Shown here one piece after another: positions 1-64,000 of a stretch of DNA of 64,000 nt. Below the pieces are notes generated by a model that was not told where the DNA came from, made no database searches, and saw only the letters and a program-made list of their open reading frames with translations. Made by a program: the position numbers and the translations under genes. Numbering within the stretch: the first letter of the stretch is position 1; every line of letters begins with the position of its first letter. The stretch comes from Klebsormidium nitens (Eukaryota; Plantae; Klebsormidiophyceae): NCBI GenBank assembly GCA_000708835.1, contig DF237265.1, positions 1 through 64,000 on the forward strand. Direction: 5' to 3'.

Positions 1-299
1 ATCTTCAGCTTGTATTCAACTCCTCGTATATCGCCTCTCCAGCCCGTATCTCTCTTACCCCGAGTCGATTCTGTTCAGCGCCGCTTCACCGGGGGGAAGT
101 AGCGGTACCTCGCCGGGATAGTCTGCATGGCGCGATCAGCGGGGGTGAGGTCTGCTGCGTCCCCCTTGTCCTCGACGCCGTAATCTTCTTCAGCTGCTTG
201 TTCAGCAGCCCCCTCAGCGTCCTCCCCCTCCTCTTCACTCCCCTCCTCCTCGGCTTCGTCGCCGAAGCGTGAGCCTCCCCCTCCCCTGCACCGCAGGGG

Positions 300-1080
300 C
301 TACCCGGTGGTGACATCCATGGGCAATATGGAGACGGCCCCGGCCCAGGCGCAGCGTGCTGGGGCAGAGACGATCTCGAAGAGGTGTGGGCAGTGCACCT
401 GCACCTCTCGCTGCGGGCCCACCGTGGGCTCCGTCAGAAGGTGGGGCTGCACCTCCGCGTTCTCTAGGCCCTCTGCCCCTGGTACCGGGGGTCAGTGACG
501 GGGTACTCCTCGAAGCTAGGAGGAAGGCGCTGCACCGGGCCTGTCTGTGCAGGCCCCGGTCCCTCAGGCGCCTCTGCCGTTGCTGGCGGCGCTGCCTCTC
601 CTGCTCCCTCGTCCGGTGGGGGCCGCTCCCCCTTTGGCCAAAGGCCGGGGGAGGCCCCCCGCGCCGCACGCGATCCTCTTTCGCCTTTGCGCGCATGCGC
701 TCTGCTTCTGAGCCGCGGGCGCGCGCTGCGGGTTCTGTGTCCAGCTGCGCCATGGTGCTGCCAGGGCGCACCTCCGGATAGTCCTCCGGGGTCCCCACAG
801 CCATCACGTCCACTCCCGGCGCCTGGACTGGCAGTAGGTGGGCGCCCCAGGTGGTGAACGGGTCGAAGTCGGGGCTCATGGGGTCGTCCTCCCCCCCCAC
901 TTCCGCGGCAGCGTAGGCAGGCCGGGCCGGTTCTTCGGCGCGTGGCTGCTTCCACTTCTCTGGCCGCTTGTCGAGATGCTTCTCCCAGCACTCGTCTTCG
1001 GTGTGGGAGTCCCGCCGCTTGCAGTGTCCGCAGTAGGCCCCCGGTTTCCTCATGGAGCCTCCACGGGCCTTGGGCTCCTT
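300..1080 (-). pseudogene. Degenerate gag-like retrotransposon ORF with CCHC zinc knuckle
   Basis: The minus ORF 235..1149 contains YCGHCKRRDSHTEDECWEKH (Cx2Cx5Hx4C knuckle, about 988-1032), followed by low-complexity, frameshifted sequence. Confidence 0.6.
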
Positions 1081-1089
1081 GGTGGCACT

Positions 1090-1420
1090 CGGCCCTCGTG
1101 TGCCCGTGCTCGACCGGGTACACCAAGTCGGCACCAACGGGCGCATCATTGCTACAAGGGGCGGACGGGACGCTGTTCAAGGAGCACACTGTCCAGAACT
1201 GCGCCCAGGCTGCCACGACCCCAACATCGACACCACCATCGACAGTGCGGCGGGACACGCCTGCCAGATCTGCAAGAGCTCCGGCCGGCAGGCTACAATG
1301 CTGTTGTGCGACTACTGCCTGGAGGGTTACCACATAAGCTGCCTGGAGCCGGCAGTCAAGGAGGTGCCCAAGGGAGTGTGGCTCTGCCCCAGCTGCACCC
1401 AGAGTCTTCAACCAGGGTGA
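1090..1420 (+). pseudogene. C-terminus of Ty3/gypsy integrase with PHD finger (two frameshifts)
   Basis: Joining frames across about 1140 and 1208 gives VLDRVHQVGTNG/ASLLQGADGTLFKEHTVQNCA/CHDPNIDTTIDSAAGHACQICKSSGRQATMLLCDYCLEGYHISCLEPAVKEVPKGVWLCPSC*, which is a canonical C4HC3 PHD finger. Confidence 0.8.
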
Positions 1421-1450
1421 CTCGCCGGAGCCGCGGGGACTGCGGCAGGC

Positions 1451-1464
1451 GAGTAAGGGGGAAG
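1451..1464 (+). other. Polypurine tract of the LTR element
   Basis: GAGTAAGGGGGAAG lies directly before the TG that starts the LTR and 30 nt after the PHD stop codon. Confidence 0.7.
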
Positions 1465-1971
1465 TGAGTGGGTAATCGCGGGTCTAGCCGGGTTACGCCT
1501 ATAATTTTCTGCATGGCTAGATGCGGAGAGAATAGACCGGAGCGAGCACCGGAGGTCAGTAAGACTGGCGTCTCCGGGCTCATCTGGAGTTGAGAGCGTT
1601 CCACCGGACCCGATGAGGACCGGCAATAGCCGAGTAGCGCACGGCAGCTGCCATGCCGAGGGGAGCCCGTGCCGCAACACGTAGCGCGCGCGCCCGCGGC
1701 CCGGTAGCATAAGGCAGGCGGCTGACAGGTGTCATCCACGCGGAGGTTTCGAGGGTTTCCGAGGCTCCGGTGTCCTGTCGAGTCCGCACGAGGGAGATCC
1801 CCCAACCTAGGACAATAGCCAGTGACGAAGCTAGGTCACACGGGGGAGTCCACATGCTAGGGTTGACAGTAGTTGACCTCCGGTCGAGTGAGGAACTGTA
1901 GCCGGTAGATTGAGCCTCCGGCCGAGTGGTAGTGCTAGTATAACTACCTGCTTCTAGAGTAGTATGACTCA
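1465..1971 (+). mobile_element. 3' LTR (507 bp) of the gypsy element
   Basis: It starts TGAGT right after the PPT and ends ACTCA (inverted termini TG...CA). Its first about 180 bp recur at 2108-2285. Confidence 0.7.
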
Positions 1972-2086
1972 CTTCTCAAGTTGCAAGTTCTCCTCGAGCT
2001 TCCTTGTAAGGACAATGGCGCCCGAGCATGTGAGAAGGACCTGAGCATTCAGCCGTGGTGCATTGGTGTGGAGCTTCGTCTCCGGC

Positions 2087-2106
2087 NNNNNNNNNNNNNN
2101 NNNNNN
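2087..2106. other. Assembly gap (20 N)
   Basis: Run of n characters. Confidence 1.
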
Positions 2107-2285
2107 GTGAGTGGGTAATCGCGGGTCTAGCCGGGTTACGCCTATAAGTTTCTGCATGGCTAGATGCGGAGAGAATAGACCGGAGCGAGCACCGGAGGTC
2201 AGTAAGACTGGCGTCTCCGGGCTCAGAGTTGAGAGCGTTCCACCGGACCCGATGAGGACCGGCAATAGCCGAGTAGCGCACGGCA
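2107..2285 (+). repeat. Partial second copy of the LTR 5' end
   Basis: Near-identical to 1464-1646 (one substitution and a 4-nt TCTG indel), then diverges. Confidence 0.9.
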
Positions 2286-3010
2286 TCGCTGGACCTTGGG
2301 CGCACTTGGTGATATGCTGCCACATAGTAGCTATGCTCCTACATCCTCTCGGGCCAGTTGTACTAAAGCCCGGGCCCAACAAAGCATCTGAGGCCCGTCA
2401 CTCTGCAAGCATCATGCCATGATACTCAAAATCTGTGGAAGCAGAAGCATGGTAAAGCATAAGTTCAAGCAGGCATGCTTGAGAGAAAGGGAAAGGGTGT
2501 ACTCATTCTGAGGTGGCCCCGGCGGTTGGTCATATCAAAAAGTCAGCGACAGCTCGTGCAACAACGAGTTGAAGAGCTTGAAGCGATGCAAAGTAGGTGT
2601 CATAAAATAGCAAAGAAGAAGCGTAGAATTGTACATGTAACCACCCAAGTGAAGAACGGAGTGAGTCACAACTTTCCTACAGCGGAGTATCTAGGCACAA
2701 TGCTTGAGCCTTGTAGAGCGCCTCAACTATGTGTTGGGGGGAGCGCCTATGTTATGATGTTATGCCTGCACTTAATACCAATCACTGTACTGCCGAGTGC
2801 GCCGCCATTCCGCGGCGAGGAACTGGTTTTCCTGTCGCCGAACTGTGCAGGACTTGTGCTAGACCGGTGATGCATATGAGTGCAATGTGGGATCATGATT
2901 GGCCAGCAGTGGGTGCTAAACGAAATTCGAACTCGAGTAATTTGCCGGATGGCTTCCATATCACCATATAGGCGGCATTTACTAGGATACACTGCCAACC
3001 GTCATGTAAG

Positions 3011-3477
3011 TTTTATTAGATTTAGATTTAGATGCTTTAACGTCGGTTTGGAGCCATGGTCGGCTAAGTCGACGATTCTATCTATTCAACTGGAACTCTG
3101 CACTAAGCTAGACCTCACTGCAAAGCTTAAGTGCAAATACCTCCCTAATGCATATGTATTCTGCGAATTAAGGAACGACTTCAGGCTTCCTTCTCTATCC
3201 TCAAAGATGAGATCGGACAGTCTTCTAAGGTCGCTAGATATACGGGACAATTGAACACGAAATGGACCACGTCTTCTATCTGACCGATCGCACACAGCGT
3301 ACAACATCTTTCTGCACGAGGCTTCCCTTGCCAAGCTCCGGTCTCTATAACCAAACGATGAGCCCCGACTCTGAATCTGGCTAGCGTAAACAAGAACGTA
3401 GCATGGTCAATCTCATCCAGGTAAGACTCGTTCGAGTATCCCTGCTTCACATCCCCAAAGTAAGTGCAGTACTTTAT
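3011..3477 (-). mobile_element. 5'-truncated non-LTR retrotransposon (LINE) 3' end
   Basis: Minus strand reads KYCTYFGDVKQGYSNESYL...LARFRVGAHRLVIETGAW...RCCTLCAIGQIEDVVHFVFNCPVY, then a frameshift to DLRRL...LGRYLHLSFAVR* (stop 3086). This is a typical post-RT CCHC tail. It ends in (ATCTAA)3 plus AATAAA at 3011-3033. Confidence 0.8.
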
Positions 3478-4123
3478 TCATGCTAGTGGTCGCGTATGAG
3501 CCTCATAGAAACATTATGTGTTCGAGTTTTCCGATTATATTGCATTCACCAATAATCTCGGTATTATGTTTCACTTTATGATCTTTGTCGACTTGTGGAG
3601 CGATCTGCGCAAGGTTCCAGGTTCTTCACCTTCTTCATGGGATTGTATTAGTCGAGATTATTACTTTGCATGATATCTGGTAAGAAAGAAGGTGCATGAT
3701 CGTGTATAAGTTAAAGGCCAAGTTTCTCATCTATGGACTCCTAGTAGCGACTCAGCGGCTACTACTTCGTTCGTACCTAGCGCATCCGACAAACTGGGCA
3801 CTCAAACCTGATACGAGGCTGGGGACCGTCACCAATGGTGCATAACTGGTTCAGTTTCCGGTCCATTCTTGTGAAATGCGACCGGACACGCACACAACGA
3901 TCTTACGATTGAACTAATAGCCACGCACCATGAGAACCATATGTCAGAGGATTTGGGGCTTCCAACACACCTTTCCTACAAGTTTTCAGTAGAGTGCTCT
4001 ATGTTTTTAGTATACAGCCTTTGCAACCGACCATCTAAATTGTATCTTCGGGTGCTACATGCCCATCGGCCACACATATTTCATACCCTATCGTACTTAC
4101 ACCGCGTGATGCAATTAAGCACA

Positions 4124-7100
4124 TCAACTGGAGAAGAGAAATGCGAGGTCCTCTGCAGTCAGGCGCCCAAGAGCCTCTGCGGACCCCCCAACGGTTCTAT
4201 AAAACAAGGAATCAGAAGGATTAATTATGGCTAGCAGCAAACGTTCGGGTGAATGCATCACAAGCGGAACAGTACTCAATCAAAACTCGACAAAAGTTTC
4301 AGGATCACCTGAGCAGCCCTGCACAATCAGGTGCGTCCCTGAAGAACACACTTATACTCAAGTACGGAACTCCAAGCGTCCTCGAGCTTGGGACCCCTCC
4401 GTGACGAGCTTAGACTCTCGGACCCAGACTATGAAGCATTCTCAAAGAAGATTTACCGGGCAGGCGAGGTTCGATGGGGCATTAAAGCCGAGTCGGCTGC
4501 CGGTTGCCCAGCGCTCTGATTGCGCTGGCCATTGCAAGATCCGCAACCCGTCCAGCGGCGGACCAACCAATCTCCTAGAGCACAGCCACGAAATGATTGA
4601 GCTTTTAGGCACTCACCCGTCGAACACTAGCTGCTTCTTCTCCTGCAGCTTCAGGATGCGTTCCTCAATAGTGTTCTCGATGACGAAGCGGGTGACCCTG
4701 AATACAGAAAGGAGAAACGGTATCTGGCAACAGTATCGACTGCAACGACAACAGGCAGGATGCTGAAGGCTGGAAAAGCACACGCCCTATGTAGGAAGGC
4801 GAGTTCTGAAACCTCCTGACTGCGAAACTAAGCGTCAATCAATCTGCCACAACAGAATCAGGTTCCAAGCTGCAAAGAAATGCAACGCGTTAACGTGTGG
4901 TATTCTACAAATACCATCTTGGCAACCAACTTCGTGCGATTCGTTCAAATAAACTTGGGTCAGGCAGCCAAGTTTGATTGAAGCTGCAGAGAATTAGCAG
5001 ATTCGACCTCCTATGTGCTTACTGGATGGGTTTGTATTGCCCAAGCCGGTGGATGCGATCCTGCGCCTGCTGCTCGACTGCGGGGTTCCACCTGGACGCA
5101 ACAAGTGACGCATGGCAGCCGTCAAAAAATGACACGTGGCTCATCAGGGGCATGGCTTTTTAGGGCGAAATGCCCTTGCTTCAGTTGCCTAGACTAGATT
5201 AGCACAGCCTAGAAACAGGGGCCTCTGCTATTCTTCGCGTCCAACGCGTCCATTGCCACACGGGGAAGGTCACCGAGCAAAAGGACGCTTTGAAGCGGGA
5301 CTCGACTCAGAGATGGAGAAACAGAGCAGTGACTGCGTTTTTCAGATGTTTTGTGTCCGCTCAGATGCATATTGTGCCGTTCTAAGGGTCCACAATGCGT
5401 CCTAAGTAAAACTCCCTCAAAGAAAGTGCCAAGGGTACAATTCAGGCTTTACGGTCCAAGCAGGTCGAGACTGTCGCCACAAGAGGCGCTGCAAACTCAA
5501 CCCGCAAAAGCCAAAACCAGAGTGGTTTCAGGAGGGCGAATCTAGTCGAAAGTTGCTTTATAGGGGCAGTCGTTGATCGGCAGAAATCTTGCTTCTGCAA
5601 CTGGCGAGGAGTACGACTCGTGTCAGAACACATTTTGGCAACCCTTGCATCAAGGAAGCAGTGTCCGCGAGAGTGACTGACCAAGGGTCCATGAGGAAGA
5701 CGCGGGAGGCGACCGTCAAGTTAAGGGCCACGCCGCCAGCCTTGAGGCTCATCAGAAACACCTGCAGAGAAACGGTGGGCCAGTCTAAATCAGGCGTAGC
5801 AAAACGGAACCCACAAAATGACACGGTCTGAAGGCCGGAAACAATGACATGCCAGCAGATATTTCCCAGTCAGTCGTGATTGGTGAGAAGCCAGACCGTC
5901 GAGCAAGCGCTGAAGGTAAAGAAACAATAGATAACAGCGGGAGGCGGGATCGTCACAGGAAGGAAAGATGAAGGGAACCAATTCTAACTTCAATCGCGGG
6001 AGTCAGAATAGCAGAAAATTCGAAAACACACCACGTCGGCATATCGTCCAGTATACCCCTGGCCTTAAGCTCCCCCGTGCCTTAAATCTTTGATTTGCAT
6101 TCAGAATCTATCTGAGGGTGCAAACCCACCTTGGCGTCCGGGTCGTTATTGTGGTTCTGGTACATGCGGTCGCGCTATTCAATCCAGGAATCAGAATCTC
6201 AAGGTTACTGAGCCCGAACTCCGATTCCCAAAACTACGTAAGCCTCGTGCAGAGATTTCCCAGATGTTTCAAAAATAACTTCGACAGTGCAGACCCACCT
6301 TGACGTCGGGGTCGTTGGTGAAGTCCTGGATCATGCGGTCGCGATGCTCCATGGACATGGAGCCGTCCAGCTTCACGCACTTGATGCCCGCCTTCTCCAG
6401 CCGGAAGTGGCACAGGTCCAGCATGCTCGTGAACTGGCTGAACACCAGGCCCTTCGCGGACGGGTCGTCCTCCGTCATCAGCGCTATCTCCTCGCGCTGC
6501 GGAGATGGAAGAAAGGATTCGGTCGAGATTGGTTCAAGGGTCGGCTTGGCTTTCCAAATGACGCGTTGAGCCGGAACGGAACGAAAGGGTTCAAACGGAG
6601 TCGGGAACCTGCCTCGGTTGTAGAAGTACGGAAGCCGAATCCTCTTGATGGAGCGAGAACCAATATTGAATTTGGGTGATCAACCCAAGAAGTTTGACGG
6701 CAGCTCGGGAGGTTGGTGACGATCGGGTACGTTCATCGGCTATAAAATGACGCCAGTCCAGTTGTCGAACGTCGATTAAGTACGCCCGTTGACAAACCAC
6801 TTGAGATTGGCTTCGCCGTTTTCCACATCCACCCAAAACCCGTAGGTTCCTCACCAAAGACTTCGGATGTGACCATGTTGTAAAGGCGATGTCAAAGCGA
6901 CTCCGGAAAAGAATAAAAGAAAATGGAAGTGCGGGGCCCTGCACTCACGAGCGCCTCGATCTTGGTGCTCGTCTGGAACCCCCCCAGGTTGATCCGGTTC
7001 AGGATGCTCGTGCGCTTCTTGCTCATGCTCGCAGCGGTCGCTACCGCTGCTGCTTGCGCCGATCCTGCGGCGCAGAAAGCAGACAGCACTGAGTAATGAC

Positions 7101-10100
7101 GCCCTTTGCAACGCTCAAAGAGCTCTCGACAAAGTGCGAAAGCACCTCAGACCGAAGCGCCAAAAGAAAAGGTGTGTCGAAAAGAGAAGTTGCTAACGCT
7201 CAGCCTCCACTGAACGTTCAAAAAGCGTTCCAATTTTCACCAGATGTGCCGCCCGCCAAACTTCCTTCTCTGCAGGGTCACACTTGAAAACGTCGTGCAA
7301 CAAGACCGAAGAACTGTGCCGAACTTTTGGACGCAACACGCCGGCTGCTCCGCCCGAAAACCCCGATGGCGTGGAACTAGGGGTGGGGAGAGCTTCACCT
7401 GTGAGGTCGACGGTGAGGGGTCGTTGGCAGGTCGGGCAGCCCGCCCCTCGAGCGGTCTCCGCATCCCCACCGGCGCCTGCCACGAACTCGCTCAGGCACG
7501 CTCGGCAGAAGCTGTGCTTGCAGGCCGTCACCTACACGCATATTCGATGATCCGTCCACCGGTTGATAATCAATGACTGTATGCTCTAGAAGTAATTGCG
7601 AAAAAAAGGGGCGAACGACGTAGAGGGAGAAACCACGATAGTGAGCGTCGGAACAGTCTCCAGCAGAACGAGACGGACCCCGAGTTGGGTTCATTTCGTG
7701 CACACTGCGTCTCTGGAGTTCTCCCTTATAAGAGCAACGGAATCATCTGCCAACCGAGGCTCTCCTACCAGCTGTCACCGGAGGGTTTGGTACCGTTTGA
7801 ACCAAATGGTACCCACTGCCACAACATTGCGTCGCTCTTCACGACCCTTGTCTTTTCAAGCGACTAATGCAAAGCAGACAATCTCCGAGCCACCTCTAAG
7901 CTTTGTAACTAGGCGTTGGAAAAAGCGGTCTCCTCACCACTGCGTCCTCTGCGGGGTCGTGGCAGATCCCGCACACGTCGTTGGGCTCCTCCTTCTCCTG
8001 GCCGGCCGAGGCAGGCGGGGCCGTCGCGGAATGGACCACCAGGTACGGGTGGTCCACGGCCTGCAGTGTAGATAGGCACCGTTCAAGCATAGAGATGCTT
8101 TGTTTTGCATCATGAACGAGTGATACTTCAGGCAAGCAGTTGCTCTATTTGAGCTTGCGGTGTGGACGGGCAGGAGTTCAGTCAATGGGTTATTCCGGCG
8201 GCGTGAACTTGCCTGGATTCGGCTGATGCGAGGCTCAGGATAGGAAGGAACCATGATGCGAACCATGAATCTAATCTAATCTGACATGGATAAAGCTAGC
8301 CCAAAAAGATAGCTGGATTTAAAAACCCTCTTGTCAGATTTTTGGGTACTACGTTGGCTCAAGGGCCTGCTCAAAACCAGACTCCTAAAAAACCGCGTTC
8401 CGCCCACAAGACGGGACTGAGACTGCCGAGACAAGAACCAAGGAGATCAAGAAAGCTGGCCCTCACCTGGCGCAGGCGGATCAGGAGGTCGAAGATGTGC
8501 GCGTAGTTGTTGAGCACGGTGCCCGAGTCGACGTACGTGGCGAACTGCGACTGGCTCTGCGTGTAGAGCGCCTCGTAGAAGTCGGCCTCGCGCGGGTCGA
8601 ACGCGTCCTTGCGCAGCAGCGTCTGAAGAAGAGGCGAGCGAGAGTTAGTTCCTGAGTTTGTCCTTGACATCCTTTCGAATCATCAGCTGACCAGATACCT
8701 GACCCACACTGCGTTTTAGGCGGTGTCTTGAGCTGAGTCCAAAGCCGAAGTACAGGGAGAACCCTCGGGCCATTTGCGCCAATATCCTGGTCGGCTTTGA
8801 CTGGCCGGCCATGTTAAGCACTGCCAAGTGGGCAACGCCATCACACAGATGCTCCCGAAACGACGTCAACCGAGCTTCTCCGAAAGCGACTTGGAGCAAC
8901 TTCTTGACTTACAGCGCGCATCAGCACTGAACTTCCCAAAATCTCACACCCAAACCACACCGCAGCTTTGCCTCCACTCATCGTGAGGCAGGCGGGAGCG
9001 CAAAGAGACGGACTCTCGCGCAGCATGGAGACAGCCCGAGGTGTCTCAAGATCGCATTCTATAGAGTGTACAAAAAGCATACAGAAGGTCTGCCTCCAAC
9101 CTAACAAGGCCGATCAGCATAAAGATGGATGCTTACGCAGCGCGGAGGCAGCGCGAGGTCTGCGGCGCGCTCAACCTTGGTCCGGCGCAGGAGGGCCGAG
9201 TCGAGGACCTTGGCCTTCAGGCGCAGCATCGCCTTGCGGCCCTCGCCAACGTAGCCAAATTTCTTGATGGGGTTGGCCACGTACTGCAGGCAGGGAAAAG
9301 AGGAGTGACTGAGCAGATTGAGAGATTGATGTGCTTCATGGAACATGGAAGAGATTGAGCGACACAGAGCAGATTGAACGAGCCCTGACTTTGCAAGGGA
9401 GACACGTTGACTAAGCAGATCAAAAGGTAGCGTTGAGTTCGTCATTGCAACAACAACTCGGTGGGGCCGGCCGTTCTGCATGTAGGCAGGAACGGAGCGA
9501 CGTCAAGAGAAGAACAGTGGCATGGATACGACACTGCAGGACCTTATCTGCATGGAGCAACTGGCACAAACAACCGGCAAGGCACAGAAGAACTGACGTC
9601 CAGAGGCGCAATGTCGGCAAAAACGCAAGAAAGAAGGCCGTTCATTCCGCAGAGCTTGACTGGTCGTACTGCACGAGGACAGCTTAGAGACAGAGAAGTC
9701 GTCGAAACGGCTTATAACAAAAGGTACGCCAGTACGAGCAGCACGATGCAGACTCCAACAACAAAAAGGACGGCGTTAAAGTGCTCGACAAAATGCGTGC
9801 AGAGACAGACCGGACTGACGACAAAGAGCGTTTGCTTCTGACAGAGGTGCTAGAGTGAATCAAATGTCGAACAGCGAAGGGATGAGGGGTGCAAGGTGCT
9901 GGTTCAAGCGGATCCGAAGAACGGGCCCGAAAAGACTACTTTGAGCGCAAACGCAGAGACCTACAAGCGACATTAACCACGATTCACGACAACTCAAGCA
10001 CAGGCAATCCACTTAGACGCGGTCCAGAGGGCACGGAGCAGGTCAAAGCAAGCACTAATGGATACGTCTAACAGCAAGAAGACGTCATAGGATTTCAAAC

Positions 10101-13100
10101 CAAACGGAACAGTGCAACAAGGGAAAGACTATGGGGGAAACCAAAGAGTGAAAGGACGACCAGCTCCTAGAAGACGGAAAGGCTCCAAAGATTGGAACCA
10201 CAGATACGGTTGACAATAAGACAAGCAGCCCGTAGGAGACAAGTCCATTTTTTGGCCATCCGGAACCATTGAAGCACATTGAAGCCTGGGCTTGCTTCAG
10301 ACACATGATCGTCAATACCAAGATGGCCAAGAGCGGGCTAAGAGAAAAGTCGTTTTAGACAAGCGAGGCAGAATCTAACATGACCACCAAAGTCGGATCA
10401 GCAGGGCAGTCGGCACATCAGACTTTGGGTGTGTTAAGCTCATTTCATAGGAACCTCGAAAGGCTCCGTCGATTGGCTGTTCTTATGTTGTTTTTGTAAT
10501 CAATTGTGCCGGAGCCTGCTGATGACCACATTCTCAAGTTTCAAATATAACATGATCAGATCGCAACTGAGAAGGCAAAGGAAGCGACAATCTAACAAAG
10601 ATGAGGCGTTTGGTGGAATGGGGCGGCGTGTGCATCAAACATGGGTGTATGGCTAATCTCAGTTGCAATCGCAAGGATCGCATCGATTGGCTGTTCTTAT
10701 TTTCTGTGTGTTTCATCATACGCACTGCGCTTCCACTGCCTGCTGATAAAGACACTCTTAAACAAGAGAAAATAACAACAGAATTCAAGATTAAGAATAA
10801 AGAGCAGAAGGTGGCTGACAAAGACGAGGCGGTTCGATGGAGTGGGGCGGCGTGTGCATCAAAGAATGGGTGTATGTCTAATCTCAGTTGCAACCGCAAG
10901 GGTCGCATCGATTGGCTGTTCTTATTTGCTTTGTGTTTCATCATACGCACTGCGCTTCCACTGCACTAATCGAGCAACCAAGCACATATAAGTCTGAGCA
11001 AAAAACTCAGCAAGCAACAGCTTGGTGAAGCAGAAACGAAAGCACACAAGCCCGGACAGCCAGCCGGACTGGATGTCGCAGGCAACGTGGCTGAAAAGTT
11101 GGCATTCGCTTGCACAACAGATAAATGACGAATCCTCATGCAAGGAACGAGCCCAAACAGAAACCCCGCATCATCTCTTACTACTTGTACAGCTACGGAG
11201 AACATACAAAGGGACGGACCTTATCAAACGGCCCGCAATCAGGCTAGTAAAAAATGTGCATGGAAACAAGCAGAGACCAAAACTCCCACTCAGATTTAAG
11301 AGCCACAGGCATGCTCCTACATCCACGATCAACATATCAGATTCGAACCGTGATGTGTAATTCACGCAAAAATGGTCCCAAAGACATCCTGGCAGAAATG
11401 CCTCACTCAGTAGAACTGCGACCCTTGAATTCCTGACATCTGAAACACCTCAAGACCTCAATCCCCAGGCCACACGACAAACCCGAAAGGCCAACACCAC
11501 AGAAAAACTTCTCACCTTGTTCCACCAGCAGAAGTGGTGCAGCGGCGAGTGCCCGCAGTCGTCGCACTTGCGCCAGTCCTTGCCGAAGCGGTAGTCGAGC
11601 GACTTGCAGTCGCACTTCTTGCAGAAGTAGTACGCATACGGATCCATGCGCAAGAAACGCACGAGCGAGTACAGCTCCCCAACGCGGTTCTGGAGGGGCG
11701 TTCCGCTGAGCGCCCACTTGAACTCGGACTGGATAGCAAAGACCGCCTTGGCCGTGCTGCACCGACGGTCCTTGATGCTGTGTGCCTGCGAGCAAAGAAA
11801 GGCGGACTCAACGACCAGGTATACAAGATCACGAAGAAGCTTCTCATGGAAAGATGTAGTGGGTTGGTGTCACTCTGCTGCATCCAAAGACAGGAACAAC
11901 GAGAAAGAAAGCATTAAAACGGATTAGTGGACTTAATGTCACTCTGTTGCATCCAATAATAAAGAAGATAAAGAAGGCAAACAGAAGAGTGAATCAAAAC
12001 CAGCGACCATCCCTGCCTCGCCTGACCGTAACTGGTGCAGTGCCAAGATACGAGAACGACAACTGAAGACAGTAGAGGTTTCGCAAACCAAAGATAGCTT
12101 GCGAATGACTCAATCAGAGGTTGGAACTCAAAAAGACAAGAACCATCAGAAACGGCGAGAGACTTCCCACCTCGTCGAGCACGATCCGCGCCCACTGCAC
12201 CGAGTGCAGCGCCGAGAAGCCCGACTTCTCCGTGCTCGCCGCCGGCCCCTCGTCCACCGCATCGATCGCCGCCTCCACCGCCGTCGCCAAATTTGTCGAC
12301 GTCACTCGCCCGAACCGCACGCCCCGCCTGCCGCCGCGACCAAACGGCATCCCCTTTCCGCTGGTGGAAAGTTCTTCGTCCTCGGGGGAGGGGTCTGAGG
12401 CGGCCTTCTTGCCCTTTCCGGAGGCTTTGGAGGGTTTGGAAGCGGCAGCTTTGCCCTTGAGCTTCGCCTTAGGGTCGTCCTCGAACTCAAAGGGCTCCTC
12501 AAGGGGGGACTTGCCTTTGGTAGCTGCGGCGGACTTCTGCAGAAGGGGGACCCCGTCTTGTTGAATTAACGAGACTTGCATTTTTTGTTCGTGTACCAGA
12601 TTTGACCCAAACGGAGATGAAAAAAATCATTGCAATGAGGGACACCTCAATTCCGTGAGAAAACGGTCGGGCTGCCATGGGAGCTGCCGAATGTTGTGAT
12701 GGTACGTAACACTTGGATGTGGACAAGCAACCCAAGGGCTTTTAGACACCTCTCTCACTCTGCGGATGCATTCAGCTGCGACTACCATGGAAAGGCTGAC
12801 GCAGATAGTTAGATCCGACAACGGTCAAAACATAGGACTCTTTCTGCAACGTCTTCAACAAAGTGTCAACTCAAACTAAACCCATGAAAAGCCGAAGGAT
12901 CGCTTCTGAAAGAGCGGGAGCAATGTCTGCGACTGCAAAACTCCAGCTCAGAAGTGAGCCCAAGGCTACAAGACATAACCTACCACAACGCTTCGAAAAC
13001 CATACCCAACTCTTATTATTACCAACCAACCTGAAACCTGAACCGGACACCACAAAAGCGCGTACCTTGTAGTTGCGGGGCAGCTTCTTCTGCTGCAGCG

Positions 13101-16100
13101 CGAGCTTGTCGCTCTTGCGCGCGGTGGGCCCGCAGAAGAAGCGCAGGTGGACCTTGAGGCGGTCCGGGTAAAACTTGCGGCCGCACCACTTGCACTCTTC
13201 CTTGTCTGGCATCACGTTCTTGCGGTGCTCACTCTCCACGATGCTGTACGTCGTCAGCACCTGCGAGGCAAATGATTCAACAGGATTGAAGCACCTGATA
13301 TGCATTTGCGGGGAAGGCAACCTAAGAAAAGGAAAAGAGAAGAAGGAGGTCAGCGCAGCAGTCTAATTTGGAAGGCAAGAAGGGGATGCTTCCACGCGTG
13401 TCACAGAAACCATGTCCTCTTCAACGATCCAGCCAAACGCTAAGCTCGGTAAATGAGTTCATGGAGACTCTGTTGACATCTTCTGCCGCAAGCGTTCCCA
13501 GCGCCTAAGCTGCTCCAACACGACCATTTCCAGAAAAGCACTGGCAAGTCAATACACAGCACAACAGTAAGATCGTCACCAGCGACACCCAGGTAATCTT
13601 TGCTTGACACTAGAAGGGGAAAGCGGGTACTCACAATGTCGTACTGGGAGAGGACCTCGAAATCGATGTTCCTCTTGGGGCCGTGGTAGACGAGCACCTT
13701 TAAACTCCCAGGGGCAGTGAAGCGTGCAATCTCGCTGCGCCACTGGATGACGGCGACAAGGGGGCACACTACCAGCGTGGCCTTCACCTTGGGGAGGGGC
13801 GGGGCGCTGCACGGATGGGTTTGGATGGGCTTTGGTACCTGGTTGAAAGAGGCCTGACCAGGACGATGATGTGCATTCCTCCACTCCCTGCATCACAACA
13901 CTATGGACAGACGGAAGTGGAAGCATATGAAAATCACAGGTCCACAGGTTCTTAACTGCAACTGATACATCAGACGACCTTGCAGGAAGATAAATAAAAC
14001 CTGTTGACAATGACGCCACTGCGCCAAGGGTACAAGTGCCCCCTGCTTTCAGCTGTGCATTTGACAGCCATTTCCTCCAGCTTTCTTTGATTTGTGACAT
14101 GTAAACCCTTAGCGCACCAAGCTCGTCAGCTGGAGCGATACACAACTCATCCAGTTTTTGAAGCATACAAGCAGAATCCTGCCCTTACCTGGTGGACGGG
14201 CCTGCTGATGTGGACGCGTGCTGGTGGGCGGCCGCCGAACACGCTTGCTTGGTGGCCTGACCCGCCTTGCTGACTGCGGCAGCACTCAGAGGGGGTGGCT
14301 GCGAGTCCTTGTGGAGGTGGCGAGCGGTCACCACGAGAGAGATGGCCTGCAGGCAGTGAAGCACTCGTTTCACCGCTTGATTGCAGGCTTGATGCAGATA
14401 GTGGGTAAACTACCGCTTCATTTAGCTCCTAGAGGGAGATGAAGGAGGCGACCGAAAGCAACAAAAAGAAGAAATGCTCTTTTATCCAATCAACTGGATC
14501 GATTTTCTAGAAGTGCTTCTCACATCGCTCAAGTGACAAGGGCACTGATTTGAAAAGAATGCATGACAGCGTTGGCTGTGACAACCCCTCACCTGAATCG
14601 TTTTGCCCATGCCCATCTCATCTGCCAGGATACCCCCCTTCACACTACCCCGCTCTTGATCAATTGCCCACGCTAACCACTCCTGCATTCGACACAGCAT
14701 ACATCAGCTCAAATTTTCGCCCTTGTCACGCACACCCCATTGATTTGCTTGGCGCCTAAGGGGCACTGCAGATATGGCTGGCTTTCATGCTAGAGAAAAC
14801 ACTCAACTGAGACCCAAGGTGGACCCCAACCAACCTCTGTCTTGCGCTGTGAGAACTTGACAGCCCAAGTTTAGACTGACAACGATGAAGGACTTACCTT
14901 CTGGAAAGGCAGCAGAGGCATGAGCATCTCAGACGGGGGTTCTCTGCAAGAAGCATACGTTGAGGGTCAGAAGCCATGCCAAACCCAAGTCAGCACCCCC
15001 ACAAAGGATCCCACATGTATCTTGAAAACGTGTACTTTATCCCTGAGATTCAACCTCACAGCCTACTCTGGACACATGTGAACAGCCTGAGAATATGAAT
15101 CAGTACCCCACAGCGCAGTTCATAAGGCGGTAGACCCCGGAAACCCCTCATTTATCCAGGACTTGAGATCTATTCAGATGACCATCCTAGGGTTCCACCC
15201 AATGCGGTGGTAGAACTCACAGCTTTGGCTGCGGCCCTGATCGCCGCGTCATTTGGTCTGGATCAACACCTTCTTCGTCGCTGCCGCCCCACACGTTGTA
15301 GTCCCCATCTTCGTCCAGGTTGTGGGGGTTGAGTGGAGCAGCCTTCTTCTTGCCCTTGGCGGCCGGTTTTCTGAAACAGATGATTGCAAACCGTTGTAAG
15401 ATACAAAGACAGAGGAAGAATGGTGTCACTCCGCCAGCAGGGACTCGCTGAACTCATACAGGCAAAACTTCGCAGCAATGTAATGATTCTTAGTACAGAA
15501 TACTGACACAGCATTCAGATGTATCAAGGTGGGAACCAGAAGCCAGCTCAAATTTACTACCTCTGACAACCCACTGGGAAGCTTAAAGCAAAAAATCTTC
15601 ACCTGGCAGCTTTCTTCCCTCCCCCCTTCTTGCTTGCGCTCTTCTTCCGGCCCTTCTTGGCAGGAGCAATGGGCTCCTCATCTGGCGAGCCTTCCTCATC
15701 AGACTCCTCAACCGCCTCACTCTCAGAACCTCCATCCTCGTCTTCAGAGGCCCGGTACTCAGAGCCATCTGATTCAGAGCCGCCAGAATCTTTCTGAACG
15801 ACCACTTTCTGTTTCTTGTTTGCAGCAGCCGCTCTCCTTGCAGTGGGCCGTTTCCGTGGTGCTGCTTTCTGTTTGGCGCTAGCAACCACCACCTCGTCCT
15901 CACTGGAGGAATCTGGAAAAACCCCAGATGTAAGGTAAGAAAGAAAGACTAACCTCATAACAACACACAATACGTGCGAGCTAAGAATGAAATCTTTTGC
16001 GGAGAAGGTCTTGTTGCTCTCAACTCCAGGGGTTCTCTTTGTTTCAAAAACCGGCGACAACGGAAGCAAAGTAAGACCACCTTCATGATCTGGACTCTTC

Positions 16101-16845
16101 TCAGTGTAAGATGGCCCAAAGGACTTCTGCTGATGACAATGGTCAAACGCCATACATTCTGCCATCTTATGCCCTTTAAGCCAACAAAAGGAGTGAACCC
16201 CACAACCACCAAGCAGTAATGGCAAGATAACTAGAACATAGAACACAAAACCCATTTGTCAAGTCTACCAACCGATTTACAGACCCCATGCTCAGGTTTC
16301 ATGTAGAGCACAGCTTCGTCAATTGATGATGACCACGTTCCATATTGACCAGGAAGGTGCATGCTTGAGATGAACGCCTGGTGCATTGCAACAGGCCCTA
16401 GATCAGAGTAAGCAGACCTACTTCAAAACTCATAAGCATCTAATCACATGACATATCAAACCAAGGCGCTTTGATCTGCACCTGATGCGCTCTCCTTTTC
16501 AACCTCCATTGGCTCTGCATCACTGTCGCTTACTGGCACCACCTGACCCGTCACTGCAAGAGAAAATTTGTGCTTATGAAGCAATTGATGAAGTAAGAAA
16601 CAACCGCCACAGGCAGCACATTGATTGGCGCCAGTCTATTGTGAGCATCTTCGATTAAGCTACGTTAGTACGTACATGAACCATTGTGACCGAGGCATCG
16701 AAGCTCCTGGGAAAAGGTGGTGATGCCTTCCGACAACTGAAGTTCCATTACCATTTGATGTGCGCATCCTTTGCAATGAAAGACTTTCATACCCCTCACC
16801 TGCTGCCCTCCCCTTCTTTGCAGCTTTCCTTGCAGGCCGCCCCAT
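4124..16845 (-). CDS. RAD16: RAD16/rhp16-like SNF2-family helicase with RING finger (21 exons)
   Basis: Exons: 16800-16845, 16482-16553, 15603-15912, 15221-15370, 14898-14943, 14593-14682 ([13 protein letters not shown]), 14189-14346, 13635-13887 ([14 protein letters not shown]), 13066-13260, 12171-12536, 11516-11785 (LDE|AH; [15 protein letters not shown]), 9137-9283, 8467-8622, 7938-8060 and 7399-7531 (RING), 6949-7064, 6299-6496, 5682-5761 ([11 protein letters not shown]), 5023-5091 ([18 protein letters not shown]), 4617-4697, 4124-4196. Phases are compatible. The extreme N-terminal exons are less certain. Confidence 0.93.
10595..10964. repeat. Intronic tandem duplication (two about 145-bp copies, period about 223 bp)
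   Basis: 10595-10739 and 10818-10964 are highly similar. A partial third copy (CGATTGGCTGTTCTTAT) lies near 10470. Confidence 0.9.
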
Positions 16846-19164
16846 TGTGACCAAAGAGATCGACCTCTGGTGCTTCTATCGTCAGGGTCTGAAATCAGGA
16901 GCCCTCAGGAACGGGCGCCCTTACAACTGGGCCCCCGTCCTAGCAGAATGGAAAACAAACTCAAGGCTAGCGGAACGGGAAGCTAGAGACGTCGGCCTCG
17001 CTGCCTAGCTCAAGCCTCATCTTGGAAGCCTGCAGTGGATCATCATGATGATGTGGCGAAACAGTTCGCGCCATATTTTGTGTACCGTGCACTCTTCCAA
17101 AAGCTGTGTCATCGGGATGATTGACACCAATTCGAATCCAATACTACAGTACGACTTCTAACTTCTTGCAGTGGTGAATTCTAGACAACTCGCCCAATTC
17201 TCACCATTCTCCCGAGGAAAATCCACGTCTGTTGGCGAATGACCGTGCGATTGGCATGGGGAGATGTGCGCGGTCGATATTGACTGGACTCGGATTCGAC
17301 GATTCGGCAAAACCCCACTGTTGCGCATGCCGGCCGCCGTCCGGCTAGCTCACTGCAGGGCTAGGGCGGCCGCGTGCAGCTATGAAATTCATAGCCTTCA
17401 TCTTGCTGGCATGATGAAGTCCATTGACAGTAATCAGACACATGACCGGCTGTTCCTAAAGAAGAATGCTGCGCGCTGCTCCAGCCTCCAGCTCGGCTAG
17501 CTCAACTCCTCAGGCTGCTCGTCTAGCCGGTGAAAGTCTAATGATGTGCTAATGATCCCCGCAACCGCGTCACAGATGGGACACTGAGAGATATCATTGA
17601 TTTGGGCCAGCATGGAAGAGCGCAACCTAAGGAGGAGTACAATTCTGCAGCGGACTGGCAGGGCGCGCGTGACATGGAAAAGAAAGGTTCTGGCGTTAGC
17701 GAAGGAGGACTTGCATGGAGAAGGCATTCGAGCTCTGGTGGGCTAAGACGACTGAAAACTATCCATGGGTGCCGAAATGTCTAAGCGAAGAAAAAGCGAA
17801 GGAGGGGTTTCGAGAAGAAGTGGAGATTTGTGAGGAGCTTATAAAGAAGCGCAAAGGCTTGATGTACTTTCCAGATGTGCACAGCACAGTACTGAAGAGG
17901 AAGGACAACAGAATCTGGGAAGATGAAAAGGACACTGTACAATGTTGAAAGGTCTCTGCTGCTCTTGAATCCAAGAGCTGCGGGGCAACATCAATATAGA
18001 AGGGTGGAGCAGCACATTGGGTTGGTACGTACAGGCTAGCATATGCAGTAGGCGTTTTCCTGAGGAGTGGCGGCGATAGGTGCGAGGCTCTTCAGCTTAT
18101 TAAAGCTAGAAGATTTGAATGTTTGCCGCCTTGACTAGGTATTTAGCTGCCTTTTGAAGTTGCATTTACCTACATCAGCTATAGGTCGGCCTGCTATCAC
18201 CGGGTCGCTCGACTAATCTGAACAGCAGCCGGCAAAGCAGACATCAGCCGTTCAAGCCTTCCAATTTTGAAAGTGAACTTGGACATCAACGTAGACATTA
18301 TAATATTATTAACACTATTATTATTAATTATTGACACACGAGTGCCAGCATATCATGCTTTCTTTAACTCCGAATGCTGGCGGGCCACCATGATGGTGCC
18401 CGCCAGCTTTAAACTAGGTACCTTGTGCTCACATGCTGATTGGTTTACAGTCGTCGACGGTATGCTCGGATCGCTGTACGTGACGTGACTGCCCTGCAAA
18501 TCGCGATGACAGCTCAGGCCGCGCCTAATTTGGTTGTACGTACGTGGACGTGGACGCGCACTTAAGGACATATGTGCAAAGATCTTAATATTTCTGTACG
18601 CATGAGGCGTCGTCAAGCGCGCGAATGATTGTGGTACTGAAGCCGCTTGAGTAGGTACGTCGGCGGGCAAACAAGAAGCCGCTTTGAAACTGCCATCGGT
18701 GTGCCAGATACATATGTACGTTGAGATATGGTGCACACGCATCGTTGTTGGGAGGCGGTGCACTCCGACGCGCTATACGAATGCTTCGTCACAGCCACTT
18801 AATCGACTTATCGTACGGGAGGTCGTCTGCACCAGCAGGCAGAGACTAGATCGTGTACGTGATAGCAATCAGTTCTTATCAGTTTTACAATATGCCAGCG
18901 CTGTCACTGAACGAGTGACACTGCAGCAAGGGAGAGTTTCCTCCTTGCGGGCTGTTATATGTCAGGTGCATTTCCTTACTCGCACTGATTTACCAAAAGG
19001 AGGAAGACATACATGAATCGCAGTCGGCGCAAAAAAGCTGGTGCCGGGTCCGTCAATTTCCTTCGAGCCAATGACATGTCAACGGACGCAGTCGTGTCCT
19101 GTCCCCTCGATACGTAATCCGACCTAGGGTCCAACCCTAATGATGATTCCTCTCCAGCTCAAAG

Positions 19165-22100
19165 CTATTGCGAGCTTTGTATCGACTCCCCTCCCTCCCC
19201 TTCTTCCGTCGGCGTATCATCGTCCTTCGACGGCCACGTCACCCCCTCCACGTCCCGGATCTCATACTCTTGATCTCCGATCTCATCGGCGTCAAGTACG
19301 CGTCCCAGCCCCTTGAACTCTTCGCTCTCCGGGTCCGGAAGCTCGGCGACCTCCTTCGCCTCCATCCACTCAAAGAAGTCGCCGAATTCGTCGTCCTCCT
19401 CAAACTCCTCCACAAACTCATCCCCCCCCTTTTCTGCCACGAGCTCTTCGATCTCCTCTTCTTCTTCCGGGGTCGCCGCTTCTTCCGTATCTTCCTCTTC
19501 TTGCTCGTCTTCGGGAGCCGGAGGATATAAGCGCATCATGGTGGGATGCTCCCAATCCAAGTCGGACAAGACAGGCAGCAGCCCCATCTGCCGCGCAGTC
19601 TTGATAGCCCGCTCCACCTTGGTCTGGTCCTTTTTCCTGAGTCCCGTCTGCGGCAACAAAACGGCCGGCCAGGATCGGAAACAGTCGAACAAAGAGAAGA
19701 GTTAAGGCGTTCAACCAAACGGGGTTATCAACCGGCTTCCAGCGTGGATTCTCGCTTCTCTACGGATCATTGTTGTCTCATGAATGAGATGAGGTTTCTG
19801 ATTCCCAGAAAAGCATAGCGCCTGAGCACATACTTTTGACCAAGCCACCCTAACGACGGTGAATACATTGGCCTGCAACCAACGCCAGGCCACTATGTGT
19901 CGCTTGCTTTCCCAGCTGCTGCATTGATCAATCAAAGAACTTCTTGAAGTGGGATACCTGTCACTTCGTCAAATACGTCACCCCTTTGCCACCTGTCCTC
20001 GAGATGCAATGCAAAAGGCGAATCAAAACGTGGGAGATGCAACAAGTGTTTAGGTGCGCTAGATGACTTTGACACACTCGGCTTTCTTCTTAAGAGCCAG
20101 CCAACAGCGGGGAACCGACTGTGAAGTTTTCGGCCCGCGTGCAACGAGGAATCCTCGACGCGCCTCGTTGGAAACCATCGGCACAATTCGATGCAGAGGA
20201 AGGAAGAAAAGAGGAAAGTCACGTAGCGGCTCACTTTCTTCCGCGGAATAATGTTGCCCCGTTCGTCGATGAAGTTGTCCAGGAACCCAATATTCTGCAC
20301 ACACGCAGAACCAAGACGTGCTAGTCAAACGCCTGCAAGTAAATCAAACGAAAGCAACGGCCAATTTGACCATCCCAAAGCAGTTTTCTTCAACATCTCG
20401 ACACCTGACACCTCCGAGTCCTGCAAGTAACCCAGAGCAATGCCTAGCGATTCAAACAGTGACGCTGCCAACCTCAAGCGCAAGATGAGTAGTGCCCGGA
20501 CTGTGGATGCAGGAGATTGAGTTCGAAAGCTCGCCAAGAGAGGTGACCCAATGCTCTAAAGAACTGCGCAGAGCAGGGACTGTGCTGACACAGACGGACG
20601 AAAGCCTCATATGGGGGACGGAGCCTGACGTGATTGCGAAGCTGCTGAACAGTCAAGAACCATGTTCTTCGTCCGAAGACCCCGTCAGAATGTTTGCCTT
20701 AACTCTTTCAATCCGTGCGGCAACGACGAACGGTGCTGAAGGAGACATCTCTCTCTGTATGAGGTCATGCAGAGCTTACAGAATTGCTCTACGGGCTCAC
20801 CAGTGGATGGGCGCGTTCTGCAACAAACTCGAAATTTCTCTTTGGGTACTCCCTGTCTGCTCGATCTTCCGGTTCCCGTTCCTGCAGATGAAGGTACATT
20901 CAAGAGGTCATTAATCTCGCATCGACTCAATCGGCTGAGGGGCTAATTGCAGTCTTTGAGCGTATTTACATTTGACGGGCAAGGCAGGGAAGAGGCGCGC
21001 GTCGAATCAATGAAGAAATTCGGCAACATGAAAATTGCCGGGCCAGAAGAAACAACTTTCAAGGTGAATCTGGCGACAGCTACACTTCAATGTGGGCAGG
21101 GAAGAAGATGAAGTGTGTTCGTGCCAAACAAATGGGGCGTGTCCTCACCGGTGCTGCTTGCGGTGCCACCGCCCGCCGCCGCCTCTCCCTCTCGTACGGG
21201 GACAGAGTGGCCCAGTCCTCTTCTTCTTCCTCCTCCCATTCCTCTTCCACGGGCTGGGGCGCTGGCGGCAGCGGCGGCGCAGTCTCTGCGTACATCAACT
21301 GCAAAGGACGCAACGTCAATGTCATTTGTCGATGTCAATCGATGAATATAACTAACGCTTCTCAGGAGACGGGCGCTGGCGACCGCGGTGGCGCAATCTC
21401 GGCATACATCAGCTGCGGGGCGTGAGCACGTATGTTGGAAAATCGGACGCGATTACGCTATCGCAGCAAAGGAACGCAGCGGCCAGTACGTGGCAAGTGC
21501 GGCAGGCACCCAGTGTCCATAAAATGCAAACGAAAGTCTTGCAACGGCAGAAGAAGGAGTGTTCGTAGACATAAGCGTCTTGAAAGAGACAACTTGAAGT
21601 TTTTGCAATTCTAGGAGACCATTGGCAGGATTACGAAATTCACGTTTGACCACCTTATCATTTTTCAATGATGGCACCGACCAGGCTTCCGCTCTGATCC
21701 TTCAAAGCCAGACATCGAGCGACGAATGGTCTCCTCACCTCCTCCAGTGCTTCCGCAGCCCACTCTAGTTCCTCTGCCGCCGTCAGCACCTCGGGATAAA
21801 CGTACGCCATGTCTAGTTCGTCTTGTCGTGGCAATGCGACGTCATCCCCCAACCCCACCGGGATCTTCTGCAAATCTGCCGCAACCGCTAACGGAACCCG
21901 AACCGCCGCTGGCACGTGCGCAAGCGCCGCCGACTCCATGATGATTTCCTGCTCGCTCGACAGCTCCTCAGGTTCTTCCGACTCTAGTTCGTCCCCATCG
22001 GCTTCCGCAAGAGCTTCGGGAGAAACGGTCTTCGGAAGAGGCTCTGTGGCTCTGCCTGACAGCGCAACAGCTTCCGATGCTTTGACTGGAATGCTTCTAC

Positions 22101-24679
22101 CCGCCCGACTCGAGGGTATTGAAAGCCCTGGAGCAGCTTCCGTGTCCCCAACAGACACTGGTCTTCCCGGCAACTCGTCACTTGCGGGAACGCCTGCCGG
22201 TTCTGCTGTTCCTCCCTCGGCAGCTGCCCCTTCCCGCCCTCCTTGCTGCATCGTTTTGAAAACCTCCGCCGCCGCCAGAGCTCGTTCCGACGTGGAGGCC
22301 TTCTCCCCAGCTCTACTTTTTTCAACTGGTCTCACAGGCAGCGTCGTTTCTGCGGCCTTCGATGGAAAAACTCCTTCATCCTGAGAAGCCTTTTCTTCAA
22401 GTCTGATAGTCCCCAGGATCTTTGCTGCTGCAGAAAGGCGGTCGTCTCCGCTTCTGGGCACCCCACCCGATATTCGGCTTCCGTCTACCTTCTGACTAAC
22501 TCTTGGAGTAACCTTTGACGTGCTCTCAACCATGGGTGGCTTTTCCAGGGGGGGTAGCCCGACCTCCGGATCCAACCCCCTGACATTCTCTGCGCCTAAC
22601 CCCTCGACTTCCGCAAAACCCTTGGCTAACTGAAGCTGCTCGTTTTCCCCCGCCTCCAGCCCAGGCGACTCTGCAACTGACGTTGCCCCTCGTTGGTCGC
22701 CGTGACCGACTGTGCTCTCTTTCCCAAGCGTAACTTCCGAGCTCTTCCCATTCGCCCCAGCAATTCCAACCTCCGCGAGTTTCGTCTCGGCGACTTCCGT
22801 TTCCGCCACTCTCGTTTCTGCAGCATTCCTTTCCGCAAGCCCCGCTTCTGCCGCCTCCAGCTCTGCAGCGCCGTCCCGCATCGCCTGCTCTGCTTGTTGC
22901 CTCTGAGCCACAAGTTGCCGCTGCCGCTCTATCAACCTTTCCAGCCATGCTGTAGACCCCGTGCCTGTCGGCGCCCGGGAGGGGGTTCGGGGACGAGGCC
23001 GTCGGGGGTCGCCAAAGATGCCTTGCGCCGGCTTAGGAAGCGCAGGCGCCCCATCTTTCGTAGAGGTGGTGGAAGAAGACGACGCGTCCGCAGGAGGAGC
23101 AGTGTCCTCAAGAGCAGCATCTAGAGAAAGTAGAATGCAACATTTGAGTTTCTAAAAATATGTGCCTATTGTGCAAAGCGACAGTCCCACCCAAAGCAGT
23201 CCTGATTTTTCCGAGTTTGCATGAGCTGCAACTACAAGCTTTAACTCGACCAGCACAAAGACAGCTGCTTAATCAGTAGGTGATAAGTAGCGGGGCGCAA
23301 AAGGGGCACCCCTGCTAATCCGTGCTTGACCAGCGACGTGGGAATCCCTGATTGGCATCACAGAGTTCTGGCCACTTTTCACCTTCTCGATCCTTCTCCT
23401 TCTCAAGCCTGCTCAAGGAATTTCTGAGCAGATAGACGGGAGACGGCCTGGGCCCTTACCTGCAGAGGTGCTGGTCCCTGCCTTTTCCGAGGCTTCAGTG
23501 GCCGCCTTCGACTCTGTACCAGACTCAAGCTCCTCGTCCAACCGCTCCTTGACCAAGTTCCGCCAGTAGCCTGAAATCACAGGATATTCATCAATTTTAA
23601 GGTCCAGCAAAGTGCCTACTATGAAGGCGGTCATGTACTGATGTCTGGTTCCTGGTTTCTGAAAACGCACTGAGCCTCTTCACACCGTGAAATTTGAAGG
23701 AGATTTCGAAATGACAGGAGTGGTGCGGCATTATGCCTCCTGATTAAACCTCATTCAACCCCAATATACAATCTTCTGAAGCTCAAACATGTTCTGGAAC
23801 ACGTGATTGTTTAAGGGACTCCAGGAACCTTGCTTCTCTCTGTCTCCTTTAACCCATTTTCTGCTCATTGACGTCTTGGAAGTTACCATGCTCTCACTCT
23901 GAACAGCCACTGTACCGAAAAAAAAGCCACCACCAAGCCATCAAGTGAATGCCCTTGAATTCCCAATGTTCTTTCCACCAGCCTTGACCTAGTGGAAAAA
24001 ACAGATGTAACGCAAAACGGAGATGCACAAGAATACCATCTGCCGCCACCAGCAAGTGCGAAGCACCATAAGAACGGATTGAAAGAGGCGAAACGAGGTC
24101 CCCTGGCCCTGTCAAATACGTCGGACCTAAGCGCGGCAGTGTCATCAAAGGTGAGATTGGACGGAGGCGCTGGTGTAATTCAGGGCTCTTTAAAATCCAC
24201 AGGACTCTGCTTAATAAACCAACCGACGATGCTTGCCTATACACCACCTATGATCCAGACATTGAGCAGCATGACAGCGTCACCAATCAAACCACATTGC
24301 GAAAAATTTAATGCCTAGCGGGTAGAGATGCATGTTGAGACTTGACGAAGCCCACCATCTTACGGACGCAAATAGCTGAAATTCAGCAGGATCAGTACCA
24401 TCTTCTTACAACCGCTGTAGCGCTCTTACCTTTTTGCAACTTCCCATCTCCGCCGTCATCCGCAGCGGCGGACGCAAAGCCCCTTCTGTCACCAATCGCC
24501 TCTTCCCCTGCCCCAACCAGATCCGTCACGCGCTCTCTCCCATCAAAGACCCCGGGCCCCCCCGGAGAGCTCTGCACGAAGCGCACCTGCCTAGCACCGA
24601 GCAAACTCTCCCAGATCGGCGGCCACACCGCCCCTCCCCCAATCTGACGGAGAGCGGAGCAGCGGGCCGCCTGCATCAT
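19165..24679 (-). CDS. RPS18: Large (about 900 aa) mitochondrion-targeted protein with C-terminal ribosomal bS18 domain
   Basis: Exon 24430-24679 is presequence-like (MMQAARCSALRQ...RRGFAS). Then about 24060-24170 (boundaries uncertain), 23460-about 23660, 21739-23120 (acidic, Ala/Glu/Pro-rich), 21149-21298, 20801-20881, 20235-20294 (NIGFLDNFIDERGNIIPRKK) and 19165-19647 (TGLRKKDQTKVERAIKTARQMGLLP plus an acidic tail). The bS18 motif is clear. Linking all exons into one gene rests on phase continuity. Confidence 0.75.
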
Positions 24680-24995
24680 GCTTGCAGCGGTGCGTTATTG
24701 GCATTTGACGCCACTGAAGGCGGCAGTCAGAAGCACCACTGCTGACTCAAGTTGCACAGCAAGGGAGGGCGCCATTGGAAAGACTTCAGCCGTCATATGT
24801 TCAGCTCAAGCGACGGTGGCCGTCCACCATTGCCAGCGCAATCATGATCACAGACGAAGGATCACAGATATTCAGCAGTCTAGTTACATCAAGCCTATCG
24901 TTACCACCTTGTGCGACAATCGTTATCGATACGCACTGCTCTAGTTTCTCGGAAAGCATATGCAAGCTAGCCGCCGCGACGCAATCTGCACCGAC

Positions 24996-26016
24996 GGGAG
25001 AGTACCAATCCAGGCCTAGATAATCCAGGCCCGAAATTTTAGGCTAATCCAGGCCGTTGATACTTCGTACTGTCCGAGACTCTGACACCCTTTCTAAACT
25101 TTCCGCTTCGACTCCGCCCGCGCGCGGCGCCGGTGCCCGGCCTAGCCCATCTACAGGCGAGCAACCCCCGGGGGTCTGTCCTAAAACCTGGACCACCGTA
25201 TATGTACCGGGTACAGCGCCGCTGAATCAGACGGACACCAATTATAGGCTAACAGTTAAGGGGGGATAGTGAAACAGCTACCGTAACAATAAGAGTTACA
25301 AATACAGTCACACTTACATTTCCGATTTAACCGTCGGTTACTGTCACAGTCACAGTTAAATGCAGTCAATCGCCATAGCTGCAACTCCCAACGTACAACC
25401 ATGGTTAGGAACAGTAACAGTCACAGTTACAGGTACAGTTACAGTTACTGTTACAGTTACACTTACACTTACACTTACACTTACTCAAGTTACAGTCACA
25501 GTTACACATCCATAGCTACAGTTACTCGTATTCAAGTATAAGGTTACCGCTAATCTTACAAACAAACCCTACCCTGGTTGACGTTCGGAGTCGCCCGGTA
25601 CGGAAGTAGATGAAACTCAAGAAAAATAATAGTAAGCCCAGATAATAGTAAGGTAACCGTACTGTGACGGGTAGGGTTAGTATGGTGGTTAGGGTGGGTA
25701 CGGGTGCGGAGCGGGTGTTTCATTTAAGGTTAGGGTTTTTAGTGTTAGTCGGAGCTTACTATTATCTTGGCTTACTATTATCTTTCTTGAGAGTTATCGG
25801 AAGTAGGTAGGTACGTATGTGCACTGTGCCGAGCTCGGTTCGTTATTGCGGGGCCGGGGTGCCGGCCCGGGGCCGGAAGATTGGGTCGATCAAGCAGACA
25901 CAGGGAATCCGAATAAAATTCGATTAGGTACAGGGCTCCGGTCAAAAACGTCCGATGAATCGACGGGCCTGGATTTTCCGGGCCTGGATTGTGCGGGCCT
26001 GGATTGGTACTCTCCC
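24996..26016. mobile_element. Non-autonomous Mutator-like DNA transposon (MITE), 1021 bp
   Basis: Perfect 21-bp TIR GGGAGAGTACCAATCCAGGCC, three subterminal AATCCAGGCC repeats at each end, and a 9-bp TSD tgcaccgac (24987-24995) / tgcacggac (26017-26025) with one mismatch. No transposase ORF. Confidence 0.88.
25270..25560. repeat. Degenerate (CAGTTA/CAGTCA/ACTTAC)n hexamer array inside the MITE
   Basis: Many ACAGTTAC/ACAGTCAC units, with perfect (ACTTAC)4 at 25461-25484. Confidence 0.85.
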
Positions 26017-26264
26017 TGCACGGACCCTTCCCCACTAGCGTGCAAAGTAAGTATTTTCCACAGGCACATGCTTGGAACAGTCGCGCCCTTCCTCTCGCCA
26101 GCAAATTGAAGAATGTCGGCTTCCTTCAACCTTGCAAGTTGGAGTTTGTGCAACGTTCATAGCTAGCGAATGGGCCAGGTGAACTTCACAATGCTGATTC
26201 GCAAAGGGTTGATACCCTGTGAAGAGCGTGGGCAGACAAGAAGCGTTGAAGCTCTGGATCCCGA

Positions 26265-29200
26265 ATGGGAAACAAACGTTCTAGTAACCTAGTATGGCTG
26301 CAGCTTTTGACGGTATTGTCGGGTGTACTACTGGGAGGGGCGCTTGTGAAGGCGGCAGAGACCAGTGGGGCGGATGCAAAAGCTTCTTTGGTGAGCTGAT
26401 CAGTAAGAAGCTTGATCACTTTTGGGGATACTTTATGAAGTCCTGTCAGGTGGTCACTGATCGAGCATGTGGGGACATTTCCCCGTTTACTCCATAATAT
26501 CCATACCCCAGGGAAATCATCATATCAGGCCATCATTCCCCATTCAGATCCTGAAAATCGCCCCTTATTGCCTTGATCAGCATGCAGCTCACAGCATTGC
26601 ACTGATCTAGATAGACCAGCTCAGCATGCTCTTAGCAGATTGTGTTTCTGCACAGATCCTGGATGTAGAAACAACACAATATCATTGCAACGATGGGATC
26701 AGTACAGTTCTGAATCACTTTGCCGGTTGCTTCAAAAGTACCTCTTAACTTCAAAGGACAGGTCGTTTTGGGGCAAGCACCAAATGGCCAACTTCCGTTC
26801 ATTCGTTTAGATTCAGAAGACTGGATTTGAGCTTAGAATCTTCGTGCTCCTCTTGCCTTCCAGAGAGCCAACCTCTGACATGGCCACGATGACTCCCATC
26901 AATACGCAACAAGCCTTCAGAATCACTGAATAAACATGGAAGCCCTTCTACCCCCCTTCCTAATCTCAGTCTCCACCCCTGCTGCAGTTTCTGGACTGGC
27001 TCCATGAGGGAGGCGCTGACATCAGCGGGGTGGCCCTGAGTGACTTCATCGACGGCCGTCCTGTGTCCTCCCTGGGCGCGTGTTCCCAGGACGGCATCAG
27101 CTGCTACCGAGGCGTTGTGGCGACACAAGACATCAGCGCGGGAGCGACCGTTGTGTCCATTCCAGTAAGCCGTTGACACAATCACCAGATGATACTCTGG
27201 GCCTCACTTTGCGGACTTGAAATACTGATCTCCAAGACCTGAGCTAGTGGGGCAGTGGGATAAGCATCTGGGCCGCTTTTGTAAGTAGCCGATACGTGGC
27301 AGATAATGGCTTGAATTTTCTAAAGATATCTATTTCAAGGGTTGTGGACTGTCCATACAAATGATAAATGAGGTGGGAAACAGCTGAATGGGCTCTAGGA
27401 TGATGTGGTGTATGTGTGTGGACGCATTGAATGGAGTCTCCACCAAACAGGTTTCTGCGGCCCAAAACTCAAAATTGTCGAAGGTCGAATACCAGGGTAT
27501 CTGGACCAAGCTTGAGAATCAAGTTGGCCCAGGCCGAACTTTACAACCCTTGAGCTTCATGATTGTTATGAATTGCTGGCACAGCTAACCTTTCCCTTTC
27601 TTCTGTCCGAATGGAGTAGGACCATATGCCATCGTTTATTCGCGCAGCATCTTGTCGTCTGCTGAGACCCCCTGTCCCGGCAGAGCTGTAGCTGAACTTG
27701 CTAAAATCGGAGGAAGACATGTGTTTGGAGTTTGTTTACTTGTCTGCATAAGCCAAGACTTCAGCCTTTCATCACGAACAAGAGCAACATTGCCCAGTCG
27801 CCAGAATCTATCTACAGGACCTACTTTTCTGCTAGAAATTCAGTAAAGAAGTTTCCAGTAAGGGTAAACCACCGAATCTCGAGTTTATCCAATTCTGGAC
27901 TATTGGTTTCGGTCTCTTTTGCATGCCAGCCGGAACTTGATCGGGCTAGTGCCATAACGGCACTGACTTTAGCAGAAACTCTATAAGATCACATACTCAG
28001 ATCAGTATGTTAGATATCCGTTTCGGGTTGCGCGAGTCCGAAGTTGGATAATTCCGAAACTCGGTAGTTCACTGTTATCTTTTCTGTCTGCAGCTCAATC
28101 TGGGGGTGTACGACTTCGATGGCGCTGCTGGCTTGCCTGAACCTTATGCAGAGTCTATACCCGAAACTCGACTGGCTGCCTGGCTGTGTCGTCAGAGGTG
28201 AGCGCATTTTCTGCTCAAAGCATCAGAATCGATATTTGGCAGAGCTGCTCCCTTTTGACTCTGGTTAGAAACCACGGGAACCAAGAAACAGTTCCCACAA
28301 AACCAGAACTTGCAAGAATTTTGGTGGAAAGCCAAGTCGGATTCTCTTTTTCTTCAGCTCACATCCTGTGGCAGCGGGTATCAAGCAGGCTCCTTTTATC
28401 TACCTCCGTCACTGACATGTGACCAACGTTCTGAGGAGTTTCTTAGTCATCTTTGTCATAAATCCGCTCTTGCGGGATTTGCACGATTGTATTGTTTTGA
28501 CATGCGTCTCTTTGCACTCGATCATTTTGAGAAACTTCAAAAATCACGTTGTGTGACCTTTTCTGATCAGACTGTCGGTCCCTTGTGTCCAGGTCCCTGG
28601 GCTCGACCTCTCGGTTCGCCCCGTATCTGGACATGCTTCCCAAAGCCATCCCCATGCCGCTGTTCTACCAAAATAAGGTAAGAACTTTCATTTGTTAAGG
28701 AAAGCTTGCAGTTGATGCAGATTGTCACGGTTGGGAGGCTGTAAGGCGTTAAGGCCTTTCAAGTATTTCGGCTTTCAAAGAAGCCATGTCTTCATCCCAG
28801 ATTGCGGCTTGTCCCACCGAAAGCATCCGCGCGGCCCTTTCCTTCAGTTGTTGGTGATTGAACAAGATCGGGTCAACTAGCCCGCGTATCTAGATCCTTC
28901 TTCTCAGCGCCTCTTATCGGGTCGGTTCTTGTTTCCCTAAAGAAGATGGAAAGGGGACCTCGTCATAATCTGGACCGACCCACCGCATTTTCGCAGGAGG
29001 CCGAAGCGGCCGCGCTCCTGCCGTGCCATGCGGGCATGCAGGAGCTGCTGAACTGGACCCGGGACGAGTTCGACAAGAGCAACCCAGATGCGCTGGGGGG
29101 CGCTTCCTTCGTGACCTTCAGTAAGGGGGAGCCTTTGTCTGTTCCTGTTGGCTTGTTTCTGCCACTCTAGATTATAGTGGACCCCTAAAATGGAAACAAT

Positions 29201-31884
29201 GATGAAGTAACTTTGGAGACGGTTCCGCTGGTCTTGAGGGCAATCTGGTTTGAGAAATCTGACTTGCTTTCTTAAGCCGGTTGTCTAGTACGAGGACCCG
29301 TCCGCCAGTGCAAGGAGTTTGATCGGTCGGTGCAGAAACTTTGGTTCGCAGAGGCAACTCAGCGAACCTTCAGTCTAGCAAGACCCCCGTTTCTATTGCG
29401 TCATGTGTTCCCAGCAGCAATTGCTGACGTCGACCGTCTCGTCGCAGACACTGGTTCCTTCACCCAAGGTAGATACCGAGCTTCTCGACTAATGATCCAC
29501 GGAAGACCAATCTTTAGCACCCGGAGAAACTTTCGCTCTCAACTCCATTCTGTTTCCTTGATTGCACCTCCGCAGTTTTCCCAGGTCCGCTTACCTTGTC
29601 ACGCTTTCTGCTTTGCGTTCGCGTCCGTTCGACCAGAATTTTGGAAGCTTCGCATGATCGAGACATATAGCGGGCACATCTTTCTTCCAACCCCGGGTTT
29701 TGCCGGTCTGCAGAGTGGGCGTTCGCCATCGTGCTAAGCCGGACATTCGAGACGCGGGTTCTGCTCGGGGGCTCCGAAGACGGCGCCTTGTCCGCGATGA
29801 TCATGATGCTGCCCTTTGCGGATATGATCAATCACAGCCCCCACAACCAGGTGACGTCAGCAGATTTTTTGGAGAGGCTGCGCCAGGGTCTTATTACTTC
29901 TGCTTTGATGCAGAACAAAGATCGGAAACCTGTTCATTCGTGATATCTTTCGCCTTTTTGTGCGGGTGTGAGTTCTGTTAGACAACCTTCAAACCTCGTT
30001 TCCTGGAAACTCGCACTTTGAGCGCGGTATTCTAGACATGTTGGAACACTCTAATTAGGCAGCATGCGGTCCCAGATTGTGCGTTAGCTGGGAGCTTTTG
30101 TGAATGTCATGCTTTTCGCACGTCAAGCTCCGGATCTTTAAGAGAGTGGGAACGGCCCTCCGACACTGTCCTAGCCCCGCTTCTCTTGTCCCACCGGTTG
30201 GCAGTATCGGCGATGCCTCAGCCCGCGCCTCTAGAAGGAAACAGTGGGCGAACCAGACTGCCCCAAACCGTGAAACAGAACCGAGCGGTCCTTCATCACC
30301 CCTGGAAAACACTCCAACCCGTTTTCTTATTGCAGCTGGTGTGGCAGTTGGACGACGGCGGGCAGCGCTTTGAGATGACCGCGACGCGCGACATCGCGAA
30401 AGGGGAGGAGGTGTTCACGACGTACGGGAGCAAGACCAACGAGCAGTGGCTGCTCTACTACGGTGAGGACACGTGGCGCGCGCGGACACGTGGCGCGCGT
30501 GGCACGCGTCGTACCCGGGGACCTGCCGCATGAATGCATGTGGGGCACAATTGTTGCAGAGTATCGGCCCTGAGCTTGGGGCGTGCAGAAGAGATGGCCT
30601 TCTGCCCTTCGTGAACGTGCGCGCTGCGCAAGAATGTTAAATTATTGGACTGACGGCCTGTTGTCAGCCCAAACAAGCTTTCTATTTGGATTGACAGCTG
30701 TCTGCTCACATGGCAACCGGGCTTCCAGATCTTCGAAGCATGTGTCCTGACCGTGGACCGTTCGATCTTTTCAAGGGCCCATCGTGGGGCTCAAGGCTGC
30801 GCTCCAGACCTAAATTCCGCATCTGGGGGTCAATTTCGCCCCACAATGGTTGTTGCCGTTTATGCATTCATTTGCGCGCAGGCTACGTACCCGAAGACAA
30901 CCCCGCAGACCGGATGCCTCTCTTCGACACCTATGAAGTAAGCTACGGCCGCCTCTTTCTTTCCCGCTCAAAGTGCATCCAACCGATCGGTCACGCTCTT
31001 TTGCCTGCTTTCGCCCCTCAAACCCGCCTTTTGCTTCCCTCGTCGTTGAGTTGACGTCTCTAGCTTCTACCTCAGGACCTCTCGAAAGCACCGAGGCTGT
31101 TGAAGCAGCAAAAGCTAGGTAGATTTTTCAGGCCTTCCAGTCCTTGCTGTCAAAATTGTTTTCGGATTCTCTCGATTATCCGGCTGCGCGAAAATCTGGG
31201 TGCCTCGCGCTCTGGCATCAACCTCGAGACTTTTTAGTTTGTCTGCAAGCTGCGTATGATGTGCCACAATTCCGAGGTGGATCAAGGCTGTCGATTGAAC
31301 CTCTGACAGTACAGAAATGTAATGACGTCACGGGCTGTTGTCTGCAGGACGCAGCAGCCTGGTACATCCAGTCCCGACCGCCACCGCATACCGCGCCGTC
31401 TGCTAAGAAGGTCACTGCCGCTATTGCTGCCGCCGTCAAGGCGGCGCAAGAAACGTTGAGCGATGAAACGGACGAAGGATTAGCCCTTTCAGAAAAGGAA
31501 GCGGACAAACGCTTGTGGGCGATATTTGCGACTCTGTGGGTGCATCTGGATTCAAAGAACGAGTTAGGTTACGCTTGCTCCCAGTCGGTCTCGTTATGGA
31601 GCTTCCGTAGGAGGTCGGAATGCGAAGTGATTGCGGGTTTGGCGGCCCAAAGGGCTCTGATTCGTCTGTACAAAAGCACGTTGGAGAGGTTTGATGAAAG
31701 CGTTGTCAAGCTGAGACGGCAGATTAAGCGGTTTGGAAGGGGAAAGGGCGCTGTATATACGAACTTGCAGGTTTTGGAGAGATATGCGTTGCAAAGGAAG
31801 GAGCTTGTAGAGAGGGCGTTGGCAATTGTTCAACAGGGGGTTGCGGATGAGGAGCTCAAAAGGAAGACTTCCAAGGAACTATGA
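26265..31884 (+). CDS. SET-domain protein lysine methyltransferase, Rubisco-LSMT/SETD3-like family, with N-terminal signal peptide (one apparent frameshift)
   Basis: Exons: 26265-26390, 26988-27164 (FLDWLHEGG...YRGVVATQDISAGATVVSIP), 28094-28197, 28593-28676 (FAPYLDMLP; 1-nt deficit), 28997-29120, 29714-29850 (WAFAIVLSRTF...LPFADMINHS), 30336-30462 (GEEVFTTYGSKTNEQWLLYYG), 30882-30937 (YVPEDNPAD), 31348-31884. Confidence 0.85.
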
Positions 31885-33139
31885 AATGGAAGTAGCGACA
31901 ATGCTTCGATTCTAAAGTTGTAATTTGCCTTAAAGGGTATACCTCGAGGATTTTGTACTCCCAACGGTGGAAGTTGCATAAGAATGAGTCGGACACACGT
32001 ACCAAGTCTGGCGACAACATGCGCACGTGTACGGGACAAGCCAGGCTCCCGCCGCACTGCCGCCATCATGGTGTGTCCGGGCGACCATCAGCGGCTGATT
32101 CGAACGCAGATTATGTGTCCATCAAATTGCGCAACCCTGGCAACGCTAGAACGTTTACCGTTGCGTTGATCGCGAATCGGACCGAATGCAGTTACGTGTG
32201 CCAGTGAGTACACTCTCATATTACCGTGACGTAATACAATGATCGATGAACAATTGATGCTCGGATATGAATTCCTTGCCGGGCCCGGCAGGCTATAGGC
32301 TTGGTAGAATAACATCATATGCAGTTACTGCGCGGATCGTGCATGATGTTGAAATCGATCCCTTTTTAAACGTCCGGCCGGCCGTACGGTCTCCACTGGC
32401 ATGGCCGGGCTGCATGTAGATAAGCCTCCATGGCAATGATACATGGAGATCGATCTTTGACTTTTGATCAATTTGATTCGAATCAATTCGCCGACTACTA
32501 AAGAGCTATCTTACCCGGCGAATGATCATGATATGCTGGCGCAATATGACGCCGTATATATACGCGCGCGTGCAACGGTACACCGTAGTAAATCGATCTA
32601 GCTCATGGTTTCAAAAAAGCTGATTAGTCATATCACCGCTTGAATGCGTCAGACGCGGTTCGCTTCGCAGAGCGCAAGCGCCTAGCTACATGATGGCGCA
32701 GCATCGCAATGAAGGCGACCGGACGCGGCTTCCCTTGAAGGCACGGTCCAATCAAATGAACGTAACCGTACTTAGCTGCATGACGTACGGTGCACTGATT
32801 GAAGAAGCATTTCAGTCGAAGTTGCATATATATTGGATCTACGTCCAATCCTTTCAATATCTGCCAACTTACTGTCATGTATTCTGGGGGACAGGACAAC
32901 CATACCGTACGTTCCGCTCTGGCACTATACGTGTATACATGGCCCTAAGAGCATTGGCATCTGAATTATAATGATTGGACCAAGTTGAAACACACTATGC
33001 AGTTAAAACGCAGAAAATGCGCACTATCATATCGCTGAAATTCTGGATGCTTGCACATGGAGCATGGTACGTGGGGGCGGCATGCTCCCGCTGAGCAAAC
33101 TTCAGAACTGGAGAGACCTATGATAGAGGAGCAGCTGGC

Positions 33140-36100
33140 TCACTTCTTCCTGGACATCAAATATTTTTCTCGTTCCGAGAATCCAATCACTTGCGCGGCC
33201 TTGCAATATGCCTTATGCTCTGGCCAATGAGCTATTTGGCACTCTTTACTACAGTAGTAGACCTGAGCACACTTCGAACACTGCATTTTGAAGTCAGCCG
33301 AACTCCGATTACAGTTTGAACACCCCTTCAGACGACGAGGATTCTCCTCTCCCGGCCTTGAGTTTGGTCCACCTTTGGGCGACTGGCTGCTTTCCATGTT
33401 TCTAGTTTGGTTCTGCGCATACGTTTCTTCGTCGGAGGAACTAACGATCAAGACATGGTTCCTTGCAAAGAACAGACCATCAGCCGAAGTTCGTTTCGCC
33501 ACTCCCGAGTAGCGCAGAAGCACACGGTTTGGAAGAAGATACCTGCATATGTAAATCTCGATCAGCTGGAGCACACGAAAGAGACACCCCTTCAGGGTGA
33601 GTAGTCAAGACAAAGATCCGCCCCGCTTTCCGTAACCGTCAGGTTCAATCCTCTCAAGCCTCTCGCTTGTCTTTTCTGAACATAAACAAGCCAACATTGG
33701 ACACGATAATATATACATACTTGGCTTCTCTACAATTGAGACATGTCACTTGTAACGAAGACAACCCGTTTGAAAGGAAGACCCAACAATAGATCAAATC
33801 ATGTCCAATCAGCGACTTCCAACTCACTTGTTATCTGCAAGCGCTGGCCGACAGGGCCCCGACACGTCGGTCGCTTGCTCAAGCTCCACGTGGCACGTTG
33901 TCAATTTGTTCCCGGTAAACTCTCCAGCGCTTCCCTCGTAGAAGCGCGCTGCAATCCGGCACTTGTCGTCGGTAAAACCCACAGCTGAAAACGTGTTGTC
34001 CTTGACAACCGGTTTCGCCAAACCGGCAACCTGGAAGTGGCAAGCAGGTAATCTTGTTACGATTCATTGATCAGCCACGTTACCCCGCTGTCGCCTCTCA
34101 AAGTTCGATGCTTCGTTTCATAGCAAAAGGAAGAAAGGCTTCCGGATCAATCAGGAAGTATTTTCGAGAGCCACCTGCGAGAGCCATGAGCGTGCTTTTC
34201 TCTCATTTTATCCGAAGCCCCTGTTTCGGACGTTCATGGATGATGCTACGTCATTCACCCTGCGGAGAGGAGGCCACTTCAATTGGCTGGCAGAAGAGGG
34301 AAATTATCATGCTGCGCATCGCCAACAAGAGGCACTGCAGCGTGGATGGTTGATGGAATAGGCAAAACCCACCAGGAGCCCGTTCTCGTGGCCTTCGAGC
34401 TCGTTTTGCGTGAGACGCGGTTCGGCCCGGTCCTCGACCAAGATACCTCCCTGCGATCAGCAACAGCAGTGAGAAAGGGGCCTAAGAAAAATATGAAGAA
34501 GTGCACCGTATATGATGAAGCTTCGGACCGTTGACTGAAGGCTTCGCTTTTCAAAAAGCAGATTGTAGTTCGAGCCATCCAGATCAAAAAAAGGCATGCT
34601 CATTTCATGGCCCCTTCGCACTGTGTTTGACGATTTTGGAACGCACACTCTGTCGTCATGTCACTTGACAGGAGCACAGAGTTCTGCAGATTGCACCTTT
34701 GAGGATTTTACGGCGCCGAGCTAGAAGGAGAGGTTCGTGGCCCTAGAGAAGAGAGCATAGGCGTCCGTCTAGAACGAAAGCCGAGCAGTCGAAACACATA
34801 CTTCATTATGTAGGGCCGACCTGGACAAGAATTCTCACCGGAGAATTGCCAACAAGTCTATTCTTCTTTACTTCCACAGTTGTTTTGCACACACTGCCAG
34901 CGACGCGGATCCCCAAGTTGTCATTGGCCTCGACTGTGTTCTCCTGTAAAAGGGAGAAAGGCAAACAAGACACAAGTCAATTTCGCGTCTTTGAAGCAAA
35001 GGAGACGCCGACTGACTCCCATAGCGGCTCTGGCATTCAGAATCCAATCCCAGCTGTTCTATCAACTCAAAGCCGAGTTACAAGAGTTGTTTGACACTTC
35101 ATTGGTCCTGCTGACGGCTTCACCGAAAGAGTCAAACACATGGCTTGAAGTTACAAGGCTTCGAGCTCAAAAAGGCAAGAAAGCGGTCATCTTCATCCCG
35201 TCACTTGGAAGTGCCTGCCCCCAGAAGCCTTCGTATGGAATAACATCAACAATCAATACGTCCCTCAAAAATGATGCTTAGTACTGAAACATAGACGAAC
35301 ATCAAATTTTTAACTTCTCTGGCTATTTCTCGAAATGATCGATTTTGTAAGGCATGACTCTAAACTTGCCTGCACAAGCGCACAGACAGGCCCTTTCTTG
35401 TGTCGCACCCCAAGTCCCGGCGGTGGGAGCCAGGCGCGCATGGCAATTCCGTGCTCTTTGTTGTGATGGATGTGGTTCTTGCTGAGGGTGCCCCGACAGG
35501 GCCCAGCAAGACGCACCTGCAAGTGACAGCCCAACTCTGCAGGTCGTGTCCCGTTCATAAGAGAGGAGCAACAAAACCATTCTTACTCAAAGGATGCGCT
35601 TTCATCCTTGTGACGGTCAAAGTCAGTGCTCGTGCGGAGCTCTAAACCTTGAGCACAATCTTCTGTGCCAGTTTTTCTGAGGAACCGAGAGAATTTTAAG
35701 TTGTCCTGACCAGCAACATGAGTGTCGATAGGAAGCAAGTAACCCCAGATCCACTTGGCGGTCTTGATTTTCCATTCACTTGTGATCGATTGAATGGATC
35801 AGGCTAGTGCACAATCATAGATAATAAGAAAGCATCAAATCAGAGTCAAACGATCCGGAGACTGCTTCTCTCGGCTTACCCCATCACGATGATTGTGGTG
35901 TATGTTGTTAGAGACCATCGTGGCTGTGCCTCCTTCGCTGATGTACACACCGCTGCTGCAGTTGGTGATCTCATTGTTCTTCAAGACACACATGCCCCGC
36001 GTGCGCACTTCGACCCCATCGCCACCTGTTTGAGCAAAGAAAAGTGGGTACGGATGATGGTTAGTCAGGCCTGACGGCATGGGGACGGCATTGGGGCTGC

Positions 36101-36874
36101 CAATTTCAGATTACTGATGAAGTTTCCAATTCCACGTTGGTGATAAACCATTCTCTATTCCCCCTCAGTTAAAGAACTGATCACAAGGAGAGGAAGGCCT
36201 CTATTTTCAATGCAGCTTCATGGCGCTTCACAACCGTCAAGTATACACCAAAAGAAATGTTGTTGGAGCACTTACCACCCCTGAGAATCCGATTGGAGTC
36301 AAGAATGGCGTGCCCCTCTTCTCGTACGAAGACACCACCGCCGTGTGCCCCGTATATGATGTTTCCTTTGATGGTTGCAGTACTCTTCAAGTTTGCAGTC
36401 CCCTCAACTTCTTCAGCGGACCCATCAAGATATACACCGACTGCTGAGAGCTTCCCCCGCCCATAGATGATGCAGTCTTCCAGTGAGACACTTCCAAACA
36501 GAATTGTCACCGTATACTTTTTCTTTCACATTTGATGCGAGACAGAAAGTCAGATTTGAGACCGTCCCATTCTTCACAAAGGACGTAAGGGCGTTGAAAT
36601 CCTCATTCTGTCCTTCGACAATAGTATCCTCCTTGCTCTCACCCACAATACATATGCCGTCGTGAAAGAGTGCCATAATCTGAATGCTCTCCTTATACAC
36701 ACCCCTCGGAATGAACACGGTTTCGCCATGCCGCCAGCTCTCAATTGCTTTTGCGATATTCCCAAACTTTTGCCTAATCGTGCCGTTTTCGGACTTCAGC
36801 AGAACCTTCTTTCCAAATGGAAGACCCTTGGCATAGTGGTGTTGCGCATCCTCTGCAATGGGCGCTGACTCCAT
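33140..36874 (-). CDS. Right-handed parallel beta-helix (pectin-lyase-like) repeat protein with C-terminal MYND zinc finger (one apparent frameshift)
   Basis: Exons: 36276-36874 (NIAKAIE...VFIPRGVYKESI...IVGESKEDTIVEG; frame break at 36518-36522), 35880-36025, 35370-35516, 34839-34943, 34373-34450, 33828-34030, 33140-33542 (CSNC...CSKCAQVYYCSKECQIAHWPEHKAYC). Beta-helix repeats of the xNxIxxNxxGV type occur in every middle exon, and phases match. Confidence 0.85.
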
Positions 36875-37925
36875 GCTTTCTTTTCGCTTGCGGTGCCAGC
36901 AGCTGCATAGACTCGGCAGATTGTAACTCGTATTTAATTTAGTTGTATTAATAAGCAGCAACCAGTTACATTGTACATAGTAACACAATGTCTAATTCCA
37001 AATATTACGTCAGCAAGCTGCTGACGTCACCTCCTTGACCGTGCCCGTCGACCCTGGGCGCCGCCTTCTAAGTTCTGCCACTAGAAATCCCGAAAGGAAA
37101 ATTTGGAAGTGAGGAAAGAAAGTTGGATCGGCTCGCTTTTATACTCCGAAAAACTTAGGCCGGTGTCGTGACTCGGTGTGCTTGAATGCCTCACGGAGCC
37201 TGGTACGAAGGTCCACTTCTAGTCTACAACCGTCCTTAGCCTTCTGGTTAAATCAGAAAGTTCTAAGTTATAAGCGGAAAAATTATCGAGTATTCTAGTC
37301 AATTCTAAAGTGACGTCTTTTATAATTTTCCGGACCCTATGGTTAGTGACGTCAGAGACCTCTTACACAATCCCTGTTCCGACTTGGTCCGTCTTGGTGT
37401 CAAGGAACCCTCTTGGTGGTTTTTATTTTCCCGTGAAGAGCCGGGACAGCATAGTTCTCCTCTTTCCTTCTTTTCCTTTTGAGTTCACGCTAACGGGAAC
37501 GTTAACTCGATACTGGGTTTGTCAAGTTGACACTTTAGTTAAGCATAAAATCTTATTGTAATAGAGAATGGAATCCAAGTGTCATGTCTACCGGGCTCTT
37601 CCAAGTAACAACGCCGCCGCAGGGGGCTGTCTCTTGCTGTCTCTCATTGAGTCTCGGAAGTTGAACTCGTGCAAGCAGTTCAAACTTTCATTTCCAAATC
37701 GTCATGCAGTCTTGAGCAGAGAGTGTAGCGCACCACCTTCTGTAGGTTCTACTTCTTGCAGGATCCAAAGCTTATATTCTGTTCTTCTCACGTTACGCCT
37801 CTTCTTGAGGTTCTTACCTAGCTCAATTGGTTATCAAAGAGCTTGGATTGTTGTTTTGCGATTGCCTCGATTGTTCTGTGGCTTGTGGCAAATTTCTTTC
37901 GATGGCGCTGCTTTTGAGCACACCA

Positions 37926-40900
37926 ATGGACAAAGGGCCCCATGGTCACGTTGAACGGCCATCGTGGAGCCCCTACGACAACAACGGAGGGTGAGAGCGA
38001 GTGACCCGCCTCTTGTGGATGCTCATTAAAACGCACTTTTATCTAAAGTGGCCAATGGTCCAGTTTGTGCAGAATTGGGTGTGATCACTTAGCATTCTGT
38101 GTGGGACACGCAATTCAACAAAACTCCTTGAAGTCCGAAGCGCTCGACGTGCTGAAACATCGTAGAGTTGTGGTGCTGCCAAAGTGTGGCAGTGTCTAGG
38201 TGTTGCGCAATTGAAGAAGCTTGTTGTGTTAAGTTCTGATAACATTGTATCAACGCCGCAGCGTCAACACAGAGGCGTACATCCTCTTAAATAACCTTGA
38301 TTTATGAGATTGGATCAGAAGATTCTGATTTAAAAACTCCCTTTCGTTTGAATGCTTGATTATATTGTAAGAGTTTCCTTCATTCAATCTGGAGCTAGCC
38401 GGTCACGCTGCTTGCTCCTGGCTTAGGTCAAAAACTCCTGTCTTTGCGCTTTTGTGTCAGCAAGTTCTCAGCAGAAAATCTCCTGGTCTTTGTGAACCTG
38501 AGGGATCATGGGTCACCAACAGCGGTTCTTATTATTCAGGACTGCTGTGGCTGTGGCTGGGGAGGACTACTGCGTGATCGCGGCGGACACACGCATGTCA
38601 ACAGGATTCAGCATACTGACCCGGGATCACACTAAGCTCTTCAAAGTGTAAGTAGAAGCGCCCTGCTTGTCTGGTTGTGGGTGATGAGTTTCAAAACTCC
38701 GGTTACACCAAGCTCTTCAAAGTGTAAGTGGAAGCGCCCTGCTTTTCTGGTTGTGGTTGATAAGTATGAAAGCTCCGGGAAATTTCAACTTGATTTCTAC
38801 ATATTCCATAGAGCCAGGGTACGCTTCGTGTGCTCTGCTGGCTGAGAGCAGGGGTTCGAAGATAGTCTCACACCCACGCTCTTAGCTGGTTCGACCTCCC
38901 ATGATTGGCTCCTTTGGTTTGCATCCAGAAATGGGGCAAAGATGGTTTGCTAGGTCCGACATATCATGTCTGGACATACAGAATGATCTTGGATCTTCTC
39001 GAAGACGCTCTCTGGTCGGTCGATTTCTTGACTTTGCATGATTGCTTGCAGGTCGGACAAGTGCGTTCTGGCGTCAGCAGGATTCCAGGCAGATGCCAAA
39101 ACACTCCAGAAGACTCTGGATGCACGCCACCAGGTGAGTCAGCAGGGGTTGGAAGAGCTGAGAAGAGTTGACCCTTCTGTGAAGTTATTGATCCAGTTGG
39201 AAGATGCTTATTACGGCAAGCACAGGAAGCATTCTCCTGTCACTAGTTGTTGAGAGGAACTAATGGGGCAAGCCCAATTTCACCACCTTTCTTTCAGAAG
39301 ATATTACATGGTTGTGGCCCCACTCACCAGGTACTCCTCACAATAGGTACTGCTCACAAGTACTTATCATATCAAATCTAGGCATTCTGTGAAAGCACAG
39401 AGGTCTTTCTGTTTGCTCGAAGCAAGCTTAGGATGATACTGGTTGCTGGCACGATTGCATAGCAACGTCTTGTCCCGCTCGCCGTGCAGCAATACCAGCA
39501 CAAGCACAACAAGGAGATCAGCTGCCCGGCCATGGCCCAGCTCCTGTCCAACACGCTTTACTACAAGCGCTTCTTCCCGTACTACACCTTCAACCTTCTA
39601 GGCGGACTTGACAACGAAGGTACGCGCCTTGAAGACGTCTTTTGAGTGACTGCAACAGATGACGAGAGTCCTGAAACACCTCTTGTCCCCCCTCTCTTTC
39701 GTGCTCTGGTCCTCCTTGATCTTCCTGGCAGCAAAGTCTTTCTTCATGCTTCAAGGATTGACTTCTGCGGGTCTATTTCATTCTTGCAAACACTTTTTGA
39801 TGGGTTTGACAGCTTGTTTTCAACATGACAAGATTTGAAGGACCCCGTGACCTACCAAAGGCGCAAGGACGCGGTTTGCATTCTGCTGGACGAAAGCAGA
39901 CGAGAACTCTGCCTGAGAAGCTTCTATCGACTTCGTCTGTACTCCACTATCTATTTGTTTCTGTGCATTCACAAACGTCGTCTCAGCAGGTCGCTAGGAG
40001 ACAATGTCGCCCAGCTTTCCTTCTGCCCGCTTTTTGATACTTTCGATCCAAACAGCCGACCTGGCAACTCTTGCCCATCTTCCAGTCTTTGAAGATCATC
40101 CCGCATTCCAGATGTCGGAACCGTGTATGGCCGTCAACTGTGCTGCTAATTGTAGTTAAGCTGGAGAGCAAGTCGTTGTGCTGCCAATCAACATTCTCGC
40201 CACGTTCTCACTGCAGGGAAGGGCTGTGTATATACGTACGACGCGATCGGTTCGTACGAGCGGACGGGGTACAGCTGCCAGGGGAGCGGCCAGCAGCTGG
40301 TGATGCCGGTGCTCGACAACCAGCTCAAGTCAGCGAGCCCCCTGGTCCTGCCCGCGGTGGTAGGTGCTGCCGGATAAAGCACCCCAGCGGATACTTAGAT
40401 ATTCAGAAGCTTGCAGTATGATTTTCGGTGCCATTGGTGCCAGCTTTAGATCACGGTGACTCTCCGACCTTCCTATCACAGAGATTTCCCGACCCGCCTA
40501 TGGAGAAATGGACGCAAAGCGGGAGCGAACTAGTCTTTTCCTCCGACTCCAAGACTACGACTGCAATGTCGCACCTTGTGTCAGGAATCGGACTTACTGG
40601 ATGGAAATCCGCGGACTATAATCGACTGTTGAGATATGGAGACAAGAGTCGTGGCGACTTCGTAGCGCTTTCGTGTGTCGTTAGTGACATCGCCGAAGCT
40701 GGCGGAAAGACATGCGATGTTCGTCAGATACAGCAAAGCGTGAAAGGAGTGTTGCGGAAGGGCGTATGCACGTGGGTTATACAACTCGGTTGAGTTGAAA
40801 GCGGGGAAAGATCGAACCATATCTTAAAGAGGCTGGAGTTCGCCCGTCTCTTTGCTGCAAGGGCATAATAAAGCAAAAGGAAGGCTTGTAGGAACGTAAT

Positions 40901-41595
40901 AGCAAGAACAGGAAGCTGGTGGTCATCTAAAGATCTAAAAGGAAGGGGCCTATCAGGAGAGAATGTTGATACGTGTTGGAGCTTAAAAAAGGGAAAATGT
41001 TGGGCCGTTGCTTTCACGGGACAGGAAGATGCTTGACTCAGGCTTTGTATCTTCTGTCTACATTCGAGGAAAGGGCAGGCAACTTTGATGGTACTTCCGC
41101 GTGTGCTTGTCATCGACAAACCACTGTTGCGGGTAGTCACTGTGACGATCTTAATTAGGCGAGACCTCTTTCTGTTTGCAGAGCTCGGCGACTCCGCTAT
41201 CTGAAGCGGAAGCAATGGATCTGATCAAAGATACATTTGCGTCAGCTGGGGAGAGAGACATTTACACGGTAAGCTTCGGCCTGTGTGTGCTTCGTAAGCT
41301 TCGACCCGTATCTGCTTCGGATGCCACTTAACAAGTTGCGTGGCTGACGAGGATAGGGAAATTTTTGTTTTCAGGGTTGCTCGCCCAGCTGCATTCAGGA
41401 AGTCCAGTCTTTCTCACGGCAGGTTGCGTTCGACCCGAGTGGCAGCATGGTTATTGTACTCTGGATCATTGCTGGTGCACTATCTTGTTTGTTTCTTACA
41501 GTTAACATCCTGTAATGCAGGGTGATGCCGTTGAGATCATAATCATCAACCGGAAAGGTATTCGGAAGGAGGTGCTTCCGCTAAAGAAGGATTAG
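37926..41595 (+). CDS. PBF1: 20S proteasome subunit beta type-1 (beta6)
   Basis: Exons: 37926-37990 (WSPYDNNGG), 38540-38647 (DYCVIAADTRMSTGFSIL), 39052-39133, 39490-39619 (LYYKRFFPYY), 40217-40359, 41182-41268 (GERDIYT), 41521-41595 (GDAVEI...LKKD*). Confidence 0.96.
38629..38778 (+). repeat. 76-bp tandem duplication spanning the PBF1 exon 2 donor
   Basis: ACAC(T/C)AAGCTCTTCAAAGT|GTAAGT(A/G)GAAGCGCCCTGCTT... occurs at 38629 and 38705. Confidence 0.9.
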
Positions 41596-43413
41596 TTTGC
41601 ACGGCCTTGCTCAAAATAGGTACACTGAGAGCTGTGGATATCGTAGAGGTCGCACCTATATGGGGGGATATCGTTGATACATCATTCCATTGTTTGTCGT
41701 CCCAAAGCGTGCCAGCAACGAGTTCATCACAATGCAGGAGTTCGGATCACGTCAAATGTGTATGGGGCTTCGTTGCATCATGTACCTTGTGGCAAGCTGC
41801 TTTTTAGCCACTTGGTGTCTTACACACTGAGTAGGTGTTGATTTCCGCAACTCGCCAAGATCTCAAGGTGTTGTTCTGCACAAATGCCCCGTTTGTCTTC
41901 GGGGGTAACCTTCCGCAGCAAAAGTAGTCCGTGCGACGGTCCCAAAACGTTCACTACCGTCACCCAGCTTTTTTTGTAGTAGCACTTTGGAACACCGCGG
42001 TGTTTTTGCTAACGTGTGACCGTACGAGCCGGCGAGTTGGCAAGTTTACCCGCGGTGTTTTCTTGGCGACGGCAGCGCCGCAGCCGCGACCCCCGCCTTT
42101 CATTCGCTCGAATCCAACAACACCCGCTCTTTGTTGAAAGGCCCTTGGTGCGGACTGTTTCTGGCATTTTCATGAGTCACTTAAAACGATCAAGCTGGTG
42201 GTCTGCATGTTTAGGCCCTTCCAAAGTCCGGAGCCTCGGAGATATGTTACTAATTGTGCTACTGGACATGATCATGCTCAGTCACGTAACTTGCAATGTA
42301 AAGTTTAAACAAATATAGTCGATTTGAGAAACGTATGTATCAACGCCCCAATGGCCGCCTATCCACAGACTCGGTCAAACTTCTCAATGAGAAACTTCAG
42401 TCAACTACTTACCATTTTGACAGTGTCGGTTTCACTTAATTCATAAGGTTTCGAACTCAGTGCGCTCGAGCTACGACGGTTGCATGAATCACATGAGGTA
42501 ACGTACATGGTTCATGCATGACAGGACCATGTAGCTGGCCCGTTCGATCAGTGCATGCCAGCACTTTATATATAATTTGATTTATGCCAACTTCAATGTA
42601 GGACGTGTGTTTGATAATTTGGCAAATCGTCGTCGTCGGTCGAGCTTGGCTTTTTGCACGTTCATGGACATTGAAGTAACTTACGTTAAATACTACTGAA
42701 GTAATTGCGCCGTTGGGCGCGATGGTGAGTCAGGCGTGCATGCGCATTTTTTTCATTCAGGTGCGCAAATCAACCATCTTCATGCAGATCTAGGGGTCTA
42801 TCTCTACATCAGGCTCGATCCTCTTACCTTCAGGCTTGCAAGCTTCTCTGCAGATCCGCATGCCTTGGAGGCCGCGCTGAGCTGGCAATGACCCCGATTC
42901 CTCGCCGAGCCCGGGCGCCGAGCCGATTGATCAGCCGACCACTGTCCAGTGTCCAGTAGTACTCGATGGACAGACCGGGATAATAGTTGGGGGATCAGCT
43001 AGTCCTCAGTACGTTCAACTAAGGAGTCAACCTAGAGGAGTCGGGACTCGAGAGTCGGGAGTCGGGAGTGCGGTGGTTGGGAGTCGGCGGACGGGCCCGG
43101 GGCAGTGCATGAGTAAATGCGTCCGATCGATGTGTCGGCTTGACCAGTCTGCCGGTCTGCCGCATAACCTATCCCCTCGCAACAGACTCCGAAACCGAGT
43201 CGGACTCCGAGTCCTTGCATGGAGCTAGCCTAGCCTGGGGATGCCGCAGCGGTAGGCCGTCATTGATCATGCATAGCGTATCCCTCGGAGAGACTCCCTC
43301 CACCTTCAGGCTTCAGAAGGTCAGGTAGGAGGTAGGAAGATGTCGGTCCGGGTTAGCCCAGTCCAGACTGCGGCTCAACTGACCCGCATCTTTGCTGACC
43401 ACACTGACACCTG

Positions 43414-44079
43414 ATGAGCGCACCCAGCAAGCATTCGTTCTTCTGGTTCCTCTGCAGCATTGCAGGCGCACTCCTTTTAGCTGCCCTGTATATGCCCAGG
43501 ATTCCAATGGCGGCCGCGGATCCCTTCCGCTCGCTCTACAACGCCACCAAACGGCACCGCTCACAGCACGGCTGCCTCGCGTACACATTCGAAGACGGCC
43601 CCAATCTAGTTGCGCTTGTCCAGAAGTTGCGCCCGAACCGCGTGCTGGAACTAGGCACGGCGCTTGGGTACACCGCGTGCATCTTTTCTACAGGAAGGCC
43701 GACCACAAAAGTTGACACCGTCGAGCGCGACCCAGAGCACGTGCGGCTGGCGCGCGAGAATGTGGCGTCCGTCGGGTTAACGGAGCGCGTCAAAGTGATC
43801 GAGGGCGATTTCAACCAGGTTTTACCCAAGCTACCGGCGGCAGGGTATGACGTTGCCTTCTTTGACGGGTATGCGCCGAGTATGGACATCATCGACACGC
43901 TGAGGACAAAGTTGAGTGGGGAGGGAACGCTGATCTGCGGGAATCTGGGGCTGGTTAGCGATTCAGCGGAGTCGCGGCGGCTGTCAAAAGAGCTGGCGGA
44001 TAAGAGCAGGTGGCTTACAGAGTGGGCGCTGGAAGGGGGGGCGACAGCGGTTGCAAAGAAAGTCAACGGGCAGCAGTAG
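43414..44079 (+). CDS. Intronless class I SAM-dependent O-methyltransferase with N-terminal hydrophobic segment
   Basis: 221-aa ORF. Motif I VLELGTALGYTA, motif II VDTVERD, VIEGDF, YDVAFFDG. N-terminal FFWFLCSIAGALLLAALY. Confidence 0.9.
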   Translation: MSAPSKHSFFWFLCSIAGALLLAALYMPRIPMAAADPFRSLYNATKRHRSQHGCLAYTFEDGPNLVALVQKLRPNRVLELGTALGYTACIFSTGRPTTKVDTVERDPEHVRLARENVASVGLTERVKVIEGDFNQVLPKLPAAGYDVAFFDGYAPSMDIIDTLRTKLSGEGTLICGNLGLVSDSAESRRLSKELADKSRWLTEWALEGGATAVAKKVNGQQ

Positions 44080-46256
44080 GGCGGCGCACGCCTTTTCCTA
44101 ATTAATTCCGAAGCGGCATACCCCAGTTTTCAGTCAAACTGATTGAGTACTGGGGATATGTGATGCCTGATGCACATATTTTCCTGAAGCCTATCTGATG
44201 ATGTGGACCCTTCCAGCGCCTGTGTAGCGTGCAGTAGCTGCGACAGAACTGCTAACCCTTTCTTTGATTGTTCCAGAAAGCACGCTGTATTTGTAGAGAA
44301 CTGGTTAGATAAATCAAACTTGTGTCACACAACATTCTTCAAATTAAGTGCTTGGATCAAGGGTTGCAAAAGGGGAGATGGGGAGGGGAGGGATCCGGGA
44401 AGGGGCGGGGAGTTGAGCATGAGGAGAGTGGAGGGCACCTGTGGCGAGGGGTAAGGATGGCCCAATTGTTATGCATGTCTTCCATCTGTGGATCTCAAAG
44501 TGATGGCTTCATGCACATTCTCTCTGTTGATTGAGCATTCTGAGTCCAGCACCGCCATTGATTATTGAAACCCGGATCAACTTGAGCTTAACTTGCTAAG
44601 GAATCCTTTCAAGTGTACACCCTGATTCTGATGTCGGATCAAATGATAACGGAGCATGACCTGGGATGTCGGTGGTTTGACAGAAGCTTTGGCTCAAGCG
44701 AGTGCATGCCACCTGATGCTCAGGGTGGATGACAATCTGTGGCGCCACCCCCACAATCTGCTACACCTTTACTCAATTAGACGGTCTTTTGGTCAAGTGC
44801 CAATGAAGTCGAGTCAGGGCCTGGCATAGTAGCGCAGGGAACGATGGAGACCCAGCCGTGCCCGCTGGCCCCTGATTCAGTCTGGTAGCACATTACAGTG
44901 GTTTTATGTTCGATTTCTTTTGACGGTGTATATGCTTGAAGCATTCTCTCAGTAATATTGTGAACACGGCGCGCTAGCTCTTGCTTACATGAGTTTGTCA
45001 TGCTAGAGCTCCGCTGATCCTTGCCATGCCGCCACCGGGTGGGCCATGCATCCGCTAATGTGGTGGAAGTGCCTGGAATGGCATCATTAATTGCAGCTGA
45101 TACAGATCAATAATCGCGCACTCTATTGGAATATACGATGATACTTTGGTCGGATGCATGCGAGCTCGATCACTCTATATTAGATATTCACAGCTCCTGG
45201 GTGGAGCCTGCTGCATGCAATGATGGCCGACTCCTCACGATCAGCTTATAGTATTACTACATAGCTTCTTGCAGTCTCCTACCGGCTAGTAGATATACTA
45301 TAGTAATCTGGTATATATATATTTAGAGCACGGCTATATATATATCTGCAGTGGCGGCCGCCATGGCATGGTCACATGTCCGACTTCCGAATATGATCAT
45401 TATCAGTATATCGCAGAATGCGCTGCATGACTGAGCATGACTGACACTGAGCTATAGCTCTTCGAGCTCGCCGCACCAGCCCCGGATCTCCAGCTTATTT
45501 ACTTGAATAAGCTCGATCCGGTGTTCCGACTGATTGCAATCGTTGCAACTTATGCATCAAACTGAGCTTAATTCAGTGTGCCACTGAATGGAGCTCACAT
45601 CATTAGCACATGTGCTGACAATCTTGCATTTGCAAGTAGCCAATCCCGCATGGTCTCAAGCTGTCAAAACCTACCTGCTTAAGCTCACTGCATTTCCGTC
45701 CTGAATTTTCAACAGTATTGTCGAAATTTGCACCCGGTGTTCCCATCAGTCAATATGCACATGTATGGCCGGGCGCGGCCAGCTAGGGCTGCCCGACCTA
45801 TTTGGAAAAGACAGAACAGAATGATATCGGTGTAAGATGCAGTACAGTGATTAGTGTACGAGATAATGTACATGATTCGAACAAAGCTGACATGCAATAG
45901 CAATTAACCTGAAGTCCGCTTCTGAACGCCAGATTATGCTGAGTCTCCCGTAGTGCTTGCATGTCACATCTATGCTACATTCGGAGAGGCTAAGTCGGTG
46001 GTCGCACTGGGGGCAGTTCTGTAGGAACCACAGACGAACCCGTTAAGGCGCATCTGATGAAGCCTCCAACCATTGTCTACGTCTGCACGGGTCTTGAGAA
46101 TCAAGCAGAAGCTTCTTTCGAGGTGCAAGCTACCATGCGAGCACACTCTGCAAGCAACGTATGTATAAGATGTCCATCAAGACGAGATTGAACAACAGAA
46201 TTGAGTGCACCAATGTTGAACGGAGAGGGAGGGAGTGCCACAGCCGCTAGCCTGGG

Positions 46257-49200
46257 TCAGCGTCTTTGCTCACCATCTTTTTGTCGAGGGTTGAAGCCTG
46301 GCATCCCTTCCCGGCTAGCTAACCTCCGCGGCGGTCGACTCGTCACCTCCGGAGGAGAAGACACCTCCCCCACCTCCGCTTGAGGCCCTGCAGAAGAGAG
46401 TATCGGGTGATGAGGACAATGATGCGACAGTGGGCGAAGTTTGCTGACAAAATGATTACATTCAAGACCACTCGAAACTCTTCCGTCCTTCAGAGGATCA
46501 AATATTTCGGAGAACGCTTTAGGAAGTCAGGCAATATAACAGCGAAGCATTCGGAACCCCGTCATTTTGTTACCGGGCAGATCAGTGCGGCTTTTCTTAA
46601 CATGAAAAGCTTCTGACGTCGGATGGACCAGGCCCATTCAGATGAGTTCGGTCCGACTGGAAGAAAAAGATCCCAGAACGATCGCCTCTTGCAGAAATGA
46701 ACAACGTAGAACCGGGGTCTTTCAGCTTATTAGGCATCATACCCTAGTATGAATTAGGACTGCCGAGCTGTTTGCCCACGAGCACGCAACCACACAATCA
46801 CACCGAGCGGCTACTCGGTACTACCAAAGAGACTGAATACTAAGGCCGTCAGCCTGGATGCACGTGGAAACGAGGACCCCCTAGCTTGTCCCTCACCTTG
46901 GCCGTTGGCCTGGCTCTCCACCCGCGTGAGGTCCTCCTCGCTGGCCGTCGTGAAGAAGGGCCGAATGTACTTCTTGTCCACCGTCTCCAAAAAGCTGCGC
47001 CCACGAGAGAAGCAGCGACAGGGAAAGGAGTGAGATCGGCTGTGTGAACTACCGTCGAAAAGCGATGGGAAAAGCCAAAGCGGGTCGTCGCAGCAGGTCT
47101 ATGACTCAAGCGTCTGGATTCCATAGTGTTTGACGTGCGGAACATCAAACGACAAGGTAAAAGAGGACAAGGATTTTGGAAAGGTGCACGTGTCGAACTT
47201 CTGAAGATAAGTGGTTGAAACCGTGGGTGTTAGAGAACACAAGTTTGACTAACAGAACGAAGTGGAGCTTCGAAGTGAAGATCGACAGATCATCGTCTTG
47301 TCCACAAAAAAAGGAATTGTAGCATGGTCTGCTTTTGAAGCACCGAAGGCGCTATGATTGTGGCGAAAGCTCAGAAAGAGCGCGACTCACGTGCCGTTTG
47401 CCTCCGGCATGTACTGCTTGGCCGCTCGCTGGAAGTTTTTGAGGCGCATCTGAAGGGAGCCCCGGCTTGTGGGGCTCGAGGGGGGCGTGTAGTCCGACTC
47501 GCCGTTCCCCTGCAACAGGAAACGCGCGTCAAGTTAGCGGTACTGTGATATCGTCCAGGAGAAGGGCAAAAGGCGTAGTCCGGCCCGACACGAGTAGGCC
47601 AGCCGAGTGGCAGCTAATTGACCAACTAGAGAGGAAAAGCCAACAAAAACTTCAACGATTGGGTCTCAAAAGTACTGCACTGCAACCAACAGCACACATC
47701 TCAAGAAGAACCAAAAGCGGGGGATAAACTCAACGTGGTATTTCAGCCTGCACAATCTATTGCTTAGAAGTCTGGCAGCAAGCTAGACCAGCGGCGACCA
47801 CGAATCAAGATACCGGGCGGGCTTCTAAGCTGGGAGCGACAAAATTTAGAACAAACGATGAAAAACGGCAAACACCGCTCACCGATCGCATCAGCCCCGC
47901 CTCCTCCCCCGCTCCATCTAGAGCCTGCAAAGGATATTTCCACCACTAAGCACTCAAAAAACAGTTGTTGCCCGCCCAATCACACTAGCCGGTCTCGAGG
48001 TACACTGTGCTAGACGGGACTGGCGCCCACTGTAACCTTATTTCGGTTGAATTGATGAACAGCGAACTGAGGGGGGATACGCAATTTTATGCGTGCGCGA
48101 CGGCTCACCTCCCCTGCCAGTGGCTGGAAGTCGTCCCCCAGCAAGTCGAGCCGCCTGAGGACCTCCGCTGTGGAACCCCCGACCCCCAAGACCTGCGGAA
48201 AAGAAAGACACGGAGTGACCTTAGAGGCACGACGAGTCTTGTCACAGCCCGACCCACCCGTTGGCAGCCCATTTGCAAGCAGAGTGCTGCGAAGAATTGA
48301 GCACACGGGTCGACCCAATTAAATGTGGTCAACAATTCTGCGTGTACCAGGGCCCTTTTTTTCGAGATCCATGACTCAAAGAGGCAGGAAAAGCACTTTA
48401 GCCGATTGTGTTGAGCGCGATTCCGTGGGTCAAAGAGAGGCACGTAAGGGTCAAGGATGCACTATCCTTGCCTTCTATGATCTGACACATTCTAGACAAA
48501 GTCCTGCCTTCATAAGCTCGAAAGTGCTTCATAAGCCCATAATCGCTCCTCTTCTGAGGTGGTGCGGGCTCTTACCGTGAGCACCACGATGGCCGTGGTC
48601 GTTGTGAACATGACCTTCCCGTGGCCCGTTGGTAGGTCCTCAATCGACTGCAGCGCAAGTGCGAACGCCATGGCGCCCCGGAGACCTGCACGGAATTGAC
48701 ACGAAAGCAGCTGACCAGTGGGCCTCGGCCGGGGAATAGATCTGGGTACACTTGGCCATATTGCTTTTCTTGTTTAGTTTCGTGCGCTGAATCGGCCCAG
48801 GAACGATGCATAGCGGACGTCTCAACGAGAGAAGAAAAAATTGCACAAAGGAACCATGAGCGTATGATTTAAATGGGGAGCGCAAACCAATGAACGACTC
48901 AGCGATGGCCGTTCTGAAGAGAGGATTCGACCCCTAACGAGCCGGAGCCTGTGTAAAGAAACATCGATCATATGCTGTTCGTGCCCTGATGGCTTACCGC
49001 TGAACCAGAGCGCTTTTTGATGGGCCATAGGGATGTTCTTGCTGCGGGGCCGGATAGTGTTGATGATGTATGACAGCGGGAACACGTTGGCGGCCCTGCG
49101 CAGGACCGGAACGCTTGCTTGAGCGGAAGGGCATCTTGTTTATAACGATGCACATCGAGAAGCGTGGAAGCTTGCAAGCTGTGTGCTGCACTGCTGTCGT

Positions 49201-52200
49201 CCTCCAAGCTGAAACGTTGTTGCGAAAAGTTCGAGAGCGGCTTCCTTGAGGAATCCGGCAGATACTCGACTTCAATCAGTAGAACTCAGAAGTACCATGC
49301 CCTCTGCAACACTACGGATAGAAATAGCATCATTCTTGATGTCTCCATTGCTGATTGAAAACGTGAGCCCTTTGTCAGCGGAATAAGATGCACATCACTC
49401 ACAGACATGCCGGCCTCTCACCAGGGAGGTTCAACAAAACCGATTCATTGCCTCTCTTGTGCAGCTAACTGAAAGAAGTGGAGGTACGTACCTGGCTGCC
49501 AGGATAGCAATGATGGCAAAGAAGGTGAAGCTGACGTGTGTCCAGCTCTGCTCCGTGTTGAAGATGGCCACGCCCATGTAGATGAAGCTGGATACAGGGA
49601 GGCGCAAAAAGCTCAGCCGAAACTTGCAGCCGATATGATATGAGAGAAGAGACTGTCAGAACTCAGGTTAATCTGAGAATTTGAAGACACTGGCATATGC
49701 GGGTATGGAAGAGCTTCCCAGAAGTCTTCAAGTCGAACCTCATAGAAGGAAGTTCCTTCTTCCGTACGAAGATACGCATTCATAACGCACACACGCTGAC
49801 AGACGTACAATTTCTATCATAGAGCGGAATCTCTAGAGTACGCAAGGAAAAAGGAAAGCTGTTGCACTTTTAGCAGGGGCGGGACTCACACAAAGGTCTC
49901 GGCGAGGGTGGCAATCAGGCGGAAGAACTGTGTGACGTTCTCCTGGGCCTTGTCAGAAAGATTGGGAAGAGCGTAGTGCTTCATCAGCTGCAACAAAAGG
50001 AGATTGACGTCAGCACGGCCGCTACAGGAAAGCCACCCCGGCGAGTCAACGAACGTTTCTTTCGATAGGACAACGTTCGTCCCTCGCATCAGATGTGAAG
50101 TATCTTCTAGACCCGCTACTACGCTCGAATGCACGCTCATAGGCATATTGGGACAGCTTCTTCATCAACCACTGCGACTCTAGGTGCTACACGCAGAGAG
50201 CACAGGACACCAGTGGGTGGACCAGATGCAGACCCAATCAATCAGTCGCCATGCACGGGTCTCGAAACAGCTGACAACGGGGCGCCGAATCTGACTGATT
50301 GATCGTACGCACCACTCCGTTGAAGAGGATCGCGACGATCCCGGACAAGCTGAGGCCGTCGGCCATCATGTAGGCGCAGTACGGGAACAGGATCACCAGG
50401 CACGACTCCAAGTTGTGCAGGCTGCGACAATGGGGAGGGCCAGTCAAACTTTAGTCAGACTTCTTATGGCAGCAGTTCGCAACGCCCTATTGAAAACGGT
50501 CTCTTGGTTGTGCCAGTAGCTAGAGTGCGCCCTTACAGTGCCGTTTCATCGATTGCCACGAAACCCTTCTCCGTAGGATAGCAACTACGATCACCTTCAA
50601 ACGGCCAGACAATGAGGACGTGCTGTCAAGAGTAAATGGGGTTAATCTTGAGCGAAGATGCACATGCTTGAGAAAATAAGCGGCTGTGGCAGGGGGCACC
50701 TACTTGTTCACCGCCAACCCAGCGTACTTGAACAGCAGCGCGCAGGCCAACGCAACTACGGTACCTGTACAACCAGACGGAACGGGACTTCTTAGCAGTT
50801 AATGGAGGAAACGGCTTGGAATCATACCCAAAGAGATGCCAGCGGAAATCACAAGGAAGCTGCCGGAGAGGAGACAACTAAATCTTGGTTGGATCGATCA
50901 CGGGATGTTTGAGCCAAGACGCAGCACGATCGAGCTTGCCTAGAAACTTTGATACTGATTCGACGGACAGAGCCACCGTCTTCCAAGTAATACTTCCAAG
51001 AGATGAAGGGGAGGTGGTTTTAATGACGACTTTCTGCCAAGACGGATTTCAGAACTTTCCAACCGAGGACGATGTCTAGCCTGCTTCAAATGCGCCGTTA
51101 GTAAACCCCTGCCCGCTTCCTTCGACTCACCAATCGCTAGCGAGCCCATGAGGATGGTCAGGAAGACCACGGCGGGGTCGTAAATGTTGCGATGCTGCTC
51201 GGGGTTTGCTACGACCGAAACAAGCGTCCTACAAGGATACGGAGACGGGCGGGTTGGACATCGACGCGTCTTGGGGGTTAGTGCCGCCACTCACCTATGG
51301 CTAGGGAGCCCACCAGAATAATGAGGAAGAAAACAATGGGGTCCCTCAGATTAAGCTGGTCAAAGCCGGTGGCCTGAAACGAGAGCAACGTCCTGCACAC
51401 ACGCCCAGACGACGGCTGCTCCGGTGAACGCACCGCTGAGCGAAGGGACGGTGACTTGCAAGCGTTGAGTACTTGATAGTTCACCAGAACACCTGAATGT
51501 TTTCAAAACGTTAGGACAGACGTAGACGTATGACTATTTGAGCATCGTATGAAGAGCCTCGAATGGTGTTGCTGAACTTCGACCAAGATTCAGTGTTCCG
51601 GAATTCTTAGCTGCGACCAGAGAAATCGTTCGGCTCCAGTTCGTCTGCTGAATTCGATTCGTTAGTGCTTGACAGTGGGGCCAACTTGCTTGGAGCAGTC
51701 CAACAAGGGACCAGGGCCACTCTCCTGGCATGTTTGAAACACGTGTAAAGTTCGAAAAGAAGAGCGCTCACCTGTACAGAACGATGGCCACAGCATCGTT
51801 CAAGATGGACTCTCCAAACACAAGGGCATAAAGGTTGACGTCCCCTCCCAGCTCCTGCAAAAACGATGGATATCTTCAAGGCTGGAATGCCACCTGCAAT
51901 CTTTGAAAACGGACTGCGCAGCGCGACAGGCGCTGCCAAATGTTATGCAGGCTTTCGAAACTTCCTGAGCCTCAAGATGAAGAGAAGGACTGATCGAAAA
52001 GTTTTCAAGATGAGTTGTTCTGGAATGAGTCATTTGAATCCACATTCACTGGACGTGAAAGCCACCTGGCCGACTTAAAAGACTCCAGTCAATTGCAATG
52101 CCGTGTGTGCCACGATCACATCCCGCAGATTTCTGGAAGGAATTGTGCAGAATCCCCCCGAGGCGACGTCTGGGTTGAACAACTTTCCATGATCTGTGAA

Positions 52201-54322
52201 GGGTGCTACATGAGTGCTGCATATATGACTAATTTGGGAAACGACACACACAAAATCGTGACTTCGATCTGCTGCGGAGCAGTTCCGGGCGCCCGGCTTC
52301 TCACCTGGAAAATTGCCAGGACCGTCACTGGGTCTGTCGCCGAAATGAGCGCCCCAAAGATAAGGCACTCCACAAAGGGCAGCTGATAACTCAGCCAAAG
52401 GAAGCCCACCACATACCTGCACAATAGTTGTGAGGCTTAAGTGGGAGATTTTCCAAGGACAAAATCTGCCCTTTTAAAAAAATCTGATCAAATAGGAATG
52501 GCATCACTCGAACCTCAGCTCCTTCCGAGTTCACCTTATTGACCAATGATTGGACCCGCAGGCGTGGCGAACAGGTGGAGACCTTAAAGACATGGTTTGC
52601 GGGGATTACAACTAGCAAGTACTGTCTTGCGTAGCAATGACGGCAGCCGAAAAGTGACCGTTTGAAGAGTAGATGGCCAGAATGGGGCTCAATGGGTAGC
52701 TTGGGGACTCACATGATCACGCCGGTCACAATGGCTGCTATGAAGGTCCCCACGAATGCGAAGAGGGCGATGGCCCCAAAGTTTTCAAAGAAGGATTTCT
52801 GCAGAGAACGGGAATTTTCAGGTCTGCATTCTGCGGGGTGCTCTCAAAATCGGCGATCAGTGAACCTGAATGAGCAAGCATAAATGCATCGACAATTCTG
52901 GTGATAGGGGACCCCCCTATTGGCCGCAAATTTCCCTGAGACGAATCCTTGCCCACAGGCAGAGAAAAGATGGCCACTTTGGAGTTGCAATTCACATACA
53001 ATTTCCAGTCATATTGATCGATTCCTGCATCCAACATGTGAGTCTGACGGCTCATTGTCTTGGCAAGCTCACCACTTGAAGACTGAACCCGGACTCAAAT
53101 ATGATGGGAGGAAGCAGGAAGAGCAGAAAGAACTCGTTGCTGAAGTTGAGCCACCGCCTGCAGATCACAGAATTCGCCACGCAATGAAGCTCATTTCTAC
53201 AACCTCATTACAAACCTCTCTGATCGAGTCAGGAGTAGCTCTCCTTGCTGGAATTGGTGAGCAGTACTGGGTCCAGACTAAATGCCTGGCTGTTGCATAT
53301 CATTGAACAATAAGAAAATCATCGAATCTTCGGAGGCATGAAGAAGAGCTGCACATCGTTGAAGTGTCACATCACCTGAAAGCTTCCTCTGTGTTGAAAA
53401 TCCTTGACAGAAGGCCAACCACCACCCCTGCACTTGCATAGTGCCAAGAGTGAGCCCATAATGCATCAGCCCGTACAGAGGTCACTGCAAGATCTGATCT
53501 CTAACGATGTGAAGTTTCACGCCCCTCACCAAGCAGCAGCTCCGTTCTGTAAGCACTGCCCCTGTAAACTGCCCTTCAACAACATGATTAGCCACTTGAG
53601 CATATTCTGTAGCCTTGTTGTTAGTGTGTGCAAACGGGACTGAATCAGAAGGGGGGGGATGTGAGAAAACCCTAATATGCTCGTTGTGCTCTGACGCCCC
53701 TGGCCAGCCTCATATATGCATGCATGTTAAACCATCTGATGCAGATTTTCACAGCGGGGTGGATAGACTGAGGTTTATGAAAACCGACTTGGGCAGACGG
53801 AAGAAGACGGGCATCCCAAAGCAAGAGCTCTAAGGATAGTATTTGTCCCATTCAGTGGTTTGTAGGATGGACGAAGTTGAACGAAATCAATGGTGGAGTT
53901 TTGGATCTTTAGCCGGCATTTGCTTGGTGCTCCAAATTGCTACAGGTGTGTTCTTAGCCATGCATTACACCCCTCATGTAGACCTCGCATTTTTAAGCGT
54001 TGAGCATATTATGCGTGATGTCACTGGAGGAGTGTGACAATGTAATTGCTACCAGGAAAGCTCATGTTTAGATTGTGCCTCATAGGATGAACACATACTC
54101 ACCCATCAAGAGCGCTGATCCTGCTTCATGCATCCAGTATATCTTTCTCCTCCGCAAAATGTGGCCACATACAAACGCTGATCCTAAGAGAACTAACTGC
54201 AGGAGGATTGACAAACTTGCAAACATTTCCGGGTTTGCCGACTTTGCCACCAGATCTTGATGCGTCTGATCTATTGGGGACAGAGGGCTGGGTACAGGAG
54301 TAGGAGAGTTATTGACCTCCAT
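46257..54322 (-). CDS. NHX6: Endosomal (NHX5/6-class) Na+,K+/H+ antiporter, CPA1 family
   Basis: Exon 54103-54322 (MEVNN...[12 protein letters not shown]), then exons encoding [62 protein letters not shown], alternative exons 51295-51392 / 51131-51228, [54 protein letters not shown], and a terminal exon with stop at 46257. Confidence 0.93.
51131..51392 (-). other. Pair of paralogous 98-nt mutually exclusive exons in NHX
   Basis: Exon A 51295-51392 and exon B 51131-51228 both have AG/GTGAGT, are phase 2 in and phase 1 out, are open, and are homologous (xTLxS...DPxVxFLxILxGSLAIG). Confidence 0.88.
53891..54031 (+). pseudogene. cob: NUMT: mitochondrial cytochrome b fragment inside NHX intron 1
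   Basis: Translates [47 protein letters not shown], which is the helix A region of cytochrome b. The flanks are unrelated. Confidence 0.92.
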
Positions 54323-55549
54323 CTTAGAAAAAGGAAATGTAATGCCTTCCATTGATTTTGTTCAGTCCCTCTACAAGTTGTGGCAGAACCCTTTCAATTG
54401 ATCAAGTAACAAACTGAACGTCTATCAACAGCAGCTTCCCCTTCTCTGGTCCTCAAGCGCGCACCCACATCGAGCTGCAACCATACCTCGAGCAATTTCT
54501 ATTCGTAGTATCTTATCTTCATGGAGGGGAGTATTATCCTACAATTTGAACGAGGGCTGGTTTTTTCTAGTGCTCAAGGAGTACCAAACAGCGCCGCCAT
54601 AAGAAAGTGCCACTTGCGCACCACGCTTCACAGATATTGATCGGAGCAGCAGAGGAACTCCCTCACAATCTGCCTCAAAGAGTCTCCCCTGTCAAGTTAC
54701 AGAACCTGGGGGACCCGGGGTACACACATCGACCTCAGATATAATATTGGTCCCCCCCCCTGCCTAAATGCCTGGTCCAGGGCCTTCCGGCACTAAAATC
54801 AGTACCCCCTGCTCGGATGAGATGCGTTCCTGCAGCAGAGGCTTCATGCAGTATCCGGGGTCCGACCAAGGTTTTCGTCCCAGACTATGGTGCCAGATGT
54901 CACAAACAGAGAGATTCTAGCAAACCCTGGCCCAGTCCCTTGCCCGCCAGAGGAAATTTGAATTTGACAGAGTATCATTTTGGTCTTTGTGGAATATGGA
55001 CACCCTGCTTGTGTTCCTCTGAAGGTTGGGTTTGCAGCATTGCTGGTTCCGAAGTCGGTTAGCAAAAATTGCCCATATCAGGTTATATCCATATAAGCCT
55101 CCTTGGACTTCCTTTTAAATAGCTGCAAAAGAACTGCCAACATACTGTGAATGGATAAAGTGTGGCCCATATTAGCTTTGGCATACACGACTTTGAGGGC
55201 CCTTATAAGGAAGGGTCCAAGTGCTTATGCCGCGTGAGCCCTGCCCGCGAGCTGCGCAAAATGTCTCCCTCTCAAATCTTCGCTCATCGCTGGCGCTTTC
55301 GCCCTTTCGGTGCTTGCGAAAGCGCCCTTCCGAGTCCTGATCAGAGGCTAGGTGATCATGGCTGCCGAAGTTGTCCTTGCAGCTGCTTGCAGCAACATGA
55401 TGTCTTTCAGGATTGATTGATAGGGAAGGGGCAAGGGGCACCTCGTGTGTTGAAAGAAACTTTCACCAGATTGAGTTCATTGAAGTAATACAGTCGCTAG
55501 ACATCGTTAGAAGCAGTCCACGAGACAAAGTGACAGCCAATTGGAAGCC
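54323..55549. promoter_or_regulatory. Divergent intergenic/promoter region NHX-MOR1
   Basis: Head-to-head starts 1.2 kb apart. Position only; no motif was validated. The same layout holds for beta-helix/PBF1 (36875-37925) and S18/SET (24680-26264). Confidence 0.5.
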
Positions 55550-58500
55550 ATGGCTGAGAACGAGGAAGCAATTCTGAAGGATGCGAAGAAACTTCCCCTT
55601 GAAGATCGACTTGCGCACAAGCACTGGAAAGCGAGAGTGCAAGCACTTGAAGACATAGCTGTGACCTGTGACAAGGCCACAGATCCCAAGGATCCGAAGC
55701 TGCGGGAATATGGTATGTCAATTCTGACACAAGCTTCCAGAGTCTGTTGCCAACAAGAAGCTTTGACACTGGTCTCTGATTTCCAATGATCGGAAGTAAC
55801 AAGCGACTCGGCTAAGGCCATTGACATTCGCACTCCCTTCCCAGCTAAAGTTGAGGATTAGATGTAGGAAAGCTGTATAACCTTATCGCCGAGGTCCCAT
55901 AGCATACTGAGCTGCCCGCCAAATGCAGGTTGTCGTGAGCATGCTTTGATCCATTTGGACAGGTTGTGGGCAGTGAAAGCATGAATGGTGGTTGGCAATC
56001 GGTAGATATTTCAGGCGAGCAGAGTAGTTCATGTGTCCAGCATACTTACCTTCTCTGCACTGCTTAACGTTCATAAGCTCCAGAGCATTGGCCTTCTAAG
56101 CAAGGCTTAGCGATGTGTTTAAAGACAACCCTAATTCTCGTGCTTCCATGTCTATGGGCCGCAGGCTGCACTTTTGTGCGGTGCATTCAATTAGGTGGTG
56201 CAGAGCATCCTCAATCACTGCCAGGTTATCAAAGGCCGTTCATTTATCAAAAACCCTTGAAAATAACGAGCATTTACTTCTTCCATTGCTCTCATACATA
56301 AGCCCTGCACACTAAACTTATTTTGTCAGAGCGCATTTTGGGAATTCAGTCTCTTTTGGACCCTCCTTCTTTCAGGGCCTCTCTTCAAGAAGGCATTGTC
56401 CGACTCAAACGCTGCGGCTCAGGAGAAGGCGCTTGATGCACTCATCGCCTTTTTGAAGCGCACAGACACAGAGTCAGGAAGGCAAGTATGCCATTCGAAC
56501 CTGTTAATTGGTTGCCTTGCATAAGTTGGATTGCCTTGGAGCACGATGTGAAGTGCTGAGCCATAGTGGCAGCTCAGGCGTGCCACGACAATTGTGCATC
56601 TGCCAACAAGAGAGTCACCATCACAACTATCATGTTCCTCACTCTGCTGAAGTGGTCCAGGTATGCGAGAGAAGTGAACACAGTCCTGGTCTCAAAGTGC
56701 TTCACTGGTCGGCCGAAGACCATAGCAAAAGCCACGGAGGCTATTGAGCTTTTTGTGGAACTTGAGGCGTCAGAAGCTGTGGTGGTGAGCAAACTCTTCG
56801 ATCTTCCACAGATGAAAAGCTGGTTATAATGCCAGCATGCACACCCAAGACTCTGATCTCCCCTGAGTGAGGGTTGCTTTTTTCACGCCATTGGCTGTCA
56901 GGGTGTCCTACCATTTGACTACGTTGAGATACTGGAACCAGTATAGATAAGAGCAGAGTTGTCGTGGCCTGCAACTCTTTGGAAAGCCGCCTGACCAGTG
57001 CACTGAAGATAGAAAGGGGGTTTGACAGCTGCCGTGAAACCCTCTCTTTCAGGAAGTGCTTATCAAGGGCTTCGACAACAAGCTTGCGAAGGTCATCATC
57101 CCAGTGATTGACGCACTTTTCAGCATCATCAGGTAACCCCAGTTTGCACCCCTTTCGATGCCTAACCACTTTCACCAAAGCATAGACTTTCATGCAAGTA
57201 TGTTCTGGGTCTGGCAAATCATGGCTATTTAGCCATCATTGCAGTTGTGATGCTGGCCTCATCGCGATTTCATGCAGCACTGCAAAGTACAGCCTGTGTT
57301 GAAACTGGACAACATGCTTGTGCAGCCAATTTGGTACGAAAGTTGTGAACGTGCGGCCGATACTGAGCAAGGATGCCAAGACGGACAAGCTGTACTTCCA
57401 CTCGGACCAGAAGGTTCGAGCGGCTGCCAAGGGGCTCACCAAGGAGCTGGCGAGGTGGATTGGAGTGGGCCCTGTCAACAACGCCCTGGTTGACAAGATG
57501 CCCGATGTCATGGTAGGTCCACTCTGGGGCAAACAGATTGACCTCCCACAATTCCTGTATCCCTGCATCGCTCATTACTGCACTTTTTGGCTTCTAAAGT
57601 TAGCATCAGAAGCTCCTGTGAATCTCTCTGGAAAATCAACTCACTGCGGTTTGAAAGATCTGTTCGGTGCAAGTGTCTGGGATATGTTGGACCTTGTGTA
57701 AAGCTCGTCCACACCGGTGTCTGCCTGTGTATCGCAGAAAAAGGAGTTGGAGGCAGAGCTGGCAGAGCTTCCAGCCGGAGCGGCGGCGCCAACGAGAAGG
57801 ATACGGTCAGATCATACTTCCTGTTCCCTAGGTTCCACTCACCAGTCAAAAGCTGTCAAAAAGGATAAGCAGCGGCTTCGGCTTCTTTGTACCGGGCGGG
57901 CAAGTTGTTTTGGCTTTGGCTGTCCACTACTCCAGCACACTATGGATCCATAGCCAGAAATGAAAGCTGCTAGGATATGAGATCATTGGCTCCTGGGTCC
58001 CTTGTATGAGAGAAGGCCTGTTCAGCGCTCATCTCGAAGCACCAAATTCGGCCGGTAAAATATCATCCTGGATGTCTTAGACGGCGAGCTTGTATATGCA
58101 GTTCGGAGCAGGACAAGCCCGAGGAAGTAATTGAGGGGCCGGCACCTGGTGCAGCAGCAGATGGCGCCGCCGAAGAAACCAAGGGTATGGGCATACGAAT
58201 TCCCAAATTCTGATGACACGAAGTTGGTAGCGCCTCCTACAAAGTGAATCGTTTCTGAAGAACACTGCAAGTTGGTCAATGGAAGTTATATAAGCAGTCA
58301 ATGAAGGCAACTAGATGATGTGTCGAAAGGTGCACAAAGATGCAATTCTGTCTCCTTTCTGCAGCGGCGGTGCCAGACGAATGGGAATACATGGAGCCGT
58401 TTGACCTTCTGTCGACTTTGAAGAACGACTTCTGGCAAGGAGTGGTAAGTCTGCGTGTTGATGCCGTAGGTCTGAGTTGGGTCTGCACTACAATCCTTTC

Positions 58501-61500
58501 GGAGATGTTTTGGTAGACAACTTTGCTGAACGAAAAGGGAGCTGTGGATCTCAATGTATGCTGTACTCTCCCATCGTGCATACTGCCATGCAGGGATTCG
58601 AGCAGGGGCGTTTGCACCAGTCTCAACGACGTACAGACAATCTCATAAAGCCTGCCGATGGCTTGTTTCAGGTGGCAAAGAAGTGGTCTGACAAGAAGGA
58701 CGTGATAGTCAAGCTGTCGAAGGAGGCGGAGGGAAAGAAGCTTGCCCCTGGGGACTACTCGGAGCTCACTCGGACTTTGAAGAAGGTGAGGGTCCCATTC
58801 ACTCACAACGACTGCGAGCCTTTGCGGAAGTGCCGAAATGTGCCAGATGTCAACCTGCAATGCTCTTCACGACATGGATGTGGCACTTTATGCAGCTTGC
58901 AGTAGCCGGAAAACAAGGGCGATGGTCTTTCAAAAGAGATGCGAGACATCATCATAAAGGGCGCGTGCGCCATAAAAGAGGTGTCTTTGTTGCCAGTTTC
59001 CATGTACGATGATTTCGCTGTCGTACTTTGCAGCTCATGACGGACTCAAATGTTAGTGTCACTACCGAGGCCATCACTGCTGCCGGTCATCTCGCCAAGG
59101 GTCTGCGGAAGGGATATACTGCTGGATCGAGGAATCTTCTGACAACGCTGCTGGTAAGATTTCAGTCTGCGGGACAAGTGTCTGGCTCCCGCTTCTTAGC
59201 CTCGTGCATCTGACACAAGGTTTGGGGGGGTGTTATTTAAGAAGAGGCAATGGCAAAAGCTCAAAACGTTCGCACTGTCATCCTCATTGCGATGTCCCCT
59301 GACCAACCGACTCAGCGGGGATATTGAGCGGAGGACATTGTTCACGGGCCAACTCAACGCCCTGGCTATAAAAACATAGCTCTTGCAGAAGATGCTCAAA
59401 CGTTGATTTAGGAGTTTTGACTCCGTTCCGACGTCGAACGCCCATACATTTGCCCTCGTGCCTGCAGGAGAAGTTCAAGGAAAAGAAAGCGCAAGTCGTG
59501 AAAGAGGCCCAGAGCACGCTGCAAATCATGTACACAGCGGGCTGTCTTGACATGGTGGAAATCCAGGCTGGTAAGTTCCGAGTCCTTGGCTGCTTCATCG
59601 AAAGTGCGAGGTGAAAGCTCTGTGACATGTAAGGCTTTCTATACGGACAGGTAAACTTCTTAGCGTCGTATTCTGATGTGTTTCCTATAAGCCCTACTGT
59701 TCCTGGTAATTGCAAATCCGGAAATGAGGACGGGCTGTGTGAAAATCGTCATATCGATTCTAAGCGCTCCTGTTCCGCAGGCTGTCAATCTGAACCGTAG
59801 CCTGCCGTTGTTGTTATCATTGTTGAGAGAGATAACAAACTTGTGATGCATGCGCAGAGGTCGAAGCTGCGCTGAAGCACAAAGTGCCGTCCGTCAAGTC
59901 GGAGACGCTGGCTTGGATCACTTTCTGCATCGACCAGAGTCCGAAGCCTGTCGTGATTGCCCTGCACAAGGCTGACATGACGACCAAGGTCGCAAACGTG
60001 AGGTCGAAAGCCCTGGTCTGATTCTGCCATCGCTTGCTTCTGTGTTGACGGTTGAATTCAACTCTTACTAGGTGACAGGTACATGATTGTATTCTTCTAT
60101 TGATCCCATAACAGAGCTCTTACTGGACCTGATTAACTTTGCCTTCCTTTGTGTATGCAGTCATTGGTGGACGGCACGGTCGAGGTTCGTGAGGCTGCGT
60201 TCCTCGCCCTTGCAGCAATAGCCAAGGTAGGTCGCCTGATTTTTGCGCCTCTTTCGTCGAAGTACTCCTCGGATGAGCCCATCCAGAATTCCCAGCCTTC
60301 TTGGTCCTCTCTTTACTCGCTCTTGCAAACTATGATTGGAGGATAGTCGTCTGGGCAGCCTGTTGTCCTATTCGTGTAGTACTGTACACGATTGTGAGAG
60401 TTCGGCCTTCGAAATACTTCGTGTCATTCTTGTATAGAAACTGGGGATGGGCCCCCTCAACAAGATTGTGGACACGCTCGATGAGGTCAAGAAGAAGAAG
60501 CTGATGGACATTGTGGCGGCTGTCACAGGAACAGCGCCCGCCGCAAGTAAGCCAATCTGCTTCCCGGTCTCTATACCTCAGAAAATTGTGTTCTCGTGAT
60601 GACGGGCGTACATTGGCTTGAGCTAGGAGTTGCGGGCGGTGGAGAAGTCGCCAGCGTTCGTCTTTGACATTCTTAAAACAGGTACTGACAAGGAGACGTG
60701 CATTTTCCAGCTGGCCCCGCGGCGCCCACGAGCAGTGGGTACGGGCAGACCTCCGGAAGCGCAGCGGTAGGCTCTACAGCAAACGTTTGCCATCCGCAGT
60801 AGTGTTGTTCTGCTCAGTCTTCAGTGGAAGCTGAAATTCACAAGACATCTGGCATGTGAAAGTGCATTCCAGAGCGAAATTTTCGTTAGGGATATGCGTG
60901 TAGCAGTGGTGCAAAAGCTTAGCTTTTTCGCGTTGTGATGCTCTTGTTGTCTCCCGTGGTGACAGGCACCCACAGCACGGATGACAGCGGCAGGAGCTTT
61001 GAGCGGCAAGCGGCCAGCTCTGAAGCCTGTGAGTAATTCGCCTTTGAACGGCCTTCCATCTGGTATGGCTGGATGCTCTTTGCACTCTCTTTCAGTCCAC
61101 GCGTTCATCTCGGATCAAAGAGACCCCTCCCCGGTCTCACAATGCCCGTTGGTGTTTTGCACGTTGTGTGTATTTGCCTAACAACCAGCTTTCTTGGAAC
61201 GATTACGTTCAAAAACGAATTCATGTGCTTCCTCTCACACTGCCATTGAGCAGACGTCCCACCTCAGAAGATCGCGTCTTGCTTGACCACGAGCTTCATT
61301 GGGCTTAAACATCGATTCGTCCAAGACTGAGCAACTGAAATGGACAAGGGCGTTGACACCCGTCTTTGTGCTTCCAATGCAGGTTGCCAAGAAGGTCAAC
61401 ACGGGCGGCCCTGCGACCAAGAAAGGCGAGGGCGCTGGGCCTGCCAAGAGCGCAGCACCGTCCGCAGCGGCTGAGGAAGAAGTTTCGGTGAGGCACTCAG

Positions 61501-64000
61501 CGAATACTCCGGGTCTCCGGCCTTGACAATGCTCTGCGCGGCATGATGACTGATACTTGCAAGCAGGATTATCTCGTCCACGTGTCTGACTGGAGCGTCA
61601 AACGCTGCAGCTTTCGGAGATGAGCAAGGAGGAGATTGAGGCCAAGGTGGCGGCTATCCTCCAGCCAGAGACGGTCGCCAAACTTAAGAGCTCCGTCTGG
61701 AAGGAGCGCGTGCAAGGTAAGCCTCCCGGCACGGCCGTTGTTTCTCGTCTTGCATTTCAACCAGCGTTGCAGGTGGTCCCACTTTGTTGCGCAGCACCAG
61801 ACAGCGACCCTTCGGGTTGCTCGCTTCTTGACGTGTTGCAGAAAGCAGTCTGCCAATAAATCTATTTTGTAAGATTCGCCTGTTGAGTGCTTAGAAAAGT
61901 GGGTGGTTAAAACTGTCGGGTTGTGCAACCGCAGGTGTGGAGGAGGTCGCAGCGGTAGTGGCGAACCTGAAAGAGGGCGTGCAAGAACACGCCGAGCTGC
62001 TTCTTCGGCTGCTCGCTCTGACACCCGGCTGGAAGGAGTCCAACGCCCAGGTACTTTCTTTTGCTCCGTTTTGCATGGCCTCTGCGTACCGTTATAGGTG
62101 CTCAAGGACAACGTCACCCTTTAGCTGATCTCTGCAAGTCTCGGATTGTCAGGGTCTGCATGCTGGGATTGTGGTCGTTCGTATCGTGGACTCTCATGTA
62201 CGAGTCTGCAAGGTTGTCCGATGTCCTCACAGCTTCTGTCAACATTGCAGGCTCTGCAAAAGACCTTCGACGTGGCCGCCAGCATTGCCAGCGCCTCGCC
62301 TCAGTTTCCTAAGAGAGGCGTCGTCATTTGCATGCCAGGTGTGCTGTTTTTCACGACATCCTTTTGTCGCCTTCACCACATCCTTGCCGTGTAGAGCTTG
62401 CGGCGATTCGCTCTGCCGTCTTACCTATACGTTCGTGGCTGCATCAACGTCCGTGCTCGTGTTCAGAAGAATCGAGAGCAAAACGGACGTTTATTGATTA
62501 GATACGAGCGCAGGTCGAGTAGGTTCCGAGCTCGAGGTCCTCTTCTGATGAGAAATTTGCGAGTAAGTCTCCAAGGTGCCGCTCGTTGCTCCCGCTGTCT
62601 AGATGACGTCTTCGAAAGATTGTCACCCACCGTTGCTTGTATCCCAATCACAAGTCCCGTCGTCCAGGTCTCGTTGACAAGATCGGGGATGCGAAGATGG
62701 GAGGGCAGGTGAAGGGCTGCCTCACAGCCTTCTGTGAGGCGGTCGGGCCGCAGTTCGTCTTTTCGAGGGTAAGCTCACCTGCTCGCTCCTTAACACAGGC
62801 TGATGTCCCAGGTCTTCATCGTCACTCGTGGTCTCATGGAGGCTTGGGAGCCTGCGAGCTCTCTGCTTTGTCCGTGTCATGTTCATTCTCGGTACTGGGA
62901 GGACTTCTTGTTCAGGACTGTTGATTTTACCTTTCGCAGCTGTACAAGCCCATCGCTGGCCACACGAACCAAAAGAACTTCGGGCAGGCCCTTGAGTGGA
63001 TGGGCACCGCCATCGAAGACTTTGGCGTGGGGATGCTCAACCTCAAGGTAAGATAAGCAAGTTTTGTAAGAGTTTCTCTTCGAGCCCTCTCTAGACTTTC
63101 TGACCTTGCAAGCTTTCGTGGTTGGAAGCTATGGCCTTCCTCTTCCTGTTGGTGCAGGTCACTATGCTGCTTTTGACACGGAAGCCTCACTGGACGTTCA
63201 TTAATGATGGAACTGACGACCAGTCTCGCGCTCGTTGCAGGATCTTTTGGACTTCTGCAAAGCGGGGCTGGATTCGCCAAACAACGCTGTGAGGACGTCC
63301 GCAACCAAGCTACTCGGAACCATACACAAATACAAAGGCCCTGGTAAGTCATCCGCTGGCTGCTTCTGCCACGCCGAAAAGAATGTCAAGGAATGAATAG
63401 CTTCAGCAAAATTCCAAGCTTCGAGGACGCTGTATGTGGCCGCTGCGCTTGATGCTGCATTTGTCTTTCTTTATGTTTCCGTTTCGCAGAACTGGCGGAT
63501 CGAAGCTTTTGCAGGATGTTCGAGATCAGAAAGAGCTTTGTGTGATGTGACTCTGGTTTGTTGCAGACATCAAGAGCGCTCTGGGCGATGTGAAGCCGGC
63601 TCTCATGTCCGCTGTGGAGGCCGAATTCACGAGGAACCCTTATGAGGTAATCAAGTTGCCTTTATGACTGATTTCCTTCATCTTTCGTCATCATACGCGG
63701 TAAGCCTATGTGCAACCCCATGAATGCGGTGGCCACCATCAGGTCTTCTTTTCCAGCTTTGGGCTTTCTTGCTTCAAAAGGTGAGCCCTTGTGGTCGGTT
63801 CGCGCTGCGCTGTGCATACGTGTTGTGTAAAAAGCACTTCGCTTTGACATGGTATTTGCAAGACTAGAGAGGTCTGGCTCTGAGCCATCCCTCTGAACGC
63901 TTCGTGTTGCGGAACGAGATTCGCAGGGATGAATTGACGTGTCTGCTGACGGCTTCCATCTGCTGCAGGGCCCTGCTGCTGCGCCCAAACGGCAAGTCAA
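55550..64000 (+). CDS. MOR1: XMAP215/TOG-family microtubule polymerase MOR1/GEM1, N-terminal part (runs off the window end)
   Basis: Exon 55550-55712 (MAENEEAILKDAKKLPLEDRLAHKHWKAR), 56376-56481, 56661-56784 (KCFTGRPKT), and later TOG/HEAT exons (KELEAEL, KKWSDKKD, LKSSVWKER, KIGDAKM, LGDVKPAL). No stop codon before 64000. Confidence 0.95.

What the first reader, a model, noticed from the sequence alone, without database searches (positions are those of the whole stretch)
51131..51392. Mutually exclusive duplicated exons in an endosomal NHX antiporter, with a steric-exclusion branch point
Seen in sequence: two 98-nt homologous exons encode [32 protein letters not shown] (A) and [32 protein letters not shown] (B). 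They have identical phases, intact AG/GTGAGT signals and no stops despite heavy nucleotide divergence, so both appear to be under selection. Including both or neither breaks the frame. The 66-nt intron between them reads GTGAGTGGCGGCACTAAC..., placing a consensus branch point (CACTAAC, 51277-51283) only 17 nt from exon A's donor. Established: this donor-to-branch-point geometry is the steric mechanism of vertebrate alpha-tropomyosin exons 2/3, and homologous mutually exclusive exons are considered rare in the green lineage. Inference: one gene makes two antiporter isoforms that differ in the loop and helix just after the ion-binding ND motif, possibly altering pH sensing, selectivity or localisation.
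Basis: partly seen in the sequence, partly recalled or inferred. Interest (0 to 1): 0.88.

Follow-up and report, generated by a model that had tools for sequence, protein, structure and literature searches.

The report
Either-or twin exons in algal antiporter
A Klebsormidium nitens gene for an endosome-type sodium/proton exchanger has two adjacent look-alike 98-base exons, and each mRNA keeps exactly one, giving two transporter versions of which only one is publicly annotated; the proposed branch-point mechanism is not supported.

Summary
On the minus strand, exon A (51392-51295) and exon B (51228-51131) are both 98 nt, in the same phase, and 17/32 aa identical. They are separated by a 66-nt intron.

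RNA contigs from four public runs show all four diagnostic junctions (upstream exon to A or B; A or B to downstream exon). No A-to-B joint and no skip-both joint was listed. One run carries only A, two carry only B, and one carries both at about equal depth.

The gene is the NHX5/6-type antiporter of Klebsormidium nitens. The public protein GAQ86855.1 matches isoform B; exon A is unannotated.

A diverged relative (metagenome contig L001, synonymous sites near saturation) keeps both exons under purifying selection. Marchantia and Closterium orthologues have a single copy.

The swapped piece is the last two turns of TM6 (starting 9 residues after the ND motif), the TM6-TM7 loop, and the first half of the TM7 linker helix.

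The steric branch-point claim is not supported as stated. CACTAAC is not conserved in the relative. A conserved candidate branch site lies 41-45 nt from exon A's donor. The intron stays short (66 vs 74 nt), so a general short-intron hindrance remains possible.

Frame incompatibility is shown: A+B gives a stop six codons into exon B.

The scan's earlier notes list many other such exon pairs in this genome.

The parts
45993..54352 (-). Coding span of the NHX5/6-type Na+(K+)/H+ antiporter gene: about 20 exon positions, with A and B sharing one. The public protein GAQ86855.1 starts at the second in-frame ATG (54322).
   Evidence: Junctions from RNA contigs. All introns are GT..AG. Spliced translation. 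The C-terminal exons were placed with P0173. P0173 is 100% identical to isoform B over 464 aa.
51772..51854 (-). Constitutive exon E6. It encodes the end of TM5 through TM6, with the [13 protein letters not shown] segment (ND motif). Its donor is AG|GTGAGC.
51295..51392 (-). Exon A (98 nt, enters in phase 2). It is an unannotated alternative exon and the dominant form in run X1.
   Evidence: Junctions 51772->51392 and 51295->50764 appear in X1 and X2. It is conserved in L001 (6200-6297), with 9 synonymous and 4 nonsynonymous differences.
51229..51294 (-). The 66-nt intron between A and B. It is the only intron of the gene under about 180 nt. No contig shows it spliced out.
   Evidence: The orthologous intron is 74 nt in L001.
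51277..51283 (-).
   Evidence: Present here. Not conserved in L001, where the aligned bases are CCCTGCC. Not mapped experimentally.
51253..51258 (-). tccaAc, an alternative candidate branch site for exon B. It lies 25-26 nt upstream of the acceptor, 40-41 nt from exon A's donor, and directly before the pyrimidine-rich tract.
   Evidence: It aligns with ccttAc in L001, whose intron interior has adenines only at positions 43, 45 and 51. This is inference, not a mapped branch.
51131..51228 (-). Exon B (98 nt, same phase). This is the exon in the public annotation and the dominant form in runs X9 and X11.
   Evidence: Junctions 51772->51228 and 51131->50764 appear in X2, X9 and X11. It is identical to P0173 residues 214-245. 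It is conserved in L001 (6372-6469), with 18.5 synonymous and 4.5 nonsynonymous differences.
51209..51211 (-). The TAG stop codon that comes into frame if A and B are joined.
   Evidence: the translation ends ...LAIGRLFRS*
50704..50764 (-). Constitutive exon E8 (second half of the TM7 linker helix). It is the shared acceptor for A and B.
51403..51428 (-). Conserved intronic block just upstream of exon A's acceptor. It includes ttcAc (A at 51425, 33 nt upstream), a candidate branch site or regulatory element for exon A.
   Evidence: It is 17/20 identical to L001 inside an otherwise unalignable intron.
51103..51113 (-). GGCAGGGGTTT, the only conserved block in the intron downstream of exon B (18-28 nt after its donor).
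   Evidence: Its function was not tested. RNA folds around it are not better than shuffled sequence.

Best explanation
A tandem duplication of a 164-nt unit (one 98-nt exon plus short intron flanks) created two homologous exons in the NHX5/6-type endosomal cation/proton exchanger gene of Klebsormidium nitens. It arose within the Klebsormidium lineage, before the split from the L001 species. Each mature mRNA carries exactly one of the two exons. This gives two full-length exchangers that differ at 15 of 32 residues, in three places: the last 7 residues of TM6 (starting 9 residues after the ion-binding Asp of the ND motif), the 8-residue TM6-TM7 loop (11 of the first 16 positions differ), and the first 17 residues of the TM7 linker helix that joins the transport core to the dimer domain (4 of 16 differ). 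Both versions are kept by purifying selection. Which one dominates differs sharply between RNA samples, so the choice looks switch-like.

Exclusivity at the product level is guaranteed by the reading frame: 98 is not a multiple of 3, A+B gives a stop six codons into exon B, and skipping both also shifts the frame. Such transcripts are expected to be removed by nonsense-mediated decay.

The very short A-B intron (66 nt, against roughly 180-675 nt for every other intron of the gene) probably also makes A-to-B splicing inefficient, because any branch site inside it lies at most 49 nt from exon A's donor. This step is inferred, not shown. It does not depend on the CACTAAC motif.

By topology, the swapped loop faces the lumen, so the isoforms most plausibly differ in lumen-side gating or pH response, or in the core-to-dimer-domain linkage. 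That is also inference.
For: Shown:
- All four bridging junctions are present, with no A-B or skip-both joint, in contigs of four RNA runs. A only in X1 (depth about 220). B only in X9 and X11. Both in X2 (87.5 vs 99.4).
- Frame consequences of joining or skipping.
- Homology of A and B.
- Organism and annotation: P0173 = GAQ86855.1 of K. nitens is 100% identical to isoform B, and its 90% cluster has one member. No database protein of 28-87 aa shares words with exon A.
- Conservation: the L001 relative keeps both exons in tandem with intact splice sites. The excess of synonymous change has binomial P 0.0013 (A) and 2e-7 (B). pN/pS is 0.16 and 0.09, against 0.03 for the constitutive exons, whose pooled pS is 0.64.
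- Marchantia and Closterium orthologous loci have one copy.
- Structure: the AF2 model has TM6 at 191-220 with N204/D205, the loop at 221-228 and TM7 at 229-259, with pLDDT 90-97 in this stretch. Foldseek to NHE9 6z3z gives TMt 0.87 and rmsd 3.3. In NHE9, Asp244 sits in TM6 and TM7 is the linker helix (PMC7737618).
- Intron lengths. The A-B intron is 66 vs 74 nt, while the neighbouring introns change from 379 to 232 and from 366 to 526 nt.
Against: - The RNA evidence is assembled contigs, not reads. Assemblers drop minor variants, so 'A only' or 'B only' means dominant, not exclusive, and rare A+B or intron-retaining transcripts cannot be excluded.
- Sample conditions are coded, so regulation cannot be told from strain differences.
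- No protein-level evidence exists for isoform A.
- The minimum spliceable intron length in this alga is unknown. Introns of 60-75 nt are spliced routinely in many plants, so the short-intron contribution may be nil.
- The retained shortness of the intron is weak evidence: a short intron is also a small target for insertions.
- The functional difference between isoforms is untested.
Confidence: 0.85

Rival explanations
1. Exon B's acceptor uses the CACTAAC branch point 17 nt from exon A's donor, so U1 on A's donor and U2 on the branch site cannot assemble together, as in alpha-tropomyosin exons 2/3.
For: The motif exists at 51283-51277 and is the only CTRAY match in the 66-nt intron. No A-B joint was seen in four runs. 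A steric threshold of about 50 nt between donor and branch point is documented in vertebrates (PMC5740500; PMC7969005).
Against: The motif is not conserved in L001, which keeps both exons (CCCTGCC at the aligned place). L001's intron interior has adenines only 43-51 nt from the donor. This gene's other introns rarely carry CTRAY near the acceptor, so branch sites here are degenerate. The stretch between the motif and the acceptor is not a clean pyrimidine tract. A similar ACTAAC also follows exon B's donor in a 366-nt intron, where it cannot play this role, and it too is not conserved.
Confidence: 0.12
2. There is no steric block at all. Exclusivity comes only from splice-site competition plus removal of frame-shifted A+B and skip-both transcripts by nonsense-mediated decay.
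For: Frame incompatibility is shown. [quoted passage not shown] The conserved candidate branch site sits 41-45 nt from the donor, a distance that short-intron organisms can splice (inference).
Against: No A-B joint contig appears in any of four runs, although intron-derived contigs of depth 3-8 are listed beside isoform contigs of depth about 90-220. The A-B intron is about 3-10 times shorter than all other introns of the gene in both species.
Confidence: 0.4
3. The sample-to-sample difference in A versus B reflects strain genotype or an assembly artefact, not regulated switching.
For: The runs come from different studies, and one carries another species label (organism B). Contigs drop minor paths of equal length, which would exaggerate a switch.
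Against: All laid contigs are at least 99% identical to the window. Runs X1, X2 and X11 share one species label yet show A, A+B and B respectively. Both exons are conserved in a distant relative, which argues that both are used.
Confidence: 0.15
4. One of the two exons is a decaying duplicate spliced in as noise, so only one isoform is functional.
For: Only isoform B is in the public annotation. Both exons evolve about 3 times faster at nonsynonymous sites than the constitutive exons.
Against: Each exon is the sole or equal form in at least one run at high depth. Both have intact frames and splice sites, and pN/pS of 0.16 or less, across a divergence where synonymous sites are near saturation.
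Confidence: 0.03

Closest known systems
Homologous mutually exclusive exons from tandem exon duplication, as defined by Pillmann/Hatje/Kollmar (human and Drosophila MXE atlases, Kassiopeia). Green-lineage precedent: Volvox carteri cyn23 exons 4/5.
   Same: The two exons are adjacent, of equal length, in the same phase, and homologous. Bridging junctions exist from each exon to both neighbours. No joining junction is seen, and joining would shift the frame. The swapped segment sits inside secondary-structure elements (PMC5740500). Volvox cyn23 has two 106-nt exons differing at 13 residues, verified by RT-PCR (PMC4378016).
   Different: This case is in a streptophyte alga and in a CPA1 exchanger. 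No paper in the searched library reports MXEs in Klebsormidium or in NHX genes. For Arabidopsis, such reports are described as rare or absent (PMC3923563).
Steric-hindrance MXEs: alpha-tropomyosin exons 2/3 and OGDH exons 4a/4b (distant branch points close to the upstream donor).
   Same: The intervening intron is short, any branch site in it lies less than 50 nt from the upstream donor, and no joined product is seen.
   Different: In those genes the branch points were mapped, lie far from the 3' splice site behind a long pyrimidine tract, and are conserved (PMC7969005). Here nothing is mapped, the proposed motif is not conserved, and the conserved candidate site sits at an ordinary 25-31 nt from the acceptor.
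Plant NHX5/NHX6 and animal NHE6/7/9 (endosomal/TGN CPA1 exchangers, Pfam PF00999).
   Same: The best named relatives are 'sodium/hydrogen exchanger 6' of land plants at 50-65% identity. The ND motif and a 13-TM fold are present. The closest solved structures are NHE6 and NHE9.
   Different: The Marchantia and Closterium orthologues have one copy of this exon. No isoform pair swapping the TM6 end, loop and TM7 was found for other members of the family in these searches.

Membership tests
Mutually exclusive exons (tandem-duplication type) | Neighbouring internal exons of similar length, in the same reading phase, with sequence homology | tested here: met
   98 vs 98 nt, both entering in phase 2, 17/32 aa identical, E 2e-9
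Mutually exclusive exons (tandem-duplication type) | Splice junctions from each exon to the upstream and downstream constitutive exons that bridge the other copy | tested here: met
   All four junctions appear in RNA contigs. A junctions in X1 and X2; B junctions in X2, X9 and X11.
Mutually exclusive exons (tandem-duplication type) | No junction joining the two exons, or joining causes a frame shift | tested here: met
   No 51295->51228 joint is listed in four runs (contigs only, so rare joints are not excluded). Joining gives a stop at 51211-51209.
Steric-hindrance MXE (alpha-tropomyosin / OGDH type) | A mapped branch point of the downstream exon lying below the steric limit (about 50 nt) from the upstream exon's donor | tested here: inconclusive
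   The intron is only 66 nt, so any branch site lies 49 nt or less from the donor. No branch was mapped, and the limit for this alga is unknown.
Steric-hindrance MXE (alpha-tropomyosin / OGDH type) | Distant branch point conserved across species, followed by a long pyrimidine tract to the 3' splice site | tested here: not met
   CACTAAC is not conserved in L001. The conserved candidate site is at an ordinary 25-31 nt from the acceptor. The stretch after CACTAAC contains many purines.
Steric-hindrance MXE (alpha-tropomyosin / OGDH type) | Lengthening the intron or moving the branch point permits joint inclusion | not testable with these tools
   Needs a minigene experiment.
CPA1 Na+(K+)/H+ exchanger, NHX5/6 - NHE6/7/9 clade | Na_H_Exchanger domain (PF00999) with the electroneutral ND motif in TM6 and the TDP motif at the TM5 break | tested here: met
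   PF00999 is precomputed for P0173. N204-D205 and ATDP are in the spliced translation.
CPA1 Na+(K+)/H+ exchanger, NHX5/6 - NHE6/7/9 clade | 13-TM NhaA-type fold with a core domain, a dimer domain and a TM7 linker | tested here: met
   The AF2 model has pTM 0.74 and 13 TM helices. Foldseek to NHE9 gives TMt 0.87, rmsd 3.3, 36-38% identity.
CPA1 Na+(K+)/H+ exchanger, NHX5/6 - NHE6/7/9 clade | Closest relatives are NHX5/6 rather than vacuolar NHX1-4 or SOS1 | tested here: met
   The best named hits are NHX6/NHX5 of land plants. Among solved structures, NHE6/NHE9 rank above NHE1/NHE3 and well above SOS1. No formal tree was built.
CPA1 Na+(K+)/H+ exchanger, NHX5/6 - NHE6/7/9 clade | Endosomal/TGN localisation and K+(Na+)/H+ exchange activity | not testable with these tools
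   Inferred from orthology only.

The most novel reading that the evidence does not exclude
The NHX pair is one instance of a genome-wide class in Klebsormidium: tandem twin exons separated by near-minimal introns, which the spliceosome cannot remove, used as environment-driven binary switches. In this gene, the switch would retune the lumen-facing end of TM6, the loop and the TM7 linker of an endosomal exchanger. Exon B's loop carries a His/Glu/Arg cluster that exon A lacks. That would change the exchanger's pH set-point or elevator kinetics when the alga meets drying, salt or pH stress. Earlier notes of this scan, unchecked by me, list about a dozen further pairs in this genome. Their spans imply similarly short inter-exon introns, for example 78 nt in the DTC carrier.
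Probability: 0.2. Interest if true: 0.85.

Novelty: new member of a known kind. Interest (0 to 1): 0.6.

Why it matters
Validated homologous mutually exclusive exons are scarce in the plant lineage, and none was found in the searched literature for Klebsormidium or for any NHX gene.

This pair is RNA-supported, conserved and apparently switch-like. It sits in the mechanical heart of an elevator-type transporter: the helix end next to the ion site and the linker between the moving core and the fixed dimer domain. That offers a natural two-state experiment on how this segment sets pH response or transport rate in NHX5/6 and NHE6/9-type exchangers. NHE6 and NHE9 are human disease genes, as noted in the NHE9 structure paper, PMC7737618.

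It also shows that the public K. nitens annotation misses a full protein isoform.

Together with the other pairs noted in this genome, it makes the origin and control of either-or splicing testable in an early-diverging relative of land plants.

Tried and rejected
- **Metagenome scans.** Two scans for further relatives found nothing: the MXE peptide alignment and the exon-1 alignment.
- **Other contig look-ups.** Contigs for other exon-1-like fragments were too short or came from Closterium.
- **Retrieving isoform A from the protein database.** A query with the exon-A open frame found no candidate. An alignment of exon fragments onto a full-length homologue was too badly aligned by MAFFT to use as a profile. 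Land-plant queries rank the Klebsormidium protein too low to be listed. Isoform B was finally found through a region-limited search with a Marchantia paralogue.
- **Competing or looping RNA structures.** Inverted repeats around the exons are short and weak. Folds from exon A's donor to 45 nt past exon B's donor give z-scores of -0.8 and -1.1 in the two species, and the pairings are not conserved. Rejected for lack of evidence.
- **U2/U12 splice-site incompatibility.** All donors here are GTGAG-type. A GTATCCTT string near the 3' end of the A-B intron is not conserved. Rejected.
- **Dating the duplication from the 32-aa segment.** A and B share a DP...GSLAIG signature seen in none of about 250 homologues. 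However, exon A's helix half scores almost as well against prasinophyte-type sequences as against B (66 vs 69). Only the locus comparison is used.
- **Published intron-length figures for K. nitens.** None could be found.
- **Lower synonymous divergence of exon A.** pS is 0.36 against a pooled 0.64. This lies at the edge of the range of single constitutive exons (0.39-0.81), so it is not claimed as a signal.
Full report
**What is in the sequence**

The feature lies on the minus strand.
- Exon A is 51392-51295 and exon B is 51228-51131. Both are 98 nt.
- Both follow an AG, are followed by GTGAGT, and enter in the same codon phase.
They are 17/32 identical (BLASTP E 2e-9).
- A tblastn of either peptide over the whole 64-kb window finds only the other copy (E 2e-6).
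- The repeat finder reports the pair as a direct repeat spaced 164 nt apart, which is one exon plus the 66-nt intron.
- Identity is 5/16 in the first half and 12/16 in the second half.

**Gene model and RNA evidence**

Logan contigs of four public RNA runs were laid on 48500-54400. They give 12 constitutive junctions, all GT..AG, plus four alternative ones:

| Junction | Runs |
|---|---|
| 51772->51392 (E6 to A) | X1, X2 |
| 51295->50764 (A to E8) | X1, X2 |
| 51772->51228 (E6 to B) | X2, X9, X11 |
| 51131->50764 (B to E8) | X2, X9, X11 |

- No joint removing the 66-nt intron and no E6-to-E8 joint was listed in any run.
- X1 carries only the A path (depth about 220).
- X9 and X11 carry only the B path (99 and 42), inside single contigs of 2.0-2.1 kb that span the transcript.
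- X2 carries both paths (87.5 and 99.4).
- Intron-derived contigs of depth 3-8 are visible in the same runs, so low-abundance species are not wholly invisible.
- These are assemblies, however. A minor path of equal length can be dropped, so 'only' means 'dominant'.

Translation of the spliced models:
- With A or with B the frame stays open.
- With A+B a TAG (51211-51209) comes into frame six codons into exon B.
- With neither exon the frame also shifts.

**Identity**

- The spliced protein is a CPA1 exchanger.
- A region-limited database search returned P0173, 'Na+/H+ antiporter [Klebsormidium nitens]' (GAQ86855.1, UniProt A0A1Y1I7C1, 597 aa, PF00999).
- P0173 is 100% identical to isoform B over 464 aa and 96.8% identical to isoform A.
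- Its 90%-identity cluster has a single member.
- No database protein of 28-87 aa shares words with the exon-A open frame.
- So the window is K. nitens, and the public annotation holds isoform B only.
- The nearest named relatives are NHX6/NHX5 of land plants and Closterium proteins at 50-65% identity.
- The nearest solved structures by sequence are human NHE6 and horse NHE9.

**Conservation**

A fragment 91% identical to exon 1 (P0001) lies on a 28.8-kb JGI metagenome contig, L001.
- All exons of the gene are found there in order.
- Pooled over 13 constitutive exons, pS is 0.64 and pN is 0.020. This is a clearly different species, with synonymous sites near saturation.
- Both twin exons are present in tandem (6200-6297 and 6372-6469), both 98 nt, with AG and GT(A/G)AGT signals.
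- Exon A differs by 9 synonymous and 4 nonsynonymous changes. Exon B differs by 18.5 and 4.5.
- Against a neutral expectation of 74% nonsynonymous change, these give P = 0.0013 and 2e-7.
- pN/pS is 0.16 and 0.09, against 0.03 for the constitutive exons. Both copies are constrained, somewhat less tightly than the rest of the membrane domain.
- The NHX5/6 loci of Marchantia (L004) and Closterium (L005) hold one copy of the homologous exon and no second hit in the flanking introns. The duplication is therefore not shared with them.
- A and B share a DP...GSLAIG signature absent from about 250 homologues. The segment is too short to date the event by a tree.

**Where the swap sits in the protein**

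An AlphaFold2 model of P0173, built with 41 homologues (pTM 0.74; pLDDT 90-97 over residues 201-250), shows 13 membrane helices.

| Element | Residues |
|---|---|
| TM6, holding N204-D205 | 191-220 |
| TM6-TM7 loop | 221-228 |
| TM7 | 229-259 |
| Twin exon | 214-245 |

- The twin exon therefore encodes the last 7 residues of TM6, the whole loop, and the first 17 residues of TM7.
- The model superposes on NHE9 (6z3z) with TM-score 0.87 (normalised by target length) and rmsd 3.3 Å.
- In NHE9 the ion-binding Asp244 is in TM6, and TM7 is the linker helix between the six-helix transport core and the dimer domain (PMC7737618).
- A cytosolic C-terminus and the positive RRRK stretch after TM1 place the TM6-TM7 loop on the lumenal side. 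This is inference from the model and NHE9 topology.
- Most differences between A and B fall at this lumen-facing end. Exon B's loop has Glu, His and Arg where exon A has Phe, Gln and Leu.

**The proposed steric branch point**

- CACTAAC is present, with its branch-type A 17 nt from exon A's donor and 49 nt from exon B's acceptor.
- Evidence against its role:
  - In L001 the aligned bases are CCCTGCC. The interior of L001's 74-nt intron has adenines only at positions 43, 45 and 51.
  - A yUnAy-like site is conserved at the ordinary place: tccaAc here (A at intron position 40/41) and ccttAc in L001. It sits directly before the pyrimidine-rich tract.
  - Only 3 of the gene's 13 other RNA-defined introns have any CTRAY motif within 60 nt of the acceptor, so branch sites in this alga are degenerate.
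  - A second ACTAAC, 33 nt after exon B's donor, lies in a 366-nt intron where it cannot play this role. It is not conserved either.
- What remains is the shortness of the intron.
  - It is 66 nt, against 218-675 nt for the 13 RNA-defined introns and about 180-500 nt for the five C-terminal ones.
  - It is 74 nt in L001, although the neighbouring introns changed from 379 to 232 nt and from 366 to 526 nt.
  - Any branch site in it is 49 nt or less from the donor, below the roughly 50-nt limit proposed for vertebrates (PMC5740500, PMC7969005).
- Whether that limit holds in this alga is unknown. I found no published intron-length distribution and could not lay reads on other genes.
- A short intron is also simply what a 164-nt tandem duplication leaves behind.
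- So frame incompatibility is shown, short-intron hindrance is plausible but unproven, and the CACTAAC detail is not supported.

**Other mechanisms considered**

- Competing or looping RNA structures: only short, weak inverted repeats. Folds of the exon-B neighbourhood are no better than shuffles in either species, and the pairings differ between species.
- U2/U12 incompatibility: all donors are GTGAG-type.
- Two conserved intronic blocks may be regulatory. One lies 11-36 nt upstream of exon A's acceptor and includes a ttcAc candidate branch site. The other is GGCAGGGGTTT, 18-28 nt after exon B's donor. Neither was tested.

**Comparison with what is known**

- The pair meets every criterion used for the human MXE atlas (PMC5740500).
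- A green-algal precedent exists in Volvox cyn23: two 106-nt exons, verified by RT-PCR (PMC4378016).
- For Arabidopsis, such reports were described as rare or absent (PMC3923563).
- The searched library holds no report of MXEs in Klebsormidium or in NHX genes.
- Earlier notes of this scan, unchecked by me, list about a dozen other twin-exon pairs in the same genome, several said to be RNA-supported. The NHX pair therefore looks like one case of a wider habit of this genome.

**Verdict**

This is a real, conserved, RNA-supported mutually exclusive exon pair in the K. nitens NHX5/6-type exchanger. The second protein isoform is unannotated and usage looks switch-like. It is a new member of a known kind of splicing event. 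The specific steric branch-point mechanism is not supported.

Noticed in passing
window 54322-54352 (minus strand): There are two in-frame start codons. The public protein starts at the second ATG (54322, MEVNNSP...). An upstream ATG at 54352 would add 10 residues, and RNA contigs extend beyond it. In L001 the residues before the second Met differ, so the second Met is the conserved one.
   Followed up: partly
window 51097-51103 and 51277-51283 (minus strand): ACTAAC occurs shortly after the donors of both twin exons (33 and 17 nt downstream). This is possibly a leftover of the duplicated unit. Neither copy is conserved in L001.
   Followed up: yes
window 51233-51240 (minus strand): GTATCCTT, a match to the U12-type donor consensus, lies 5-12 nt before exon B's start. 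It is not conserved in L001 (GTCTGTCC) and has no plausible exon upstream of it, so it is probably chance.
   Followed up: partly
window 51295-51392 vs L001 6200-6297: Exon A has the lowest synonymous divergence of all exons of the gene (pS 0.36, against 0.64 pooled and 0.74 for exon B). This might reflect splicing-regulatory constraint in the exon, but it lies at the edge of the range of single exons.
   Followed up: partly
L005 15065-15106 (Closterium sp. NIES-68 NHX5/6 locus): A partial second copy of the exon upstream of the MXE-homologous exon (14 aa, 86% identical to [14 protein letters not shown]...) lies about 100 nt before the real one. It may be a pseudo-exon or another small tandem duplication.
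   Followed up: no
window 53399-54131, 51366-51792, 50778-51085: Low-depth RNA contigs (depth 3-15) cover parts of introns 1, 6 and the intron after exon B in several runs. They are pre-mRNA or retained-intron species. One intronic G>A difference at 53926 appears in run X2 only.
   Followed up: no
one search hit list (P0030, P0158-P0172): Streptophytes carry a second, NHE8-like clade of these exchangers (Marchantia 'SLC9 member 8', Selaginella, Closterium, Mesotaenium, Spirogloea). Its segment after the ND motif begins TLLSF like exon A. No tree was built.
   Followed up: no
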